Source: an uncultured delta proteobacterium
Lineage (GTDB): Bacteria; Desulfobacterota; RBG-13-43-22
Direction of reading: 5' to 3'
Assembly (NCBI GenBank): GCA_963711835.1
Contig: CAVQFQ010000006.1
Location: 1-64,000, forward strand
Length of the DNA stretch: 64,000 bases
The notes below the pieces were generated by a model. The model worked only from the letters and a program-made list of their open reading frames with translations, did no database searches and had not been told where the DNA came from. The translations under genes were made by a program, and so were the position numbers. Shown here piece after piece: positions 1 to 64,000 of the stretch (its first letter is position 1; every line of letters begins with the position of its first letter).

Positions 1-11
1 TTCAAAGAAAA

Positions 12-27
12 GTAGGGTCAGACTCGA
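12..27. repeat. Left arm of a 16-bp perfect inverted repeat (GTAGGGTCAGACTCGA) flanking a RAYT transposase
   Basis: Exact reverse complement TCGAGTCTGACCCTAC at 783-798; begins with GTAG, as do REP-type elements. Confidence 0.85.
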
Positions 28-73
28 CTTTTGGCCGATACCGCGATCCGGTGGGGCGCCATCGCTTCATCGC

Positions 74-782
74 ATGGCCCGCCTGCCGCGCTTCTTCGTA
101 CCCGGCCTCCCGCTGCATGTCATTCAGCGCGGCAATGATCGCGCACCCATTTTCGGCGTGCCAGGCGATCTGGCTTTCTTTGGCGAGTGCGTAGAGCCCG
201 CAGCACACAGAACATGGCGTGGCAATCCACGCTTATGTATTCATGACAAACCACGTGCACCTGTTGGCCACGCCCGGAGCTCCGCCACCGGCCATCTCCC
301 CAAGATGATGCAGGCGATCGGACGCGTCTATGTGCAGTACTTCAATTCCCTGTATCACCGCACCGGAACATTGGGAAAGTAGCTACAAGGCCGCGATTGT
401 CGACGACGAGCACTCTGCTCACCTGCATGCGCTACATCGAACAGAATCCGGTGCGCGCCTCGATGGTCGCAACTCCGGCCGAGCATCAGGTGGTCGAGCT
501 CCGGGCGAACGCTTGCGGAGCGAGCGACGAACTGATCGAGCCGCACACCGTCTATTGCCGGCTCGGCCATTCGCGGGAGGCCCGTCAGGTCCGCCTATCG
601 CGAGCTCTTCCGCGCGGAAGCGGATCGCGGAAGCGGACCTGTGCACGATCCGGGACGCAACGCAGAATGCGTGGGCGGTGGGCGGCGAAGTGTTCTGCAG
701 AGAGATCGAGGCGTTGAGCCGCCGCGCCGCGCGAGCGCCGATGGGCCGGCCGCGCCGGGAGCGGGCGCGGCCGGACAATAGT
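74..782 (+). pseudogene. REP-associated tyrosine (Y1/HUH) transposase, frameshifted
   Basis: MARLPRFFVPGLPLHVIQRGNDR N-terminus, YVQYFNSLYHRTGTL, and in another frame CMRYIEQNPVRASMV; split over several frames. Confidence 0.8.
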
Positions 783-798
783 TCGAGTCTGACCCTAC
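783..798. repeat. Right arm of the 16-bp inverted repeat
   Basis: Reverse complement of 12-27. Confidence 0.85.
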
Positions 799-858
799 AT
801 TTCTCGCGCAGCGTTGGGGGAGTGCGACATGCCCGGTGCGAGGGGTCGTAAAGCGCGA

Positions 859-1110
859 TTATGCGCGCTCCCCAAGCGTGGCCCGCCGCGATCGGTCGGA
901 CAAATAGGATCTGACGCTACTTAGGGGATGCCCTCGGCGCTCATTCTTGTTGTTTCCGTCCTTGCCGAATTCGATCCCGGTGAAGTATTGGCGCAGCGGG
1001 CACAGCGCCGCATCCGTGCACGCGTGCTCGCGCGCGCATTGGCGCTGCGTCTGGTCGAGCAGCACGTATTGTCTGCACACCTTGCAGAATTCGAACGGGG
1101 AATCGAACAT
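859..1110 (-). CDS. Small Cys-rich hypothetical protein (83 aa)
   Basis: MFDSPFEFCKVCRQYVLLDQTQRQCAREHAC...CPL; purine-rich SD (AGGAGGGGGAG) just upstream of the ATG at 1110. Confidence 0.55.
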   Translation of the reverse strand: MFDSPFEFCKVCRQYVLLDQTQRQCAREHACTDAALCPLRQYFTGIEFGKDGNNKNERRGHPLSSVRSYLSDRSRRATLGERA

Positions 1111-1275
1111 GCTCCCCCTCCTAACTGTCGCCGTGCGACCACCGTCCGCTTCGAGGCGATGCGCCCTCGGAATCGAAGATCGCCGCCACCCGCTCAGTGT
1201 AGTCGCGATCGGCCAGCCCGAAAAGGCGCTCAGCTCCTGCCGAACACCTCGTTGCCCTGCTGCTGCGCGACGCGG

Positions 1276-1609
1276 ATATAGCTTTCCCGCCAAGAGCCAA
1301 AACGAGCTGGTCATAAAATATGGTTTCGTGATTGAGGGTGATGAACTTGTTGGCTGGCTCAATTGAACCAACCATCGCCCCGGTTATCACCTCAAGCCGT
1401 TTGTCTTCGAAGTCATACTCACCGGAAAGAAAAACCTTGTCACGGGGGATCCCTCCCCCGAGGTAGTGGGGTAGGACACAAGGCGAATAGAGGGAGGACA
1501 TCTCGTGGGTTATTAACAAAACTTTGCTATCGGTCGACGCAGCCAGGGCCGCCTGACAAGCGCTATAGCCTGCGATTCCTCCCCCAACAATAACCAACCG
1601 CAATGCCAT
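1276..1609 (-). pseudogene. FAD/NAD(P)-dependent oxidoreductase (AorC/NADH oxidase-like), N-terminal part only
   Basis: LVIVGGGIAG Rossmann motif, YSPCVLP, YDQLVLALG; similarity ends abruptly near 1275 where composition changes. Confidence 0.75.
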
Positions 1610-1696
1610 CCCTTCCAGTTTTAAATAAGTTATCGGGCCGAAAAACAGAGAAGAATATCAGGGACTGTCGCCCGAATCCTTCATGACTACCAAAAA

Positions 1697-3688
1697 TTAG
1701 AGTATGAGACCAGCGCCAAGATCCTCGATTTTGAGTTCTTGAAGTTTTTTCGGGGTTGGAAGGCCGGTATTTGACCATCCTCGCAAGCGATAATATTCAT
1801 CAAGCAAATTTTCCCAAGGGACGACTTTCCCCCGCCAAATTCCCCGCCCAGCCGGTTCGTAAGCCCGTTGATCAGCCCAGCGGTCATGGTTTCTGTCCCA
1901 CCCTTGGAGACGGTAATTGAAGAGACACTGGGCATTAAAAATTCGTTCGCCGGTCAACATTAATTCCTCATAAGTGGTATTCCATCCGGTAATATGGTTA
2001 AGAATCTCGGCGAACACGGTGGGACCAATACCAACCAGGAGATATTGACCGGTGACAGCAAACATACAAGTAACTAAGGAGTTGAAGAGGCAGACAAGAT
2101 TTTCTGACCAAACTCCAACTCGGGCCTTTCCCTGGGTTCCTCTGATCCAATCAATATTGACTTCCGGGGTTTCCCCAAACATCTGCGTCTTCAACTCGGG
2201 AGGCAGGTCGACCCGGTCGATGAGGATTTTGTAAATCTCGCCACAGGTTTTCCCGACAAAATTCGGATAGGTATCCCTTCTCTCCGGGAGAAATGATAAC
2301 TCCCAGACATTGTGAGTTCGGAGCCAATCCCCCCCTCGTGGACTTGTCAAGAAACCCAGAGCCCAAACCAATGCCTGGAGGTTTGGTTCCTTAAGGAGGT
2401 AGGGTTTGCCTTTGACCGTGGGACAAATCTTTTCAGCCCCCTTACCAATCCGTCGACTTGCTTGGGCAACCCCATCGGCCAAGAGATTTCCCAAGTTTCC
2501 TTCGCGGAAGGCTATCCGCCGCATGACCTCCCAAATGAGATCCTCGTCACCAAAGTGGAGGATTAACCCATCGGTGTCTTCTTGGCTTAGAATTCCCTGT
2601 TCAAAACATTCGACAGCCCAGTTAAAGGCTTGACTGAACGAGGCCGGATCTAGCCCGAGTTCCTGAATAATTCGTTCATAATAGATAATTGAGTTTATAT
2701 CCTTAAGCTGCAAGTTTTCCAAGGCCGAGAAGAAAAAGGTCATGTGGCCCCCGAGTTGCCTCAGTCCAGTGTGAGGCCCTTCTTTTACCTGGAGCCAATG
2801 GTAACATCTCCCCGGACAATTAAGACACCCAATGTTTTTGAGATGCGGGAAATCCGCAGCCAGGGCATTATCCCGGATCATCTTCCCGTTTACCGGGGCA
2901 CCAACCATGGTCAAAAGATATGTCGTTGCCCCATATTCTTCCCAAAGTTTGATGAGGGGATCGGAGGTATAGGTATTAATTGCCCGTTGGGAAGCCTCCA
3001 ATAAGCCCTTGGGGTTATATAGCGAAATCTCGCCAGTCCCGCGGATCGCCAGAGCCTTGAGCTTTTTCGATCCCATGACGGCCCCGGCTCCAGTTCTCCC
3101 GGGGGAGGAGGTGGCGTCAGCACACGGGGGGGAATAAGGGACAAGGTTTTCCCCCGCGATTGAGGTGGTTAAGACCCGGATTTCGCCTTCATAATTTTCT
3201 TCGAGTTCCTCGCGTATGGCTTTTACCGTTTCCCCCGTTGCCTTTCCCCAGAGGTGGGCGGCATTCCTAAACGTTACTATCTGGTCGTCGACAAATACAT
3301 ATTTCGGAGTTTTTAACTGGCCGCGAATGATTATCAGATCAAATCCAGCATATTTGATCGCTCCGGGATACATCCACCCAAAGGATCCCGAACCGAATCC
3401 CCCGGTTTCGGGACTGATGCAACCCAACATGGCTCGTCCTCCCCACGGAGCAGCGGTCCCGGTCCAGGGGCCGGTGGCGATAATTATCTCATTGTCAGGT
3501 CCGAGGGGATTAATGGGTTCGGGATAATCTTTCCAGAGAATTTTTGTGATCACCCCGTCACCCCCGAGCCAGAGCCGTGGGTCAATCCCATAATCCTCAA
3601 AGAAATCCCCGGTTGATCGAATTTCGACCTTTTCTTCGGTGAGATTGATAACTAAGGTGTTGCCCGCATAGCCAGGAGGAAGCCGCAT
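1697..3688 (-). CDS. Tungsten aldehyde:ferredoxin oxidoreductase (WOR/AOR family) catalytic subunit, divergent
   Basis: ISPETGG, GRTGAGAVMGSKKLKA, CLNCPGRC, ELGLD, GERIFN and YYRLRGW motifs; 663 aa. Confidence 0.9.
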   Translation of the reverse strand: MRLPPGYAGNTLVINLTEEKVEIRSTGDFFEDYGIDPRLWLGGDGVITKILWKDYPEPINPLGPDNEIIIATGPWTGTAAPWGGRAMLGCISPETGGFGSGSFGWMYPGAIKYAGFDLIIIRGQLKTPKYVFVDDQIVTFRNAAHLWGKATGETVKAIREELEENYEGEIRVLTTSIAGENLVPYSPPCADATSSPGRTGAGAVMGSKKLKALAIRGTGEISLYNPKGLLEASQRAINTYTSDPLIKLWEEYGATTYLLTMVGAPVNGKMIRDNALAADFPHLKNIGCLNCPGRCYHWLQVKEGPHTGLRQLGGHMTFFFSALENLQLKDINSIIYYERIIQELGLDPASFSQAFNWAVECFEQGILSQEDTDGLILHFGDEDLIWEVMRRIAFREGNLGNLLADGVAQASRRIGKGAEKICPTVKGKPYLLKEPNLQALVWALGFLTSPRGGDWLRTHNVWELSFLPERRDTYPNFVGKTCGEIYKILIDRVDLPPELKTQMFGETPEVNIDWIRGTQGKARVGVWSENLVCLFNSLVTCMFAVTGQYLLVGIGPTVFAEILNHITGWNTTYEELMLTGERIFNAQCLFNYRLQGWDRNHDRWADQRAYEPAGRGIWRGKVVPWENLLDEYYRLRGWSNTGLPTPKKLQELKIEDLGAGLIL

Positions 3689-3706
3689 TGAATTTCTCCG
3701 CCAAAA

Positions 3707-4225
3707 TTATTGAAGTTTTTGGTCGATAAGCCCGTCGATTATTTTCTTTGAGGTTGCCATCTTTTTGGGGAGGTTAGCTTGGTCGACCGGCAAAAACCGC
3801 AAGGCCCGGGGTTGGCAAAACTGGACACATTGGGGATCACCCGCGCAAAGCTCGCATTTATATACTTTATTTGCTTCCTGATTAAATGAAATTGCCCCAA
3901 AATAGCAGGTCATGAGACACATCCGGCACCCGACGCATTTATCCTGGTCAATGACCATTGCCCCGGTTGTATGATTCCGGCTAATTGCTGCTACCGGGCA
4001 AACAAGCGAACAGATAGGGTCTTCGCATTGCTGACATCCGATAACCGTAAACACGAGTTCATCCGCTTCATCTATTTTAGTGATGGCATGGCCTTCATGA
4101 CGAATAACCTGAAGCCGAGCTTTGGAGAGACTAGTTCGGCCTTCATGATAAGTCGTACAGGTTGTCATACAATGCATGCATCCCGTACATAAATGAGGAT
4201 CAAAAACCAGAATTTTTCGCGCCAT
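3707..4225 (-). CDS. Multi-[4Fe-4S] electron transfer subunit (AorA/HycB-like)
   Basis: CTGCMHCMTTC, CQQCEDPICSLVCP, CVGCRMCLMTC, KCELCAGDPQCVQFC. Confidence 0.9.
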   Translation of the reverse strand: MARKILVFDPHLCTGCMHCMTTCTTYHEGRTSLSKARLQVIRHEGHAITKIDEADELVFTVIGCQQCEDPICSLVCPVAAISRNHTTGAMVIDQDKCVGCRMCLMTCYFGAISFNQEANKVYKCELCAGDPQCVQFCQPRALRFLPVDQANLPKKMATSKKIIDGLIDQKLQ

Positions 4226-4322
4226 AGGTCACTCCGGGCAAAATAAGTCGACTTTTTTATTATAAACATGATGGGCCGATTAACGAACAAGCCCCCTCGT
4301 TAATCTAAGACGATCCTTAAAA

Positions 4323-5666
4323 CTATGCCACTCCCCGAGTCTTCTTTCTACGATCCCTTATTCTTTTGGCCTTTCCCTCGGTTTTCGGAAGAGTTCCTTC
4401 AGGAAGGACTTCTATTTTGGGATTCACTCCCTCAATAGCATCCTGAACTTTTGAGGCCACCCGATTATTCAGCTCAACATAATTCTCCTTTGGAAATTCC
4501 AACTTCGCTTCACAACGAATCGTTAAGGTCTGCGTAAACCCCTCTTCATCTAAAATAATTTCATACTCGTTTCCCAACTCCATAAAACTTCTTACCACAT
4601 TCTCAATCGCTGAGGGGAAAATATTGATTCCTTTATACCAGATCATGTCGTCCGCTCGGCCTTCCACTCCGTTCACAATTCGGGTACAGGTGGCACCGCA
4701 TCCCGGGCAGGAACCAAATTCGGCAAGTCTACCGATGTCGTTCGATCGATATCGCAGGATGGGTTGGGAATCTCCAAAAATATTCGTATAGACCAGTTCC
4801 CCCCTCTCACCTGCATTTAAAGACCGACTACCCCCTATCTCTACCACTTCCACGATGAGGTAGTCGTCCCAGGCATGAAGCTGGGAACTTCCCTGACAGC
4901 TTCTCCCGAGAACACACATTTCCGTTGAACCATATCGGTCAAATACCTCCTTCGCACCCCAAGCCTTCTTTATCCGCTCCCTCGTCGCTGGAATCGTTGC
5001 TGCCGGCTCACCGACAGATTCCACTATCCTCACGGAATTCATTTCTGAGAAAATCATCCCTATCTCCTTCGCCTTGTCGGCAAGATATAATAAAAATGAG
5101 CCTGTCGAACTGACAAGGGTAGGTTTCAATTGGTGAATAAGGCTAATTTTCTCCGGGGTACTATAACGGCCCAGCCGGACAACCATGGCGCCCATTAACA
5201 TCCGGGCGGCGGCTCCGGCAAAGGGGCCCATCAATCCGTCCGTTGGGCCCAAAACCACTACCACCTCGCCAGGATTGAGAGGTGTATATACGGCCATCCT
5301 TCCCGTATACAGATCCCAGTCCCTTTTGCTGTAGGCCCGGTTAAGCGGCTTGCCTGTTGTGCCTGACGTGGCGAAAAACTGATATAATTTAGAATGATGG
5401 ACCGCTAAGTAACTCCCGTAAGGAGGGTTTTTCTCCTGATCATCCTGTAATTCTTGCTTTGTTGTGAAAGGTATTTTCCCCAGATCGTCTAATCCCTTGA
5501 TATCGTCTGGGGTGATGCCAGCATTCTTAAGCTTCTTTCGATAAAAAGATGTATTTTCATAAACGTGGCGGACCTGAGCTTTGAGCCTCTCACCCTGTAG
5601 CGCCCTCCTTTCTTCCAATGTCATATAATCAAACCGAGGTGGACAACATGCATATTCAGGTAACAT
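4323..5666 (-). CDS. Phenylacetate-CoA ligase (PaaK) family acyl-CoA ligase
   Basis: PFTTKQEL, TSGTTGKP, YGSTE, GRADDMI, GKAKRI; start at 5666 (MLPEY) after a GGGGAGG SD. Confidence 0.85.
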   Translation of the reverse strand: MLPEYACCPPRFDYMTLEERRALQGERLKAQVRHVYENTSFYRKKLKNAGITPDDIKGLDDLGKIPFTTKQELQDDQEKNPPYGSYLAVHHSKLYQFFATSGTTGKPLNRAYSKRDWDLYTGRMAVYTPLNPGEVVVVLGPTDGLMGPFAGAAARMLMGAMVVRLGRYSTPEKISLIHQLKPTLVSSTGSFLLYLADKAKEIGMIFSEMNSVRIVESVGEPAATIPATRERIKKAWGAKEVFDRYGSTEMCVLGRSCQGSSQLHAWDDYLIVEVVEIGGSRSLNAGERGELVYTNIFGDSQPILRYRSNDIGRLAEFGSCPGCGATCTRIVNGVEGRADDMIWYKGINIFPSAIENVVRSFMELGNEYEIILDEEGFTQTLTIRCEAKLEFPKENYVELNNRVASKVQDAIEGVNPKIEVLPEGTLPKTEGKAKRIRDRRKKTRGVA

Positions 5667-7593
5667 TCTGCCTCCCCCCCTTTTTAATTTTATAGGATCC
5701 AACCCAGTTGCGGATTTTCCCTGTAGCCTCAACTAACCCACCGGGCAAAGACAAAACGGTTATAATAAAAAGAATAGCAAAGATAGGGACACTAAACCGA
5801 CCAATTGTGACCGCAAACAATTCCTTGAGGGCGACATAACCGATTGCCCCCAAAATAGGCCCAATAATAGTTCCCGCCCCTCCAATGATTACGATCAGGA
5901 CTGGTTCAAAACTCCAGATCAACTCGAAGGGGACAAAGTAGTAATAGACAGCGGAATAAAAACCGTAGACACCTCCGGCCAAGCCAGCGAAAAAAGTACT
6001 GACAGCGAGGGCAATGACTTTGCATTTAAATGTATTAACCCCTGTAGCGGCTGCTGCTGCTTCATCTTCCTTGACAGCAATCATTCCAAGACCAAGCCTT
6101 GAGTTCACTATAAGGCAAGCTGCTCCTATCGTGACCAGCATCACTACAAGTGCGACATAATAACGGGGTGTGAGGGTAAAAGAGGCAAGATATTTAGCCG
6201 GGAGGAAACTTACCCCTGGAAAGACATTGTGAACAATCACTCCCGTAATAATAGCCAATCCCAGGGTGCCGATGGCAAAGTAGACACCTCTCAGTCTGAG
6301 ACTGGGAAGGCCGATTAGTACCGCCAAAACTGCAGCAGAAACACCTCCAGCTAACAGAGCCAAAAAAATGGGCACTCCCGACATCCAGAGTAAACGAGTC
6401 GATAAGGCGCCTATCCCAAAAAATGCAGATTGCCCAATACTAATCTGACCTGTGTAACCGCCTAAAATGTTCCAACTTTGAGTAATGGAGATGTAAAGGA
6501 AAAGCAAAATAAAGAAGTTTATAAGATAGTCCGACTTAATGACTAAAGGCAGCAAACAACTTGCCGCGATCAAAATTCCAATGATGAAGAACCTCTTATT
6601 AGTGATTGCCTTTTTGAGTATATTGGAAGAAAATCCTTCTGAAATGGAGATTTTCTGGCTAAAGGCATAGCTGGCGGAAGGAAGATTCTCAGCCGAACTG
6701 CTTGCGCCTCCTCCTTTCCTCGTAAATAATCCATGTGGTCTGAACATCAGAAGTAATATGAACAGGACAAGGCCAACAACCTGTTGATAGGAAGCACCTA
6801 TAAAGTAGACACTGACTGCCTCAATAACCCCCAGAACCAAACCGGCTGCAAATACGCCCCCAATCCGTCCCAGGCCAGCTAAGGTGATGACGATCAGTGC
6901 CTTGATAGACCATCCCTCTGAAATCGCTGGGCTGAAAGCATAGCTAACGGAGAGTATGCTACCCGCCGCACCCGCTAAAGCGATGCCGATAGCAAAAGAG
7001 AAAAAATAAGTCTGTTCAATATTAATTCCTACGGTTAGGGCCGACTCCCAGTCCTGAGAAGCGGCCCTTATGGATTTGCCAAAGTAAGTTTTATTTAAAA
7101 AGAGATATAAGGCAAATATGAGTAACATCGTCAGGACTAATCCGAATAGTCCTACATAAGGAATCCGCAATCCCAAAAAACTAAAAGTCAATCCCGAGTA
7201 AATGGTGGTGATGTTTCTTTCGTCCGGGCTCCAGATTATGGTCGCGAGGCTTTCTAAAACAAGCATCAAACCAAAACTGATCAGTAAAGAGTTGTCAATC
7301 CTTATCCCCACAGGATACCTGGCCAGACTGGAAAACATCAGTTTATACAGAAGCATGCCGATGATAAAAAGAAAAAACATTACCATAGGGATGGAGAGTA
7401 GGGGGTCTATGTGATAAAGAGAGAACAGGGAAAAAGCTAAATAAGTACCAAACATGAGCAAAGCGCCATGGGCAACATTGAGATATCTCATCACGCCAAA
7501 AACTAACGAAAGCCCCGTGGCCGCTAATCCGTATAATGCACCGACGAGAATACCGTAAATAAAACTTTGACCAAGCGACTCGATAAAGGACAT
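5656..7593 (-). CDS. Branched-chain amino acid-type ABC permease, LivH-LivM fusion
   Basis: GLSLVFGVMRYLNVAHG (LivH-like) and WNILGGYTGQISIG, LRLRGVYFAIGTL (LivM-like) in one 645-aa ORF. Confidence 0.88.
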   Translation of the reverse strand: MSFIESLGQSFIYGILVGALYGLAATGLSLVFGVMRYLNVAHGALLMFGTYLAFSLFSLYHIDPLLSIPMVMFFLFIIGMLLYKLMFSSLARYPVGIRIDNSLLISFGLMLVLESLATIIWSPDERNITTIYSGLTFSFLGLRIPYVGLFGLVLTMLLIFALYLFLNKTYFGKSIRAASQDWESALTVGINIEQTYFFSFAIGIALAGAAGSILSVSYAFSPAISEGWSIKALIVITLAGLGRIGGVFAAGLVLGVIEAVSVYFIGASYQQVVGLVLFILLLMFRPHGLFTRKGGGASSSAENLPSASYAFSQKISISEGFSSNILKKAITNKRFFIIGILIAASCLLPLVIKSDYLINFFILLFLYISITQSWNILGGYTGQISIGQSAFFGIGALSTRLLWMSGVPIFLALLAGGVSAAVLAVLIGLPSLRLRGVYFAIGTLGLAIITGVIVHNVFPGVSFLPAKYLASFTLTPRYYVALVVMLVTIGAACLIVNSRLGLGMIAVKEDEAAAAATGVNTFKCKVIALAVSTFFAGLAGGVYGFYSAVYYYFVPFELIWSFEPVLIVIIGGAGTIIGPILGAIGYVALKELFAVTIGRFSVPIFAILFIITVLSLPGGLVEATGKIRNWVGSYKIKKGGRQNVT

Positions 7594-8322
7594 TTATCCT
7601 TCCATTTCCATTAATCCAAAGCCTAAATAAGACTCCTTAACGTTATCACTGCTTAAAAGTAAACTAGCTTCACCATGCCCTACGATAGAGCCGGTCTCAA
7701 TAATATAACCACTGTCTGCAACCTCTAAGGCCAATCGGACATTCTGTTCTACAAGCAATATTGCTATTTGCTTTAATCGATTTATTTCTTTAACAACGTC
7801 ATAGATATGACTCACAAGAATAGGCGCTAAGCCCAAAGAAACTTCATCCATAAGTAGGAGTTTCGGCTGGGACATTAAGGCTCTACCGATGGCCAGCATT
7901 TGCTGCTCCCCCCCGCTTAGAGTCCCAGCCGTCTGATTCCTCCTGTCCTTAAGTCTCGGGAAGATTTCATAAACCCATGCGGTCATTTCACTTTTCTTTT
8001 TTCTGGCTTTTGCATTGAAGGCCCCCATTTCCAGATTTTCCAAGACACTCATTTCAGAAAACAATCGCCTCCCCTCATGCACCAGGCAGATACCCTGTTG
8101 GACGATCTGATGGGCCGGTGTCTTATCTAATTGCAAACCGTTGAACCGTATACTCCCACGGGTAATCCGCAGCAATCCACATATCGTCTTGAGCAGAGTA
8201 CTTTTTCCTGCACCGTTAGAACCAACTAATGCTGCAATTTCTCCGTCCCGTATGGTCAGCGTAACATTCCAAAGGGCTTGAAGATCTCCGTAAAAAACGT
8301 CTATCTGATCAATCTCAAGCAT
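7594..8322 (-). CDS. livF: LIV-type ABC ATP-binding protein
   Basis: GSNGAGKST, LSGGEQQMLAIGRAL, LLVEQN. Confidence 0.88.
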   Translation of the reverse strand: MLEIDQIDVFYGDLQALWNVTLTIRDGEIAALVGSNGAGKSTLLKTICGLLRITRGSIRFNGLQLDKTPAHQIVQQGICLVHEGRRLFSEMSVLENLEMGAFNAKARKKKSEMTAWVYEIFPRLKDRRNQTAGTLSGGEQQMLAIGRALMSQPKLLLMDEVSLGLAPILVSHIYDVVKEINRLKQIAILLVEQNVRLALEVADSGYIIETGSIVGHGEASLLLSSDNVKESYLGFGLMEMEG

Positions 8323-9046
8323 ACGATTCTTTCCCTAAATATGCCTCAATAACTCCCTTGTCCTTCAATATCTCTCGAGGTGCCCCATCGGCTATTTTCC
8401 CCCCTGCATTTAGCACCATTATCCTGTCCGAAATTCTTAATACTGCCCTCATGACATGTTCCACCACCATCAGAGTTATCCCAGAATCTCTGATATTCTT
8501 TATAATTTTGATGGCCTCCTCAGTTTCTGTCAAGTTCAATCCGGCCATCATCTCATCGATCAACAGCAGTTTTGGCCTTGTGGCAAGGGCCTTGGCCAAC
8601 TCCAGCCTTTTACGGTCTGATAACGTAAGGCCATGAGCAACCTTGAACTTTTTCATTCCCAGACCAATCGATTCGAGAATCTCCTCCGATTCTACCCGGG
8701 CCTCCTTTAACCTTTTGGCTGGTTTGCTTCCATACATTCTGCCCACCATTACGTTCTGTAAGGCTGTCATGTGGGCAAAGGGCTTCACCAGTTGAAAAGT
8801 CCGAGCTATCCCAACTTGGCATACATGATAGCTCTGGGCGTTCGTGATATCTTTTCCCTCAAAGAGAATTTTGCCTCGATCTGCTTTCAGAAATCCCGCA
8901 ATCAAGTTAAAGAGCGTCGTCTTCCCGGAGCCATTTGGGCCGATGAGTCCTAATATCTCCCCTTGATGTAGCTCGAAGTCTACATTGAGTAATACTTGCA
9001 ACCCACCAAATGATTTGGATAGGGTTTCCGCCTTGAGGAAAGTCAT
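8315..9046 (-). CDS. livG: LIV-type ABC ATP-binding protein
   Basis: GPNGSGKTT, GIARTFQ, VEHVM. Confidence 0.88.
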   Translation of the reverse strand: MTFLKAETLSKSFGGLQVLLNVDFELHQGEILGLIGPNGSGKTTLFNLIAGFLKADRGKILFEGKDITNAQSYHVCQVGIARTFQLVKPFAHMTALQNVMVGRMYGSKPAKRLKEARVESEEILESIGLGMKKFKVAHGLTLSDRKRLELAKALATRPKLLLIDEMMAGLNLTETEEAIKIIKNIRDSGITLMVVEHVMRAVLRISDRIMVLNAGGKIADGAPREILKDKGVIEAYLGKESYA

Positions 9047-9079
9047 CTTATTCCGGTCCTTAGTGGATGTCCTGCAATG

Positions 9080-10312
9080 CTATTTTCTCTCGTTCCACTT
9101 TGGCATCAATAGAAGGGGTGACGATGTGAATTTTTCATGATAGATTACTTGCGATATTCCTTTTTGCCATTGCATAATAGCCACCGGAGTGATTCCGACG
9201 CCGTCAGCCCTGAACTTTACCGGACCTTGAACAGTGGTGATATCAGTAACGGCGACCGCATCCCTGATTTTATTACTATCCAATGTCCCAGCTCTTCTTA
9301 TTGCGTCAGCCAATATTTGCACGCAAGAGTAGGTAACCCCCACGGTGACAGCGGGCAGTTTATTATGCTTTGCCTGGTATGCCGCTACCAGTTCGGAGCA
9401 CCTGGGGTATTTGAAATTGTGGTCCCAATTACTGCAATACCCCACATAATCTCCATCTTGTTTCAGGTTCGCTGGCCACAGGGGGGTCCCGGCTGCGCGC
9501 CAAAAAATCACAACCTTAGGGTTGTAATCGAGCTCTTTTATTTGCCTCATGAGGGCAATCCCATCAGGTGGCGTAGGCACACCAATAACGATTTCAGCAT
9601 TGGCAGACTTCGCCGCGATGATAAGAGATGAGTAGTCTTTAGTGCCAACTGCATAGCTCTTCTCTGCTACGACTGTATAACCTCGCTTCTTTGCTATATC
9701 AGGCGTTAACCGTATCAATTCCTCGCCCCAATCTGTCTTCTCCGCAAAGATAGCTACTTTACTTGGCCTCTGCGCTTTGGGGATAGTGTCGATTGTTGCG
9801 AAGATCGCTTCAAGGCCAGTATCCGTTTTGACAAACGGAGAGAAGAGATATTTATATCCCTGCTGATGAGGGGCCAATAGAGAAAAAGATACGGCTAAGA
9901 TGGGCACTTTGTTTTTTTCCGCAATGCCGGCTGCCGCCGCACAGAGGGTGCTCCCATATGGTCCGAGATAAGCAACCACTTTATCTATGCTATGCATCTT
10001 TTCCAATCGGGCAACACATTTTGTAGAATCTGATTCGTCGTCTTCGATGATTAGCTCCAAGGGGATCTTTTTATTAAACTCTTTAACATAGACACCACCC
10101 TCTTTATTGATATCTTCTACCGCTTGCTCATAACCAAATTTAGATTCAAGTCCACCGCTTGCGAACCTTCCGGTAAAAGAAACCGCCCCCCCGATCTTAA
10201 TAGTTTTGGGTGGTGAGCTTGCCCCTGTATCCAAAACTGTGAGGGATACTAATGCTAACATCAGTAAAAAACAAAATACACTCAACCCTATAATTCTTAT
10301 TTTTCTTCTCAT
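9080..10312 (-). CDS. LivK/LivJ-family periplasmic substrate-binding protein
   Basis: Signal peptide, IKIGGAVSFTG, INKEGG, DDESD; first gene of the LIV cluster. Confidence 0.85.
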   Translation of the reverse strand: MRRKIRIIGLSVFCFLLMLALVSLTVLDTGASSPPKTIKIGGAVSFTGRFASGGLESKFGYEQAVEDINKEGGVYVKEFNKKIPLELIIEDDESDSTKCVARLEKMHSIDKVVAYLGPYGSTLCAAAAGIAEKNKVPILAVSFSLLAPHQQGYKYLFSPFVKTDTGLEAIFATIDTIPKAQRPSKVAIFAEKTDWGEELIRLTPDIAKKRGYTVVAEKSYAVGTKDYSSLIIAAKSANAEIVIGVPTPPDGIALMRQIKELDYNPKVVIFWRAAGTPLWPANLKQDGDYVGYCSNWDHNFKYPRCSELVAAYQAKHNKLPAVTVGVTYSCVQILADAIRRAGTLDSNKIRDAVAVTDITTVQGPVKFRADGVGITPVAIMQWQKGISQVIYHEKFTSSPLLLMPKWNERK

Positions 10313-10384
10313 TTTTTTCCCCTCCTTATAAGTATACCCCGTGGGGTCAAAGCTTTTCCAAAGCTATACAATGTTTTTAAAAGT

Positions 10385-10534
10385 CTATTTCGAGGACGCA
10401 TTTAAGACCCGGTCAATCAACTTCTCTACCAGACCGAGGTATTTCGAAGGGTCTAATGCAGCCTTAATTTCTTGGGGTGACAAATACTTACGGACCTGGT
10501 CATCCTCGGACAAAACCTTTTCGAAGGGTAAACG
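10385..10534 (-). pseudogene. C-terminal fragment of an adenylosuccinate lyase/fumarase-superfamily lyase
   Basis: Manual translation RLPFEKVLSEDDQVRKYLSPQEIKAALDPSKYLGLVEKLIDRVL* resembles the ASL C-terminal domain; upstream part missing. Confidence 0.65.
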
Positions 10535-10592
10535 ACAAATATGCCTCCTTCGAAATTTTTATCGCTAACTACAAATTATTTTTTATTCTGAC

Positions 10593-10865
10593 CTAAATTA
10601 GACAGCTAGTCCCCCGACAAGGTCGGTGGTGGTTTACTTGATTTGAATAATTAATTGAATTTACCTTTGTTGGAATTAGATTGGAATTAGAATAGGTTCC
10701 GAGATCAACCAAGTCAATATAATATTTCCGGCCTCCTGTTTCCCGAATAAAGGGGATAGCCCCTTTCCAAATAAGGTCCCCCATTCCCCACTCACTTCGC
10801 CCAAGATATTCGGCTGCTTCTTTCAAGGGATATAACCGCTTTTTGAGGGGATTCTTTCTCTCCAT
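10593..10865 (-). CDS. Excisionase-like HTH DNA-binding protein
   Basis: LYPLKEAAEYLGRS...LIWKGAIPF; lies near an integrase. Confidence 0.65.
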   Translation of the reverse strand: MERKNPLKKRLYPLKEAAEYLGRSEWGMGDLIWKGAIPFIRETGGRKYYIDLVDLGTYSNSNLIPTKVNSINYSNQVNHHRPCRGTSCLI

Positions 10866-10876
10866 CCGCCCCCTTT

Positions 10877-12192
10877 TTACCAGACCATTTCCTTCAAGAC
10901 TTCAACCAGGCGAACCATCCCAAGAGTATCGAGTTTGCAGTACTCGAAAAGGGCCTGGCGGGTCTTGGCGATTTCTTCTTGGCTGGCCATCCCTTCCATC
11001 TCCAAATAGGAATACCCCGCCGTCCCGCCGTCGCTTATCTCAAGGCCCTCATAGGAAAGATAGGGAATCAAGGCAGGCAAGACGGCTTTGATGGAAGCCG
11101 AACCAGCCATCTCCCAGTGATAGACGTCGCGGGCCTTAAACGGGACCATCAGGTCAACGAGGTTGGTCCGGATGGATTCGATTGCTTGGGTCTTGTCGGA
11201 AAACCAGTCGCTGAGAACAGCCAACCGTCCGGCTTCGAAGGCCTTGTTATAACCCACAACACAGGCTCCACCCGGAACGGCGGCCAGGAGGTTTTCGGGG
11301 AGGTCCTTCCGGGGGTCCTTCCCGGGAATTCCCAAATAGCAATAGTGCCTCAGCTCCCCCCCTCTTTTCCCTCGACATGGAGCGAGAACTGGAAGGGGAC
11401 AGGCTGGTATGGCCGGGTTCCATCAAAGAGGGGAACCGGGACAAAGAGGGTCTCAAAGTCGAGGAAGGCGAGGGGATACCAGAGCGAGGCCAGGAAGTGG
11501 TTTAGCTTCTCACGGTCGATCCAGAGGTCTTTCTTAAGGAAGCGTTCGAGCTGGAACTGCTGGGAAGGCGAGAGGCGGTCAAACGGGACATCTTCCAACT
11601 TCAAGATCCCCTGGTTGTAAAAGTCGAAAGGATTGGCTCCTCGCCCGCCCAATTCAAAAACCGAATAGGCCGGTAAATGGTCCCAGCAATGGCCGACAAA
11701 GTCACACTCATAGGGGTCGTGACACTGGGGGCCGATGGCGGTTTCCGGGAGGCCTCGCTTCAGCATTTCCCGGAGGTCTTGAATCTTGTCCTGGATATAG
11801 GGCTGCTTGTCGGTCACAACCCCCGTCAGGTCCTTGACGGCAAATAGCTTTTCCGGTTCGAGCTCCCTCTGGCGGACATATTGGTTGTTGATATGGACCA
11901 AGAAGGCCCGGTCGACCGGATAGCCTAAGCCCTTTAGGACGTAGAACTGAATGGCTATATCGTCCTGGTAATAAGCTTTTTCGCCGGTCGAATTCTTGAC
12001 TTCATAAATCCCCCAGCCGTCCTTGCCACAGGTTAGGATATCCGGTCTGGCAAAAACCCCGTTATGGCTAAAGGCTGGCTCATATAGGACTGGAGTCCCG
12101 GCTTTCAAAAAGTCTTGGGTCTGGCGGAGCTGATCCCCGAGGGAAAGGGTTTCGTAAGCGATGCCTAACCCCTCAGGGAAAAGCCGGGTGGT
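10877..12192 (-). pseudogene. DUF2779-type protein (PD-(D/E)XK nuclease-like plus RNase H-like domain), 5'-truncated and frameshifted
   Basis: RPDIL..EVKNST, DIAIQ, LDFET, PYQPVPFQFSLH, SIKAVLPAL, YCKLDT; frameshift in a G7 run near 11356. Confidence 0.75.
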
Positions 12193-12962
12193 TTGACTCC
12201 GGGGAAGGTCTTATCCCATCTCCGAGACCAGGCGAAGGGGCGGTCCGGCAATGCGGCCAATAAGGATCGGAAAAACCTTGTGGCTGCCTGGAACTGGGGA
12301 AGGAAATACCTGGAAGGATTCCCCAATGTCAATCCCTGTCTCGTCGACAGGTTCCCTGAGATTAGGAAACCGAGGTATGTTCCCCCTGAAAAGGATTTCT
12401 GGAAGGTCTATGAAACCGCCAAAGGCCAGGACCAGGTAATGCTCTTGGCCTACCTTCACCTCGGAGCTCGGCGGGGGAACTCTTCCGGTTGACCTGGGAA
12501 GACATCGACTTTGGTCAGGCGAGGGTAAGGTTATGGACGAGGAAACGCCAGGAGGGGACTTATGAGTATGATTGGCTCCCGATGACCGACGATCTTTTTA
12601 ACACCCTCGTCGCCCATCGCCAGGGGAACAAATCCGAATGGGTCTTCGTTAATCCCGAGACCGGAGGCCCATATCAGTATCGGATCCACTGGATGAAGCG
12701 ACTCGCCAACCGGGCCAAGGTCAGGGAGTTTGGGATTCATGCTATCCGCCATTTGACGGCCAGCATATTAGCCCAATCCAACGTCCCGATGGTTCAAATC
12801 CAGGCTATCCTTAGGCATAAAAGCCTTTCGACGACAGAGAGATATATTAAAAGGTTGGATAGCTTGAAGTCGGCTCTCCAGCTCCTTTCGCGGAGGAAAA
12901 AGCCGTCAGTCGAGCCGTCAAGGGGAGGTTTTGAACGAGTGGCTTCGGAGGCAGTTGGTTAA
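12193..12962 (+). mobile_element. Tyrosine recombinase/integrase, 5'-truncated and frameshifted, next to the tRNA-Glu 3' end
   Basis: LGARRG(E), HAIRH, ILRHKSLSTTERY catalytic motifs; frameshift near 12478. Confidence 0.85.
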
Positions 12963-12987
12963 CTTGTTTGATTTATTAATTTAATTT

Positions 12988-13062
12988 TGGTGGTCCCAAC
13001 GGGGATCGAACCCGTGTTACCGGCGTGAGAGGCCGATGTCCTAACCGCTAGACGATGGGACC
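12988..13062 (-). tRNA. tRNA-Glu(CTC)
   Basis: GGTCCCATCGTCTAGCGGTTAGGAC...CT-CTC-AC...GGTTCGATCCC...CCA cloverleaf. Confidence 0.95.
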
Positions 13063-13189
13063 TTTAATACGAAAACAGATGCTGGATAAAGACAAAAAGC
13101 GATACTGGATAAAAACAAAAATTTAACTCTCAGACCCGGTTAACTGCTTCAAGGGTTTCTGCCCCGGGTCTGGGGGTTTGGCTAAAGAC

Positions 13190-13263
13190 TGGCTGGGGGA
13201 CAGGGATTCGAACCCCGAAAGGCAGATCCAGAGTCTGCTGTCTTACCGTTAGACGATCCCCCA
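13190..13263 (-). tRNA. tRNA-Gln(CTG)
   Basis: TGGGGGATCGTCTAACGGTAAGAC...CT-CTG-GA...GGTTCGAATCC...CCA. Confidence 0.95.
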
Positions 13264-13310
13264 ACGAAAAATAAGATACGAAAAGAGGCTTAAAAAATCA
13301 AGCTCTTTCG

Positions 13311-14717
13311 TCAGCTTTGCTCGTTCTTGATAATAGACAGGGCCTCGTTGAGCCTGCCGATAGTCCTTTCCTTCCCCAGTGCTTCCATAACCTCGAAAAG
13401 GCCCGGTGATGCGGTTTTCCCGGTCAGGGCTGCCCGGACAGGCTGGGCGATCTGCTTCATCTTATAGCCCCCCTGTTCCAATAAGGCCTTAAATGTTTCC
13501 TCCAGGGCGGGAATATCCCAAATCGATAGTCCGGATAATAGAGCAATTGTCTGTTCAAAGACCGGGATCATCTCTTCTCTGAAAAATTTGGCGACCAGCT
13601 CTGTCGGATACGAGACTTCGTTGACCAGATAGAACTCGGCGGCCTCGGCCATTTCAACCAGGGTCTTGCACCTGGGTTTTAAGGTGGCTGCGATTTTGGC
13701 CAGATAGGCCTGATCAGGGATTTCAAATCCCCTGGCCCGGATAAAAGGGATCACCAATTCGGCTAATTCCGTATCAGGGGATTCTTTGATGTAGTGGCTG
13801 TTCAACCAGAGGAGTTTTTCCTGATTAAAAACGCCGGCCGACTTGCCGATCTGACTTAGGGCAAATTTCCCGATCATTTCTTCCCGGGAAAAAATTTCCT
13901 CATCGCCATGGGACCAGCCCAGGCGGACCAGGTAGTTGAGCAGGGCCTGGGGAAGGTAACCCATCTCCCGGTATTCGAGGAGAGAGGCGGCGCCGTGGCG
14001 CTTGCTCAATTTGGTGCGATCCGGGCCCAGGATCATAGGGACATGGGCATAGACAGGCAGTGCCGCTTCCAGGGCTTGATAGATCTGGATCTGGCGGGGA
14101 GTATTATTGATATGATCATCTCCCCGGATGATATGGGTTATTTCCATGGTGATGTCGTCAATGACCACTGCCAAATGGTAGGTGGGGGAGCCGTCGCCGC
14201 GGGCCAGAATCAGGTCATCCAATTCATCATTGGGGTAAAGGATAGGACCATGGATTAGGTCATCAAATCGGGTGGTTCCGGTGCGGGGTGTTTTCAGGCG
14301 CACCACGGCCTGGGGGCCCGGTCCCAGATTCTTGTCCCGGCAGGTGGCGTCATATTTGGGTTTACGGCCTTCGGCCCGAGCGGTTTCCCTTTTCTTTTCC
14401 AGGAGTTCCACTGGGCAGTGGCAATAGTAGGCCTTTCCCTTAACCAGCAGCTCCGAGATAAATTGCTTATAAATCTCAATGCGTTGAGATTGGAAGAAAG
14501 GCCCTTCGTCCCAATTCAGGCCCAGCCAGGTGAGTCCTTCGAGAATGGCCTCGGTAGCCTCCCGGGTGGAACGGGCCTGGTCCGTATCTTCGATCCTTAA
14601 GATAAAGGTGCCGCCCTGCTGGCGGGCAAAAAGCCAATTAAATAAAGCCGTTCTGGCACCACCAATATGAAGGTAACCGGTGGGGCTGGGTGGGAAACGG
14701 GTGCGAATAGTTACCAT
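13311..14717 (-). CDS. gltX: Glutamate--tRNA ligase
   Basis: RFPPSPTGYLHIGG, LRIEDTD, KLSKRHG. Confidence 0.97.
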   Translation of the reverse strand: MVTIRTRFPPSPTGYLHIGGARTALFNWLFARQQGGTFILRIEDTDQARSTREATEAILEGLTWLGLNWDEGPFFQSQRIEIYKQFISELLVKGKAYYCHCPVELLEKKRETARAEGRKPKYDATCRDKNLGPGPQAVVRLKTPRTGTTRFDDLIHGPILYPNDELDDLILARGDGSPTYHLAVVIDDITMEITHIIRGDDHINNTPRQIQIYQALEAALPVYAHVPMILGPDRTKLSKRHGAASLLEYREMGYLPQALLNYLVRLGWSHGDEEIFSREEMIGKFALSQIGKSAGVFNQEKLLWLNSHYIKESPDTELAELVIPFIRARGFEIPDQAYLAKIAATLKPRCKTLVEMAEAAEFYLVNEVSYPTELVAKFFREEMIPVFEQTIALLSGLSIWDIPALEETFKALLEQGGYKMKQIAQPVRAALTGKTASPGLFEVMEALGKERTIGRLNEALSIIKNEQS

Positions 14718-14871
14718 GTCCGGATTTCTATTATGAATTGTAATTTTCTTCAAAAGCATTTAGCATAGTCTTCCTTTAAAGACAACCCCCATGTGCCTTT
14801 ACTTGACCAAGAAAGACGACCATTCGGATCCGGCCCCCTATTTCCCCGAAAAAAAGGCAAAGTTAATTTAC

Positions 14872-14899
14872 TTGACAAATCAATAGGGTTTACTATAAT
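14872..14899 (+). promoter_or_regulatory. Sigma70 promoter for the yceD-rpmF-plsX operon
   Basis: TTGACA-N16-TATAAT, 47 nt upstream of the yceD ORF. Confidence 0.7.
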
Positions 14900-14946
14900 T
14901 AAACGTTTAATTTCCATGGTCAATAACCAGCGGTTTAATCAGACCC

Positions 14947-15495
14947 ATGAAACCTATCCGGGTTGAAGCCATAACCTCTAAGGGCCTTAAAATAGATAGT
15001 ATTTTGGACCTGGAATGGCTGAAGGAGGTTTTAGCGGAAAGACCCCTGGGGTTTTCTCTCCAGGGACCATTAAGCGTCAGCGGAGAAGTACGAAAGACCG
15101 GGCAGGCCATTCTTTTTCAGGGAAAGGTTTCCGGGCTGATCGGGCTTACCTGCGGGCGTTGTCTTGAAACCTTTATCAACCCGGTTGATGAATCGGTGAC
15201 CGCCGAGTGGCGTCTGCTATCGCCGCCTTCGGGAAAATCCGGCCCGGAGGGAGCGGGGCAGCAACTGGAAGACCTGGAGACCGGTGCCATACAGGAAGGG
15301 GATCTGGATATTTCGGAAAGGATTTTGGAGGAAATCATCCTGAGTCTGCCGATGCAGCCTTTATGCCGGGCTGCCTGCCAGGGTCTCTGTTCTATCTGCG
15401 GGACCAACAGGAATATTTCCCCCTGTACCTGCAGGACCGACGGCCCATCCCAACCTTTTTCGGCTTTAAAGGAGTTTAAAGTTAAAAAAAGCTAA
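14947..15495 (+). CDS. yceD: YceD/DUF177 family protein
   Basis: CGRCL, LPMQPLCRAACQGLCSICG; upstream of rpmF. Confidence 0.9.
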   Translation: MKPIRVEAITSKGLKIDSILDLEWLKEVLAERPLGFSLQGPLSVSGEVRKTGQAILFQGKVSGLIGLTCGRCLETFINPVDESVTAEWRLLSPPSGKSGPEGAGQQLEDLETGAIQEGDLDISERILEEIILSLPMQPLCRAACQGLCSICGTNRNISPCTCRTDGPSQPFSALKEFKVKKS

Positions 15496-15519
15496 CACGT
15501 TAGCTATTTATAAAATGCC

Positions 15520-15646
15520 TTTTGCCACAGACCCACACAGACGACTACAGACTTTTTCCCAGGCGGACATTCGCCTGGAAAAACCTGCTCGCCCGAAAGG
15601 ACTGGCAGGCAAATTTTTGCTTTTGTCTGCCTTGTCTGTGGTAAAA
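15520..15646. repeat. MITE-like nested inverted-repeat element
   Basis: Outer arms TTTTGCCACAGAC / GTCTGTGGTAAAA (12/13 match); inner hairpin TTTTTCCCAGGCG...CGCCTGGAAAAA. Confidence 0.5.
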
Positions 15647-15751
15647 ATAAAAGTATTTTTTTTAAGATCCAAACTGATACAAAACGAAGGGCCGGAATCG
15701 GTTTCAGCCCTTCAATTTTTACTTAAGCAGCCAATTTAATTCGGAGGAACC

Positions 15752-15934
15752 ATGCCCTTACCTAAACGAAGACACTCAAAAGCCCGGAAAGGAAAACGCC
15801 GGTCCCATGATGCCCTGACCGCTCCTTCGCTGACCCGTTGCCCTCAGTGCCATGAACCCAAACTGCCCCACTTTGCCTGTCCTTCCTGTGGGACCTATAG
15901 AGGACGCAAGGTTGCCGTGCTTGAGGAAGCATAG
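15752..15934 (+). CDS. rpmF: 50S ribosomal protein L32
   Basis: MPLPKRRHSKAR...CPQC...CPSCGTY. Confidence 0.97.
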   Translation: MPLPKRRHSKARKGKRRSHDALTAPSLTRCPQCHEPKLPHFACPSCGTYRGRKVAVLEEA

Positions 15935-15975
15935 GCCGGTTATTTGTCTTTCCGAAAAGCCTAGACCATAACCAA

Positions 15976-17049
15976 TTGGAAACCTTGGAACCCATAAAAA
16001 TTGCCGTTGATGCCATGGGGGGCGATGAGGCTCCTTCAGTTGCGGTCCAAGGGGCCGTCATGGCCGCCAAGGAATTGGCCCTTCCCTTGATTCTGGTGGG
16101 AAACCAGGATCTTATTCGCAGAGAACTGGCCGGGTTGACCTATAATCCCGATTTGATCAGCATCCACCATTGTACCCAGGCGGCCGGCATGGGTGAATCC
16201 CCGATTGAGGTGCTTCGAAAAAAAAAGGACGCCTCCATCCGGGTCGCTATCGATTTGGTCAAGAGTGGGGCGGTCCAGGGGGTAGTCAGTGCCGGGAATT
16301 CCGGGGCTACCATGGCCATCGCTGTCGTTGTTCTGGGGAAACTCCCCGGAGTGGAAAGACCGGCCTTAGGAGCCATCCTGCCCTCCAACCATCCCCCCAC
16401 TCTTTTGATCGACGTGGGTGCCAATGTGGATTGTACCGCCTATCAACTGGTCCAGTTTGCCATTATGGCCGAGACCATGGCCCGGTATATCATGAAAAGG
16501 CCGAATCCCCGGGTCGGTCTTTTGAGTATCGGCGAGGAGGAATTGAAAGGGAACGATTTGGTCCGGCTGACGGCCGAAGGATTGCGCAAGATTCCTTTCA
16601 ATTTCATCGGGAATGTGGAGGGCCGGGACCTCTTTAGCGGCAAGGTCGATGTCATTGTCTGCGATGGTTTTGTGGGCAACATCTGTTTAAAACTGAGCGA
16701 GGGCCTGGCTGATGCCATCGGGGCCATGTTGAAAGAGGAATTAAGTCTTGGTTTCGGTTCCAGGATTGGCTACCTGCTGATGAAGCCGGCTTTCAGGAAT
16801 TTTCAGAAGAAGGTCGATTATGCCGAATACGGCGGTATTCCTCTCCTGGGGGTGAATGGCGTAGTGGTCATCGGGCACGGGTCATCGGGGCCCCTGGCCG
16901 TTATGAACGCCATCCGAGTGGCTAAGGAAGCAATCCGGAGCAGGATTAATGACCATGTCCTGGAAGGGTTGCAGCATTATGAGGCCCATTACAGCAAGAT
17001 GAAAGCCCGCCGTTTCTGGGATACCTTTATGAGGAAAAAAAGTCTTTAA
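15976..17049 (+). CDS. plsX: Phosphate acyltransferase
   Basis: IAVDAMGGD, SAGNSGA, DGFVGN. Confidence 0.97.
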   Translation: METLEPIKIAVDAMGGDEAPSVAVQGAVMAAKELALPLILVGNQDLIRRELAGLTYNPDLISIHHCTQAAGMGESPIEVLRKKKDASIRVAIDLVKSGAVQGVVSAGNSGATMAIAVVVLGKLPGVERPALGAILPSNHPPTLLIDVGANVDCTAYQLVQFAIMAETMARYIMKRPNPRVGLLSIGEEELKGNDLVRLTAEGLRKIPFNFIGNVEGRDLFSGKVDVIVCDGFVGNICLKLSEGLADAIGAMLKEELSLGFGSRIGYLLMKPAFRNFQKKVDYAEYGGIPLLGVNGVVVIGHGSSGPLAVMNAIRVAKEAIRSRINDHVLEGLQHYEAHYSKMKARRFWDTFMRKKSL

Positions 17050-17152
17050 AAGGGCCGAGGGATCGAGGAGCCCGGGATTCAAGAAAAAACAAAAGCCTAA
17101 AAAGGTTTCGCACCAAGTGAACGCATTTGGTCTTAATTAGGAGAGAGGGGCT

Positions 17153-18313
17153 ATGGACTACTTCCTTACTGAAGAGCAACAGATGATCAAGGAGGTGGCG
17201 AGAAAAATCGCCGAAGAGCGGATTAAGCCGCTTAGAGCCGAATTGGATGAAAAAGAGGAGTTTCCCAGGGAATTATTAAAGGTCATTGCCCAGTCCGATC
17301 TTTTCGGAGTTTTTATCCCCCAGGAATACGGGGGGTTTGGCGGGGGGAGTTTCGAAAATTGCCTGGCGGTGGAAGAGTTGAGCCGGGGCTGTTTGGGGGT
17401 TTCGACCAGTTTTGCCGCCAGCGGGTTGGGATCCTACCCGATCCTTTTATACGGGTCGGAGGAGCAGAAGAAGAAATATCTTCCCGAAGTTGCCACCGGG
17501 CGGAAACTGGCGGCCTTCGCCCTGACCGAATCAACCGCCGGCAGTGATGCCGGAGGTATTCTGACCAGCGCCGAACTGAAAGGAAATGAATACGTCCTGA
17601 ACGGGACGAAGCAATGGATTACCAATGCCGGAGAGGCCGACCTCTATTCGGTCATTGCCATCACCGATCGGAGCAAGGGACCTCGCGGGGCCAGCGCCTT
17701 TATCGTGGAAAAAGGAGATCCGGGGTTCGGTTTCGGAAAAAAGGAAAGTAAAATGGGGATCCGGGCCTCGGCCACCGGGGAGCTTATTTTTAATCAGTGC
17801 CGTATTCCCAAAGACCGGCTGCTCGGCCGCGAGGGGATGGGGTTTATCGCCGCCATGAAGACCTTTGATTTATCCCGTCCCGGCGTGGGGGCCCAGGGGG
17901 TAGGACTGGCCCAGGCGGCCTTGGAGGAAGCGATCCAGTTTGCCAGGACCCGGGTCCAGTTCGGGAAACCCATCATGACCTTCCAGGCCATCCAGCATAT
18001 GCTGGCCGATATGGCAACCTTGATCGAAGCGGCCCGGGCCCTGGTTTATTCGGCGGCCCGTTTCATTGACAGCGGGGCCAAGGACGTCTCCAAAATATCG
18101 GCCATGGCCAAAGTCTTTGCCAGCGATGCGGCCATGAAGGTGACCACGGATGCGGTTCAGGTCTTTGGAGGTACGGGCTACATGCGGGACTACCCGGTGG
18201 AAAAGATGATGCGGGATGCCAAGATACTGCAGATCTACGAAGGGACCAATCAGGTCCAGCGAAATATCATCGGTCAGGAATTGAATAAAGAAGGGGGACG
18301 AAAAAAGAGATAA
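17153..18313 (+). CDS. Acyl-CoA dehydrogenase (butyryl-CoA dehydrogenase/CarC-like)
   Basis: FALTESTAGSD, NGTKQWITN, KMGIRAS, RDAKILQIYEGTNQ. Confidence 0.93.
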   Translation: MDYFLTEEQQMIKEVARKIAEERIKPLRAELDEKEEFPRELLKVIAQSDLFGVFIPQEYGGFGGGSFENCLAVEELSRGCLGVSTSFAASGLGSYPILLYGSEEQKKKYLPEVATGRKLAAFALTESTAGSDAGGILTSAELKGNEYVLNGTKQWITNAGEADLYSVIAITDRSKGPRGASAFIVEKGDPGFGFGKKESKMGIRASATGELIFNQCRIPKDRLLGREGMGFIAAMKTFDLSRPGVGAQGVGLAQAALEEAIQFARTRVQFGKPIMTFQAIQHMLADMATLIEAARALVYSAARFIDSGAKDVSKISAMAKVFASDAAMKVTTDAVQVFGGTGYMRDYPVEKMMRDAKILQIYEGTNQVQRNIIGQELNKEGGRKKR

Positions 18314-18453
18314 AACCCTTCCGTTCGGCGAATCTTTCCAATCAGAGTCAATACCTGTTTATTTTCATTGCGGAAACACGAAGGACGCCAAGAAGAAAAA
18401 GTTTAAGTTGAATCGCCGAACGCCGTAACGCCGAACAGTATTGCCGAGTCAAA

Positions 18454-19248
18454 ATGCACATCATCGTCTGTATCAAACAAGTTCCCGATACCAAGCATAT
18501 CAGACTGGATGAAAAGAATCATACGCTTATCCGGGAAGGGGTGGAAAGCATTATCAACCCCTTTGATATGTACGCCCTGGAAGAAGCCTTGCGGATTCGA
18601 GATCAACGGGGAGGAAAAGTAACGGTTCTGTCCATGGGCCCTCCCCAGACCGAATCCTCCTTAAGAGAGGCCATTTCCTACGGAGCCGATGAAGCGGTAT
18701 TGCTTTCGGATCGTGCTTTCGCCGGGGCCGACACCTGGGCGACGTCCTATACCCTGGCCAAAGGGGTGGAAAAGATAGCCCCCTTTGATCTGATTCTCTG
18801 CGGGAAACAGGCGGTGGACGGCGATACCGCCCAGGTGGGACCGGGATTGGCGGAACGATTGGCCATCCCCTATATAACCTGGGTTCGCAAAATCGAGGCC
18901 ATTGAGGATGGGATGATCCGGGCCCAACGGCTGATGGATGACGGGTATGACCGATTGGAAAGCCCCTTGCCGGCCCTATTGACCGTAGTCAAGGAGATCA
19001 ATGAACCCCGGGTCCCTTCCCTAAAAGGGAAGATGAGGGCCAAGACCCAGAAAATCCCCTTTTACGGCCTGGTGGACATTGCCGCCGATCCGGAACAGGT
19101 GGGCTTGAAGGGCTCGGCTACCCAGGTGATCAAAGTTTTCCCTCCACCCCGCTTGAAAGAGAGGGTCTGGATTCAGGGGAGCGCGGAGGAACAGGTTTCC
19201 CAGATTTTGGACAACCTCAAGATCCTTAAACTGCTTCCAGGGGCATAG
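18454..19248 (+). CDS. etfB: Electron transfer flavoprotein beta subunit
   Basis: CIKQVPD, REGVESIINPFD, DRAFAGADT, DGDTAQVGP. Confidence 0.95.
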   Translation: MHIIVCIKQVPDTKHIRLDEKNHTLIREGVESIINPFDMYALEEALRIRDQRGGKVTVLSMGPPQTESSLREAISYGADEAVLLSDRAFAGADTWATSYTLAKGVEKIAPFDLILCGKQAVDGDTAQVGPGLAERLAIPYITWVRKIEAIEDGMIRAQRLMDDGYDRLESPLPALLTVVKEINEPRVPSLKGKMRAKTQKIPFYGLVDIAADPEQVGLKGSATQVIKVFPPPRLKERVWIQGSAEEQVSQILDNLKILKLLPGA

Positions 19249-19268
19249 CCATTCTTAGTTGATACGAT

Positions 19269-20468
19269 GTGAGTATGGAAACCCTGATTGACTTGGAAAA
19301 ATGTACCGGCTGTGAGGCCTGCCTTTCGGCCTGCCCTTTCGGGGCCTTGGAGATACGGGACGAAAAGGCCTTTGTCACTGACCAGTGCAGCCTCTGCGGC
19401 GCCTGCCAGGAAATTTGTCCTGAGGGAGCCATTACCGTTCCTTCGATTAAAGAAGGTTCAATGGCTGATGAATACCGGGGGATCCTGGTGTTTGCCGAGC
19501 AACGATTGGGCCGGATGGCCGAGGTGGCCTTTGAGTTGCTGCACAAGGGCCGGGAGTTGGCCGATACCTTAAAGGTCCCTTTATCGGCGGCCTTGCTTGG
19601 AAAAGACGTGTTCTCGGCAGCCGGCACCCTGATTGAATACGGGGCAGATCTGGTTTATACGGCAGATCACCCTTCTTTGGAAGGCTTTACCGATGACCTC
19701 TACGGCCAGGTGCTGACCGGCATGATCCGAGCCTACCGGCCTGAAATCGTTCTGGCCGGGGCCACCTCCATCGGCAGGTCCTTTATCCCCAGAGTGGCCA
19801 CCCAGATCGGGACCGGGTTGACGGCCGATTGTACCGAACTATCCATAGACCTGGAAAAACGTCTTTTACTGCAGACCCGTCCGGCCTTTGGAGGGAATAT
19901 CATGGCCACCATTATCTGCCCTCAGAAGAGGCCCCAGATGGCCACGGTCAGACCCAAGGTCATTAAAAAGGGTCTTCCCCAACCCGGCCGCTTGGGCCAG
20001 GTTGTCCCCTTTCCCCTGGAGGGAATAAGTCTGGCCGGAAAAACAAAACTCCTTGAAATCATTGAGGAGGTCGGCGAGAAGGTGCGCCTGGCCGAGGCGG
20101 ATGTTATCGTGGCCGGGGGGCGGGGACTGCAGGACGAAAAGAATTTTTCCTTGGTCAGGGAGTTGGCCGGCCTGCTCAATGCCGCCGTGGGTGCCTCCCG
20201 AGGGGTTGTGGATGCCGGATGGATTTCCTATGCCCACCAGGTGGGGCAAACGGGTAAAACCGTGGCTCCGAAACTTTATATCGCCATCGGCTTATCCGGA
20301 GCCGTCCAGCATCTGGTGGGTATGCAATCTTCGGATACCATTGTAGCCATCAATAATGACCCCCATGCCCCTATCTTTGATGTCGCCACTTATGGTATGG
20401 TGGGAGACCTTTTTAAGATCGTACCGGAAATGATACGGCAACTCAAAGGGCGGATGGGAAGCACCTAA
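19269..20468 (+). CDS. etfA: Electron transfer flavoprotein alpha subunit with N-terminal 2x[4Fe-4S] ferredoxin domain
   Basis: [12 protein letters not shown] and [12 protein letters not shown], then [26 protein letters not shown]. Confidence 0.95.
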
Positions 20469-20502
20469 TGTTCTGAATGGGGGTTCAAGGTGTCGGAATG
20501 CC

Positions 20503-20622
20503 GATACCGGATACTTGATACTGGATAAAGACCAAAACCGATATCGGGAATTCGATAATACCCGTTTGATTACAGCAAAGAACAACAACAGTTCGAATAA
20601 CCAGCATCCAGTATCCAGTATC
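20503..20622. repeat. Inverted heptamer-type tandem repeats (GATACTG / CAGTATC)
   Basis: GATACCGGATACTTGATACTGGATAAAG...CCAGCATCCAGTATCCAGTATC; related GATACTGGATAAA copies at ~13078-13115. Confidence 0.55.
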
Positions 20623-20647
20623 AATGGAATATAAAGAGGATACCAAG

Positions 20648-21394
20648 ATGAATGAAAACCGACGAGTCATTTTAATTACCGGAGCCTCCCGGGGCATCGG
20701 ACGGGCCATAGCTTTGCGACTGGCCCAGCCGGGCACGGTCCTGCTCCTAAACCATTATGACCCCGAGCCGAAGGCCGCCGAGGAAACCTTGGGCGAGGTG
20801 GAGGCCCGGGGGGCCCAGGGTAAAATCTATTATTTTAACGTGGCTGATTTCCAGGAAGTCCAGTCTCAAATCGAAGGCATGCTCCGGGATTGGGGGAAGA
20901 TCGACAGCCTGATCAATAATGCCGGGATCACCCGGGATACCCTGCTGATGCGGATGAAGGAAGAGGACTGGGATCGGGTCCTGAGCATTAATCTAAAGGG
21001 GGTCTTTAATTGCACCCAGGCCGTGATTCGGTCCATGACCAAAAACAAAAGAGGGAAAATTGTGGCTATCTCGTCGGTGGTGGGGGCCATAGGAAATGCC
21101 GGACAGGCCAATTATGCCGCTTCAAAGGCCGGGGTGATAGGCTTTACTAAATCCGTGGCCAAAGAAGTGGCCGGGCGGGGGATCCAGGTCAATGCCATTG
21201 CTCCGGGATTTATCGAGACCGAAATGACGGCCGTCCTCCCGGAAAATGTCCGCCTGGACTTTTTGCGATCCATCCCCATGGGCCGGAGCGGGCAACCGGA
21301 AGAGGTGGCTGAATTGGCGGCTTTTCTGCTTTCCGAGGCCTCCAACTATATCACCGGCCAGGTGATCCATATCAATGGGGGACTCTATATGTAA
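20648..21394 (+). CDS. fabG: 3-oxoacyl-ACP reductase
   Basis: TGASRGIG, NNAGITRD, YAASKAG. Confidence 0.96.
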   Translation: MNENRRVILITGASRGIGRAIALRLAQPGTVLLLNHYDPEPKAAEETLGEVEARGAQGKIYYFNVADFQEVQSQIEGMLRDWGKIDSLINNAGITRDTLLMRMKEEDWDRVLSINLKGVFNCTQAVIRSMTKNKRGKIVAISSVVGAIGNAGQANYAASKAGVIGFTKSVAKEVAGRGIQVNAIAPGFIETEMTAVLPENVRLDFLRSIPMGRSGQPEEVAELAAFLLSEASNYITGQVIHINGGLYM

Positions 21395-21561
21395 GCCGCT
21401 GTGAGGGACTGGGCTTCAAACTGGCAATGGGCAGGGGGAAATATTTGCTTGCAGAAATCACCTAAGATCATTTAGAAGGAAGATAACCATTTCAAGGACA
21501 ACAGCAGGAGGCTTACTCCAGGTCCAATACGAAGGAATGAAGAAAGGAGGCTATTAAAGGT

Positions 21562-21795
21562 ATGACTGTAGAAGAAAGGGTGAAAGCCATCATATGTGAG
21601 CAGTTGAGCGTGGCCGAGGAGGATGTGGTTCCTCAGGCTTCTTTTGTGGACGATCTGGGAGCGGATTCCCTGGATCTGGTGGAAATGATTATGGCTATGG
21701 AGGAGGCCTTTAATATTTCTATCGCCGACGAGGATGCGGAAAAGATAAAAACGGTTCATGATGCCATAGAGTATATTAAAGCCCGTTCCCAATAA
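21562..21795 (+). CDS. acpP: Acyl carrier protein
   Basis: DLGADSLD phosphopantetheine site. Confidence 0.97.
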
Positions 21796-21829
21796 CCGGG
21801 GATCTAACCACTGATCAGGAGGAGCAATC

Positions 21830-23068
21830 TTGAAAAAGCGCGTTGTGGTCACCGGGTTGGGGTTGGTCACCCCGGTAGGGATTGGGGTTCATGAAAGCTG
21901 GGACAACCTCTGCCGGGGCAAATCGGGACTTGGGCCGATTACGCATTTTGATGCCAGTGCCTTCCGGACCCGAATCGCCGGGGAGGTCAAGAACTTTAAA
22001 GCCCAAGACTTCGTCGCCCAGAAGATGATCAAACGACTGGATGTCTTCGTCCATTTTGCCCTGGCAGCGGCTCGAATGGCCATGGAGCAATCCGGCTTAA
22101 CCATCACCTCCGAGTTGGCTCCTTACGTGGGCGTGATGACCGGTTGCGGACTGGGCGGCCTCAGGACCTTGGAAGATACCCACACGGTTCTCCTGTCCCG
22201 AGGACCGGATCGTATCAGTCCCTTTTTTATACCTATGCTGATCGCCAACATGGCCCCCGGCCAGATCGCTATCGAATACGGGGCCAAGGGGCCCAATCTG
22301 GCTATCGAGACGGCCTGCGCGGCCGGAAACCATGCCATCGGGGACTCCTATAAATTAATCCAAAGGGGCACGGCCAAGGCCATGATCTGCGGCGGGGTCG
22401 AGGCCGTCATTACGCCGTTAGCCGTAGGGGGATTTTGTGCCATGCGGGCCCTTTCGACCAGAAACGAGGAGCCCGAAAAGGCCTCCCGGCCCTTTGATAA
22501 AGATCGGGATGGCTTTGTGGTCGCCGAGGGCAGCGGGATCATGATCCTGGAGGAATTGGAATTTGCCCAGGAGCGGGGTGCCCCGATCCTGGCTGAAATA
22601 GCGGGCTACGGTTTAACGGGGGATGCCTACCACATGACCGCGCCCTCTCCTGACGGGGATGGGGCCATCCGCTGCATGAAAATGGCCTTGGATGATGCCG
22701 GCCTCAACCCGGAGGCGGTTGATTACATTAATGCCCATGGGACCTCCACCGATTTGAACGATACGGCGGAGACCTTGGCCATTAAAGCCGTTTTTAAAGA
22801 ACACAGTTACAAGCTGGCTGTCAGTTCCACCAAATCCATGACCGGGCATCTCTTGGGCGGCGCCGGTGGGGTGGAATCGGTTTTTTCCGTGCTGACCATC
22901 CGGGACGGCCTAATTCCGCCGACCATTAATCTGGATCATCCCGATCCGCAGTGCGATTTGGATTACGTTCCCGGCCAGGCCCGCCGGGCCGATGTCAGGG
23001 TGGCCATGACCAATTCTTTCGGGTTCGGGGGAACGAATGCGGTGCTTATTTTTAAGAAATACACCTGA
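21830..23068 (+). CDS. fabF: Beta-ketoacyl-ACP synthase II
   Basis: RVVVTGLG, TACAAG, NAHGTST, NSFGFGG. Confidence 0.97.
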   Translation: MKKRVVVTGLGLVTPVGIGVHESWDNLCRGKSGLGPITHFDASAFRTRIAGEVKNFKAQDFVAQKMIKRLDVFVHFALAAARMAMEQSGLTITSELAPYVGVMTGCGLGGLRTLEDTHTVLLSRGPDRISPFFIPMLIANMAPGQIAIEYGAKGPNLAIETACAAGNHAIGDSYKLIQRGTAKAMICGGVEAVITPLAVGGFCAMRALSTRNEEPEKASRPFDKDRDGFVVAEGSGIMILEELEFAQERGAPILAEIAGYGLTGDAYHMTAPSPDGDGAIRCMKMALDDAGLNPEAVDYINAHGTSTDLNDTAETLAIKAVFKEHSYKLAVSSTKSMTGHLLGGAGGVESVFSVLTIRDGLIPPTINLDHPDPQCDLDYVPGQARRADVRVAMTNSFGFGGTNAVLIFKKYT

Positions 23069-23175
23069 TGACTTGAAAAAAGTCAAGAACCGGGGAAACA
23101 GGAAGCCATTATCTGACTTGAAATGGATTGTTTCCATTTATCCCAACCGACCAAGGTTGAGCTGGGAGGGAAAAG

Positions 23176-23625
23176 TTGAAAAAGAAAATTGAGCTTCTGA
23201 TCGGCTCGGACCATGCCGGTCTCGAACTTAAAAAGGCCATCTCGGACTACCTGACCCAGCGGAGAATCCGCTGGGAAGATGTCGGGGCCTTTGACCGGGC
23301 ATCGGTCGATTACCCGGATTTCGCTTTTAAGGTGGCCGAAGCCGTCTCATCAGGGAAGGCGGCCCTGGGGATCCTGATCTGCGGCACAGGGATCGGCATG
23401 TCCATTGCGGCCAATCGTTTTCCAAGGGTTCGGGCGGCCCTCTGTAACGACCTTTTTACGGGCCGGATGGCCAGGGCCCACAACAATGCCAATATCCTGG
23501 CCTTGGGCGGCCGTATTGTGGGAACCGGGCTGGCCCTGGAGATCGTCAAAACCTTTCTGGATACCCCCTTCGAAAAGGGAAGGCACCAAAGACGGGTTAA
23601 AAAACTGGAGGCCCTCTGCTCGTGA
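23176..23625 (+). CDS. rpiB: Ribose-5-phosphate isomerase B
   Basis: GSDHAG, ICGTGIG, HNNAN. Confidence 0.96.
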
Positions 23626-24893
23626 TCCCCAGGATGGGAAAAGGCTGGACCCTGTTAAAAAAAGTGGATCCGGAAGTGTCCAAGGCCCTGCAGGGAGAAC
23701 TGAAGCGCCAAAATGAAAAGCTGGAATTGATCGCTTCCGAGAATTTCGTCAGCCGGGCCGTCCTGGAAGCCCAGGCCAGTGTCCTGACCAATAAATATGC
23801 GGAAGGCTATCCCCATAACCGGTATTACGGCGGCTGCGAATACGCCGACCAGGTGGAGAATCTGGCTATCGAGAGGGCCAAGCAGATCTTTGGAGCCGAT
23901 TATGTGAACGTTCAACCTCACTCAGGGTCCCAGGCCAACATGGCGGTCCTATTCGCCGCCCTTCAACCCGGAGAGGGCATTTTGGGCATGGACCTGTCCC
24001 ATGGGGGCCATTTAACCCATGGCAGCCCGGCCAGTTTTTCAGGACGTTTTTTCCGGGTGAATTTTTACGGCGTGAAGCGGGAGAACCATCGGATCGATCT
24101 TCAACAGGTGGCTGAATTAGCCGAAAAACACCGGCCCAAGCTAATCATTGCCGGGGCCAGCTCCTATCCCAGGACCATTGATTTTGAGGCTTTTTCTCAA
24201 ATTGCCCGAAGCATCAAAGCCTACCTGATGGTTGATATGGCCCATATCGCCGGGCTGGTGGCCGGCCGGGTCCATCCTTCTCCTGTCCCGGAGGCCGATT
24301 TTATTACCACGACCACGCATAAGACCTTAAGAGGACCGCGGGGGGGAATGATCCTGGCTAAGAAAGAACACGCCAAACTGATCAACAATCAAATCTTTCC
24401 AGGCATCCAGGGCGGACCCATGATGCATACCATAGCGGCCAAGGCCGTTGCCTTAAAAGAGGCCCTGGCTCCTGAATTTAAGACCTATCAACAACAGATT
24501 GTTGCCAATGCCTGCATTCTGGCCGAGGAATTAAAGACCCGGGGGTTTAACCTGGTATCGAATGGGACAGACAATCACCTGATTTTGATCGACCTGACTT
24601 CCAGAGGATTAACCGGCCTGGAAGCCGAAAAGGCCCTTGATGCCGCGGGGATTACCGTCAATAAAAACAGTATCCCCTTCGAGACCAGGAGTCCGCAGGT
24701 CACCAGCGGCATCCGCTTGGGGACCCCGGCCGTTACTACCCGGGGCATGAAAGAAGACGATATGGTTCTGGTGGCGGAATTTTTCTCCCGGGTCCTGAAC
24801 GGGATCGGCAAGCCAAAGGAGATAGAAAACATCCGCAAGGAAGTCCGGCAATTTTGCATTGGATTCCCCCTTTTTCCGGAAATCGGGTTATAA
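23622..24893 (+). CDS. glyA: Serine hydroxymethyltransferase
   Basis: [28 protein letters not shown]. Confidence 0.98.
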
Positions 24894-24894
24894 G

Positions 24895-25350
24895 ATGGAC
24901 GGCCATTCGCGCCCGCCCTGGCCGGTTTATTTCGGGGACATTGCCGAACTGGTGGCCCGAAGATCCACCTGCCGAAGACGCCAGGTAGGGGCGGTGGCCG
25001 TTAAGGACAAGAGGATCCTGGCTACGGGCTATAACGGCGCTCCCTCCGGGATCCCCCATTGCCTGGATATCGGCTGTTTAAGGGAACAGGAGGGTATACC
25101 CTCCGGGGAACGCCATGAACTCTGCCGGGGCATCCATGCCGAGCAGAACGTGATTATTCAGGCCGCCTACCACGGGATTTCCATTCGGGGGGCGACGCTT
25201 TATTGCACTAATCTGCCTTGTATTATTTGCTCCAAGATGTTGATCAATGCCGGTATCCGAGAGATATATTACCGGCAAGGGTATGCCGATTCCCTTTCCG
25301 AGGAACTTATGAAGGCGGCCGGGGTGCTGCTGCTCCAGTTCCCCGGATGA
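24895..25350 (+). CDS. dCMP deaminase / ComEB family
   Basis: RSTC.RRQVGA, TGYNG, HAEQN, PCIICSK. Confidence 0.92.
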
Positions 25351-25412
25351 GTTCAGGCGGTAATCAGATGGCGGACTGATCATCAGCAAGAGCCCTTTTT
25401 GAAAGAAAAAAA

Positions 25413-25898
25413 ATGAAATGCCCCTACTGCGCAGCTTTTAATAACAAGGTCGTCGATTCCCGGCTCAGCAAAGAAGGCCTCCTGATACGGCGGCGGCGGG
25501 AATGCGATGAATGCCAGCGACGGTTTACCACCTACGAGAAGGTTGAAGAAATTCATCCCGTGGTGATTAAAAAAGACGGGCGCCGGGAACCCTATCAGCG
25601 TGAAAAAATCTCGGAAGGCATCCGGCTGGCCTGCCAGAAAAGACCCATCAGCATGGAGGCGATTGAGGAATTTATGGATTCGCTGGAACAGCTTTTCCAG
25701 GATTCGGGAAGAAAAGAAATCGCCACTGCCGAAATCGGAGAAAGGGTCATGGCCAAGCTTCATGAATGGGATGACGTGGCCTATGTCCGTTTCGCCTCCG
25801 TTTATCGGCAATTCAAGGATACCAGCGATTTTCTGCAGGAACTTCAAGAGCTGCTGGAGAGCCGTGAAAAAAAGCAGACCAAAGGCAAGAAGAAATAA
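25413..25898 (+). CDS. nrdR: Transcriptional repressor NrdR
   Basis: MKCPYC, RRRRECDEC, YVRFASVY. Confidence 0.97.
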   Translation: MKCPYCAAFNNKVVDSRLSKEGLLIRRRRECDECQRRFTTYEKVEEIHPVVIKKDGRREPYQREKISEGIRLACQKRPISMEAIEEFMDSLEQLFQDSGRKEIATAEIGERVMAKLHEWDDVAYVRFASVYRQFKDTSDFLQELQELLESREKKQTKGKKK

Positions 25899-25998
25899 GT
25901 TTTCCTTTCAAGGTATTGGGTTTTTGGTTCAAAATCCCCCTGCATAGGGGGATTTCTACCTGACCACCTTTTTAGATCCGGGAGGTCCTGATCAGGCG

Positions 25999-27105
25999 AT
26001 GACGAGTCCGTCTCAATATGACAGTTTTTATATGAAACAGGCCTTACGGTTGGCCCAGAAAGGCCTGGGCCGGACTTCCCCCAACCCCATGGTGGGTGCG
26101 GTAGTGGTAAAAAAAGGGCTGGTGGTCGGACAGGGCTATCATCAAAGGGCCGGGGGCCCTCATGCCGAACAGGCTGCCCTGGCCCAGGCCGGGGCCAGGG
26201 CTGAAGGGGCCACCCTGTACCTGAATCTGGAGCCCTGCCATCATCAGGGCCGAACTCCTCCCTGTACGAAGGCCATCCTGGCCAGCAGGATAAAAAAAGT
26301 GGTTTTCGGGATGGTCGATCCCAATCCCAGGGTTCAAGGCGGAGGGGCCGGCTACCTGCAGTCTCAGGGGATTGAGGTCATAGCGGGGGTTCTGGAAGCA
26401 GATTGCCGGCGCTTAAATGAGGTTTTTATTAAATGGATTACCACGAAGTTGCCTTTTGTCATCCTGAAGTCGGCCGTGAGTCTGGATGGCCGCATTGCCA
26501 CCAGGACCGGCGATTCCAAGTGGATTAGCAATGAGCGCTCCCGTTTATACGTCCATCGGCTGCGGAATCAGGTTGACGGAATCCTGGTCGGCATCGGGAC
26601 CGTCTTAAAGGATGATCCTTTACTGACGGTCAGGCTTTCCCGGGGCAAGGTGAAAGATCCGGTCCGGATCGTCATCGACCCCGGCCTGCAATTTCCCGTT
26701 AAGGCCCGTATGTTTTCCGAACCCGGAAAAATTCTGATCATCACCGGGGAAAGGCCTTTGGGTAGAAAAATAAAAGAACTCCGCTCCCGGGGCGCGGAAG
26801 TGCTTTTTTGGCCGACTCAGGAGGGACGGTTTTCAACCCGCCGGATAACCGCCTGGCTCGGCCGGCAGGGGATAACCAGCCTTTTGGTGGAGGGCGGGGC
26901 GGAGATTTACGGCTCCTTTCTGTTTGAAAGGCAGGTTGATAAGTTGGTTTTGTTTCTTGCGCCCTTACTGATCGGCGGGCGGCGGGCCAAAGCGATGATC
27001 GGGGGGGTCGGCATTCCAACGGTGGCCGAGGCCATTCGATTGAGAGAGATGAAGGTCAAAAGGCTCGGGGGGGATATTTTAGTGGAAGCCTATCCGGAAA
27101 AGTGA
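25999..27105 (+). CDS. ribD: Riboflavin deaminase/reductase
   Basis: PNPMVGAV, HAE, LEPC.H.GRTPPC, SLDGRIA. Confidence 0.97.
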   Translation: MTSPSQYDSFYMKQALRLAQKGLGRTSPNPMVGAVVVKKGLVVGQGYHQRAGGPHAEQAALAQAGARAEGATLYLNLEPCHHQGRTPPCTKAILASRIKKVVFGMVDPNPRVQGGGAGYLQSQGIEVIAGVLEADCRRLNEVFIKWITTKLPFVILKSAVSLDGRIATRTGDSKWISNERSRLYVHRLRNQVDGILVGIGTVLKDDPLLTVRLSRGKVKDPVRIVIDPGLQFPVKARMFSEPGKILIITGERPLGRKIKELRSRGAEVLFWPTQEGRFSTRRITAWLGRQGITSLLVEGGAEIYGSFLFERQVDKLVLFLAPLLIGGRRAKAMIGGVGIPTVAEAIRLREMKVKRLGGDILVEAYPEK

Positions 27106-27167
27106 GATACTAAAAACTCAGGGCCTTGTCACGGCAGTCAGAAAGGGTTCAACGAAGAAAGCAAGCC

Positions 27168-27824
27168 ATGTTTACCGGGTTGATTGAAGGCGTAGGACGG
27201 CTTTTACGGATGGAAAAACGAGGGGAAGAGGCCCTGCTTTGGATCCGTCCTGATTTTCCCATGGAGGAAAGAAAACTGGGAGAAAGCATTTCAGTCAATG
27301 GGGTATGTCTAACCGTTACCGCCTGGAAAGGGGAGTCCTTTTCAGTGGATGCTTCCAAGGAGACCCTGGCCCGGACCAACCTGGGTCACTTGCAGGTCCA
27401 GGATCCCGTCAATCTGGAAAGGGCCCTGCGATTTTCGGATCGGTTGGGAGGACATTTGGTTACCGGCCATATTGACGGGACGGGGAAGATCTCCCAAAAA
27501 CGGCCCGAAGGGGATTTCTTTTTTTTAAAGGTATCTTTTGCTCCCTTTTTAAAGCCTTTTATCGTCGAAAAGGGGTCGATTGCCCTTGATGGGGTCAGTT
27601 TAACCGTCAACGAGGTTGGGGAAGGGGATTTTTCCCTGACTATTATTCCTCATACCGCCCTTCAGACGACCCTGCATAAGGGGAGGGTAGGGCAAGAGGT
27701 TAATCTGGAAACCGATATCATCGGGAAATACGTTTATCAATTCCTGAGACACTGGAAAGAGGAACCGGCCCAGGAGACCTCCAAGGTCAGTCCTGATTTT
27801 TTGCGGGAACATGGATTCTTATAA
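27168..27824 (+). CDS. ribE: Riboflavin synthase (alpha chain)
   Basis: MFTGLIE, NGVCLT, GGHLVTGHID. Confidence 0.96.
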   Translation: MFTGLIEGVGRLLRMEKRGEEALLWIRPDFPMEERKLGESISVNGVCLTVTAWKGESFSVDASKETLARTNLGHLQVQDPVNLERALRFSDRLGGHLVTGHIDGTGKISQKRPEGDFFFLKVSFAPFLKPFIVEKGSIALDGVSLTVNEVGEGDFSLTIIPHTALQTTLHKGRVGQEVNLETDIIGKYVYQFLRHWKEEPAQETSKVSPDFLREHGFL

Positions 27825-28012
27825 ATTAGCCGGCAGCCAACAGCGCACCTAACCCCTTTAGCCGTCCGGGCCGGGATAGGGCGATGAGTTACCCTTTGGA
27901 CAACCCCAGAAAAGAAGACCCCCCGGTCCCTGTTGGTCACTATTATTTTGAGACCCTTAATAAGCCGACCGCGGAAGGCCGGCGGCTGATAGCAGCTAAA
28001 GGAGTTTAACGT

Positions 28013-29239
28013 ATGTCTATAGCCACTATAGAAGAGGCCCTGGACGATATCCGGGCCGGGAAGATGGTCATCTTGGTTGACGATGAAGACCGGGAGAATG
28101 AAGGGGATTTGACGATGGCCGCTGAGAAGGTCACGCCCGAAGCCGTTAATTTCATGGCCCGGCATGGGCGGGGGCTGATCTGTCTTTCCTTGACCCCGGA
28201 ACGGGTGGAACAACTGCAACTGCCGATGATGGTTCGAAATAACACCTCCGCTTTTAAAACCGCTTTTACCATTTCCATCGAAGCCCGGAAAGGGGTAACT
28301 ACCGGGATCTCGGCCGCCGATCGGGCCACCACGATCCTGACCGCCATTCAAGAGGAGACCAAAGCCGAGGATTTAGTCAGCCCGGGGCATGTCTTTCCCC
28401 TGCGGGCCCGCCGGGGCGGCGTGCTGGTCAGGACCGGTCAGACCGAAGGGTCGGTGGATCTTTCGAGATTGGCCGGCTTAAAGCCCTTCGGCGTAATTTG
28501 CGAAATCATGAAAGACGACGGGACCATGGCCAGGATGCCTGATCTGGAGATTTTTTCCCAGGCCCATGGTCTTAAGATCGTGACCATTCGGGATCTGATC
28601 GAGTATCGGTTCAGGAATGAGGCCCTGGTCCATCGCCAGGCCGAAACCGTCCTGCCCACTCCCTACGGGACCTTCAGAGCCTTTGTTTATGAAAATGATG
28701 TTGATGAACACCAGCATCTGGCCTTGGTTAAAGGGGAGATAACCCGTAATGAAGCCATCCTGGTCCGGGTTCATTCGGAGTGCCTGACCGGGGATGTTTT
28801 CGGCTCCTTCCGGTGTGATTGCGGTGAACAGCTCAAGTCGGCTTTGACCAAGATCGAAAACGCCGGGCAGGGGATCCTGCTCTATATCCATCAGGAGGGT
28901 CGAGGCATAGGTCTGGTTAATAAATTGAAGGCCTACATGCTTCAGGACCAGGGAAAGGACACCGTTGAGGCCAACGAGGCCTTAGGGTTTCGGGCCGATC
29001 TTAGGGATTATGGAATCGGGGCCCAGATCCTGTCCGATTTGGGGGTCCGCAAGATGAAACTGATGACCAACAATCCCAAGAAGATTATCGGTCTGGAAGG
29101 CTACGGCTTAGAAGTTACCGAGCGGATACCGATCGAAATCCCGCCCAAAAAAGAAAACCTTAATTATCTTAAAACCAAACGGCAAAAAATGGGGCACTTG
29201 CTTAATTTATCGGCCGCCGCCGGAGAAGGTAAATCCTGA
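28013..29239 (+). CDS. ribBA: Bifunctional DHBP synthase / GTP cyclohydrolase II
   Basis: [32 protein letters not shown]. Confidence 0.97.
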
Positions 29240-29313
29240 CGGGGCATCCCTGGAGTTTTCTTTTAGGGCAAAAGTTAAAAGGGATGGGAGATTGAGAAAA
29301 AGGAGGAAGGGCT

Positions 29314-29784
29314 ATGGCCAAAGTTATTGAAGGAAAATTGCAGGCAGAGGGGATGAAGTTCGCCATTGTGGTCAGCCGCTTCAATGATTTTATTGGCGAA
29401 CACTTGGTCGGAGGGGCCTTGGACGCCCTGAATCGCAGCGGGGCCAAAGAAACGGACCTGACGGTTTTTAAGGTACCCGGGGCCTTTGAAATTCCCCTGG
29501 TGGCCAAGCAGTTGGCCCAGCAAAAAAAATACGACGCCGTCATTTGCCTGGGCGCGGTCATTCGAGGCGCTACTCCCCATTTCGAGTATGTCAGTGCCGA
29601 AGTGTCCAAAGGGATTGCCAATGCCTCCCTGGAGACGGGAGTGCCTATGGCCTTTGGAGTGATTACCACCGACAACTTGGAGCAGGCCATTGAGAGGGCC
29701 GGGTCTAAGTCGGGCAACAAAGGCTGGAGTGCCGCCATCGCCGCCATCGAGATGGTGGATTTGCTGCGGCAGATTCGGTCGTAG
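29314..29784 (+). CDS. ribH: 6,7-dimethyl-8-ribityllumazine synthase
   Basis: [20 protein letters not shown]. Confidence 0.97.
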
Positions 29785-29876
29785 GAGGTCCGGAGGGCTT
29801 TCTGCCGCCGCCGGGGGGGAGCCCATTGGGCCTTAAGTCGGGAGATCGGTAAAGGCTTGGCGCGAGGTATTCATCT

Positions 29877-30323
29877 ATGGGGAGCCGGAGAAAGTCCAGG
29901 GAATTGGCGGTCCAGGCCTTATTCCAACTCGATATGAACCCCGGTCTGCGGGGGGAGCAGTCCCTGGCCGTTTTTAGTGAAAATTTTCCGATAGCCGAGG
30001 ACGACCGGCCCTTTTTTTCCCGTTTGGTTCGCGGGGTCTGCGACCACCTGAAAGAGATCGACCGGATCATTCGCCGGCACTCCGAAAATTGGCGCCTGGA
30101 ACGGATGTCCCGGGTGGATCGTAATATCCTGCGGCTGGCCGTGTTTGAGATTTCTTATTGCCCTGATATTCCGCCCCGAGTGGCCATCAATGAGGCCATC
30201 GAACTGGGCAAATATTTCGGAAGCGAAGAATCCGGGGCCTTTATCAACGGCATCCTGGATAGTATTTATCTGGAAAAAAACCAGACCAGTTCCAGGGAGG
30301 AAAGCGAATCGTCCAATCCGTAA
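29877..30323 (+). CDS. nusB: Transcription antitermination factor NusB
   Basis: RRKSRELAVQ, DRNILR, FINGILD. Confidence 0.96.
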   Translation: MGSRRKSRELAVQALFQLDMNPGLRGEQSLAVFSENFPIAEDDRPFFSRLVRGVCDHLKEIDRIIRRHSENWRLERMSRVDRNILRLAVFEISYCPDIPPRVAINEAIELGKYFGSEESGAFINGILDSIYLEKNQTSSREESESSNP

Positions 30324-30326
30324 GCC

Positions 30327-32819
30327 ATGAAAGACACCTATACACCGCAAACGATTGAAAGCCGATGGCAGGCCCGCTGGGAGAAGGAAAGACCTTATCG
30401 GGCCTTGGAAGATCCCGGACGCCCGAAATACTACCTCTTGGAGATGTTTCCTTACCCCTCGGGGAGGATCCACATGGGGCATGTCCGAAATTATACCATC
30501 GGGGATGTCGTGGCCCGCTACAAGCGGATGCGGGGATTTAACGTCCTCCACCCCATGGGCTGGGATGCTTTCGGCATGCCGGCGGAAAATGCGGCTCTGG
30601 CGCATAAGATCCACCCGGCGCGCTGGACCTACGAAAATATCGAATCGATGCGAACCCAATTAAAAAGACTGGGCTTCAGTTATGATTGGGATCGGGAATT
30701 CGCCACCTGCGATCCGGACTACTACAAATGGGAGCAACTTTTTTTCCTCAAAATGTGGGAGAGGGGGTTGATCTATCGGAAAAGGTCACTGGTCAACTGG
30801 TGCGACCGGTGCGGAACGGTACTGGCCAACGAACAGGTGGTGGGGGACGGCCTTTGTTGGCGCTGCGATCAGCCCGTTCAGGGTAAAAAATTGGAGCAAT
30901 GGTTTTTCCGGATCACCGACTATGCCGAAGAATTGCTGCAAGGGTGCGAGCACCTGCCGGGGTGGCCCGAAAAGGTCCTGACCATGCAGCGGAACTGGAT
31001 TGGAAAAAGCCTGGGCACCGAAATCGATTTCCATCTGGAAAAAGAGGGCGGGGTGTTGACGGTCTTCACCACCCGTCCGGACACCCTCTATGGGGCCACG
31101 TTTATGAGCCTGGCGGTGGAACATCCTCTGGTCGCCGAGCTCTCGGTGAACACCTCGCAGGAAGAGGCGGTCAGGGATTTCGTCCAAAAGGTGAAAAGTC
31201 AGAACCGCCGCCCCGGGTTTGAAGACGAACTGGAGAAGGAAGGCGTGTTTATCGGCGCCCACTGCATCAACCCTCTAACCGGGGAGAGGATGCCCTTATA
31301 TGCCGCCAATTTTGTCCTGATGGAATATGGTACCGGAGCTGTTATGGCGGTTCCGACCCACGACCAGCGGGATTTCGAGTTTGCCCAAAAATACGGACTC
31401 CCTTTGCGGGTTGTGGTCCAGTCCGGGGATAAGGACCGGTTCAGCCCCGGGGAGATGACCCAGGCCTACGAAGGTCCGGGATCCCTGGTCAATTCGGGAC
31501 CTTTTACCGGTCTGGACAATGAAGCCGGCAAAGAGGCTATTACGGACCACCTGGAAAAGACCGGGTTGGGACGGAAGAAGGTCCAATACCGTTTACGGGA
31601 TTGGGGCGTATCCCGGCAGCGTTACTGGGGAGCCCCCATCCCCATGATCTTCTGCGAGCGTTGCGGCCTTGTACCGGTACCCGAAGCGGACCTTCCGGTC
31701 CGACTGCCTCTGACAGCCGAAATCACCCCCTCGGGCGGATCCCCTCTGCCTTTTCTCAAGGCCTTTGTTGAGACCCGCTGCCCTAAATGCCAAGGTCCGG
31801 GGCGAAGGGAAACCGACACCATGGATACCTTCGTTGAGTCCTCCTGGTACTTTGATCGTTATGCCTGCCCCGATTATCAGGAAGGTCCCCTGGATAAAAA
31901 AAGGGTCGACTATTGGATGCCGGTGGATCAATATATCGGCGGGATCGAACATGCGGTCCTGCACCTGCTTTATTCCCGGTTCTTTACCAAGGTCCTGCGC
32001 GATCTCGGCTGGCTCCAGGTGGACGAACCCTTCAGCAGACTGCTGACCCAAGGCATGGTTATCAAAGACGGCTCAAAGATGTCCAAATCCAAGGGAAATG
32101 TGGTGGATCCGGATGAACTGATCCGCAGGTATGGAGCCGATACGGTGCGTCTTTTTTGCCTCTTCGCTTCACCTCCGGAACGAGACCTGGATTGGAATGA
32201 CCAGGGGGTGGAAGGATCTTTCCGCTTTCTGCACCGGGTTTGGAATCTGGTCCGGGAAAGCCAGGGCGAAAATCAACCAGGCCTTATTTCGAAAGAAAAC
32301 CCGGCCCTGGAAGGTTCGGCCCGGAGCCTCCGTCTAAAAGTAAATCAGACCATAAAAAAGGTCACCGAGGACATTGAGGAACGGTTTCATTTTAATACGG
32401 CCATCAGTGCCATAATGGAACTGGTCAATGCCGCCTATCTCTTCCGAGCTGAGGCTTCTCAGTCTCCGGCTGCGGCCGGGATCCTGTCCAAAGCTGTTAA
32501 AACCATTTTGATTCTTCTTTCCCCGATTGTTCCCCATCTGTGCGAAGAACTCTGGGAAACCCTGGGAAACGAGGGCAGCGTTCAGAAGCAGCCCTGGCCC
32601 GGGTGGGATCCGGAAGCCTTAACCGAAGACGAGCAGGTGATCGTGATCCAGGTAAACGGGAAGTTGCGTTCCCGGATGGTGGTAGGAGGTTCTATCGGGG
32701 AGGAAGAGATCAAAGCCTCGGCCTTGAATCAGACCCGAATCAGAGAATGGCTTCAGGGGAAAGAAGTGGCCAAGGTCATCCTGGTCCCCAAGAAACTGGT
32801 TAATATTGTGGTTAAATAA
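30327..32819 (+). CDS. leuS: Leucine--tRNA ligase
   Basis: [20 protein letters not shown]. Confidence 0.98.
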
Positions 32820-32880
32820 GGCTCAAGCGGAAAAGGTGGTCTGGATGAGCCCTCATGAATAAGGGGCTAAGGGAGGGTTT

Positions 32881-33411
32881 GTGAAACCTAAAAAGTACGG
32901 AAAAGCACTGGCAATCTTCAGTCTCTTCATGATGATCGGGTTTTCAGGGTGCGGGTATGGCTTCCGCGGTACGGTGAATAATCTGCCGCCGGATATTAAG
33001 GAGATCGCCATCCCGGTTTTTGTCAACGAGACCAACGAACCGGGCGCCGAAATCGTTTTCGCCAATGCCTTGGTTTATGAATTTGCTCGGAGCCGCATTC
33101 TGAAGGTGGTTCCCGAATCAGAAGCCCAGGCCGTGCTGAACGGAAAGATAAAAGCGGTAACGGTGGATTCGGTGATCTATGCCACTACCAGCCAGTCTTT
33201 GGAGAGAAGGGTTACCCTGATCATAGAGGTTACCTTCAAGAGGGCCGACAACCAGAAGATCATCTGGCAGAATTTGGGCCTTGTAAGATATGAAACGTTC
33301 ACGGCGAGTGTCGACCCCTCTCAAACCGACCGAAACAAGGAAGAGGCCATCAAGAAAATAGCCAAGGACCTTTCCGAAAGGATCCACAACGGGATTTTGG
33401 AGAACTTTTAA
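32881..33411 (+). CDS. lptE: LPS assembly lipoprotein LptE family
   Basis: Lipobox FSGCGYGF; follows leuS. Confidence 0.8.
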   Translation: MKPKKYGKALAIFSLFMMIGFSGCGYGFRGTVNNLPPDIKEIAIPVFVNETNEPGAEIVFANALVYEFARSRILKVVPESEAQAVLNGKIKAVTVDSVIYATTSQSLERRVTLIIEVTFKRADNQKIIWQNLGLVRYETFTASVDPSQTDRNKEEAIKKIAKDLSERIHNGILENF

Positions 33412-33692
33412 GCCTTGGAGGCAGCCTGATCCGATAACTTGTGGAGCTTCTTTGAGAGCCTGGAAATCTTGCGGGAAGCGGTTCGGGCATGCAAAATTCC
33501 TTTAGAGCCGGCGCGATCGATTAGGGAGGCGGCTTGGCGGAGGGCTGGCCCGGCGGCCTCGATGGACCCGGCCTCCACGGTTTGCTGATATTTCTTAACG
33601 ACCGTCTTAATCCTTGATTTCATGCTGGAATTTCTCAAACGGCGTATCTCGTTTTGTTTTGCCCTCTTGAGGGCCGAAGGATGGTTCGCCAA
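33408..33692 (-). CDS. rpsT: 30S ribosomal protein S20
   Basis: MANHPSALKRAKQ...KGILH..TASRKISRL. Confidence 0.97.
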   Translation of the reverse strand: MANHPSALKRAKQNEIRRLRNSSMKSRIKTVVKKYQQTVEAGSIEAAGPALRQAASLIDRAGSKGILHARTASRKISRLSKKLHKLSDQAASKA

Positions 33693-33785
33693 GGGAGGCC
33701 TCCTTTGATAAAAAATAAAAGCTTAATCATACTATTTTTTTTCAAAATGTCAATTTATTTGTTATAGTACCAGGATTAAAGGATT

Positions 33786-33861
33786 GGGGATGTAGCTCAG
33801 ATGGGAGAGCGGTACGTTCGCAACGTACAGGCCGGGGGTTCGATCCCCCCCATCTCCACCA
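33786..33861 (+). tRNA. tRNA-Ala(CGC)
   Basis: GGGGATGTAGCTCAG...TT-CGC-AA...GGTTCGATCC...CCA; G3:U70 pair. Confidence 0.95.
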
Positions 33862-33954
33862 AAACCCCTGAAGTCCTCTAAGAACGGAGTGCTTAAAAAT
33901 CACCTAACGTTGGGACAAACTCCAGAATGTTCAAACGGAACGGTTTAAAGGAAC

Positions 33955-34554
33955 ATGAGTAAAAAGAAGGGAAGAACGGCCATCATTATCCGGGAGACCC
34001 GGGAGACTCAAATCCGTCTGGAACTTGCTCTCGACGGCACGGGAAAGGCTGCCATTCATTCCCCGATCCCTTTTCTTAACCATATGTTGGAACTGATGAC
34101 TCACCACGGCCATCTGAATTTGTCCATCAAGGCCCAGGGGGATATTGATGTGGGCTTTCACCACAGTGTCGAAGATATCGGGCTGTGTTTGGGCGAGGCC
34201 TTCAACCGTTGCTGGGGGGATTTAAAAGGGGTTCAACGGTATGGGAGTGCCTTGTTGCCCATGGATGAAGCCTTGGTTCTGGTGGCCCTGGATCTTTCCA
34301 AGCGCCCCCATCTAAGCTACGATTGGAAACCCCGTAAAGTCCGGCTAGAAGGGTTTGACACGGCTCTGATCAAGGAATTTTTCCAGGCCCTGGTAAACCG
34401 GGCCGGAATGACGCTGCACCTGAAGGTGTTGTCCGGAGAAAATATCCACCATATCATTGAAGCGATGTTCAAAGGTTTTGGAAGGGCCCTAAATCAGGCG
34501 ACCCGGTACCAGCGAGGACTGAAAGCCGTTCCATCAACCAAAGGGATTCTGTAA
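33955..34554 (+). CDS. hisB: Imidazoleglycerol-phosphate dehydratase
   Basis: RETRET, FLNHML, HHSVED, HHIIEA, PSTKG. Confidence 0.96.
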   Translation: MSKKKGRTAIIIRETRETQIRLELALDGTGKAAIHSPIPFLNHMLELMTHHGHLNLSIKAQGDIDVGFHHSVEDIGLCLGEAFNRCWGDLKGVQRYGSALLPMDEALVLVALDLSKRPHLSYDWKPRKVRLEGFDTALIKEFFQALVNRAGMTLHLKVLSGENIHHIIEAMFKGFGRALNQATRYQRGLKAVPSTKGIL

Positions 34555-35210
34555 TGCAAAAATTGATCTGCTGCTGTTTGATTCTCCTTTTCGGGACGGC
34601 CTTTTCCGGGCCCCTTAAGGCGGAAAGCCTCCCGAATCCGGTTCGGGTGGCTGTTGTTCCTTTCCAGTCTGAATCGGCTCCAGATCGGGATTATATCCGT
34701 TGCCGGGCTTGCGGTGCGATCCTGAAAAGCGGGCCGATTGAAGGAGACCCGACGCCTCTCCTGACTGAAATGATCTGGCATCTGCTCCTGGAACGGGGGA
34801 AGGGATATGAGTTCATCAGCCCCGGCCAAGTGGAAGGAGTTTACAATACCTTGTTGGCCAAGGGTTTCGAAAGGAATACCGGCCTCTTGATGCAGTCCCT
34901 GGGAAAACAGATAAAGGCCGATTATATACTCTGGGGTGCGGTAACGCATTATCAGGAAAGGCAAGGCACCCCGTTCGCCGCCCAGCGTCCGGCCGCAGCC
35001 ACCCTGGATGTTCATCTTTTAAAGGTCCAAGATGGGGCTTTGGTCTGGAAGGCCCACTGGTCGGAAACCCAGAAATCCCTCTCGGAAAATCTTTTTGAGA
35101 TAGAGGCCTTCCTGAAGAGAAAGGCGCGCTGGGTAACCGTGGAAGAGCTCTCTCACCAGGGTTTGGAGGAGATGCTGAAAACCTTTCCGCCGGCCGATAC
35201 CCTGCGATGA
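34554..35210 (+). CDS. Exported hypothetical protein (CsgG/lipoprotein-like alpha-beta fold)
   Basis: Signal peptide, RVAVVPF, CRACG, ADYILWG; coupled to the hisB stop. Confidence 0.6.
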   Translation: MQKLICCCLILLFGTAFSGPLKAESLPNPVRVAVVPFQSESAPDRDYIRCRACGAILKSGPIEGDPTPLLTEMIWHLLLERGKGYEFISPGQVEGVYNTLLAKGFERNTGLLMQSLGKQIKADYILWGAVTHYQERQGTPFAAQRPAAATLDVHLLKVQDGALVWKAHWSETQKSLSENLFEIEAFLKRKARWVTVEELSHQGLEEMLKTFPPADTLR

Positions 35211-35250
35211 ATCCGACAAGCCCAAAGAGGCTGATTCTTTCAGGCCGACC

Positions 35251-36003
35251 ATGATCATTATCCCGGCTGTAGATATAAAAGGCGGCAAATGTGTCCGCCT
35301 CCGCCAGGGACGAGCCGATCAGGAAACCGTTTTTTCAGACCATCCCCTGGAAATGGCCTTAAAGTGGCGCCAGGAGGGGGCTGAGCGTCTTCATATCATT
35401 GACCTGGATGGGGCTTTTGAAAAAAGGCCCCGGAATGAATCCATTATTCAAGAAATCGTCCGGGAGGCGGGTATCCCGGTCCAACTGGGGGGAGGTATCC
35501 GGGACCTGCATACGATCCAAGCCTATCTTTCCCTTGGTTTGTCCCAGGTCATTCTGGGAACCGTAGCCTTAAAAGAACCGGACTTGGTCAAGGAGGCCTG
35601 CCGGCTCTTCCCGGGCCGGATCATGGTCAGCTTAGACGCCCGGGATAATCGGCTGGCTGTCGAAGGTTGGACCGAATGGAGCGATCGTGATCCGCTGGAT
35701 CTGGTGAAGCCCTATCAAGACTGGGGAGTAAGGGCCATTATCTTCACCGATATTCGACGGGATGGGACCCAGAAAGGTCCGGCTATCCGTTCCACCCGGA
35801 GACTGGTACGGTCTACCAAGCTCCCGGTTATCGCTGCCGGTGGAATTGCGACCTTGAAGGATATCCAACGGTTAGCCCCTTTAGAACCGGAGGGGTTGGC
35901 CGCGGTCATAAGCGGTAAAGCGCTCTATTCGGGTTCCCTGGATCTCGCCCAGGCCATTGACTGGTTAAAAAAAAATACCCTCCCTTTCCCGGATTTTCCT
36001 TGA
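35251..36003 (+). CDS. hisA: ProFAR isomerase
   Basis: IIPAVDIKGGKCVRL, HIIDLDGA, GGGIR, TDIRRDG. Confidence 0.96.
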   Translation: MIIIPAVDIKGGKCVRLRQGRADQETVFSDHPLEMALKWRQEGAERLHIIDLDGAFEKRPRNESIIQEIVREAGIPVQLGGGIRDLHTIQAYLSLGLSQVILGTVALKEPDLVKEACRLFPGRIMVSLDARDNRLAVEGWTEWSDRDPLDLVKPYQDWGVRAIIFTDIRRDGTQKGPAIRSTRRLVRSTKLPVIAAGGIATLKDIQRLAPLEPEGLAAVISGKALYSGSLDLAQAIDWLKKNTLPFPDFP

Positions 36004-36028
36004 CGGGTACCCATTGAACAATTATATT
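36000..36028 (+). promoter_or_regulatory. Probable sigma70 promoter for yqeY-dnaG-rpoD
   Basis: TTGACG-N17-TATATT. Confidence 0.5.
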
Positions 36029-36117
36029 AGTAAGGTTAAACAAAATCTTATAGTTAACCTGGGCGAAACCCCCGATTCCGGCCGGTTCAACTAACCAGGC
36101 ACGGGTCTTGTTGCTTC

Positions 36118-36567
36118 ATGTCCCTTAGCGAAGAGATAGAAAGAGAATACCTAAAGGCCTATAAGAACCAGGACAAATTAACGGTCTCGGTTCTGAGGAT
36201 CCTCCGAGCTTATTTAAAAAATAAGCAGGTTGAACAACGGGGAAAATTAGAGGAAGCGGAAAGTTTGGCTGTCCTCAGGGGGTTGATACGACAGGGTAAA
36301 GAGTCAATTGAACAGTTTTCAAAGGGCGGACGGCAGGACTTAGTTGAAAAAGAGAAGGCCGAACTGGAGGTATTATCCGCCTTTTTGCCGACCCAGGCCC
36401 CGGTGGAGGAAATAGATCAGATCATTGAACAGGTCATCCGGGAGGTAAAGGCCGTTACCCTGAAGGATATGGGAAAGGTCATGAAACCGGTTATGACCCG
36501 TCTGGCTGGAAGAGCCGACGGCCAAATGATCCAGGCCAAGGTCAAGGAAAAACTTTCCCAAGGATAG
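36118..36567 (+). CDS. GatB/YqeY domain protein
   Basis: ESIEQF.KGGRQDL, FLP, DMGKVM, GRADG. Confidence 0.92.
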   Translation: MSLSEEIEREYLKAYKNQDKLTVSVLRILRAYLKNKQVEQRGKLEEAESLAVLRGLIRQGKESIEQFSKGGRQDLVEKEKAELEVLSAFLPTQAPVEEIDQIIEQVIREVKAVTLKDMGKVMKPVMTRLAGRADGQMIQAKVKEKLSQG

Positions 36568-36698
36568 CGTCCGACACGGTCCTCTTCCCGAGGGATCGAG
36601 GATTAGAGGCTGTGGTTCTAAACGGATGGTTATCTGCCTTTAGATTCTTAAAATTTGTTTTCCTATCCTGACTTCTTTTTTACACATTCCAGGAAGCA

Positions 36699-38495
36699 TT
36701 GATGTCACAGGCCCCTTTTATTCCCGAAACCGTGATCGCTCAAATCAAAGATACGGCCAACATCGTCTCCATGATTTCCGAGTTTGTGTCTTTAAAAAAA
36801 GTCGGGCGTAATTTTCAGGGCCTGTGTCCTTTTCATGCCGAAAAGACTCCCTCTTTTATGGTTAATGAGGAGAAACAGATCTTCCATTGTTTCGGGTGCG
36901 GTCTGGGCGGCAATATTTTTACCTTTCTTATGAATGTTAACCATCTGACCTTTCCGGAGGCCGTCAGCGATCTGGCCCGGCGGTTTCATATAGCCATCCC
37001 GGAAACATCCTCTTTCAAAACGCTCCCGGTTCGGGACCAGGTGAAGGAAGAATTAAGAACCCTGCAGGGCCAGGCTGCGGAGTTTTTTCATCATCTGTTA
37101 ATGAAGGAGAAGGCCGGGCAAAAGGCTCGGGAGTATTTGCGTCACCGGGGGATGACCGGGAAAATCGCCCAGGATTTCCTTTTGGGTTATGCTCCCGAAG
37201 GATGGGAAACCCTGGCCACCTTTTTTAAAAAAAAGAAAGTTCCGGAAGGGCTCCTGGAGCAGTCCGGTTTAGTGATTAAAAGGGAAAAAGGGAACTTCTA
37301 CGATCGGTTTCGGAACCGCTTGATCTTTCCTATTCTGGATGAGCAAAAACGGGTGATCGGGTTTGGGGGGCGGGCCCTGGGCCCCGAATCACCCAAGTAT
37401 TTGAATTCGCCGGAATCCCCTCTTTTTAGCAAAAGCCGGGTGCTGTACGGCCTTCCCCAGGCCCAGGCCTCGATACGAAGCCGAAACCAGGTCGTGCTGG
37501 TCGAGGGCTACTTCGATCTCTTATCCCTTCACCTGCATGGTTTTACCCAGGCCGTGGCCACCATGGGGACGGCCCTGGGAGCCACCCGGATCAGACGATT
37601 AAAAGGGATGGCCCAGGATATTATTCTGCTCTTTGACGGGGATCCTCCCGGTATCCAGGCGGCCTTACGCTCCGTGCCCCTCTTTCAGGAGGAGGGGGTC
37701 TCGGCACGAATCAAGGTCCTGCCTCCCGACACCGATCCGGACAGCTTCCTTTTCCAGGTGGGGCCAAAGAAATTTTCAGATGAACTCCAACTGGCCGTGC
37801 CCATGATGACTTTTTTCCTTGATCAGCAGATCCAGGAGGGCATCAGCACGGTCAAGGATCAGGCCAGGGTGATAGACCGGTTGATTCCCACCCTTAACGG
37901 ACTGGTCTCCGAGGTGGAACGGGGGTACTACGTTTCTCAGGTGAGTCAAAAGTTAAACGTGTCCGAAGCGGTCCTCTGGCGGGCCTTAAAGTCTCAGAGG
38001 GCGGGGAGCAAAGGTTCCGGCGGGATGGAGCATTTTCTTTCCGGGGTGCAGGTGAAAGGGTTGGAGTGGCGGATCATCGAAGCCTTGCTGCGGATTCCGG
38101 AGGCCCTGCCCATACTCCGAAACAGGGATCTGGAGAAGATTCTGGAATCAACCGAGGCCCGGACGATCTATAAAATGATGCTGGCCATGGCTGAAGCAAA
38201 GGGGAACGTGAATCCCAGCCTCTTAGTCAACGGCCTGGAAGATCAATCTCTGAAGAACCTGGTGGCGGCCCTGGCCATTCAGGAATTTATCACCCAGAAG
38301 GATGAAAAGGTCTTTTTGTCCGACCTATTGAAGAAAATCCAGATGCGGACCTTGCAGGACCGGCAGAAGGCCCTTTCCCAGGAGATCAGTGCCAAAGAGA
38401 AATTGGGCCTGACCGAGGAACTAAAATCGCTTTTGGCCTTGAAACAGGATTTGTTGCAAAGGAGAAAAGAACTCCTAATCTCTTCGAAAGGATAA
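36699..38495 (+). CDS. dnaG: DNA primase
   Basis: CPFH.EKTPSF..CFGC, KYLNSPE, VEGYFD, FDGD. Confidence 0.97.
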   Translation: MMSQAPFIPETVIAQIKDTANIVSMISEFVSLKKVGRNFQGLCPFHAEKTPSFMVNEEKQIFHCFGCGLGGNIFTFLMNVNHLTFPEAVSDLARRFHIAIPETSSFKTLPVRDQVKEELRTLQGQAAEFFHHLLMKEKAGQKAREYLRHRGMTGKIAQDFLLGYAPEGWETLATFFKKKKVPEGLLEQSGLVIKREKGNFYDRFRNRLIFPILDEQKRVIGFGGRALGPESPKYLNSPESPLFSKSRVLYGLPQAQASIRSRNQVVLVEGYFDLLSLHLHGFTQAVATMGTALGATRIRRLKGMAQDIILLFDGDPPGIQAALRSVPLFQEEGVSARIKVLPPDTDPDSFLFQVGPKKFSDELQLAVPMMTFFLDQQIQEGISTVKDQARVIDRLIPTLNGLVSEVERGYYVSQVSQKLNVSEAVLWRALKSQRAGSKGSGGMEHFLSGVQVKGLEWRIIEALLRIPEALPILRNRDLEKILESTEARTIYKMMLAMAEAKGNVNPSLLVNGLEDQSLKNLVAALAIQEFITQKDEKVFLSDLLKKIQMRTLQDRQKALSQEISAKEKLGLTEELKSLLALKQDLLQRRKELLISSKG

Positions 38496-38504
38496 GGAGC
38501 CCTT

Positions 38505-40250
38505 ATGTCGAAAGATACGACGATGGAAGATTTGAATAAAATGATTTCCTTAAATAAGGAAAAAGAATTTTTGGATTTAGAGGAAACCACTGAGGCCCTG
38601 CCTCCGGATCTGGTGGGAACCGAACCGATCGATGACATGATTTACTTGTTCGATGAGACCGATATTCAGATTTTGGAGGGCACTCCCCGCCTGCGATCCA
38701 AAGATAAAGTGGATGAAGACCGGGTGGAGGAAGAGGAAGAAGAAGAACTGAAGTGGGGCGTCGATACCGGAATCAAGACTAACGATCCCGTGAAAATGTA
38801 CTTAAAGGAAATGGGCTTTTATTCTCTCCTGACCCGGGAAGGAGAAGTGGAAATCGCCAAACGGATTGAGGAGGGACGGCATGAGGTCATTGACGCCCTT
38901 CTGGAATCCCAGGTCGGGATCAAAGAAATCCTGACCCTGGGGGAGAAATTCGACCAGGGGATCATAAAATTGAGAGAAATCGTCCGGGACATGGATGATG
39001 ATGATCCTTTTATCGAAACCGAAGCGCATCGGAAGAAAGTGCACCTGCTCTTCAGCGAGGTGGAGACCCTTTATGAGAAAAACAGGAAACTCCAGGATCG
39101 ATTGGGCCATGACCTGACTCCCTTAAAGAAAAGGAAGATCCGGGATCAGATTGAGGAGAACAAAAGGCTTATCGTGGAACGGCTTAAGGATCTGAGACTG
39201 GATAAAAGGCAGATTGATCGAATCATCAATAAGCTCAGGGGCTTTACGGATCGCATTGAAAAAGGGGAACGGGAAGTTCAGGATTGCGTCAACAAGACCT
39301 GCCTCCCTCTCCTCGATTTAAAAAAATCCCTGCGTAAATTAAAACGAGAAGGACAGGCCCGATCCCTGACCCGTTCCACTAAGCTTCCCAAGGAGATCCT
39401 CTTGGAGTTGGATAAAAAAATCCGTAACGGGGAGCGAAAGATCCGGCGGGTGGAGCAGGAGTCGAAGATGACCGCCAAATCCCTCAAGAAAATTCTGAGG
39501 CAGGTGGAGGAGGGAGAGGAAAAGGCCCGGGAAGCCAAAGCCGAGTTGATCGAGGCCAATCTGCGGCTGGTGGTCAGCATTGCCAAGAAGTACACCAATC
39601 GGGGGCTGCAGTTCTTAGACCTGATCCAGGAAGGTAATATCGGCTTAATGAAGGCGGTGGATAAATTTGAATATCAACGAGGCTATAAATTCAGTACCTA
39701 CGCCACTTGGTGGGTCCGCCAGGCCATTACCCGGGCCATCGCCGACCAGGCCCGAACCATCCGCATCCCGGTCCATATGATTGAAACCATCAATAAATTG
39801 ATTCGGACGGCCCGCTATCTGGTCCAGGAATTGGGCCGGGAACCCACGCCCGAAGAAATAGCCGAGAGGATGGAGTATCCTTTGGATAAGGTACGCAAGG
39901 TTCTTAAAATCGCCAAAGAGCCCATTTCCCTGGAAACTCCGATCGGAGAGGAAGAAGACAGCCATCTGCGAGATTTCATCGAGGACAAGAAAATCCTGTC
40001 TCCCTCGGAAGCGGTGATCAAGTTAAATCTCTCCGAACAGACGCGCCGGGTCCTGTCTACCCTGACCCCCCGGGAGGAGAAGGTCCTGCGCATGCGCTTC
40101 GGGATCGGTGAAAAGGCCGACCATACCCTCGAGGAGGTGGGCCGGGATTTTGATGTGACCCGGGAACGGATCAGGCAGATTGAGGCCAAGGCCTTGCGCA
40201 AACTCCGCCACCCCAGCCGAAGCAAACGGCTCAAGGCCTTTGTAGAATAA
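38505..40250 (+). CDS. rpoD: Primary sigma factor sigma70
   Basis: [36 protein letters not shown]. Confidence 0.98.
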
Positions 40251-40267
40251 GGAACGGAGATTGAAGG

Positions 40268-40296
40268 TTGACAATCCCCGTTAAATTGAATACATT
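40268..40296 (+). promoter_or_regulatory. Probable sigma70 promoter for tRNA-Ile2
   Basis: TTGACA-N17-TACATT. Confidence 0.6.
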
Positions 40297-40327
40297 ACTT
40301 TCAATAGTGCGCACCGAAAATTGGATT

Positions 40328-40403
40328 GGGCCCATAGCTCAGTTGGAAGAGCCACCGGCTCATAACCGGAAGGTCCCTGGTTCGAGGCCAGGTGGGCCCA
40401 CCA
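40328..40403 (+). tRNA. tRNA with CAT anticodon, most likely tRNA-Ile2 (lysidine)
   Basis: GGGCCCATAGCTCAG...CT-CAT-AA...CCA; paired G1:C72 and no GGG/CCC anticodon stem, so not the initiator tRNA. Confidence 0.88.
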
Positions 40404-40523
40404 ACCAGGACTCCTGGCGGTCGAAACACAGGAGCGGTTCCTTCGCTAAAGAAGGCTTGACCCTGATCGTATGAAATCTGAAATCATTTTCAATCCCAAT
40501 CCCCGGATGACTCGGGGCCGATG

Positions 40524-40555
40524 AAGGGTGCAGCCGGCAGTCTGCACCCTTTTTT
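40524..40555 (+). terminator. Intrinsic terminator
   Basis: AAGGGTGCAG-loop-CTGCACCCTT followed by a T run. Confidence 0.75.
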
Positions 40556-40607
40556 ATTTGGGGTGCCGGCTTTTAAAAATTATAAACCAAACCTCTCTTT
40601 TTGAAAA

Positions 40608-41726
40608 ATGGCGGTCAAAGTTCGGGAGATACAATCCTGGCTGGAATCCCGGTTTCCTCCCTCTTGGGCAGAGGAATGGGATCAGATCGGTTTACAATTG
40701 GGAGATCCGGACCAGCCGGTGAGGCGAATCGGGGTGGCCTTGGAGGCCAGCCCCGGATCGGTTTCCTGGGCTGTTACCAACAGGCTGGATCTGATCATTT
40801 CCCATCACCCTCTTTTTTTCGCCCCCATTCGGGCCTTGACTTCCTCAACCGACCCGGGACCAACCGCCCTGACCCTGATCCGTGAGAAGGTGGCTCTCCT
40901 GGTGGCCCATACCAATCTGGATGCGGCCCCGGAAGGAGTCAGCACCGCTCTGGCCCGCCGTTTAGGATTAGCCGGTCTGGTCCCTTTGGAAAAAAAAACG
41001 GCCGACCTGGTCAAACTGGTGGTTTTTATACCCCTGGGCTATGAAGAAAAAATTGCCTCTCTTCTGGATTTTCCCGGTGTCGGCCGTATCGGGTCTTATC
41101 GCGGTTGTAGCTTTAAAGTAAGAGGGGAGGGGACTTTTTTGCCGGAAGAGGGTAGCCGACCCTTTAAGGGGCATCCCGGGCAAAGGGAGAGGGCCGCGGA
41201 ATGGCGCCTGGAAGTCCAGGTGGAGCGGAATCGGCTATCGGATCTTCTGAGAAAAATCCGCTTACAGCATCCTTATGAGGAAATGGCCTATGACGTCACC
41301 CCGCTTGAAAACCGAGCGCAGCAGGTGGGGATAGGCCGGATAGGCCATTATGATCCCCCTTGTTCCTGGGGGTCCCTCGTTAAAAAAATCAAACAGGAGG
41401 TCGAGGCCCCCTCCATCCGGGTCAGCGGGAAAATTCCAGCGGCGATTCAAAAGGTGGCCGTATGCGGCGGTTCGGGGGGGAAACTGATCCCGGCTGTTCT
41501 GGCCTCCGGGGCCGACGTTTTTATTTCCGGGGAGATCGGCTACCATCCCGTAGTAGCGCTCCAAGGGAAACCTCTGACGCTGATAGAGATCGGCCATTAC
41601 CCTTCGGAAAAGTGGGTACTTCCTCCTCTGCGCCGGGCCTTATCCCAAGCCAATCGGGACCAGGGCTGGGGTGTCGAAGTCAAGGAATTCAGGAAAAAGG
41701 GCGATCCTTATTCCCGATATTATTAA
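40608..41726 (+). CDS. Nif3-like dinuclear metal center protein
   Basis: EEWDQIGL, ISHHPLFF, AHTNLD, HPYEE, IGHY.SE. Confidence 0.93.
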   Translation: MAVKVREIQSWLESRFPPSWAEEWDQIGLQLGDPDQPVRRIGVALEASPGSVSWAVTNRLDLIISHHPLFFAPIRALTSSTDPGPTALTLIREKVALLVAHTNLDAAPEGVSTALARRLGLAGLVPLEKKTADLVKLVVFIPLGYEEKIASLLDFPGVGRIGSYRGCSFKVRGEGTFLPEEGSRPFKGHPGQRERAAEWRLEVQVERNRLSDLLRKIRLQHPYEEMAYDVTPLENRAQQVGIGRIGHYDPPCSWGSLVKKIKQEVEAPSIRVSGKIPAAIQKVAVCGGSGGKLIPAVLASGADVFISGEIGYHPVVALQGKPLTLIEIGHYPSEKWVLPPLRRALSQANRDQGWGVEVKEFRKKGDPYSRYY

Positions 41727-41746
41727 GATCATTCTGGAGAGAATCC

Positions 41747-42475
41747 ATGCAGGAACAACTGGATTATCTGGTAACATTACAGGAAATTGACCGGGCCATT
41801 CAGGAGGCCATCGCCAACGCCGAGGCCAATCCGAAGAGGATCGAAGCCATCGTCATCGAGATCCAAGAGGCTCAGGACTCCTTTCAACTTTTTCTGCAAG
41901 GGGTTGACGACTTGAAGAAACAGAGAAAAGGGTTGGAAAAGGAAATCGATGAGCTGGATCAAAAGATTAAAAAAAGCCAGTTGCGATTGATGGAGGTCAA
42001 GAACAACAAAGAATATAAGGCCATGCTGACCGAAATCGAGGAAACCAAAAAGGGGAAAGGCGAAAAAGAAGATCAGCTGCTGGAACTGCTGGAGAAGTTG
42101 GAGGAGAAGACCCAAAAGGGAAAGGAATTAAAAAAATCCCTGGAGAAGAAAACGGAAGAGGCCCAAAATAGAAAAGGGGAGCTGGAAAAAGAAGGCAAGG
42201 ATGTTTCCCGGAAGCTCTCGGCCTTGGACCGAAAACGGAAAGAGCTCATTCCCCGGGTCGATTCCGCTTTGCTGAAACAATACGAGTTTTTAAAAGATCG
42301 TTTAAAAGGGGTGGCTGTCGTTGAAGTAAAAGAGTACGCCTGTTTGGGTTGTCATATGCAAATCCCACCCCAGCTTTATAATGAATTGCATCGTCAGGAT
42401 CGGATCATCGCCTGCCCCAGTTGTCTCCGGATTCTCTATTATAAAGTGAATCCGGCTGCCGGGGGGGAGGCCTAA
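41747..42475 (+). CDS. Coiled-coil protein with C4 zinc ribbon (DUF164 type)
   Basis: LQEID, long coiled coil, CLGCHM...CPSCLRIL. Confidence 0.9.
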   Translation: MQEQLDYLVTLQEIDRAIQEAIANAEANPKRIEAIVIEIQEAQDSFQLFLQGVDDLKKQRKGLEKEIDELDQKIKKSQLRLMEVKNNKEYKAMLTEIEETKKGKGEKEDQLLELLEKLEEKTQKGKELKKSLEKKTEEAQNRKGELEKEGKDVSRKLSALDRKRKELIPRVDSALLKQYEFLKDRLKGVAVVEVKEYACLGCHMQIPPQLYNELHRQDRIIACPSCLRILYYKVNPAAGGEA

Positions 42476-42477
42476 TC

Positions 42478-42927
42478 GTGCCTTCGGATCCTAAAGGCAG
42501 CGGTCCGGACCCCCTTTGGCTGGTTTATAGCGATGGGGCCTCCAAAGGAAATCCGGGAGCGGCCGGGGCCGGATGGATTATCCGTCGGGCCGATCATTCC
42601 CGGGAGGTTAAAAATTATCGCTTCCTGGGCCAGGCCACTAATAATGAGGCCGAATACCAGGCCTTAATGCTGGCCTTGCAGGAAGCCTTGTCTCTGGGGG
42701 CCAAGGCCGTTCGGATCTGCCTGGACTCGGAGTTGCTGGTCCGTCAGTTGAACGGGCTTTACAAAGTTCGAAGTCCGGCGCTGGGGATTTTTTTTCAGAG
42801 CACCCGAGAACTTTTGAGCCGATTTTCAAAGTATGCTATAATGCATATCCCCAGGGAAGAAAATCGGGAGGCGGATCGGATGGCCAACCGGGCCATCCGA
42901 GAATGGAAAGGGGCACCTGGGGCCTGA
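42478..42927 (+). CDS. rnhA: Ribonuclease HI family protein
   Basis: DGASKGNPG, TNNEAEY, DSEL, NREAD. Confidence 0.92.
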   Translation: MPSDPKGSGPDPLWLVYSDGASKGNPGAAGAGWIIRRADHSREVKNYRFLGQATNNEAEYQALMLALQEALSLGAKAVRICLDSELLVRQLNGLYKVRSPALGIFFQSTRELLSRFSKYAIMHIPREENREADRMANRAIREWKGAPGA

Positions 42928-42950
42928 TCTTGGGCAAAACTTTTTTTAGT

Positions 42951-43321
42951 GGAAGTGGATTTAATGATCGCTCGTCACGCCCTTGGCGTGACGGGAGGAA
43001 AGTCCGAGCTCCGCAGGGCAGGATGCTGGGTAACACCCAGTCTCGGTGACGAGAAGGAAAGTGCCACAGAAAAGATACCGCCCCGCCGCAGGCGGGGTAA
43101 GGGTGAAAAGGCGGGGTAAGAGCCCACCGGTATCCCGGGTGACCGGGATAGCTTGGTAAACCCCATCCGGAGCAAGACCAAATAGGAGGGTGTAACGGGT
43201 AGCCCGCCCAAGGCCCTCGGGTTGGTCGCTTGAGGTCGGGAGTAATCCCGATCCTTAGATGAATGATCATTGTTCCCCGCCCTATACGGGGAAAACAGAA
43301 CTCGGCTTATAATCCACTTCC
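42951..43321 (+). ncRNA. rnpB: RNase P RNA, bacterial type A
   Basis: GAGGAAAGTCC, AGTGCCACAGAAA, GGTAAACCCC, GAGCAAG, ACAGAACTCGGCTTA; P1 GGAAGTGGATT/AATCCACTTCC. Confidence 0.96.
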
Positions 43322-43385
43322 ACTGTTTTTACCCCCGGCCCCAAAAAATCAGATGATTATTTCTATGGAGTGAGCAGAGTTTCAG

Positions 43386-44081
43386 TTGAAAACGATTGCC
43401 TTAATCACCGCAGCAGGTAAGGGTCAACGGATGGAGTCCGAGACCCCCAAACAATATCTGCCGCTGTCCGGCCGGCCGGTTCTGGCCCAAACCGTCCAGG
43501 TTTTTGAGGATTGCCCTTCAGTAGACGCCATCTATTTAATTGTTCCGGCTGATCAAATGGATTTGGTCCGGAAAAAGGTGGTGGAAAAGTACCAGTTTAG
43601 AAAAGTTCTGAAAGTGGTCCGCGGCGGAAAGATGCGTCAACAGTCGGTCTGGAACGGCCTGCGGGCCATTCGATCGGACTGCGCCATCGTAGTCGTCCAT
43701 GACGGGGTTCGACCCCTGATCCGCCCCGAACTGATCGAGCAAAGTATCGAGGAAGCTCAAAAGAAAGGCGCCGCCCTGGTTGCGGTCCCGGCCAAAGACA
43801 CCGTCAAACGGGTCGTAAAGGGCAAGCGGATCCAGACCCTGCCCCGGGAAGAAATTTGGCTGGCTCAAACCCCGCAAACCTTTCAATTTTCCTTGCTCCA
43901 AAAGGCTTTTCAAAAAGCCCTCCAGGGGGGCCTGGCCGGCACCGACGAAGCCTTCCTGGTGGAGAAGATGGGGCATGCCGTAACTATCATTAAGGGCGAT
44001 TATTCGAATATCAAAATAACCACCCCGGAGGATCTCCTGCTGGCGGAGGCCCTTTTTCATCTGAAGAAAAGGAGCCGGTGA
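43386..44081 (+). CDS. ispD: MEP cytidylyltransferase
   Basis: AAGKGQRM, PKQY, HDGVRP, QTPQ, KITTPED. Confidence 0.96.
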   Translation: MKTIALITAAGKGQRMESETPKQYLPLSGRPVLAQTVQVFEDCPSVDAIYLIVPADQMDLVRKKVVEKYQFRKVLKVVRGGKMRQQSVWNGLRAIRSDCAIVVVHDGVRPLIRPELIEQSIEEAQKKGAALVAVPAKDTVKRVVKGKRIQTLPREEIWLAQTPQTFQFSLLQKAFQKALQGGLAGTDEAFLVEKMGHAVTIIKGDYSNIKITTPEDLLLAEALFHLKKRSR

Positions 44082-44566
44082 AGCCTTCCTATCGCATGGG
44101 AATGGGTTATGATGTCCATCGCCTGGTCTTGGGAAGATCCCTGGTCTTGGGTGGGGTGGAAATCCCCTTTCCCCAGGGATTGGCCGGTCACTCGGATGCC
44201 GATGTTTTATCCCATGCCATAGGCGATGCCCTTTTGGGAGCAGCGACCTTAGGCGATCTGGGACGGCACTTTCCCGATTCCGACCCCCGATTTAAAGATA
44301 TTTCCAGCCTGAGACTCCTGGCAGCGATCTGTTCCATGGTCCACCGGGAAGGCTATCACATTGCAAATGTGGATGCGACCCTGGTCGCCGAGCAGCCTAA
44401 ATTGGCGCCCTACCTGGGAGCCATACAAATTTCCCTGGCGGAGGTGTTACAGGTTTCTCCGGGACAGATCAGCATTAAGGCCACCACTACAGAAGGGTTG
44501 GGATTCGCCGGGCGCCGGGAAGGCCTGGCCGCCTATGCCGTAGCCTTATTGGAAAAACAGGATTAA
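44078..44566 (+). CDS. ispF: MEcPP synthase
   Basis: GYDVH, GHSDADV, KATTTEGLGF. Confidence 0.97.
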   Translation: MKPSYRMGMGYDVHRLVLGRSLVLGGVEIPFPQGLAGHSDADVLSHAIGDALLGAATLGDLGRHFPDSDPRFKDISSLRLLAAICSMVHREGYHIANVDATLVAEQPKLAPYLGAIQISLAEVLQVSPGQISIKATTTEGLGFAGRREGLAAYAVALLEKQD

Positions 44567-44663
44567 CAAATCCATTTCCGGCATCACGATAAGGTACCGG
44601 GATGGTTTTTCCAAAAAGCCGGCGTGTTGCCAAATGTCACATGGACCGGAGAGTTGCCACCAG

Positions 44664-46142
44664 ATGCCTCTAAAGATCTTCAATTCTCAGGGCAAGCACA
44701 AGGAAGTTTTTGTACCCCTGAACCCTCCTCGGGTAGGACTCTATGTCTGCGGAGTGACGGTTTACGACAGTTGCCATATAGGCCATGCCCGCTCCATGAT
44801 CGTCTTTGATGTCCTGGTCCGGTTTCTTCGCCACAAGGGGTATCAGGTAACCTATGTCCGTAATTTTACCGATATTGACGACAAGATCATCGCCCGGGCT
44901 CAGAAGGAGGGGATGGAACCCCGAACCTTGGCCGAGAGCTATATTAAAGAATTCGGAGAAGACATGAAGGCCTTGGGAGTCCTTCCGCCGGATGTTGAAC
45001 CGCGGGCTACGGATCACATCCGGGACATCCTCATTCTTATCCGGAAACTGGTTGATCAAGGCGTCGCCTATGTTGTTGATGGCGATGTTTTTTTCGCCGT
45101 AGAAAAGTTTAATTCCTATGGGATCCTGTCCAACCGGAGCCTGGAAGAAATGCAGGCCGGGGCCCGGATTGAGGTGGATCCCCGTAAGCATCATCCCATG
45201 GACTTTGCCCTGTGGAAAAGAGGGAAACCCGGAGATCCGGTCTGGGAAAGCCCCTGGGGGCCCGGCCGGCCGGGATGGCATATCGAATGTTCGGCCATGA
45301 GTTCCCGCTATCTGGGTGAAACCTTTGATCTGCATGGGGGGGGTAAGGATCTGATTTTTCCCCATCATGAAAATGAGCTGGCCCAATCCATGGCCGTTTC
45401 AGGAAAACCTCTGGCTCGTTACTGGGTGCATAACGGCTTTGTCACCATCCAGGGGGAAAAGATGTCCAAGTCTTTGGGCAACTTTTTGACCATCCGGGAA
45501 ATGGTCCGCCGATTTCATCCCGAAGCGATTCGGTTGTTTTTGCTTTCCTGCCATTATCGCTCCCCTCTGGATTATACGGACCAGGCCATGCAGGATGCGC
45601 AGGGCGGTCTCCAGCGTCTTTATAGCCTGCTGCTGGACCTGCAAAATCCTAAAGCCCGGCCGCAATCCAAGGGCGGGGAGAAGGTAAGGCCCGAACAGGT
45701 CCAAGAAGCGGAAGAGGCGGTTAAGACTTTCAGGGAAAAATGTGAAGAGGCCTTGGAGGATGATTTTAATACCGCCCAGGCTATCGGGTATTTTTTTGAT
45801 CTGGCTAAGCAATTAAACCGGCTTATGGATAGGCTTAAGGCTCAAGAAATGGACCTCCTGGCCCATCCCTTTGAACTGGCCGTCCAGTCTCTTAGGCACT
45901 ATGGAGAGATCCTGGGTATTTTGACCCTTCCTCCGGAAAGCTATTTCAGCCGGGAGAAAGGAAGGCTCTTGGCCAAGAAGGGTTTGTCCCCGGAAAAGGT
46001 CGAGAACCTGATCCTTGAACGAAACCAGGCCCGACAGGAGAAGGATTGGTCCCGGGCTGATGCCCTCCGCGATCACCTTAAGGATATGGCCGTTATTTTG
46101 AAGGATACGCCCCAGGGGACCCTCTGGTGGGTGCAGGAATAG
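44664..46142 (+). CDS. cysS: Cysteine--tRNA ligase
   Basis: YVCGVTVY, HIGH, GWHIECS, KMSKS. Confidence 0.97.
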   Translation: MPLKIFNSQGKHKEVFVPLNPPRVGLYVCGVTVYDSCHIGHARSMIVFDVLVRFLRHKGYQVTYVRNFTDIDDKIIARAQKEGMEPRTLAESYIKEFGEDMKALGVLPPDVEPRATDHIRDILILIRKLVDQGVAYVVDGDVFFAVEKFNSYGILSNRSLEEMQAGARIEVDPRKHHPMDFALWKRGKPGDPVWESPWGPGRPGWHIECSAMSSRYLGETFDLHGGGKDLIFPHHENELAQSMAVSGKPLARYWVHNGFVTIQGEKMSKSLGNFLTIREMVRRFHPEAIRLFLLSCHYRSPLDYTDQAMQDAQGGLQRLYSLLLDLQNPKARPQSKGGEKVRPEQVQEAEEAVKTFREKCEEALEDDFNTAQAIGYFFDLAKQLNRLMDRLKAQEMDLLAHPFELAVQSLRHYGEILGILTLPPESYFSREKGRLLAKKGLSPEKVENLILERNQARQEKDWSRADALRDHLKDMAVILKDTPQGTLWWVQE

Positions 46143-46474
46143 GTCGGCAGTCTGCTGTCAGCCGATCACTAAGAAAAATCCCCGTCCTTTTACTTACCTT
46201 CCTTTCTTAAAAAGGACATTTTAAGGGCACATTTATAGAAATCGGTTCTGAGTCCTTTTTTTGTATTCTAAAATAGATAATAATATTAAAATGTTATCTG
46301 TCGGAGAGTTAGTGGCGTAATACTTGCAAACTTTATAGTCTTTTAAGGAGTTTTCCTAAAAAAATAATAGCCTTCCCCCCTGGTGCGGGATAGGGGGTAA
46401 GCCCCGTTGGGAATAGCTCCCTTGATGGTAATCCTAAAGAGGGAACAAGACCAGGCGGCCCGGTCCTTTACTCT

Positions 46475-48448
46475 ATGGCTAATAAAATCGGTCTGATTAT
46501 CTGCCAGAATTTTGAACTTGAGATGGAGGCCATCGTCCGGTCCGAAGGGTTCGAGGATGTGGAATGGACCACCTATTTTGCCCAGTGCGGTCAAAAGGGG
46601 CTGACCTGGGAGGCCTTTGAACAGATCATCGAGACCCGCCTAAACGATTGCCGGCACATTTCCATCATCGGCTGCCATTGCCTGGATAAGTTGCAGGCGC
46701 CCGGGCAGAGCCCCCGGAAAATCGGAATCCATAAAGTGGCCGAATGCTCTAACCTGCTCACCAACAAAGGCCTGGTGGACGGGTTGATCCACAAAGGGGC
46801 CTTTCTTTTAATCCCCGGTTGGTTGCGGCAGTGGAAATACCACCTGGGGATGTGGGGGTTAACTCCGCGGTCGTCCCGGCTCCTCTTTTCAGATACTCCG
46901 GCCGGCCTGCTTCTGCTGGACACCGGCCTGGATAAAAGAAGTCGCTCCCTCCTGAAAGAGGTGGCCGAGTATGTAAGCCTGCCCTGCCACAGCCTGCCGG
47001 TTGGATTGGATTTTTTCCGCCTCTTTTTAAGAGATATTGTCCTGGAAGGGCATCTTGAGAATAGTCGGATACCGACCGGGGAGGCCTTGTCCGGTCCCGA
47101 CCTCCCCTTGGCCGATTTTCATCTACTTTCGGATCTAATCGGCCAGTTAACCCGGGCCCAGTTGGAAACCGAGGCGATTGAAACCCTGCTTGATTTTTCC
47201 GCTCAACTTTTTGCCGCAGCCAAGCTGGTCTATCTATCGGTCTTTCAAGGTAGACCGAAAAAAATATTTTTCTGGCCCCCCACGTTGGAGTGCAATGAAA
47301 ATGGGGAAAGGGATCGCTTATTGACCTTAGGCCAGGAGTTTGTCTGGAGTGATTCGCAGAAAGGGTTTCGCCTGAGGGTCACCCACCAGGAGGAAACGCT
47401 GGGCATCCTGGAGGTGGAAGGGTTTGCCGATTCGGGCGGCCAAGAGTATGTCCTGAAATTCGCTCTAAACATGGCCAAATTTTTCGGCCTGGTCATCTCG
47501 AACCTGCGGACTCATCAATTGCTGCGCCGGGAGCGGGATGCCTCCCAGGAGTATCTGGATGTGGGTCGGGTGATTTTCGTCATTATCAATTCCGAGCAGA
47601 AGGTTATCCTGGTCAACAAAAAGGGCTGCGAGATCCTGGATTATACCGAGGAAGAGATTGTCGGCAAAAACTGGTTCGATTCCTTTGTTCCGGAAAGGAT
47701 CCGGAGGCAATTAAAAGAAAATTTTGCCAATTGGGTGGCCGGGGAAGTGGGGGCCTTGGAATATTACGAAACCCCGGTTTTGACTAAAAATGGGGCTGAG
47801 AAATTGATTGCCTGGAACAACACCATTCTGCAGGATGATGCGGGAAGGATTGTGGCTACCCTGTGTTCCGGAGAAGATATTACGGAACGAAAGCGGACCG
47901 AGGAAGAACTCCAGATCCTGTCCTTGGTGGATGATCTGACCGGGCTTTATAACCGGCGAGGCTTTATGACCCTGGCCGAGCAGCAGTTAAAGATTGCCGA
48001 TCGGATGCAGAAAAAGATGCTGCTGCTGTTTTTCGACCTGGATGATATGAAGAGTATTAATGATACCTACGGACACCTGGAGGGGGACCGGGCCTTGAAA
48101 GAGACGGCCGAGGTGCTCCGGGAAACCTTCCGGGAGTCGGATATTATCGGCCGGTTGGGGGGCGACGAGTTTTCCGTCCTGGCCCTCGAAAGCGATGAGG
48201 CGACCTCTGAAATCCTGACCAAACGATTGACCGGGATTGTGGAAAGGCATTACAAGGACAGAAACTCCCCCTATCGGTTATCGTTGAGTCTGGGGGTGGC
48301 CTATTACGACCCCTCCGACCCCTATGCCCTGGAAACCCTGATGGTGCAGGCCGATCATGCCATGTATGCCCAGAAGAAGGCAAAAAAATCAAAGCTCAAA
48401 GAAAAGCAACTGCATTTGGCTTTAAATAACGAGGAAGAAATAAATTAG
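46475..48448 (+). CDS. Diguanylate cyclase with Cys-containing N-terminal domain, GAF-like region and PAS domain
   Basis: DDLTGLYNRRG, RESD I-site, intact GGDEF; PAS motif GKNW...EDITERK. Confidence 0.9.
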   Translation: MANKIGLIICQNFELEMEAIVRSEGFEDVEWTTYFAQCGQKGLTWEAFEQIIETRLNDCRHISIIGCHCLDKLQAPGQSPRKIGIHKVAECSNLLTNKGLVDGLIHKGAFLLIPGWLRQWKYHLGMWGLTPRSSRLLFSDTPAGLLLLDTGLDKRSRSLLKEVAEYVSLPCHSLPVGLDFFRLFLRDIVLEGHLENSRIPTGEALSGPDLPLADFHLLSDLIGQLTRAQLETEAIETLLDFSAQLFAAAKLVYLSVFQGRPKKIFFWPPTLECNENGERDRLLTLGQEFVWSDSQKGFRLRVTHQEETLGILEVEGFADSGGQEYVLKFALNMAKFFGLVISNLRTHQLLRRERDASQEYLDVGRVIFVIINSEQKVILVNKKGCEILDYTEEEIVGKNWFDSFVPERIRRQLKENFANWVAGEVGALEYYETPVLTKNGAEKLIAWNNTILQDDAGRIVATLCSGEDITERKRTEEELQILSLVDDLTGLYNRRGFMTLAEQQLKIADRMQKKMLLLFFDLDDMKSINDTYGHLEGDRALKETAEVLRETFRESDIIGRLGGDEFSVLALESDEATSEILTKRLTGIVERHYKDRNSPYRLSLSLGVAYYDPSDPYALETLMVQADHAMYAQKKAKKSKLKEKQLHLALNNEEEIN

Positions 48449-48450
48449 CA

Positions 48451-48480
48451 CTCATCCGAAAAAGTTCTTTTTCGGATGAG
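48451..48480. terminator. Inverted repeat between convergent genes (bidirectional terminator-like)
   Basis: CTCATCCGAAAAAG-TT-CTTTTTCGGATGAG, perfect 14-bp arms. Confidence 0.6.
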
Positions 48481-48552
48481 CACCATCAACCATCAGCATT
48501 CGGCTTTCAGGAAAAGCCTTAAAAAGACCCTGACTGCCGAGCGCTGACTGCT

Positions 48553-49746
48553 TTATAGGTCCTCAAAATCAAACCGGGCCAGCCTGTCCTTTAACGCCTT
48601 GACATTCCTTTTGTCTTCCAGGGCCTTTAAAATCTTTTTTCTCCCCTCCAGGGTTCCAAACAGCAGACAACCCACGATGGCGTCATCCCTGAGGACGATT
48701 TTCCGGTAGGTTCCGGCCGCCTCATTCTTTTCCACCAGGGCCTCGAGTTTTCCATCAGGATCGATATCCCCGGCCGCCAGAAGGTCGATACCGGCCACTT
48801 TCAGCTGATTGGAGAGTGTGGTCCCCGTATAAGCCATGGGCTTGCCGACCATGGCCAGACCGGCTATTTCGCCCTGTTTTTCGGCTGCCGGCCAGATCCC
48901 GTAGAGCATTCCCCGATGTTCCACCAGGTCCCCGGCAGCATAGATACCCGGGAGCTCTGTTTCCAGGTAATCGGAAACGAGGAGACCTTTCCCGATTTTT
49001 AAACCTAATTTTTGGGCCAGGTCCAGATTGGGTCTGACTCCGGCTGAGATGATAATAAGATCGGCCTTAACTTCCCGGCCATCCTCCAGGAGAAGCCCCT
49101 GGACCTGGTCCTCCCCTAAAATCTCTTTGGAAGTAACCCCCAGGTAAAAGGTTAAGCCCATCTGTTCCAGTCTCTTTTGCAGCAGATCGGCGCAGGCCGG
49201 GTCGGTTTGCCTGGGTAAGAGTCTGGGGAAAAATTCGGCAACCGCCACCTGAAGCCCGGTTTTACGGAGGCTGTTGGCCACTTCCAGTCCCAAAAGGCCT
49301 CCGCCGATCAGGAGGGTCTTTTGCTTGCCGGCGGCAAAGGCTTTTATTTGCTGGGCATCATGAATATTGCGCAGGGTAAAGACGCCCTTTTTATCGGCGC
49401 CTTTAATAGGGGGAACAAAAGAATTGGCCCCGACCGCCAGCAGGAGTTTATCAAAAACAAAAGGCTCTCCGGAATCCGTGGTCACTTCGTGTTTATCTTT
49501 ATCCACCGCAACCACTTTGGTATTAAGAAAAAGTTTAACCCGGTTTGTTTCATACCAGGAGCCGGGGTGAATTTGCAGTTTGGGAAGCTCCACGTCTCCG
49601 GCCAGGAATTCCATGAGGCGGATGCGGCTGTAAAAGGGGAGGGCCTCATCGCTGAACATGATGATCTCCCCTTGCGGGTCCTGCTTGCGAATGGTCAAGG
49701 CCGCCGTGGTTCCGGCCACCCCGTTCCCAACGATGAGATAGCGCAT
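48553..49746 (-). CDS. NAD(P)H/FAD oxidoreductase (NADH:rubredoxin oxidoreductase / NirB N-terminal-like)
   Basis: VGNGVAG, YSRIRL, GGGLLGLE, YAAGD, LKVAGID. Confidence 0.88.
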   Translation of the reverse strand: MRYLIVGNGVAGTTAALTIRKQDPQGEIIMFSDEALPFYSRIRLMEFLAGDVELPKLQIHPGSWYETNRVKLFLNTKVVAVDKDKHEVTTDSGEPFVFDKLLLAVGANSFVPPIKGADKKGVFTLRNIHDAQQIKAFAAGKQKTLLIGGGLLGLEVANSLRKTGLQVAVAEFFPRLLPRQTDPACADLLQKRLEQMGLTFYLGVTSKEILGEDQVQGLLLEDGREVKADLIIISAGVRPNLDLAQKLGLKIGKGLLVSDYLETELPGIYAAGDLVEHRGMLYGIWPAAEKQGEIAGLAMVGKPMAYTGTTLSNQLKVAGIDLLAAGDIDPDGKLEALVEKNEAAGTYRKIVLRDDAIVGCLLFGTLEGRKKILKALEDKRNVKALKDRLARFDFEDL

Positions 49747-49943
49747 ATAAAGGTCCTCCTCTAAAGATAATGATTAAAAAAGATCGGACTTGTTTCAGTT
49801 GGTGAAGATCCCTGAAGCCCTTCGGTTTGAGATTCACGTAACTTTGGGACTATCTCAAATTTTTAGAGCGCCTTTTTGGGGAACCATTGTATAATAATTT
49901 CCATCATGGAGATACAAAAAAAAAGGTCTCTTCCTCTTCGGCC

Positions 49944-51575
49944 ATGAAACTGGTTCTCATCCAGCCGCCTATCCGGGACTTTTACGAGTCCTCCAGCCGC
50001 CTTCAGCCTATCGGGTTGGGCTATTTAAAGGCCGCCGTAAAGAAGCATCTCTCAGGGGTCGAGGTCCGCATTTTTGATTTCCATCAGGGTTGGGGACGAA
50101 GGACCACCCCGCTGCCCAATGAACTAAGCTATCTCCGGGACTATTACCCTTGGCCGGATCAGAGCCCTTTCGCTCTTTTTCATCAGTATTATCATTTTGG
50201 AGCTTCTTTCGAAAGAGTGGCCCGGGAAGTGGCCCGGGAAGAGCCCGACCTGGTGGGGATTTCTTCCCTCTTTTCTCCCTATTACCGTGAGGCCCTTCAG
50301 TGTGCCGACCTGATTAAGAAAGAGGTCGGATGCCCTATTGTGCTGGGGGGGTCTCATGTTTCTGCTGTGCCGGAACTTATGTTGAAGCAGCCCAGTGTGG
50401 ATTGGGTGATTCTGGGAGAAGGCGAAAGACCTCTGGTGGAGCTCCTTAAGGCCTGGAAAGAAGGCCGGACCCTGGAGGAAGTCCCCAACCTGGGATTTAA
50501 GAAAGAGGGCCGCCTGATTTTCAACCCGGTCGGGGAACCCTATGCCATCGATGAAATCCCTTTTCCCGATTTGTCCGATCTCGACGGCAGGAAGTATCTG
50601 TTTGAGAAGAAGCCGTTATGTTTTGTAATGACCTCCAGGGGATGCCCCCACCAGTGTAGTTTTTGTTCGATACACCGGACCTTCCCCGGCTATCGCCGAC
50701 GTTCGACGGATTCTGTTCTGGAGGAAATAATTCACCGGGTTGAGGAAGGATTTCGAATTTTTGACTTCGAAGATGATAACCTCACCTTCGACCAAAATGA
50801 GATGAAAATCCTGTGCCGTAAACTGGATCACATGTTTCCAAAAGGAACGATTCGGTTTTTGGCCATGAACGGCATCTCCTACCAAAGTCTGGATTTGGAA
50901 CTCCTGACGCTGATGAGGAAAGCAGGGTTTACCCACCTTAATATCGCCCTGGTGAGCGCCGATTCCTCCATAAGAAGAGGCTGCAACAGGTCCGGTGATT
51001 TGGGAAAATACCTTCGCGTTGTTCAGGAGGCGACCTCATTGGGATTTAAAATGGTCTCTTATCAAATCCTGGGGCTTCCGGGAGAAAGCCTGAAGGCCAT
51101 GATCAAGACCCTGGTATGGCAGACCCGGCTGCCGGTCTTGTTGGGGGCTTCGCCCTTTTATCTCTCTCCTGAGACCCCGATTGCCAAACAATTTCCGGAA
51201 ATGACCGATGAGGATTTACTTAAATCCCGGCTCACGGCCATGGCCGTTGAAACGGATCAGTTCGAGCGGGAGGATATTTACACCCTTTTTGTGACCATTC
51301 GAATCATCAATTTCCTGAAGGGGCTCTCTGTCCCAAAGGCTCGGATCACGCTTGAAGAAGCCCTGAGGAATGCTTATAAGAAAGGGAAACGGGCTGCCCA
51401 AGGAGCGGAACTCCTTAACCTTCTTCTATCCCAAGGCGTCCTGTATGCGGCGACTTCACAAGGGTTTAAACGGTTATCAAGATTTAAAGCGAAACTGTTT
51501 CAGGAGGTCTGGGGAAAGCTGGGGGTTATCCGGACCTTGGAGGGAAAGATCATACTAATACAAGGGCAAAACTAA
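49944..51575 (+). CDS. Cobalamin-binding radical SAM protein
   Basis: PIGLGYL, PDLVGISS, GGSHVS, GEGE, TSRGCPHQCSFC, FEDDNL. Confidence 0.9.
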   Translation: MKLVLIQPPIRDFYESSSRLQPIGLGYLKAAVKKHLSGVEVRIFDFHQGWGRRTTPLPNELSYLRDYYPWPDQSPFALFHQYYHFGASFERVAREVAREEPDLVGISSLFSPYYREALQCADLIKKEVGCPIVLGGSHVSAVPELMLKQPSVDWVILGEGERPLVELLKAWKEGRTLEEVPNLGFKKEGRLIFNPVGEPYAIDEIPFPDLSDLDGRKYLFEKKPLCFVMTSRGCPHQCSFCSIHRTFPGYRRRSTDSVLEEIIHRVEEGFRIFDFEDDNLTFDQNEMKILCRKLDHMFPKGTIRFLAMNGISYQSLDLELLTLMRKAGFTHLNIALVSADSSIRRGCNRSGDLGKYLRVVQEATSLGFKMVSYQILGLPGESLKAMIKTLVWQTRLPVLLGASPFYLSPETPIAKQFPEMTDEDLLKSRLTAMAVETDQFEREDIYTLFVTIRIINFLKGLSVPKARITLEEALRNAYKKGKRAAQGAELLNLLLSQGVLYAATSQGFKRLSRFKAKLFQEVWGKLGVIRTLEGKIILIQGQN

Positions 51576-51604
51576 CCGAAGGGAATCAAAAAGGAGGCTT
51601 ATCA

Positions 51605-52369
51605 ATGAATACAACCTTCAGTTTAAGACGAACCGTAGGATTAGTTGTTCTGTTTAATTTGGTGTTGGCCGGGAACCTCATGGCCCAGGGACAGACCTTG
51701 AATATTTACGGTCCGGGCGGCCCCTTGGGACCGATGAAGGAAGCGGCTGAGATTTTTTCGAAATCTCAAGGGGTCCAGGTAGTAGTGACGGCCGGGCCTG
51801 AAGCTAACTGGATTGGTCAGGCCAGGCAGGATGCCGACCTAATTTTTGGCGGCGCGGAATATATGCTCTCCCAGACCATGCTCGCTAATCCGGGTTTGTT
51901 GGACGAAAAAACACGGGTGAGCCTTTATATCCGGGCGGCTGGTATGCTGGTCCGGAAGGGGAATCCCAAACAGATCAAATTCCTGGCGGATTTGACCAGG
52001 GAGGGGATCAGGATCATTGATGTCAATGGGGCCGGACAACTGGGCCTGTGGGAGGACTTGGCCGGAGTCAAAGGACTGATCCCCGGCATCCAGAAAAATA
52101 TCGCCCTGTCCGTGCCCAACAGCGCCATCGCCATAGAGAAATGGAAAACCATTCCGGAGATAGATGCCTGGATCACCTACGAATCGTGGCACTATCGCTT
52201 AAGGGACATAACGGACCTGGTTCAACTGCCTGAAAAGGAAAAGCTCTATCGGGGGACCCCTATTGCCATTACTACGGTTTCAAAAAATAAAGCCCTGGCC
52301 CGGCAATTTATTGATTTTCTAAAAACCGATCAGGCCCATCAGGTTTTTCAGAAATGGGGCTGGAAGTAG
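51605..52369 (+). CDS. AcfC/PEB3-like extracellular anion-binding protein
   Basis: Signal peptide, YGPGGP, VRKGNPK, NGAGQ.GLWED. Confidence 0.75.
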   Translation: MNTTFSLRRTVGLVVLFNLVLAGNLMAQGQTLNIYGPGGPLGPMKEAAEIFSKSQGVQVVVTAGPEANWIGQARQDADLIFGGAEYMLSQTMLANPGLLDEKTRVSLYIRAAGMLVRKGNPKQIKFLADLTREGIRIIDVNGAGQLGLWEDLAGVKGLIPGIQKNIALSVPNSAIAIEKWKTIPEIDAWITYESWHYRLRDITDLVQLPEKEKLYRGTPIAITTVSKNKALARQFIDFLKTDQAHQVFQKWGWK

Positions 52370-52476
52370 ACCCAGCGTAGTCAAAGAATACTGTTTTCAC
52401 CCTATTTATTTCGTTGAACTTTTCAGGTATTATGGTTGCGGATAATGTGACCGTAGAAGGGAGGTGAAAAAACAGG

Positions 52477-52599
52477 ATGAAAAGAAAAATGTCCCCTGAG
52501 TTGTTGGCTAAGGAGGCGGCCTACTGGGAAAAGATGAAAAAGGCAATGAAAGAAATTCCTGGTAAGGTATGCCACAAGTGAAAGGGCTGAAAATCCTAA
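52477..52599 (+). CDS. Putative selenocysteine-containing peptide MKRKMSPELLAKEAAYWEKMKKAMKEIPGKVCHK-U-KG-U-KS (candidate RiPP precursor)
   Basis: SD GGAGGTGA upstream of ATG 52477; TGC-CAC-AAG-TGA-AAG-GGC-TGA-AAA-TCC-TAA; SECIS-like hairpin downstream; radical SAM/SPASM gene follows. Confidence 0.7.
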
Positions 52600-52601
52600 A
52601 C

Positions 52602-52618
52602 GTTGCTGGGACAGCAAC
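52602..52618 (+). promoter_or_regulatory. Candidate bacterial SECIS hairpin
   Basis: GTTGCTG-GGA-CAGCAAC, perfect 7-bp stem with G-led loop, starting 11 nt after the second TGA. Confidence 0.6.
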
Positions 52619-52627
52619 CAAACCATT

Positions 52628-52688
52628 TGGCGGATAGGCGCCGGCCGATTGATGAAAAAAGGGAACCGCGCGCTTGTCCGCCATTTTT
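52628..52688 (+). terminator. Long stem followed by a T run after the peptide gene
   Basis: TGGCGGATAGGCGC pairs with GCGCTTGTCCGCCA (two G-U pairs), then TTTTT. Confidence 0.55.
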
Positions 52689-52781
52689 ATCACAGGTCCT
52701 ATTTTAATTGATCCTTTGTATTGTTCAACTTTCCTATTATTAATAAGAGCAAGAACCAGTTTACATTTTAGAAGCTGTTTA

Positions 52782-52958
52782 TCACCGCCCACTCGTCACG
52801 CCCCGGCGTGACTCGCTCAAGGCGCAGAGATCGCTAAGAGCACAATTTTTCATTTGCCTGTGAGAGGCAGGCAAATGAAAAGAGCTCATTTTGCTTTCCG
52901 CCTTCGCAGCGGAAAGCAAAAAATGTTCTTCTTCGCGTCTTTTGCGTCTTTGCGGTGA
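52782..52958. repeat. MITE-like nested palindromic element
   Basis: TCACCGC/GCGGTGA ends; internal inverted repeats at 52847-52881 (14 bp) and 52889-52919 (12 bp); GTCACGCC-GGCGTGAC palindrome. Confidence 0.6.
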
Positions 52959-53019
52959 ATGTAAACATTGATTCGCTCTGATTAGTATTAACCTTAATCA
53001 AAGGCCTTTTCATTTCTCT

Positions 53020-54060
53020 ATGCTGACTCAAAGCACTTTCGATTTTTTTATCCAATGGCACCTGACCGAACGCTGCAACCTCCGCTGCCGGCATTGTTAC
53101 CAGGAGGGTTACGGCGGAGAGGAACTGCCCCTGATCGAAATCGTTCGAACTATTCAGGACCTGGCTGAAATGATTGACGACTGGTCCGATACCTACGAAA
53201 TTGCTTTCCAGCGCAGTTTCAATGTCACCGGCGGCGAACCCCTTTTAAGGGCGGATTTGTTCGAGATCCTGGAGATTATGGGAGACCACGGGTTTGATCT
53301 CTATCTCCTGACCAACGGAATTTTAATCGACTCTTTGAAGGCCGAGCGGTTGGCGGCCCTCCGGATCAAGGGGGTTCAGGTCAGCCTGGAGGGCCCTGAG
53401 GAAATCCATGATAAAATACGGGGGATGGGCAGCTTCCGGTCTTCCATGAAAGGTCTGGGACACCTTGTGGCTGCCGAAGTACCCGTTACCCTAAACCTGA
53501 CCCTCTCCCGGCTTAATGGGGAATTTGTGAGCCAAATGATAGAGGTGGCAAAATCAGCCGGGGCTGGACGGCTTGGATTTTCCAGACTGGTTCCTTCCGG
53601 CAAGGGGTTGGGGCTGTTACCCGAGATGTTAGGTGGGAAAGAAGTAGAAGCGATCTATGCTCAGGTCCTGTCGCAAAAACCGGAAGGGCTTGAGATCGTA
53701 ACCGGAGATCCGCTGGCTTCCCAGATGTCTTTTAGCCCTTTTCAGGAGGATTTGGGAGATATTCCCCTGGGCGGGTGCGCGGCGGGCGTCTCCGGACTCA
53801 CCATTCTTGCCGACGGTACGGTAACGCCCTGTCGCAGGCTGCCTCTCCCGATTGGAAATGTCCGGAAAGATTCATTAAGGGAATTATGGATTGCTTCTCC
53901 GATTCTTGGAAAGCTCCGGGATAAATCCGGTTACCAGGGGAAATGCGGTCGCTGCCCAAGGTGGGCCGGTTGCCGGGGCTGCCGGGCCATTGCCTATGCC
54001 TATTCCCAGGCCCAGGGCCGGCCCGATTTTCTGGCCGAAGACCCGCAGTGCTTTTTATGA
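53020..54060 (+). CDS. Radical SAM/SPASM domain protein (candidate peptide maturase)
   Basis: QWHLTERCNLRCRHCY, TGGEP, LTNG, QVSLEG; SPASM CAAG..DG.V.PC...KCGRC...CRGCRA...DPQC. Confidence 0.92.
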   Translation: MLTQSTFDFFIQWHLTERCNLRCRHCYQEGYGGEELPLIEIVRTIQDLAEMIDDWSDTYEIAFQRSFNVTGGEPLLRADLFEILEIMGDHGFDLYLLTNGILIDSLKAERLAALRIKGVQVSLEGPEEIHDKIRGMGSFRSSMKGLGHLVAAEVPVTLNLTLSRLNGEFVSQMIEVAKSAGAGRLGFSRLVPSGKGLGLLPEMLGGKEVEAIYAQVLSQKPEGLEIVTGDPLASQMSFSPFQEDLGDIPLGGCAAGVSGLTILADGTVTPCRRLPLPIGNVRKDSLRELWIASPILGKLRDKSGYQGKCGRCPRWAGCRGCRAIAYAYSQAQGRPDFLAEDPQCFL

Positions 54061-54139
54061 AGAGGCCTACGGCCCAGGGTTCAAGGTGCAAGGTGAAGGG
54101 CTTCAAAAAAGTCCAGGGTCTAGCAGGAATAGAATTCGG

Positions 54140-54581
54140 CCCCTTGAATCCTTGACCCCTCGGACCCTTTCTTTACCAGAGCCGGATAACTTTCTTTCCT
54201 TCCCTCATCTCTCCCCTGATTTTTTCCATATGCCTCAGGGCAGCCATTTCCCTTTCCAGGTCGGAAGGTTTGATTTGAAGCCTTTCGACGATCAGGGGAA
54301 ATTCAACCCCGCCCGTTTCTTCCAGATATTTCAAAATCTTTTCCTGGATCGGATTGAGGTTGACCCCGACGGTTTGTTGTTGAAAGGACTTGGCACTATG
54401 AACCGCCCAGGGATCGCACCCCTTGGCCGGCGACAGGGTGTCCATATAACAATCTTCGCACAAGGTCCGTCCGGCATGTCCCTTTCTTCACCCGGTGTAA
54501 TTTTATCGCCGCATCTTTGGCAAGTCATCCTTAAAACCTCCTGCTCTCGTTCACATTACCCCTTGAATCCTTGACCCCTCG
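54140..54581. repeat. 23-bp direct repeat CCCCTTGAATCCTTGACCCCTCG at 54140-54162 and 54559-54581
   Basis: Exact copies, each just past a minus-strand stop codon; related octamer-type runs near 63732-63760. Confidence 0.75.
54173..54528 (-). CDS. Small zinc-finger plus HTH hypothetical protein (one frameshift)
   Basis: MTCQRCG...[frameshift ~54480]...LCEDCYMD...CDPWAVHSAK...LEREMAALRHME; SD GGAGG. Confidence 0.7.
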
Positions 54582-54591
54582 AACCCTCTCT

Positions 54592-56412
54592 TTAAAAGGC
54601 ATCCTCCGGGATGTTCAGTGCCGAGGTATCTTCCTGCTGGAAAGAGATATGCCGGGAAAAAACATTGGTTAAAATGTTGCGGCAGAAAAAGCGCACGGTC
54701 TCGATCTTGCCCTGATAAAAGGTTCCGCCGGCTGAAGACGGATCGGTGGTTTTCAGTTTGTCGCGGGCCAGCAGACCTTGTTCGAGCATCAATTGGGCCA
54801 GGACCGCTTCGGACATGCATTCCAGGAAGCGGGTGGCAGCCAGAGGAATAAGGTTCAGACGACCCTCCTGGAAGTATTGCATGAAGCATTTGGCATAATC
54901 GCCCAGGACCTCACCGGCCTTATAAAGCAGGGTGAAGTCCGGGGCGAAGTCGGGATCATTTTGATGGCCTTGGGCGAAGGCCAGAAGCTTGCCCAGCCAG
55001 CCCTGAAAAACCGCACCGCCGGACATCATCAGCTTGCGGCCGATCAAATCCAGGGATTGGATATAGGTAGTGCCTTCATAGATGGAGGCGCTTTTTACAT
55101 CCCGGGCGTACTGCTCAACCGGAAATTCCCGGCAGTAGCCGACGCCGCCCAGAACTTGGATGGCTTCCCGGCAAAGCAGGTAGGCGAAGTCGGAGCAGTA
55201 GGCCTTGACTAAGGGCGTCAGGAGATCTACCCATTGACCGGCTTCCCGGCGGACCGCCTCGTCGGGGTCGCAGCGGGAAACATCGGTGTTGTAATATAGC
55301 TTCATGATAAAGCCCCGCATGGCCTCGGTGCCGGCCTTGAGCATCATGAGCATACGGCGGACATCTTCGTGTTCGACGATCCTGACCCGCGGCCCCGAAC
55401 GGTTGGTGAAAAGCGGTCCCTGAACCCGTTCTTTGGCGTAGAAGCGGGCGGCGTCGTACGCGGCCGTGGCCACACCCTCGGCCAGAAGGCCGGTGCCGAT
55501 CCGGGCTTCGTTCATCATTTGAAACATCTTGGCCATACCGGTCTGGGGGTCTCCCAGGAGGATGCCCCGGCAGCGGCCGTTTTCGCCGAAGCTGAGGCCG
55601 CAGGTGGCGGAGCCGTGCAGGCCCATCTTGTGTTCGATGTTGGTGCAGAAGACGTCGTTGGGTTCTCCTAATGATCCGTCCGGGTTGACCCAGATTTTGG
55701 GTACGATGAAGAGGCTGATGCCTTTGGTTCCCCGAGGGGCGCCCTCGATCCGGCCCAGGACCAGGTGGATGATGTTTTTGGTCAAGTCCTGTTCCCCGCT
55801 GCTGATAAAACGCTTGGTTCCTTCGATCTTGTAAAACCGGGAATCGCCGGACGAGGGGTCCGGCGTGGCCTTAGTCTTGGTGTATCCCACATCACTTCCG
55901 GCATCCGGCTCGGTCAGACACATGGTTCCGCCCCAGATGCCGTTATACATCTTTTCGCAAAAGAGGGCTTTGTCCTTCTCGGTCCCGAAACTCTCGATCA
56001 GGTGGCTGGCCCCAACCGCCAGGCCGGAGTAGATTTTTATGGCCGAGTTGGCGCTGATAAAGTATTCGGCTACCTGGCCGTAGATGGTAAGCGGTAAACC
56101 CTGGCCGCCGTACTCCGCTGAAACGGCCAGGCTGAACCAGCCGTTTTCCGAGAGGATCTTCCAGCAGTCATGGAAAGAAGCCGGGACCTTTACTTTTCCG
56201 TTGTCATAAAGCAGGCCCTGCTGGTCACCGTCCTGCAGGGTCGGGCCGAGGGCTTCTTTGGCCACTTTGTAGCCTTCCTCGAGGATCATTTTGAAATCCT
56301 CCAGGCTGAAGTCCTTAAAGGCCTCGTAGGTAAGCAGTTTTTCCAGGTCCAGGTATTCAAAAAGCACAAATTTAGGATCGCGGTCATCGCGCCTGAAAAA
56401 ATTCAATCCCAT
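54592..56412 (-). CDS. Long-form acyl-CoA dehydrogenase (~600 aa family)
   Basis: GTMCLTEP.AGSD, GTKRFIS, EHKMG, MFQMMNEAR, IYEGT. Confidence 0.93.
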   Translation of the reverse strand: MGLNFFRRDDRDPKFVLFEYLDLEKLLTYEAFKDFSLEDFKMILEEGYKVAKEALGPTLQDGDQQGLLYDNGKVKVPASFHDCWKILSENGWFSLAVSAEYGGQGLPLTIYGQVAEYFISANSAIKIYSGLAVGASHLIESFGTEKDKALFCEKMYNGIWGGTMCLTEPDAGSDVGYTKTKATPDPSSGDSRFYKIEGTKRFISSGEQDLTKNIIHLVLGRIEGAPRGTKGISLFIVPKIWVNPDGSLGEPNDVFCTNIEHKMGLHGSATCGLSFGENGRCRGILLGDPQTGMAKMFQMMNEARIGTGLLAEGVATAAYDAARFYAKERVQGPLFTNRSGPRVRIVEHEDVRRMLMMLKAGTEAMRGFIMKLYYNTDVSRCDPDEAVRREAGQWVDLLTPLVKAYCSDFAYLLCREAIQVLGGVGYCREFPVEQYARDVKSASIYEGTTYIQSLDLIGRKLMMSGGAVFQGWLGKLLAFAQGHQNDPDFAPDFTLLYKAGEVLGDYAKCFMQYFQEGRLNLIPLAATRFLECMSEAVLAQLMLEQGLLARDKLKTTDPSSAGGTFYQGKIETVRFFCRNILTNVFSRHISFQQEDTSALNIPEDAF

Positions 56413-56527
56413 GGTTGTCTCCTCTCTCCAGTGAGTTTATTTCTTTAGGATCTTTAAAAGATTCGGGTTGCAGAGCCCTGAAGTTTTTCGCAGGATAACA
56501 GAAAGTCGGGATCGTTAAAACTACTTT

Positions 56528-57181
56528 TTAGGTTTCTTTTAACTCTCCCTGGGAAATGGTCAGGACGTGATCGGCCAGGCGTTTGGTTTGATCGAAATCA
56601 TGGGTGGCCATGATAATCATGGTTTTGTTTTCTTTTTTCTTAGTGAGGAGGATGTCTTCAATAATCCGGGTGTTTTTTCGATCGATGGAAGCAGTGGGTT
56701 CGTCCAGAAATAGGATTTCCGGATCGACAACCAAGGCCCGGGCAATTCCCAGGCGTTGGGTTTCACCGCTGGATAGAGTCAAGGCATTTTGATTCTTCTT
56801 GTGCCCCAGTCCGACAAACTCGAGAGTCTGGTCCACCTTTCCTTTAATCTCATTTCTTTTCATCCCTCGGATGATTAACCCGTAGGCAATATTTTTGAAG
56901 ACGGTTGCATTAAAGACACCCACCTTAGGTAAAACGAGGGTTATCCGGCGCTTTAAGTGAATATCCTTGGTTACCTTTTCCTGACCTGAAAAAAAGGAAA
57001 CTTCTCCCTGATCCGGTTCCTCAAGGAGGGCGCATATTCTGAGTAGGGTGGACTTGCCGCAGCCGTTGAGCCCGATCAGGGTATAGATGCCATTGGCCCC
57101 AAAGGAATAGGAGCAGCCTCTGAGGACAGGACTTTCCTCGTAGCTTTTCCAGATCTTTGATACATCCAGGTGGAGGCTCAT
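56528..57181 (-). CDS. tupC: Tungstate ABC transporter ATP-binding subunit
   Basis: GLNGCGKST, LSSGETQR, DEPTAS; follows tupB. Confidence 0.8.
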   Translation of the reverse strand: MSLHLDVSKIWKSYEESPVLRGCSYSFGANGIYTLIGLNGCGKSTLLRICALLEEPDQGEVSFFSGQEKVTKDIHLKRRITLVLPKVGVFNATVFKNIAYGLIIRGMKRNEIKGKVDQTLEFVGLGHKKNQNALTLSSGETQRLGIARALVVDPEILFLDEPTASIDRKNTRIIEDILLTKKKENKTMIIMATHDFDQTKRLADHVLTISQGELKET

Positions 57182-57191
57182 CTTAAGACTC

Positions 57192-57899
57192 TCAGATTTT
57201 CTTTTTTTGAAACCAATGGAGTATAAAATTTATCGTCAGGGAGATACTCAGGAGTATAATCCCCAGAGCCAGGGCCAACTCGAAGTTCCCCTTGTCCGTT
57301 TCCAGGGCAATGGTGGTAGTCATGACCCGGGTTAAACCGGCGATATTGCCCCCGACGATCAAAATGGCCCCCACTTCCGCCATGACCCTGCCGAATCCGG
57401 CGATGACCCCCGACATGATGCCATAACGGGCTTCTTTGATAATGGTCCTGGCTACCTGAAAAGGGGTAGCTCCCAGGCTGAGAGAGGCCTGCCGAATAAT
57501 CGGATTCACATTAACCAAGGCTGAATGACATAAGGAGCAGACAATGGGAAAGGCTAAAATGGTTTGGGCAATGATCATGGCCGAAGGGGTGTAGAGCAGC
57601 CCCAGGAAGCCCAGGGGTCCGCTTCGGGAAAGGATCAGATAGACAAAAAGACCGACCACGACAGGCGGCAGGCCCATGAAGGTGTTTAATAAACTGATAA
57701 GGATTCCCCTCCCGGGAAATCGTTTTAATCCCAGAAGGGAAGCCAGGGGAAGGCCCAGGATAGTGGCCAGGACTAAAGCCAGACCTGAGACCTTCAGGGA
57801 TAATAAAATAATTCCCAGCAGTTCCGGGTTAAAATTCAAGATAAGGTGAAAGGCGGATTTAAATCCCGAGATGATGGATTCCAAATTTTCCTGGCCCAA
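57192..57899 (-). CDS. tupB: Tungstate ABC transporter permease
   Basis: NTFMGLPPVVVGL, GFGRVMAEVGA, GGNIAG.TRVMTT. Confidence 0.9.
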   Translation of the reverse strand: MGQENLESIISGFKSAFHLILNFNPELLGIILLSLKVSGLALVLATILGLPLASLLGLKRFPGRGILISLLNTFMGLPPVVVGLFVYLILSRSGPLGFLGLLYTPSAMIIAQTILAFPIVCSLCHSALVNVNPIIRQASLSLGATPFQVARTIIKEARYGIMSGVIAGFGRVMAEVGAILIVGGNIAGLTRVMTTTIALETDKGNFELALALGIILLSISLTINFILHWFQKKKI

Positions 57900-58046
57900 G
57901 AAAGAAATGAGGGATTTATAAGAACCTTCTTTTTATATGCTATTATTGACATATAAATCAAGCCAATTCTTTATTTTGAAATCAATCCATATCAAAAGCC
58001 ATATTTTTATATTGCTAAATAAGTATCCTTATAGTATGCTTTATCT

Positions 58047-58131
58047 ATGGGAAAGGTCCGCTTTGAATGGGACGAGGACAAGGATAGAGAAAAGGATGCT
58101 TTATGAAGACCAAAATAAAATACAGCGATGA
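58047..58131 (+). pseudogene. BrnT toxin remnant with internal deletion
   Basis: MGKVRFEWDEDKDRE start joined directly to ...LYEDQNKIQR* end, overlapping the antitoxin start. Confidence 0.7.
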
Positions 58132-58342
58132 ACCGCTGGGGGAGCTTAAAGTAATCGAAGATTTTCTTCCGCCGCCGGAACAATTAATCCTGAAGGAAGA
58201 CAACATTAAGATTACCATATCCCTGAGCAAATCAAGTATAGATTTTTTCAAAAGCCAGGCACAAAAGCAGCGTACTTCTTATCAGAAAATGATTCGGCGG
58301 GTAATCGATCATTATGCCTCCCGTTATCAAAAAAACGCCTGA
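58103..58342 (+). CDS. BrnA/CopG-like antitoxin
   Basis: YSDEPLG...DFLPPPEQL...KITISL...FFK...YQKMIR. Confidence 0.8.
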   Translation: MKTKIKYSDEPLGELKVIEDFLPPPEQLILKEDNIKITISLSKSSIDFFKSQAQKQRTSYQKMIRRVIDHYASRYQKNA

Positions 58343-58371
58343 CGATTAGACGAAGGGTCTCTCCCCTTGAA

Positions 58372-58464
58372 GGAATTCCCATGGCGGAGATTGCCAGACA
58401 TGTTAGGGTTGGGACGACAGAAGTGGCCAAGGCCATTAAAGGGATGAAAGTGGAAAATAACTAA
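58372..58464 (+). pseudogene. C-terminal HTH fragment of a RAYT-like transposase
   Basis: GIPMAEIARHVRVGTTEVAKAIK...*. Confidence 0.5.
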
Positions 58465-58488
58465 ATGAAATTGACAAGATCCCCAACT

Positions 58489-58866
58489 ATGAAAATCAAG
58501 CCAATAAAATCAGAAGCCGATTACGAGGCTGCACTAAATGAGATTGAACGGCTGTTTGAAGCGAAGCCCGGGACGGCTGAGGCAGATCGTCTTGAGGTTT
58601 TGACGACGCTCGTTGAGGCCTATGAGGAGAACCATTACGCGATTCCCCTCCCAGATCCCATTGAGGCCATTCAGTATCATATGGAAAGTCGTGGTCTCTC
58701 TCGCCGCGATTTGGAACGCTTCATTGGAGGTCGTGCGCGTGTTTCCGAAATCTTGAATCGGAAGCGCCCACTCACTATGGAAATGATTCGAAACCTTCCT
58801 GGTGGTTTGGGTATTTCAGCAGAAGTGTTGATTCAGCCCTATAGGACACTTAAGGACGCGGCCTAA
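58489..58866 (+). CDS. higA: HigA-type antitoxin (HTH)
   Basis: IKPIKSEADYEAAL, LVEAYE, PDPIEAI, RVSEILNRKRPL; no higB upstream. Confidence 0.85.
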   Translation: MKIKPIKSEADYEAALNEIERLFEAKPGTAEADRLEVLTTLVEAYEENHYAIPLPDPIEAIQYHMESRGLSRRDLERFIGGRARVSEILNRKRPLTMEMIRNLPGGLGISAEVLIQPYRTLKDAA

Positions 58867-58881
58867 CCAAGAAATGTATTT

Positions 58882-59091
58882 ATGAAAGTACGTGATATTA
58901 TAAAGATGCTTGAGGAAGATGGGTGGTACCGGGTGAAGGCTAAGGGGGGCCATCGGCAGTACAAGCATCCCACCAGGTATGGGCGGGTGACGATTTCGGG
59001 AAAGCCTGGTGATGATCTGGCACCCGGCACATTGAACAGCATCTTCAAGCAGGCCGGCTTTGTAGCTAAAGATATAAAGGAGGTGCATTGA
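58882..59091 (+). CDS. hicA: HicA toxin
   Basis: LEEDGW...KGGHRQYKHP...VTI...GTLNSI. Confidence 0.9.
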   Translation: MKVRDIIKMLEEDGWYRVKAKGGHRQYKHPTRYGRVTISGKPGDDLAPGTLNSIFKQAGFVAKDIKEVH

Positions 59092-59304
59092 ATGAAACGT
59101 TTTCTTGTGATCATCGAGAAGGCAGCGCGCAACTACTCTGCTTATTCCCCTGACCTTCCCGGGTGCATTGCTACGGGCAGAACGAAAGACCAAGCTGCAA
59201 GGAATATGCACAAAGCAATTGAAATACACTTGGAAGGTCTTAGGGAAGACGGGATTCCAATCCCAAGATCCCATTCTTCAGCAGAGTATGTTGCAGTGAC
59301 TTGA
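59092..59304 (+). CDS. hicB: HicB antitoxin
   Basis: YSAYSPDLPGCIATG.T...AIEIHLEGL..DG.PIP. Confidence 0.9.
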   Translation: MKRFLVIIEKAARNYSAYSPDLPGCIATGRTKDQAARNMHKAIEIHLEGLREDGIPIPRSHSSAEYVAVT

Positions 59305-59434
59305 TCACCATCAGATAAACCGGCGCTTTAGATTGGGGTCGGGTCACAGGAACTATTTAATATGGCAAGGAATATTGCCATTTGCACCTCCTAAATTGGT
59401 CCTATATTGAGTTATTCGAGGTCAAAAAGTCCGT

Positions 59435-59866
59435 ATGAGTTCAAAATCATCCGTTAAATTCGAATTTGGAGAAGGGGCCGTGGTCGATTTCGATGAACTG
59501 ACCAAGGGTTTTTATGAAAAATTAAATGGAATACGATTAACAAAAATGGAAGATGGGTATGTGGAAGCGGAAGTCGAAGTGGTCCCTTCCCTTATGAATC
59601 CCAACAGGACCATGCATGGAGGAGTCGCGGCCACGGTGGCCGATACCATCGCCATATACGGCTGCGCTTACAGCTATAAGGTTTCCTCTTTGTCTACGGT
59701 CAACCTTAATGTTTCTTTTCTTCGTACGGTTAAATCAGGGATCGTGACCGCAAAGGGCCGGATGTTGTCGCGCGGTAAGAATGTTTCCATCTGGAAGGTG
59801 GAGGTATTCGACGATGCCTCCAACATTGTAGCCGAGGCAACCGTTACCTGCGCCATTACAAAATGA
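59435..59866 (+). CDS. PaaI-family hotdog thioesterase
   Basis: NPNRTMHGGVAATVAD, TVNLNVSFLR. Confidence 0.88.
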   Translation: MSSKSSVKFEFGEGAVVDFDELTKGFYEKLNGIRLTKMEDGYVEAEVEVVPSLMNPNRTMHGGVAATVADTIAIYGCAYSYKVSSLSTVNLNVSFLRTVKSGIVTAKGRMLSRGKNVSIWKVEVFDDASNIVAEATVTCAITK

Positions 59867-60947
59867 TTGACTCCATCACGAAGAACTCTCTCGGTTCAGT
59901 CGGAGATTAAAATTGGACCATGATGTACAGAACGGAACAATAAGTAGTTGAGGCAGCAAACCCTTTTATAAGGAGATCGCCTGGCCATTAATAGGGATGT
60001 AAAGCGGAAGATAACTGAATGAACGTGGACACGCTTCAATGCGGGGCAGACAACATGAAATTTCTTTTTATACCGACCTGAAGGAACCACTTGGGTTGTG
60101 GGGTTAGGCAGAAACTTTAGAATAAGTTGTTGGACGGCTCAGATCAAGTGAGGTGGAGACTGGAGCCGAGATGGCGCGATCCCGATCCGTGAGTGCAATA
60201 ACGGTCGCGGTATGTCGATAACGCCCGCAGCGGAATTGCAGCGGGCGGCCACTGGCGCCGACGCGCGGCTGTGGTTCTCAAAGTTTGATGTTGTTCACGT
60301 ATCGGCGGCATGCGTCAAGAAATCCGCGAATACGATCAGAAGGAGCGCCGCCAATTCTGCGCGCTCACTCAATCTGACATCGTCATCGACAACACATGCC
60401 CTGCTGAGTCTTCCTCAGCGTCGGGCTACGTCGGAAGTGCTTCGTCTGTCCTTTCAGCAGGAATATGAACCGCCGAATGGGAAAGGGCGACGTGGCTCGT
60501 ATGTCGGATCTGGACACGCACGGTCGCCGGCAAGCTACGCTTATACGTCCTGCTCAAAGACCTTGCGAGCAAGGCTATTGGGATCACATTCAATTAGTCG
60601 ACTCGGGCAACGACGATGTGGAGTAAAGAGTTCTCGCCGAATCGAGGCTCTCGAAGAGGCTGTCATGGACTCGCTGACGACGGTCGCCGAACGCTAGAGG
60701 GCAGGCACAGGTGGCGGCTGGACTAGGCTTCTCTCGCGCGGCGACGTCCTAGCGCTATCCAAACACTATCGCTTAACACGAACTGACGGCAATCGAGCAA
60801 AGACATCTCGTCAGCAAGCGTAACGTCGTGTGGCCCATCCAGACGACCCACTCGTAGCGCACTATTTGGAAGTCAAGACAACTTTGTCTCAGAAGTTAGA
60901 GTCTGTGCGAACGCCTCATGTCAGCGTTGCCGAGCGATAGCAAGACC

Positions 60948-61010
60948 CTCTAACAACGGAATCGCAGCCGACGGCGAAAAAGCGCGCCGCGGCTGATGCC
61001 AGCGTTATCC
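60948..61010 (+). other. Integron attC site
   Basis: CTCTAAC...CAGCCG...CGGCTG...GTTATCC: YYYAAC/GTT cores with internal dyad. Confidence 0.75.
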
Positions 61011-61271
61011 ATGATGAGAACGAGCTTTGATTGTCAGGCAATGGTTATTGGGGTACAATGAAATTCTGAAGGAGATAAAGTGCTTCGAGTATCCCGATGC
61101 CCACCATGGCTTTACCATAAAATCTTCAAATGCGTGGTCACCAACTGATGCGGCCGACGCGTTCCGCCGGACACTCAGCAATTTACGCCAATATTCTGGT
61201 GAATAGCTCCCAGCAAACGCTTATTTCATTTTTCGAGGCAACTACTCGGCAATGAGGATGAAGCACGATCC

Positions 61272-61327
61272 GCCCAACCCGACAATCCAGCGGACGCCTA
61301 CCAGCGCCGCTGATTGGACCGTTGGAC
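61272..61327 (+). other. Integron attC site
   Basis: GCCCAAC...AATCCAGCGG...CCGCTGATT...GTTGGAC with an extrahelical base. Confidence 0.85.
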
Positions 61328-61335
61328 CAAAAACC

Positions 61336-62109
61336 ATGAAATGCTGGATCTGTGGAAATGAAGGCGACTCCGGTGAGCATCGGATTAAGAAAAGCGACTT
61401 GATTGCCTTTCACGGTAAAGGTCCATATAAGAATGACAAGTCGTTGGTAATGATCAAGGATGGAAAGCAAATTCCCATCCAAGGCCCAAATTCAAAGTAC
61501 CTAAAATATTCCAATAGCCTTTGCAGCGATTGTAACAATACAGCAACCCAAGAATTTGATCGCGCCTATTCCACTTTTGTTAATTATGTCAACACGCATG
61601 AGGAACTGGTTCTGAAGAAAAGATTTATAGATTTTGAGGAAATCTATGGCCCAGATCTGTTCGAAATCGGACAAAGACATCTCTATAAATATTTTATGAA
61701 AAGCTTTGGATGCAGATTGGTAGAAGCAGGGCTGAACGTTCCCAGGCATTTGGTCGATCTTCTCCAAAAGGAAAGATTTCAGACAAAGCTGAGGATAACT
61801 TTCGCAGTAAATGAAGATAAAGTCCTTCTGATGAAAGATAACGTGAGAATTGTAGGAAACGGAGAGCTTTACTACACATATTCGCCTGTTACCCGAGAGC
61901 ACTCCTTCCAGTTTTTTGAGTATTTTGGGTTCATTCATATCTATTACTGGTATTCTTGTTTTCCAGATGGAAGATTGGGGGCGCCATGGAATGCAGACTC
62001 AAAATTCATATATTTGGGTTCACTGTCTCCACTCACGCCCGAAATGAGATCGGAATTGTCCAAAAAAACAAAAAGGTCCAACAAGGGGATTCAGTCGACG
62101 CCGAAATAG
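61336..62109 (+). CDS. Cassette-borne hypothetical protein with HNH-like Zn motifs (257 aa)
   Basis: MKCWICG...GEH...LCSDCNN; ATG 8 nt after the attC; AT-rich codons. Confidence 0.75.
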   Translation: MKCWICGNEGDSGEHRIKKSDLIAFHGKGPYKNDKSLVMIKDGKQIPIQGPNSKYLKYSNSLCSDCNNTATQEFDRAYSTFVNYVNTHEELVLKKRFIDFEEIYGPDLFEIGQRHLYKYFMKSFGCRLVEAGLNVPRHLVDLLQKERFQTKLRITFAVNEDKVLLMKDNVRIVGNGELYYTYSPVTREHSFQFFEYFGFIHIYYWYSCFPDGRLGAPWNADSKFIYLGSLSPLTPEMRSELSKKTKRSNKGIQSTPK

Positions 62110-62167
62110 CAGGGTTGGCTTTTCTGGAAGAGCAGTGGCGGCACAACTGACCCCCAGAGCGTTAGCC
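62076..62167 (+). other. Integron attC site
   Basis: GTCCAAC...GGGGATTCAGT...ACTGACCCC...GTTAGCC; GTCCAAC is the exact complement of the upstream GTTGGAC. Confidence 0.85.
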
Positions 62168-62224
62168 CGGCAGGGATAGGAGCAGACAACCATGACGACA
62201 AGGGCTCTATAAGAAAAGGTACCT

Positions 62225-62380
62225 ATGTTTGAGCAGGCTTTCAAAAACATCGACGACATCCTCCGGGGTGTCCATGACTCCATCGCCGACGCCGTGGCCG
62301 ATCTGGGAAGACCGGAAGAGATTGGCAAGGTGTTCGCAGGCTTCCAGAAATACCTGTATCAGCAACAGGCCGCCGCATGA
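62225..62380 (+). pseudogene. In-frame HsdM N-terminus / HsdR C-terminus fusion (type I R-M deletion scar)
   Basis: MFEQAFKNIDDILR + HDSIADAVADLGRPEEIGKVFAGFQKYLYQQQAAA*. Confidence 0.65.
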
Positions 62381-62385
62381 CAAGC

Positions 62386-62465
62386 ATGAACGTGGAGACC
62401 GAACAAGAATCATAAGCGCGCGTCCAATGGACCGCAAGGAGAAGAAAATCTATGAAGAAAGTTAG
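62386..62465 (+). pseudogene. BrnT toxin C-terminal fragment
   Basis: HERGDRTRIISARPMDRKEKKIYEES* overlapping the antitoxin start. Confidence 0.75.
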
Positions 62466-62709
62466 AGAATCCGACGAACTCCGTCCGGAGTATAGGCGGG
62501 AGGATTTAGGTCAAGGAGTCCGCGGTAAGTATTTTGAGTCTTACCAAAAAGGTACCAATCTGGTGCTCCTCAGCCCCGATGTGGCAAAGGTATTCCCCAC
62601 AGAAGAAGCCGTCAACGAGGCGCTGAGGTCCCTCATAAACGTCGCGCAGAAATCGGCGGGCCTAACAAGACGGTCAACTGGACTCGCCAGAAAGCTGCGC
62701 GCCGGTTAG
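62452..62709 (+). CDS. BrnA-like antitoxin
   Basis: DELRPEY...GVRGKY...NLVLLSPDVAKVFP.EEAVNEALR. Confidence 0.8.
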   Translation: MKKVRESDELRPEYRREDLGQGVRGKYFESYQKGTNLVLLSPDVAKVFPTEEAVNEALRSLINVAQKSAGLTRRSTGLARKLRAG

Positions 62710-62723
62710 CTTGCCCGTGGTGG
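62660..62723 (+). other. Degenerate attC site
   Basis: GCCTAAC...AACTGG...CCGGTT...; the right core reads GTG rather than GTT. Confidence 0.55.
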
Positions 62724-62760
62724 GGCAAAATGAATTTACAGACTGTTACCTTTGCCGCGT

Positions 62761-62830
62761 CCCAGACAGGCCCTGGTTGGACGATCCAGGCAGGCTGCAC
62801 CATGTCATGGTCCGGGGAATAGAGAAGATG
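62761..62830 (+). pseudogene. N-terminal fragment of a RAYT-like transposase
   Basis: PRQA-[frameshift]-LDDPGRLHHVMVRGIEK, ending at the tupA stop. Confidence 0.6.
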
Positions 62831-62831
62831 A

Positions 62832-63659
62832 TTATTTCCCTGCGGCGTTAGGAATGAACAAGGGATTCCCGTTCTTATCCTTAAAGGCCCCGATGGCCTG
62901 CTGGCCTTCCTTGGAGACCAGCCAGTTGGCGAACTCCATGGCCTCCTTGTATTTGACGTGTTTGTGCTTCTCGGGATTCACAGACATAACGGCATACTGA
63001 TTGAAAAGAGCCGGATCCCCTTCCAGGACAATGATCATGTCCAGTTTGTCTTTATCCTTGGTGGCCAACCAGGTCCCTCGATCGGTCAAGGTATAGGCCC
63101 GCTTCTCATTGGCGATCCGCTGGGTCTTTTCCATGCCCTGGCCGACTTCGAGATACCAGGGTTTCCCTTTGGGGTCTATTCCTGTAGCTGCCCATAGGGC
63201 AAGTTCTTTGGTATTCGTACCCGACTTATCTCCCCGGGAGACAAAAGGGAGGGAATTTTCGGCGATCTTGCGGAAGGCCTCTCCGGCCAGCTTGGTTCCT
63301 TTAATTTTGGCCGGATCATTGGGAGGGCCGATGATCACAAAGTCGTTGTACATAACTTCCTGCCGGTTGACAAAGTAGCCTTCAGCCACAGCCTTCAGTT
63401 CCAATTCCTTAGCATGGACAAAGACCACATCGGCGTCGCCCCGTTTGCCGATCTCGATGGAGGCCCCGGTCCCTACGGCCACCACATCCACCTTGATACC
63501 GGTCTTCTTTTCAAAGATGGGCAGGATATAATCAAACAGCCCGGAGTTCTGGGTGCTGGTGGTGGAAGCACAGCGGATGCGGGTTTGGGCATAAAGGTTG
63601 CCAACAGAAACCGTGAAAATTATCCCTATTATCAAAAGCATTAACCCGAGTCTTTTCAT
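62832..63659 (-). CDS. tupA: Tungstate-binding periplasmic protein
   Basis: STTSTQNSGL, VGTG, MYNDFVIIGP, FVSRGDKSGT, GQGM, LTDRGT. Confidence 0.9.
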   Translation of the reverse strand: MKRLGLMLLIIGIIFTVSVGNLYAQTRIRCASTTSTQNSGLFDYILPIFEKKTGIKVDVVAVGTGASIEIGKRGDADVVFVHAKELELKAVAEGYFVNRQEVMYNDFVIIGPPNDPAKIKGTKLAGEAFRKIAENSLPFVSRGDKSGTNTKELALWAATGIDPKGKPWYLEVGQGMEKTQRIANEKRAYTLTDRGTWLATKDKDKLDMIIVLEGDPALFNQYAVMSVNPEKHKHVKYKEAMEFANWLVSKEGQQAIGAFKDKNGNPLFIPNAAGK

Positions 63660-63772
63660 TTTAAGTTCGCCTTTCTCTTGTTGTTAGACCAAAGAAATGA
63701 ATTGATAGGAAGGGGCGTTCGGGCTTCTTTAACCCTTGGCCCCTTGAACCTTTGAATCCTTTACTCCTTTAC

Positions 63773-64000
63773 TTACCAGACAATCTCAAACCGGGCCAAG
63801 ATCCCATCTTCGGAATCCAGTTTTTTACCGCTTACATCGATCTTCTGGTCGAAGTTGGTACGGTAATAATTAACCATGATTCTAAACATATCGTTGGGAT
63901 ACCAGTTCAGCCCAAAGGTATAGCCGCTGGCCCGATTGGTATATAGTCTGGGGTCCACAAAACCCTTATCCAGGAGTGCCTTGTCCATATCCAGCCATTC
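63773..64000 (-). CDS. Outer-membrane porin C-terminus (OprO/OprP anion porin-like), runs off the window
   Basis: YTFGLNWYPN...RIMVNY...ARFEIVW with terminal aromatic residue; upstream of tupA. Confidence 0.6.
   Translation of the reverse strand, partial: EWLDMDKALLDKGFVDPRLYTNRASGYTFGLNWYPNDMFRIMVNYYRTNFDQKIDVSGKKLDSEDGILARFEIVW

Follow-up and report, generated by a model that had tools for sequence, protein, structure and literature searches.

A putative enoyl-ACP reductase formed by an acyl-CoA dehydrogenase and a ferredoxin-fused electron transfer flavoprotein in a bacterial fatty acid synthesis cluster

The fatty acid synthesis cluster of this uncultured delta proteobacterium contains genes for a flavoenzyme of the acyl-CoA dehydrogenase (ACAD) family, for EtfB, and for an EtfA fused to a ferredoxin domain. 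From gene context and distribution across genomes, it is probable that these three proteins act together as an enoyl-ACP reductase, standing in for FabI or FabK. Since the module lies inside the fab operon of relatives that almost never carry FabI, it likely performs the last step of the elongation cycle. To our knowledge, no other step of bacterial fatty acid synthesis has as many alternative enzymes as enoyl-ACP reduction, and in many anaerobes none of those known is present. A literature search found no assignment of an ACAD-ETF module as an enoyl-ACP reductase.

The window, which is the whole 64,000 nt stretch of DNA that was analysed, is annotated with a cluster on the + strand in the order yceD-rpmF-plsX-ACAD-etfB-etfA-fabG-acpP-fabF, followed by rpiB and glyA. 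A 12/12 match to the sigma-70 consensus TTGACA-16-TATAAT at 14872..14899 (+) is a candidate promoter for the cluster, upstream of yceD (14947..15495; DUF177, PF02620 above cut-off), which is the usual head of rpmF-plsX clusters. Curated NCBIfam cut-offs are reached by rpmF, encoding ribosomal protein L32 (15752..15934; TIGR01031), plsX, encoding phosphate acyltransferase (15976..17049; TIGR00182, the single match in the genome), fabG, encoding 3-oxoacyl-ACP reductase (20648..21394, the frame being open from 20624; TIGR01830), acpP, encoding acyl carrier protein (21562..21795; TIGR00517, the sole match in the genome), and fabF, encoding beta-ketoacyl-ACP synthase II (21830..23068; TIGR03150). 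Between plsX and fabG are the proposed enoyl-ACP reductase (17153..18313; 386 aa, with the Pfam ACAD N, M, and C domains), etfB (18454..19248; 264 aa), and etfA (19269..20468; 399 aa, with an N-terminal 2x[4Fe-4S] ferredoxin-type domain), which reach Pfam family cut-offs and no specific NCBIfam cut-off. Coordinates and family models agree with the order from rpmF to fabF on one strand given in an earlier note on this DNA, and profile searches of the window gave no match to fabH, fabD, or an enoyl-ACP reductase, as it had also stated. A terminator scan was at chance level (16 found versus 13.2 expected).

The same ACAD lies after plsX in all 15 of the loci fetched from the same family, and it is inside the fab cluster in 10 of 17 regions from other families, which bears out the proposal that this ACAD clade is conserved next to fab genes; the linkage is far beyond chance. 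In the arrangement plsX-[fabH]-X-fabD, X is this ACAD in many genomes, with 19 direct ACAD-fabD neighbours (gaps of 5-147 nt) and three more in which 2.0-2.1 kb lies between them. The same slot holds FabI in two of the sampled genomes (G025, G127) and a FabK-type gene in others (G022, G034, G045, G064, G069, and G131, where the contig stops before fabD), as well as in two Nitrospirota loci that were read. The position assigned to the module in the earlier note, the fabH-fabD slot, was confirmed, but it is better named the enoyl-reductase slot because other genomes carry fabI or fabK there, and because in relatives the ACAD is still flanked by fabH and fabD. Among carriers of the clade in the host phylum, the survey of operon context covered 52 of 74. 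Of the 80 best loci, 44 have fabH beside the ACAD and 19 have no core fab gene within 8 kb. The five f30 copies of the ACAD are located outside the operon, and two Bacillota copies adjoin corrinoid genes, a non-lipid context.

The ACAD clade is present in 74 of the 151 genomes of the host phylum and FabI in 24, with a single genome having both; counted by family, the comparison is 1/26 versus 15/44. Among 91 Nitrospirota genomes the clade is found in 47, FabI in 35, and FabK above cut-off in 4, with no overlap. The expected anti-correlation is seen as near-exclusion of FabI in two phyla (1/74 and 0/47), although Fisher values overstate this since related genomes are not independent, and the Nitrospirota split may reflect one or a few events, possibly following lifestyle. 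With the exceptions of G021, where the clade coexists with FabI, and G151, where it coexists with FabV, the ACAD fills the reductase position and replaces known reductases across genomes. Replacement of FabI, FabK, and FabV, as first suggested, passed every genomic test proposed for it. FabK-like matches at E<=1e-85, on the other side, show no exclusion of the clade (10/74 versus 18/77, p 0.14). G022 and G045 were left out of the carrier count, their best E of about 1e-152 standing apart from the next value, 4e-167. Both have a slot occupied by FabK, so including them would raise the FabK overlap by two and leave the FabI overlap as it is. None of four candidate reductases is present at strict thresholds in 36 of the 151 genomes, 9 of which have not even a weak FabK-like match, which makes the absence of known reductases a soft argument; in the Nitrospirota, 6 of 91 genomes have no candidate reductase. 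These counts come from 12-16 candidates scored per genome in the 151-genome searches, so that misses are possible in gene-rich genomes, and they cover FabI, FabK, FabV, and this clade in the host phylum and FabI, FabK, and this clade in the Nitrospirota.

The reaction could run in the opposite direction, with the ACAD oxidising acyl-ACP to trans-2-enoyl-ACP in a FabX-like back-tracking to unsaturated or modified fatty acids, its ETF transferring electrons to NAD+ in a confurcation that also draws on reduced ferredoxin, and the true reductase going unrecognised. The ACADs known to act on ACP (TcsD, with MbtN, RedW, and PigA as named by NCBIfam) are oxidative. FabX provides a dehydrogenating step in FAS II that has so far needed oxygen (PMC8626469), and strict anaerobes could for this reason want another acceptor. 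The 9 genomes without a recognisable reductase also mean that an unknown one exists or is missed. However, desaturation would not explain why the module excludes FabI or why it occupies the fabI or fabK position in the operon. Among solved structures the nearest to this ACAD are Bcd enzymes, which are reductive, and it falls below the cut-offs for the ACP-acting enzymes (MbtN 70/700, RedW 267/650, PigA 250/500 bits), which share its fold and act on carrier-protein thioesters, as proposed here, but belong to secondary metabolism and are not encoded with an ETF trio among core fab genes. An oxidative role is considered unlikely.

The ACAD has the N, middle, and C domains, the fold, and the catalytic Glu in the YEG loop of its superfamily, and so lies outside the SDR and FMN TIM barrel folds of FabI, FabL, FabV, and FabK. 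It is closest among solved structures to the Bcd of Clostridioides difficile (5ol2_C; 55% identity, TM 0.93) and that of Acidaminococcus fermentans (4L1F; 52% identity). This would suit an enzyme that acts at the CoA level like Bcd/EtfAB, reducing enoyl-CoA to a FabH primer or as a redox sink, or oxidising acyl-CoA, and that is merely co-regulated with lipid synthesis. E363, at the catalytic position, and D239 and R242, which we take to be CoA-contact positions, are invariant in 65 of 65 aligned rows, but the last two do not discriminate between CoA and ACP because the pantetheine arm is common to both. This genome also has about 40 ACAD matches, rich beta-oxidation clusters, and crotonase-like genes away from the fab cluster, and the two Bacillota copies are in a non-lipid context. 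The copy in Syntrophobacter fumaroxidans, which with Desulfogranum marinum DSM 2058 is a cultured carrier of the module, appears in the literature searched only as a constitutive 'butyryl-CoA dehydrogenase', detected in 15 of 15 proteome samples (PMC5947623 and its supplement). The same source places it in the same cluster (Sfum_1369 L32, 1371, 1374 FabG, 1375 FabF) and reports no growth of this organism on butyrate or crotonate. In 19 of 24 selected ACAD-poor carriers there is no crotonase by which enoyl-CoA could be formed or consumed, so that CoA-linked beta-oxidation does not explain the ACAD gene there, and the suggestion in the earlier note of an enoyl-CoA primer reductase is weakened. 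Many clusters have no fabH beside the ACAD, and the exclusion of FabI would be left unexplained, which makes a role at the CoA level improbable.

The closed genomes G049, G082, and G112 (1.6-1.8 Mb) each have FabG (with one PF13561 SDR in all), FabZ, FabD, an AccA-type gene, and this ACAD-ETF, with no FabI, FabV, crotonase, or FabK-like gene at E<=1e-25. Malonyl-independent synthesis, suggested by the lack of a PF01039 match in these three and G039, was rejected because they have a long AccA-type frame of 740-756 aa, probably AccD fused to AccA, and because 150 of the 151 genomes have FabD.

In a quick tree built from 33 clade sequences (out of about 110) together with 17 paralogues and 7 ACADs from outside, and with no clostridial Bcd, this ACAD belongs to a single conserved fab-linked clade (support 99) with short branches across phyla. 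In favour of an ACP-bound substrate, ACAD-family enzymes can act on ACP thioesters, as TcsD does (10.1101/736256). The basic residues R28, K236, R303, and K379 are conserved in the clade and missing from most paralogues, and would suit an acidic ACP. A basic C-terminal tail was rejected as a marker of the clade: its net charge averages +1.0 but varies widely, and comparison with paralogues failed as the tail anchor was misplaced in many of them. The ACAD shows higher identity (70%) than the neighbouring genes (50-65%), but this was set aside as biased, the loci having been picked by ACAD score. A complex prediction of two ACAD copies with AcpP and FAD scored 0.03 against a mark of 0.32 and was counted for neither side.

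Elsewhere in this genome, the assembly of which is 89% complete, fabH, fabD, fabZ, and accDA are present, so that while fabH and fabD are absent from the window, FabH and FabD are not replaced by the module. FabI and FabV were not found in the assembly, in line with what replacement would predict; the best FabI matches are SDRs at 23-28% identity. The FabV search had no positive control in this genome but did recover a FabV in G151, and that protein as query gave no match here. Two FabK/NMO-family genes are on contig C15 (240 and 221 bits, below the cut-off of 453), 30-40% identical to the FabKs of the slot, which are 45-63% alike among themselves. It is very unlikely that one of these, or a gene missing from the incomplete assembly, is the true reductase and the ACAD-ETF an accessory passenger in a housekeeping cluster that includes the non-lipid genes rpmF, rpiB, and glyA, as one is among genes read from the sequence as crotonase-like, 3-hydroxyacyl-CoA-dehydrogenase-like, and thiolase-like, the other matches NMO genes adjoining long ACADs in G044 and G078 at 84-85%, and no such gene is present in 13 of the 24 selected carriers at E<=1e-25, the three closed genomes included, or in 46 of the 47 Nitrospirota carriers at E<=1e-50.

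With enoyl-ACP reduction as the preferred role, FabF/FabH, FabG, and FabZ would make trans-2-enoyl-ACP, and NADH would reduce the FAD of EtfB, from which electrons would pass to the FAD of EtfA and on to that of the ACAD. The ACAD would put a hydride on C3 and Glu363 would protonate C2, the acyl-ACP going to the next cycle or to PlsX. By analogy with Bcd/EtfAB and CarCDE, every second electron may go to the two [4Fe-4S] clusters and ferredoxin, giving 2 NADH + enoyl-ACP + 2 Fd-ox -> acyl-ACP + 2 NAD+ + 2 Fd-red.

Three sequence features of a bifurcating ETF, as defined in PMC9232219, are present: the b-FAD motif DGDTAQVGP in EtfB (at 122), the RXFXG NAD-binding segment (RAFAG at 87), and the b-FAD N5 arginine of EtfA, Arg204, which aligns with the arginine in the RPAFGG segment shared by LctC and CarE. 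EtfB also has REG at 27, SIINPFD at 32, and, at 221, SAT, a variant of SPT (SPT in 46 of 74 relatives, SxT in 74 of 74), and there are two CxxCxxCxxxC motifs within the first 60 residues of EtfA, so that the ferredoxin domain and EtfB motifs reported earlier were all located in the translations. The exact DGDTAQVGP motif is in 66 of 74 clade-linked EtfB and absent from 8, the ferredoxin domain is missing from 8 of 69 clade-linked EtfA, in five carriers the motif of the ETF is altered and the ferredoxin domain absent, and no EtfB with the bifurcation motif was found in G070, G102, and G126. Relatives that bear the motif can be non-bifurcating (PMC9232219). Bifurcation, as the earlier note had it, is plausible in this genome, where the ETF would probably bifurcate electrons, but it is not general. 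It is less secure than the reductase role, and the two together are put forward tentatively, at slightly less than an even chance.

CarCDE of Acetobacterium woodii (PDB 6FAH) has the same order ACAD-etfB-etfA, a two-cluster ferredoxin domain on EtfA, and an alpha,beta-unsaturated thioester as substrate, as proposed here. It is the best solved match of EtfB (E 5e-74) and of EtfA (E 3e-116; CarE, 6fah_A, across residues 9-392), as the likeness in layout drawn previously would suggest. For the ACAD itself, however, CarC comes only 17th among solved sequences (323 bits), and the neighbours are fab genes, with no caffeate genes seen in the cluster and a proposed ACP-bound substrate. Bcd/EtfAB (C. 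difficile 5OL2; A. fermentans 4L1F, 4KPU) shares the catalytic Glu position and the EtfB motif, but its EtfA has no ferredoxin domain (the match starts at residue 69-71 of this EtfA) and helix G has LDGGRIG in place of FDLSRPG. Bcd works in butyrate fermentation alongside crotonase, Hbd, and thiolase, whereas most small carriers of this ACAD have no crotonase and none is among the identified fab-cluster genes of the window. The acryloyl-CoA reductase AcrABC of Clostridium propionicum, also an ETF-fed enoyl reduction and a model for a non-bifurcating version, gives the best NCBIfam model for the ACAD and EtfA, but its role is fermentative and its equivalog cut-offs are not reached (ACAD 454/640, EtfB 236/475, EtfA 350/600 bits). 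FabI, FabK, FabV, and FabL catalyse the reaction proposed here, and fabI and fabK share the operon position in relatives, but their folds are unrelated, with hydride taken straight from NAD(P)H (SDR types) or an FMN TIM barrel (FabK) rather than an ETF-fed FAD.

It is possible, though marginally on the doubtful side, that an ACAD driven by a bifurcating ETF is the standard last step of fatty acid synthesis across about half of two phyla rich in anaerobes, and a further, unrelated family of enoyl-ACP reductases. If so, membrane-lipid synthesis would be a source of reduced ferredoxin, and this would be the first case of a core biosynthetic step run by a bifurcating ETF. If the enoyl-ACP reductase role holds, the module would fill the reductase gap for roughly half of the sampled genomes in these phyla with an enzyme type hitherto known from catabolic and fermentative pathways. 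Many 'butyryl-CoA dehydrogenase/Etf' annotations, which in sulfate reducers and syntrophs are now taken to mean butyrate metabolism or energy conservation, would be corrected. The energy recovered is probably small, general cell composition suggesting about one to a few percent of what the cell spends on biosynthesis, so the novelty would be in enzymology more than in yield. Insensitivity to FabI inhibitors such as triclosan would be predicted, and a different hydrogen-isotope signature in lipids, because the hydride would pass through flavins; the reductase step has been discussed as a control on lipid 2H (10.1101/039792). In four runs of one sediment metatranscriptome study, pieces of contigs 90-99% identical are found across the cluster; being contigs only, with no silent stretch as control, they were counted for neither side.

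The window carries yceD-rpmF-plsX-ACAD-etfB-etfA-fabG-acpP-fabF-rpiB-glyA on a single strand, the part from rpmF to fabF being the fatty-acid synthesis (fab) operon that the earlier note had described, with intergenic gaps of 20–256 nt from yceD to rpiB and a perfect pattern match to the sigma-70 consensus at 14872-14899. The ACAD, an acyl-CoA-dehydrogenase-type flavoenzyme (17153-18313, forward strand), forms a trio with etfB and etfA. Motif reading bears out the claimed ferredoxin-type N-terminus of EtfA (two CxxCxxCxxxC motifs, with Arg204 also present) and the DGDTAQVGP of EtfB, which also has RAFAG and SAT. For the ETF the closest solved proteins are CarD (EtfB) and CarE (EtfA); the ACAD, whose predicted structure has a pLDDT of 83.8, comes closest to Bcd of C. 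difficile and A. fermentans. The trio reached the cut-off of no specific NCBIfam model. On sequence evidence, the most likely reading, and a probable one, is that the ACAD reduces trans-2-enoyl-ACP, with electrons that would pass from NADH to the ETF, to the ACAD, and on to the enoyl-ACP.

The linkage of this ACAD clade to fab genes is conserved. The ACAD follows plsX in 15/15 same-family loci (86–93% identity), and a clade ACAD is in the cluster of 10 of the 17 other-family regions (67–77% identity), the remainder having a FabK-like gene (two), FabI (one), nothing (three), or a contig end (one). Among the best 80 loci of a species-genome scan, plsX, fabH, fabD, acpP, or fabF is within 8 kb in 61 and etfB in 56, with FabI in none; these loci include Desulfobulbales, Syntrophobacteraceae, Thermodesulfatator, Nitrospirota, Actinomycetota, and Bacillota, and such relatives suggest Desulfobacterota as the phylum of the window. 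In a quick tree, 33/33 clade rows are on one side of one branch, with support of 99. The cluster comes in three recurring forms: plsX-fabH-ACAD-etfB-etfA-fabD-fabG-acpP-fabF; a shorter form lacking fabH and/or fabD, to which the window belongs; and plsX-ACAD-fabD with no etf genes. The first form shows the trio placed between a retained fabH and fabD, not standing in for them. The window's own genome, G000, has fabD on contig C17 and a FabH-type gene on each of C16 and C5. In clade-free genomes the same slot holds fabI (G025, G127) or fabK (G022, G034, G045, G064, G069, G131, and the Nitrospirota loci L269 and L271).

There are variations on these layouts. Locus L214 (2838-9760, genome G029), without plsX, reads rpmF-ACAD-(SAM methyltransferase)-etfB-(PEMT-like membrane methyltransferase)-etfA-fabG-acpP; L215 and L216 have similar gaps, the inserts being identified in L214 only. 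The actinobacterial L087 has the full cluster with the trio and an NMO-family gene (a family related to FabK) between acpP and fabF. The Bacillota copies L097 (3321-10207, scanned) and L118, with etfB-etfA, follow genes for FolD, RACo, and a corrinoid protein, a non-lipid context. A cultured example is Syntrophobacter fumaroxidans, where Sfum_1369-1375 match the order of Syntrophobacter locus L111, a likeness drawn from gene order and annotation. The available text of PMC5947623 gives Sfum_1369 as L32, Sfum_1371 as 'butyryl-CoA dehydrogenase', 1372-1373 as Etf, 1374 as FabG, and 1375 as FabF, and proposes no lipid role for Sfum_1371.

Across 151 genomes sampled evenly from the window's phylum, the clade profile is matched (E<=1e-150) in 76, of which 74 are counted as carriers, G022 and G045 being left out; context was read for 52 of the 74, with 47 in a fab cluster and five, of family f30, outside. 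FabI is present in 24/151, together with the clade in G021 only (p 5e-7; by family p 0.003), both values being overstated because related genomes are not independent. In G021 (locus L144) the FabI is divergent, with 38% identity to that of E. coli; it lies at a distance from the fab cluster and has an NMO-like frame upstream of it. A second sample, 91 genomes from the phylum of a Nitrospirota record, has the clade in 47, FabI in 35, and FabK over the cut-off in 4, with no overlap and none of these in 6. The anti-correlation sought holds for FabI, but not for FabK-like matches (E<=1e-85; 28/151), which show no exclusion of the clade in the 151-genome sample (10/74 carriers, 18/77 others); the clade is absent from all six genomes with FabK in the slot. 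FabV is in one of the 151, a carrier, and 62/74 carriers are missing FabI, FabV, and FabK-like genes alike.

At strict thresholds 36/151 genomes have neither FabI, FabV, a FabK-like gene, nor the clade, 27 of them with a weaker NMO-family match and nine without any (G038, G040, G041 (closed), G051, G080, G084, G089, G114, G138); re-searching five of the nine still found no clade member. Since such genomes exist, a missing known reductase alone is no proof of the role of the ACAD, and a further enoyl-ACP reductase may lie behind the nine. An AccA-type match (E<=1e-10) is missing in 50/151, including closed G036 and G041, while FabD is kept in 150/151.

The strongest argument for the reductase role comes from minimal carriers. 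Among 24 selected for having at most five ACAD candidates each, crotonase is missing in 19 and a FabK-like gene (E<=1e-25) in 13. The closed genomes G049, G082, and G112 (1.6–1.8 Mb) have one PF13561 SDR, FabZ, FabD, an AccA-type gene, and ACAD-etfB-etfA, the trio being outside the fab operon, and from this gene content would make enoyl-ACP. Neither a known enoyl-ACP reductase nor a crotonase to supply the ACAD with CoA substrate was found in these three, and that the ACAD is a CoA-level enzyme appears unlikely.

ACADs use the pantetheine arm, which is common to CoA and ACP. TcsD is described in 10.1101/736256 as an ACAD active on ACP thioesters. A set of 31 positions marks the clade, each being the same in at least 90% of 65 members and uncommon among 24 paralogues. 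The same comparison shows several basic residues biased towards the clade, which are a candidate ACP dock. An oxidative acyl-ACP dehydrogenase has a precedent in FabX (PMC8626469) and is improbable here beside reduction of enoyl-ACP.

The G000 assembly (3.9 Mb, 89% complete, 6.4% contamination) has FabZ further along C6, one copy each of AcpP and PlsX, and a 606-aa AccA-type frame (C22, 5481-7301), likely an AccD-AccA fusion. Of the canonical reductases that the trio was suggested to replace, FabI is not recognised among 30 SDR-type matches (23–28% identity and at most 83 bits to the queries, where two genuine FabI score 267 bits with each other) and a FabV search gave zero matches, but two FabK/NMO-family genes are present, scoring about half of the FabK cut-off. 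The pathway is therefore complete save for a recognisable enoyl reductase. That the trio is a passenger, the real reductase being an NMO protein or a gene missing from the assembly, is very unlikely; one NMO-family gene sits amid beta-oxidation-type genes, and near-identical relatives of the other adjoin long ACADs in other genomes.

G000 has 41 ACAD and six EtfB matches, the nearest paralogue of the window ACAD being 46% alike. A second module, etfB-Fd/etfA-ACAD (Fd, ferredoxin-type domain; C17, 239135-242427), has DGDTAQIGP and adjoins a ferredoxin-domain gene, its ACAD being YGGG-type and outside the clade. Long AccA-type frames elsewhere (such as G049, C1, 897632-898507), of ~610-670 aa in the window's family and in f18, and 740-870 aa in f30, f20, f36, and others, are likely fused carboxyltransferases.

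Bifurcation is a second step, less certain than the reductase role, and the two together in G000 are, judged from motifs, a tentative proposal with a little under an even chance. PMC9232219 gives DGDTAQVGP, RXFXG, SPT, and an EtfA arginine as marks of bifurcating ETF, and also reports closely related non-bifurcating ETF; the marks are intact in G000 apart from SPT, which is SAT. Clade-linked EtfB has the motif in 66/74 and clade-linked EtfA the ferredoxin domain in 61/69. In f30, EtfB has DGETxQVPP (5/5), and the four EtfA read are all without the ferredoxin domain. Among five small or mid-sized ACAD-fabD genomes, in which 15/18 matches were read, including every match in the three motif-free genomes, a motif-bearing etfB-Fd/etfA pair is elsewhere in two and absent from three. 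The constant part is the ACAD, and the electron supply varies.

A full-text literature search, with subscription papers largely outside its scope, found no assignment of ACAD/ETF to enoyl-ACP reduction, for which FabI is the sole enzyme named in the available part of a 2026 review (PMC13691511). Bcd/EtfAB and CarCDE already perform the proposed chemistry; what would be new is the carrier, the pathway, and the role.

Elsewhere in the window, 10877-13263 has a DUF2779 gene split over two frames, fragments of an integrase (12193-12962), and tRNA-Glu/tRNA-Gln, and is probably what is left of an integrated element; 54592-56412 (reverse strand) encodes a long-type acyl-CoA dehydrogenase of 606 aa, with 28% identity to the fab ACAD.

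Follow-up and report, generated by a model that had tools for sequence, protein, structure and literature searches.

A short gene with two in-frame UGA codons and a SECIS-type hairpin, paired with a radical SAM/SPASM enzyme, points to a two-selenocysteine peptide family in Desulfobacterota and Nitrospirota

The window analysed here is a stretch of 64,000 nucleotides from an uncultured delta proteobacterium (contig CAVQFQ010000006.1; Desulfobacterota). Its forward strand carries a gene of 40 codons (52477..52599), recognised from the sequence and the family alignment, which starts with ATG at 52477, ends with TAA at 52597-52599 and is preceded by a Shine-Dalgarno (SD) site, GGAGGTGA, at 52460..52467. 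Two TGA codons lie in frame, at 52579..52581 and 52588..52590. With TGA decoded as selenocysteine (Sec), the peptide would have 40 residues and the predicted Sec would be residues 35 and 38. Its core reads C32-H-K-U35-K-G-U38-K-S, where C32 is the sole Cys of the peptide (TGC, 52570-52572), and the N-terminal part is basic and leader-like with an invariant E13 and W17. A first-pass annotation had described the SD site, the ATG at 52477 and the pattern C-x-x-TGA-x-x-TGA-x-x-TAA, all of which were found again on re-reading the window. It had also named a radical SAM/SPASM gene as the next one on the same strand, and domain search and alignment identify there a 346-aa ORF (53020..54060) with the domains PF04055 and PF13186. 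In the 3.9 Mb host genome, SD-led short ORFs ending in C-x-x-TGA have 13 starts, and only the peptide gene continues to a second TGA and a stop.

Directly downstream of the peptide gene a hairpin with a six-pair stem and a G-rich loop is located (52602..52618, forward strand), which is of the bacterial SECIS type according to its conservation and the published SECIS model. The first-pass description of the locus does not contain it. It is followed on the same strand by a long stem-loop and a T run (52628..52688), detected by folding and similar to a terminator or stabiliser, and then by a palindromic repeat (about 52770..52990, no strand assigned). This repeat occurs genome-wide, BLAST having recovered 25 more pieces of it spread over 10 other contigs, and is considered to lie outside the system; a relative's contig lacks 294 nt at the same site. 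The 420 nt between the peptide and the enzyme gene are accounted for by the terminator-like hairpin and the repeat. In this spaced layout a hairpin predicted at -22 to -42 kcal/mol follows the SECIS in all 29 loci folded, and the enzyme start has no clear SD. The second, overlapping layout was found in 31 distinct genes, mostly from Syntrophales, and has the SECIS within the first codons of the enzyme gene. Here an ATG lies across the peptide stop in 7 of the 31 genes, and of the remaining 24 all but one (23) carry a GTG or TTG that overlaps the second UGA; the spaced subtype shows start-type triplets at the second UGA in 23 of 79 genes.

For the identification of homologs, species-representative genomes were scanned with the enzyme, which gave 73 loci, 56 of them with at least 42% identity over most of the length. 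The peptide gene lies upstream of the enzyme in 55 of these 56, so that the peptide is not missing beside orthologous enzymes, which the first-pass annotation had named as a sign against its reading; in the 56th (G011) it is located on another contig together with its hairpin. The first peptide motif required a Lys after each TGA site, and 53 of the 55 peptides came from it. The codon tally was therefore made unbiased with a profile of only the 34 residues preceding the first TGA, which was applied to 131 loci and found the gene in 122 (110 distinct genes). Nine loci lacked it: six selected as stretches with the enzyme alone or as outgroups, together with L016, a fragment at a contig end and L047, which scored below the threshold. 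An SD site (GGAG, GAGG or GGAA) with an in-frame start is present in 51 of 56 genes examined, nearly all matches show one peptide copy per genome, and the distance from W17 to the Cys differs by three residues between the two subtypes. Contigs from RNA libraries of relatives span the peptide gene in two studies, with small word shares; they possibly represent DNA and are thus no proof of expression.

Codon 35 is TGA in 109 of the 110 distinct genes and TGC in one (L162). The second site, codon 38, again has TGA in 109, the single exception being TAA in L034; the genomes are related to one another, and these counts are not counts of independent events. At the real stop codon, TAA (45), TGA (34) and TAG (31) vary freely. 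TAA or TAG at the first TGA, or a loss of conservation beyond it, had been named as signs against the two-Sec reading. No TAA or TAG occurs at codon 35, and K39 is present in all 110 genes (AAG 69, AAA 41) and K36 in 106, while positions 34 and 36 hold exclusively Lys, Ser or Asn. The third positions of codons 36 and 39 show entropies of 0.74 and 0.95, compared with 0-0.13 at positions 1-2. With 110 distinct genes the family exceeds the minimum of at least 10 examples listed among the criteria for selenoprotein families (Haft and Gwadz, bioRxiv 10.1101/2022.07.06.499078).

Cys versions are very rare. L162 does not represent a random draw, since it stems from a targeted scan of metagenomes with Cys-variant patterns; among the 121 matches listed it was the one true member, the rest being mostly noise, and the scan is not a census. 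It has TGC at codon 35 and keeps the second TGA, the hairpin and the enzyme. P0120, a protein related to L162, likewise has Cys at position 35 and the same ending, and stops at C-x-x after the second Cys. At position 38, Cys was found neither in the 110 genes nor in the protein-database matches. The predicted alignment of TGA with TGC or TGT was thus seen at position 35, in these two related sequences only, and not at position 38. That Cys variants hardly occur suggests a need for selenium itself.

The family is hidden in databases because gene callers end the ORF at its first UGA. Protein databases hold it solely in a cut form: 75 of 75 matches end at C-x-x, as do 97 of 103 new protein representatives (P0120 counted among the 97). 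The remaining six are five unrelated long proteins and P0077, which was rejected as a true read-through of the core because it is a misreading of TGA as Trp. Searches of 33 peptide members against Pfam and NCBIfam gave nothing better than E 0.004, and the ESM Atlas returned generic radical SAM clusters only, with no peptide match above 0.78.

The hairpin fits the published model. Bacterial SECIS elements are described with a loop of 3-9 nt, G in the first two places, a distance of 16-37 nt after the UGA and an energy of at most -7.5 kcal/mol (PMC13188914), and the UGA-to-loop distance is also given in PMC10778597. In the window, the hairpin starts 11 nt past the second TGA, and its loop lies 17 nt from the second and 26 nt from the first TGA. 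Its energy is -8.5 kcal/mol; a few homologs reach only -6.7 to -7.3 kcal/mol. A test for the stem and the G-loop was passed by all 110 genes, compared with a mean of 7.05 and a maximum of 14 in 100 shuffles and with 3 in an upstream control. Double changes were found at five of the six pairs and 98.9% of the cells are paired, with none of 500 shuffles or slid structures coming near, in a set of 31 of the 48 distinct hairpins, those with a five-base loop, from which the structure itself was derived. Alone, the window hairpin is not unusually stable (z of -0.11 and -0.65 in windows of 62-63 nt), and its weight comes from its conservation across the family and not from its own stability. Over 14 consecutive bases, the L007 hairpin is identical to the hairpin that follows the Sec codon in E. 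coli fdhF. Motif look-ups in the host fdh gene located a stem 11 nt past its TGA with the loop GGTCT; the genome-wide hairpin screen is too crude for other Sec genes. Rfam gave 14 matches at the hairpin, all under the gathering score.

The constancy of TGA at both codons, the free variation of the real stop, the third-position variation between and behind the two TGA and the covarying hairpin together support the first-pass claim of two Sec codons, and it is very likely on these sequence patterns that the gene encodes two selenocysteines. The host genome contains the full machinery whose four genes were to be confirmed: tRNA-Sec (selC), SelA, SelB and SelD, the last itself containing a TGA, the proteins all above their family cut-offs. 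Among 50 other peptide hosts, tested out of 57 loci given, 48 have at least one of SelA, SelB and Sec-type SelD. SelA is above the cut-off in 40 hosts; of the 10 without it, 6 have SelB, and of the 4 then left, 2 have Sec-type SelD. Searches found no Sec machinery in G027, G028 and G433, which are all incomplete genomes, and a tRNA-Sec search in four genomes gave nothing above the cut-off. SelA was detected in 25 of 28 genomes with the cassette and also in 377 of 401 background genomes, so that the co-occurrence is consistent with Sec use but does not discriminate.

Peptide and enzyme are closely paired. Of 401 genomes from the host phylum, 28 have the peptide, and exactly these 28 also have the enzyme at E at most 1e-70. 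In 171 Nitrospirota genomes 35 have the peptide, 36 a close enzyme and 34 both. The mismatches include G596, where the peptide lies at a contig end, G556, where the enzyme is broken, and G474, which has an intact enzyme and in which a search for the peptide found none. In G011 and G564 the two genes are located on separate contigs, away from the contig ends, and the SECIS is kept. That both genes persist apart points to a product acting in trans. No third gene is widely common to the loci, and no RiPP recognition element (RRE), protease or exporter is conserved nearby. The B12 radical SAM gene that lies upstream in the window adjoins the peptide gene at 7 loci out of 128; six of these are close relatives with ordinary synteny, and the gene was rejected as a part of the system since it is linked solely in close relatives. 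From this pairing, the peptide is probably the substrate of the adjoining enzyme.

The enzyme contains the radical SAM motif CxxxCxxC at residues 19, 23 and 26 and seven SPASM Cys at 253, 271, 309, 312, 318, 321 and 344, all invariant in 48 aligned homologs. It shows no PqqD match that would indicate an RRE, its CxxxCxxC beginning already at residue 19, and the single PqqD gene of the host is located on another contig. In 13 of the 48 enzymes a Cys 6-8 residues ahead of Cys253 could close auxiliary cluster I; 35 have none there. An extra Cys193 is present in 20 of the 48, and a non-Cys fourth ligand of cluster I is possible. The best family models are AhbD, ACGX, NirJ2, GeoRSP and SbtM, with 137-170 bits, all far below cut-off, and the PapB model reaches 57 bits against a cut-off of 340. 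As the former score well above PapB, sequence kinship gives no pointer to ranthipeptide maturases. Beyond generic radical SAM/SPASM, neither peptide nor enzyme passes any NCBIfam or Pfam cut-off. Among solved structures, profile comparison ranks SkfB, CteB (5wgg), anSME and PqqE as the closest. In a quick tree of 38 rows, with 21 of the 48 family enzymes included, a single branch sets each of three groups apart from the rest: the family (support 88), SbtM (100) and the TIGR04222-linked enzymes (92). SbtM lies on a long separate branch. The nearest other enzymes, at 38-40% identity, are the TIGR04222-linked ones, which are preceded by membrane proteins with CSGC-rich tails (two translated); the peptide profile found nothing in three genomes with such enzymes. 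No close enzyme was found on plasmids or on viral contigs, where the best match was partial with 33% identity.

Several known systems resemble the cassette. SbtA/SbtM also combines a small peptide with at least two Sec and a radical SAM/SPASM enzyme in Desulfobacterota, and both enzymes have the motif QWH-x-T preceding CxxxCxxC. However, none of the 33 family peptides matches SbtA (TIGR04081) or any other NCBIfam peptide family, the SCIFF motif included, in line with the first-pass annotation as regards SCIFF and SbtA; the SbtA leader and its SGUG/GGUG motif are absent and replaced by C-x-x-U-x-x-U. With 346 aa compared with about 500, the enzyme lacks the N-terminal part of about 200 residues of SbtM (TIGR04082), and it scores 137 bits against a cut-off of 350 and has seven SPASM Cys where SbtM has eight. 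The eighth Cys is found in all 13 SbtM genes, which come from 12 of 201 genomes, and the precursors seen beside five of them have another leader and SGUG. Both systems occur in one genome in G211 and G241. In G211, the SbtM gene is located 4.4 kb off on the other strand with unrelated genes between, and as a partner of the cassette it looks incidental for these reasons.

The maturases of ranthipeptides and SCIFF (CteB, Tte1186, PapB) show the same spacing of the seven SPASM Cys. Their cluster I has three Cys ligands and is reported to bind the substrate selenium, and selenoethers were obtained with PapB and Tte1186 on synthetic Sec peptides (PMC10177961, PMC10452713). Unlike ranthipeptide and sactipeptide maturases, the family enzyme has no fused or adjacent RRE, it stays below the cut-offs of the PapB, SkfB, StsB and AlbA models, and the peptide has neither the six-Cys motif of SCIFF nor a CX3D motif. 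In contrast to ranthipeptides, the core has no acidic acceptor and contains natural Sec rather than Cys. The ACGX radical SAM (TIGR04340) and TIGR04222-linked enzymes are of the QWH type too, with about 340-350 aa, no RRE and a location near Cys-rich sequence, but the enzyme scores 147 bits against a cut-off of 400 for ACGX, ACGX repeats are missing and the family forms a separate group in the quick tree. AhbD and NirJ are among the top-scoring models, and homologs are labelled "AdoMet-dependent heme synthase" in several sources. The scores for AhbD (TIGR04545) and NirJ (TIGR04055) are nevertheless 170 and 147 bits against 500, and no heme genes are among the conserved neighbours. AhbD of M. 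barkeri carries eight SPASM Cys (PMC10452713). Two Sec three codons apart are also known from the UxxU selenoproteins (NF041115, FmdB-family TIGR02605, Prx-like), to whose models the peptide has no similarity. As listed in Table 1 of PMC13188914 they are a precedent for decoding, none of them being tied there to a radical SAM maturase.

Our tentative model, which has somewhat less than an even chance, is a two-Sec precursor read with one shared hairpin, in which the neighbouring enzyme would join Sec and Cys side chains to unactivated carbons of neighbouring residues, giving selenoether and thioether rings. SelB bound to the hairpin would deliver Sec at both UGA, and failure would lead to products of 34 or 37 residues without the full core. 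The part around E13 and W17 may serve as recognition element, because the enzyme has no RRE. The selenolate could bind the open iron of auxiliary cluster I, which would be held by the invariant Cys 253, 271 and 321. The 5'-deoxyadenosyl radical would then abstract a hydrogen from one of the core residues, and each Se-C bond formed in this way would cost 2 Da. Such Se-C cross-links via an open cluster I are the favoured guess for the chemistry, at slightly below even odds. Residues 34, 36 and 39 are candidate acceptors; no other core position is restricted to Lys, Ser or Asn. C32 to K36 and U35 to K39 would both be i to i+4. PapB requires a carboxylate acceptor, Asp or Glu (PMC10739248), which the core does not offer, and the rings would therefore close on Lys, Ser or Asn carbons or on alpha carbons. 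As no exporter or protease is conserved, the product would stay in the cell, where the seleno-peptide would be redox-active or bind metal. An excess of peptide over enzyme would result from the intergenic hairpin and the weak enzyme start.

With the same relation of substrate and enzyme, the hydrogen might instead be taken from the beta carbon of Sec or Cys, as in SbtM or anSME, which would yield seleno-oxazoles, selenoaldehydes or dehydroalanine. Formation of thio(seleno)oxazoles by SbtM is documented for a Sec peptide (PMC9204691), no acceptor side chain would be necessary, QWH-x-T is common to both enzymes and the family enzyme matches positions 199-515 of the SbtM model. We regard this chemistry as rather unlikely: the eighth SPASM Cys of SbtM, five residues ahead of the first cluster-I Cys, is present in 13 of 13 SbtM and in none of 48 family enzymes, a Gly-Sec motif is missing at position 35, and SbtM branches separately.

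The strict one-to-one co-occurrence suits a subunit as well as a substrate, and the peptide may be a partner: it could ligate a metal or an Fe-S cluster, or supply selenium or electrons to an enzyme working on another substrate. CxxCxxC is the usual cluster-binding spacing and C-x-x-U-x-x-U is ferredoxin-like in this respect; the lack of protease, exporter and RRE and the single peptide copy in nearly every genome agree with such a role. However, no other conserved gene could supply a substrate, the terminator-like hairpin and the weak enzyme start suggest unequal amounts and not 1:1, and a plain cluster ligand should presumably show Cys for Sec more often, so that we give a partner role only a modest chance.

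The terminator-like hairpin past the SECIS and the excess of GTG or TTG at the second UGA in the overlapping subtype (23/24 compared with 23/79 in the spaced one) would also fit an ORF that is chiefly a selenium-sensing leader, in which ribosomes stalling at the two UGA or reading through them would set enzyme expression in cis. This is improbable as the main function, because both genes and the SECIS persist after separation in G011 and G564, while the invariant C32 and the exchange of Sec for Cys point to side-chain chemistry. Ribosome-arrest motifs would not vary in spacing as the distance from W17 to the Cys does. A regulatory side role of the ORF is possible. That the first TGA is a true stop, with a 34-residue product and an RNA element behind the downstream conservation, is most improbable: the database proteins ending there reflect merely gene calling and the region does coincide with the enzyme start in one subtype, but codon 35 is never TAA or TAG although the real stop uses all three, codons 36 and 39 vary in their third positions, a SECIS-type hairpin follows and L162 has TGC.

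The reading as a two-Sec precursor would add a second, uncatalogued family of Sec-containing RiPP precursors, unrelated to TIGR04081 and with its own enzyme clade. Table 1 of a 2026 inventory, which covers 119 families of prokaryotic selenoproteins, includes one Sec-containing RiPP precursor, TIGR04081 (PMC13188914), and no C-x-x-U-x-x-U entry; supplements could list the family. A full-text search found no CxxUxxU peptide or family in the literature covered, which includes few subscription papers. Selenoethers made by such enzymes have so far been described on synthetic substrates (PMC10177961). More speculatively, the cassette may represent a natural "seleno-ranthi/sacti" class, the first RiPP with rings from encoded Sec, with one SECIS in the 3' UTR and almost never Cys. 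Its caged selenium core could be an intracellular redox cofactor or selenium store, and the enzyme start on the second Sec codon in one clade could tie enzyme synthesis to the selenium supply. The role of selenium compared with sulfur can be tested here with a 40-mer and one enzyme. Among the papers listed there was no bacterial test of a single SECIS serving two UGA codons, for which the peptide gene is a natural case. The two-gene cassette is present in about 7% of the genomes sampled from the Desulfobacterota phylum and in 20% of those from Nitrospirota.

In all of the 110 distinct homologous peptide genes, the base 3' of both internal UGA codons is A, including those genes in which residue 36 is Ser or Asn. 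The base following terminal TGA stops, unlike that after the two internal UGA codons, is variable in these genes. At one locus (L034, positions 3948-3980) the second Sec codon is replaced by TAA and the SECIS-type hairpin is retained. This locus would be a truncated or one-Sec member of the peptide family.

In the subtype with overlapping genes (L035-L060 and L261), the first codons of the radical SAM/SPASM enzyme contain the SECIS. Among the 24 genes without a nearby ATG, 23 have a likely GTG or TTG enzyme start that shares bases with the second Sec codon. Selenium-dependent translational coupling is therefore possible in this subtype. At L275 (G570, contig C39), the peptide gene and the enzyme gene stand some 1.3 kb apart, and the intervening DNA carries a transposase-like ORF. 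In genome G023, which carries the cassette, selA is broken by stops into three pieces (contig C10, 284363-285600), alongside a partial selB match; this fragmentation would be either an assembly error or decay.

Upstream of the peptide, the window contains a B12-binding radical SAM gene (49887-51575, + strand) and, inserted between it and the peptide, a gene for an SBP_bac_11 solute-binding protein (51605-52369, + strand), which has no homologs among 128 related loci. B12-binding radical SAM genes with 62-66% identity directly precede the peptide in six close relatives, and none was found upstream of the peptide in other lineages among the related loci compared. The gene could encode a lineage-specific tailoring methylase or reflect plain synteny.

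At three loci (L270-L272; genomes G561, G541 and G524), radical SAM/SPASM enzymes come directly after TIGR04222 membrane proteins, whose C-terminal ends, in the two cases translated, are tails rich in Gly, Ser and Cys (CSGC). These enzymes score under the cut-off of every NCBIfam model listed, and the pair is a candidate protein-modifying system. SbtA-like precursors at L282, L285 and L292 carry two or three SGUG motifs across approximately 80-90 codons, each motif presumably needing a separate recoding signal.

Two families of palindromic intergenic repeats, which appear MITE- or REP-like, occur in the window at 52770-52990 (26 BLAST pieces) and 54070-54200 (7 BLAST pieces), both with copies elsewhere in the host genome. 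Judged by their translations, small ORFs at 58465-59304 (+ strand) resemble HigA-type and HicA/HicB toxin-antitoxin genes.
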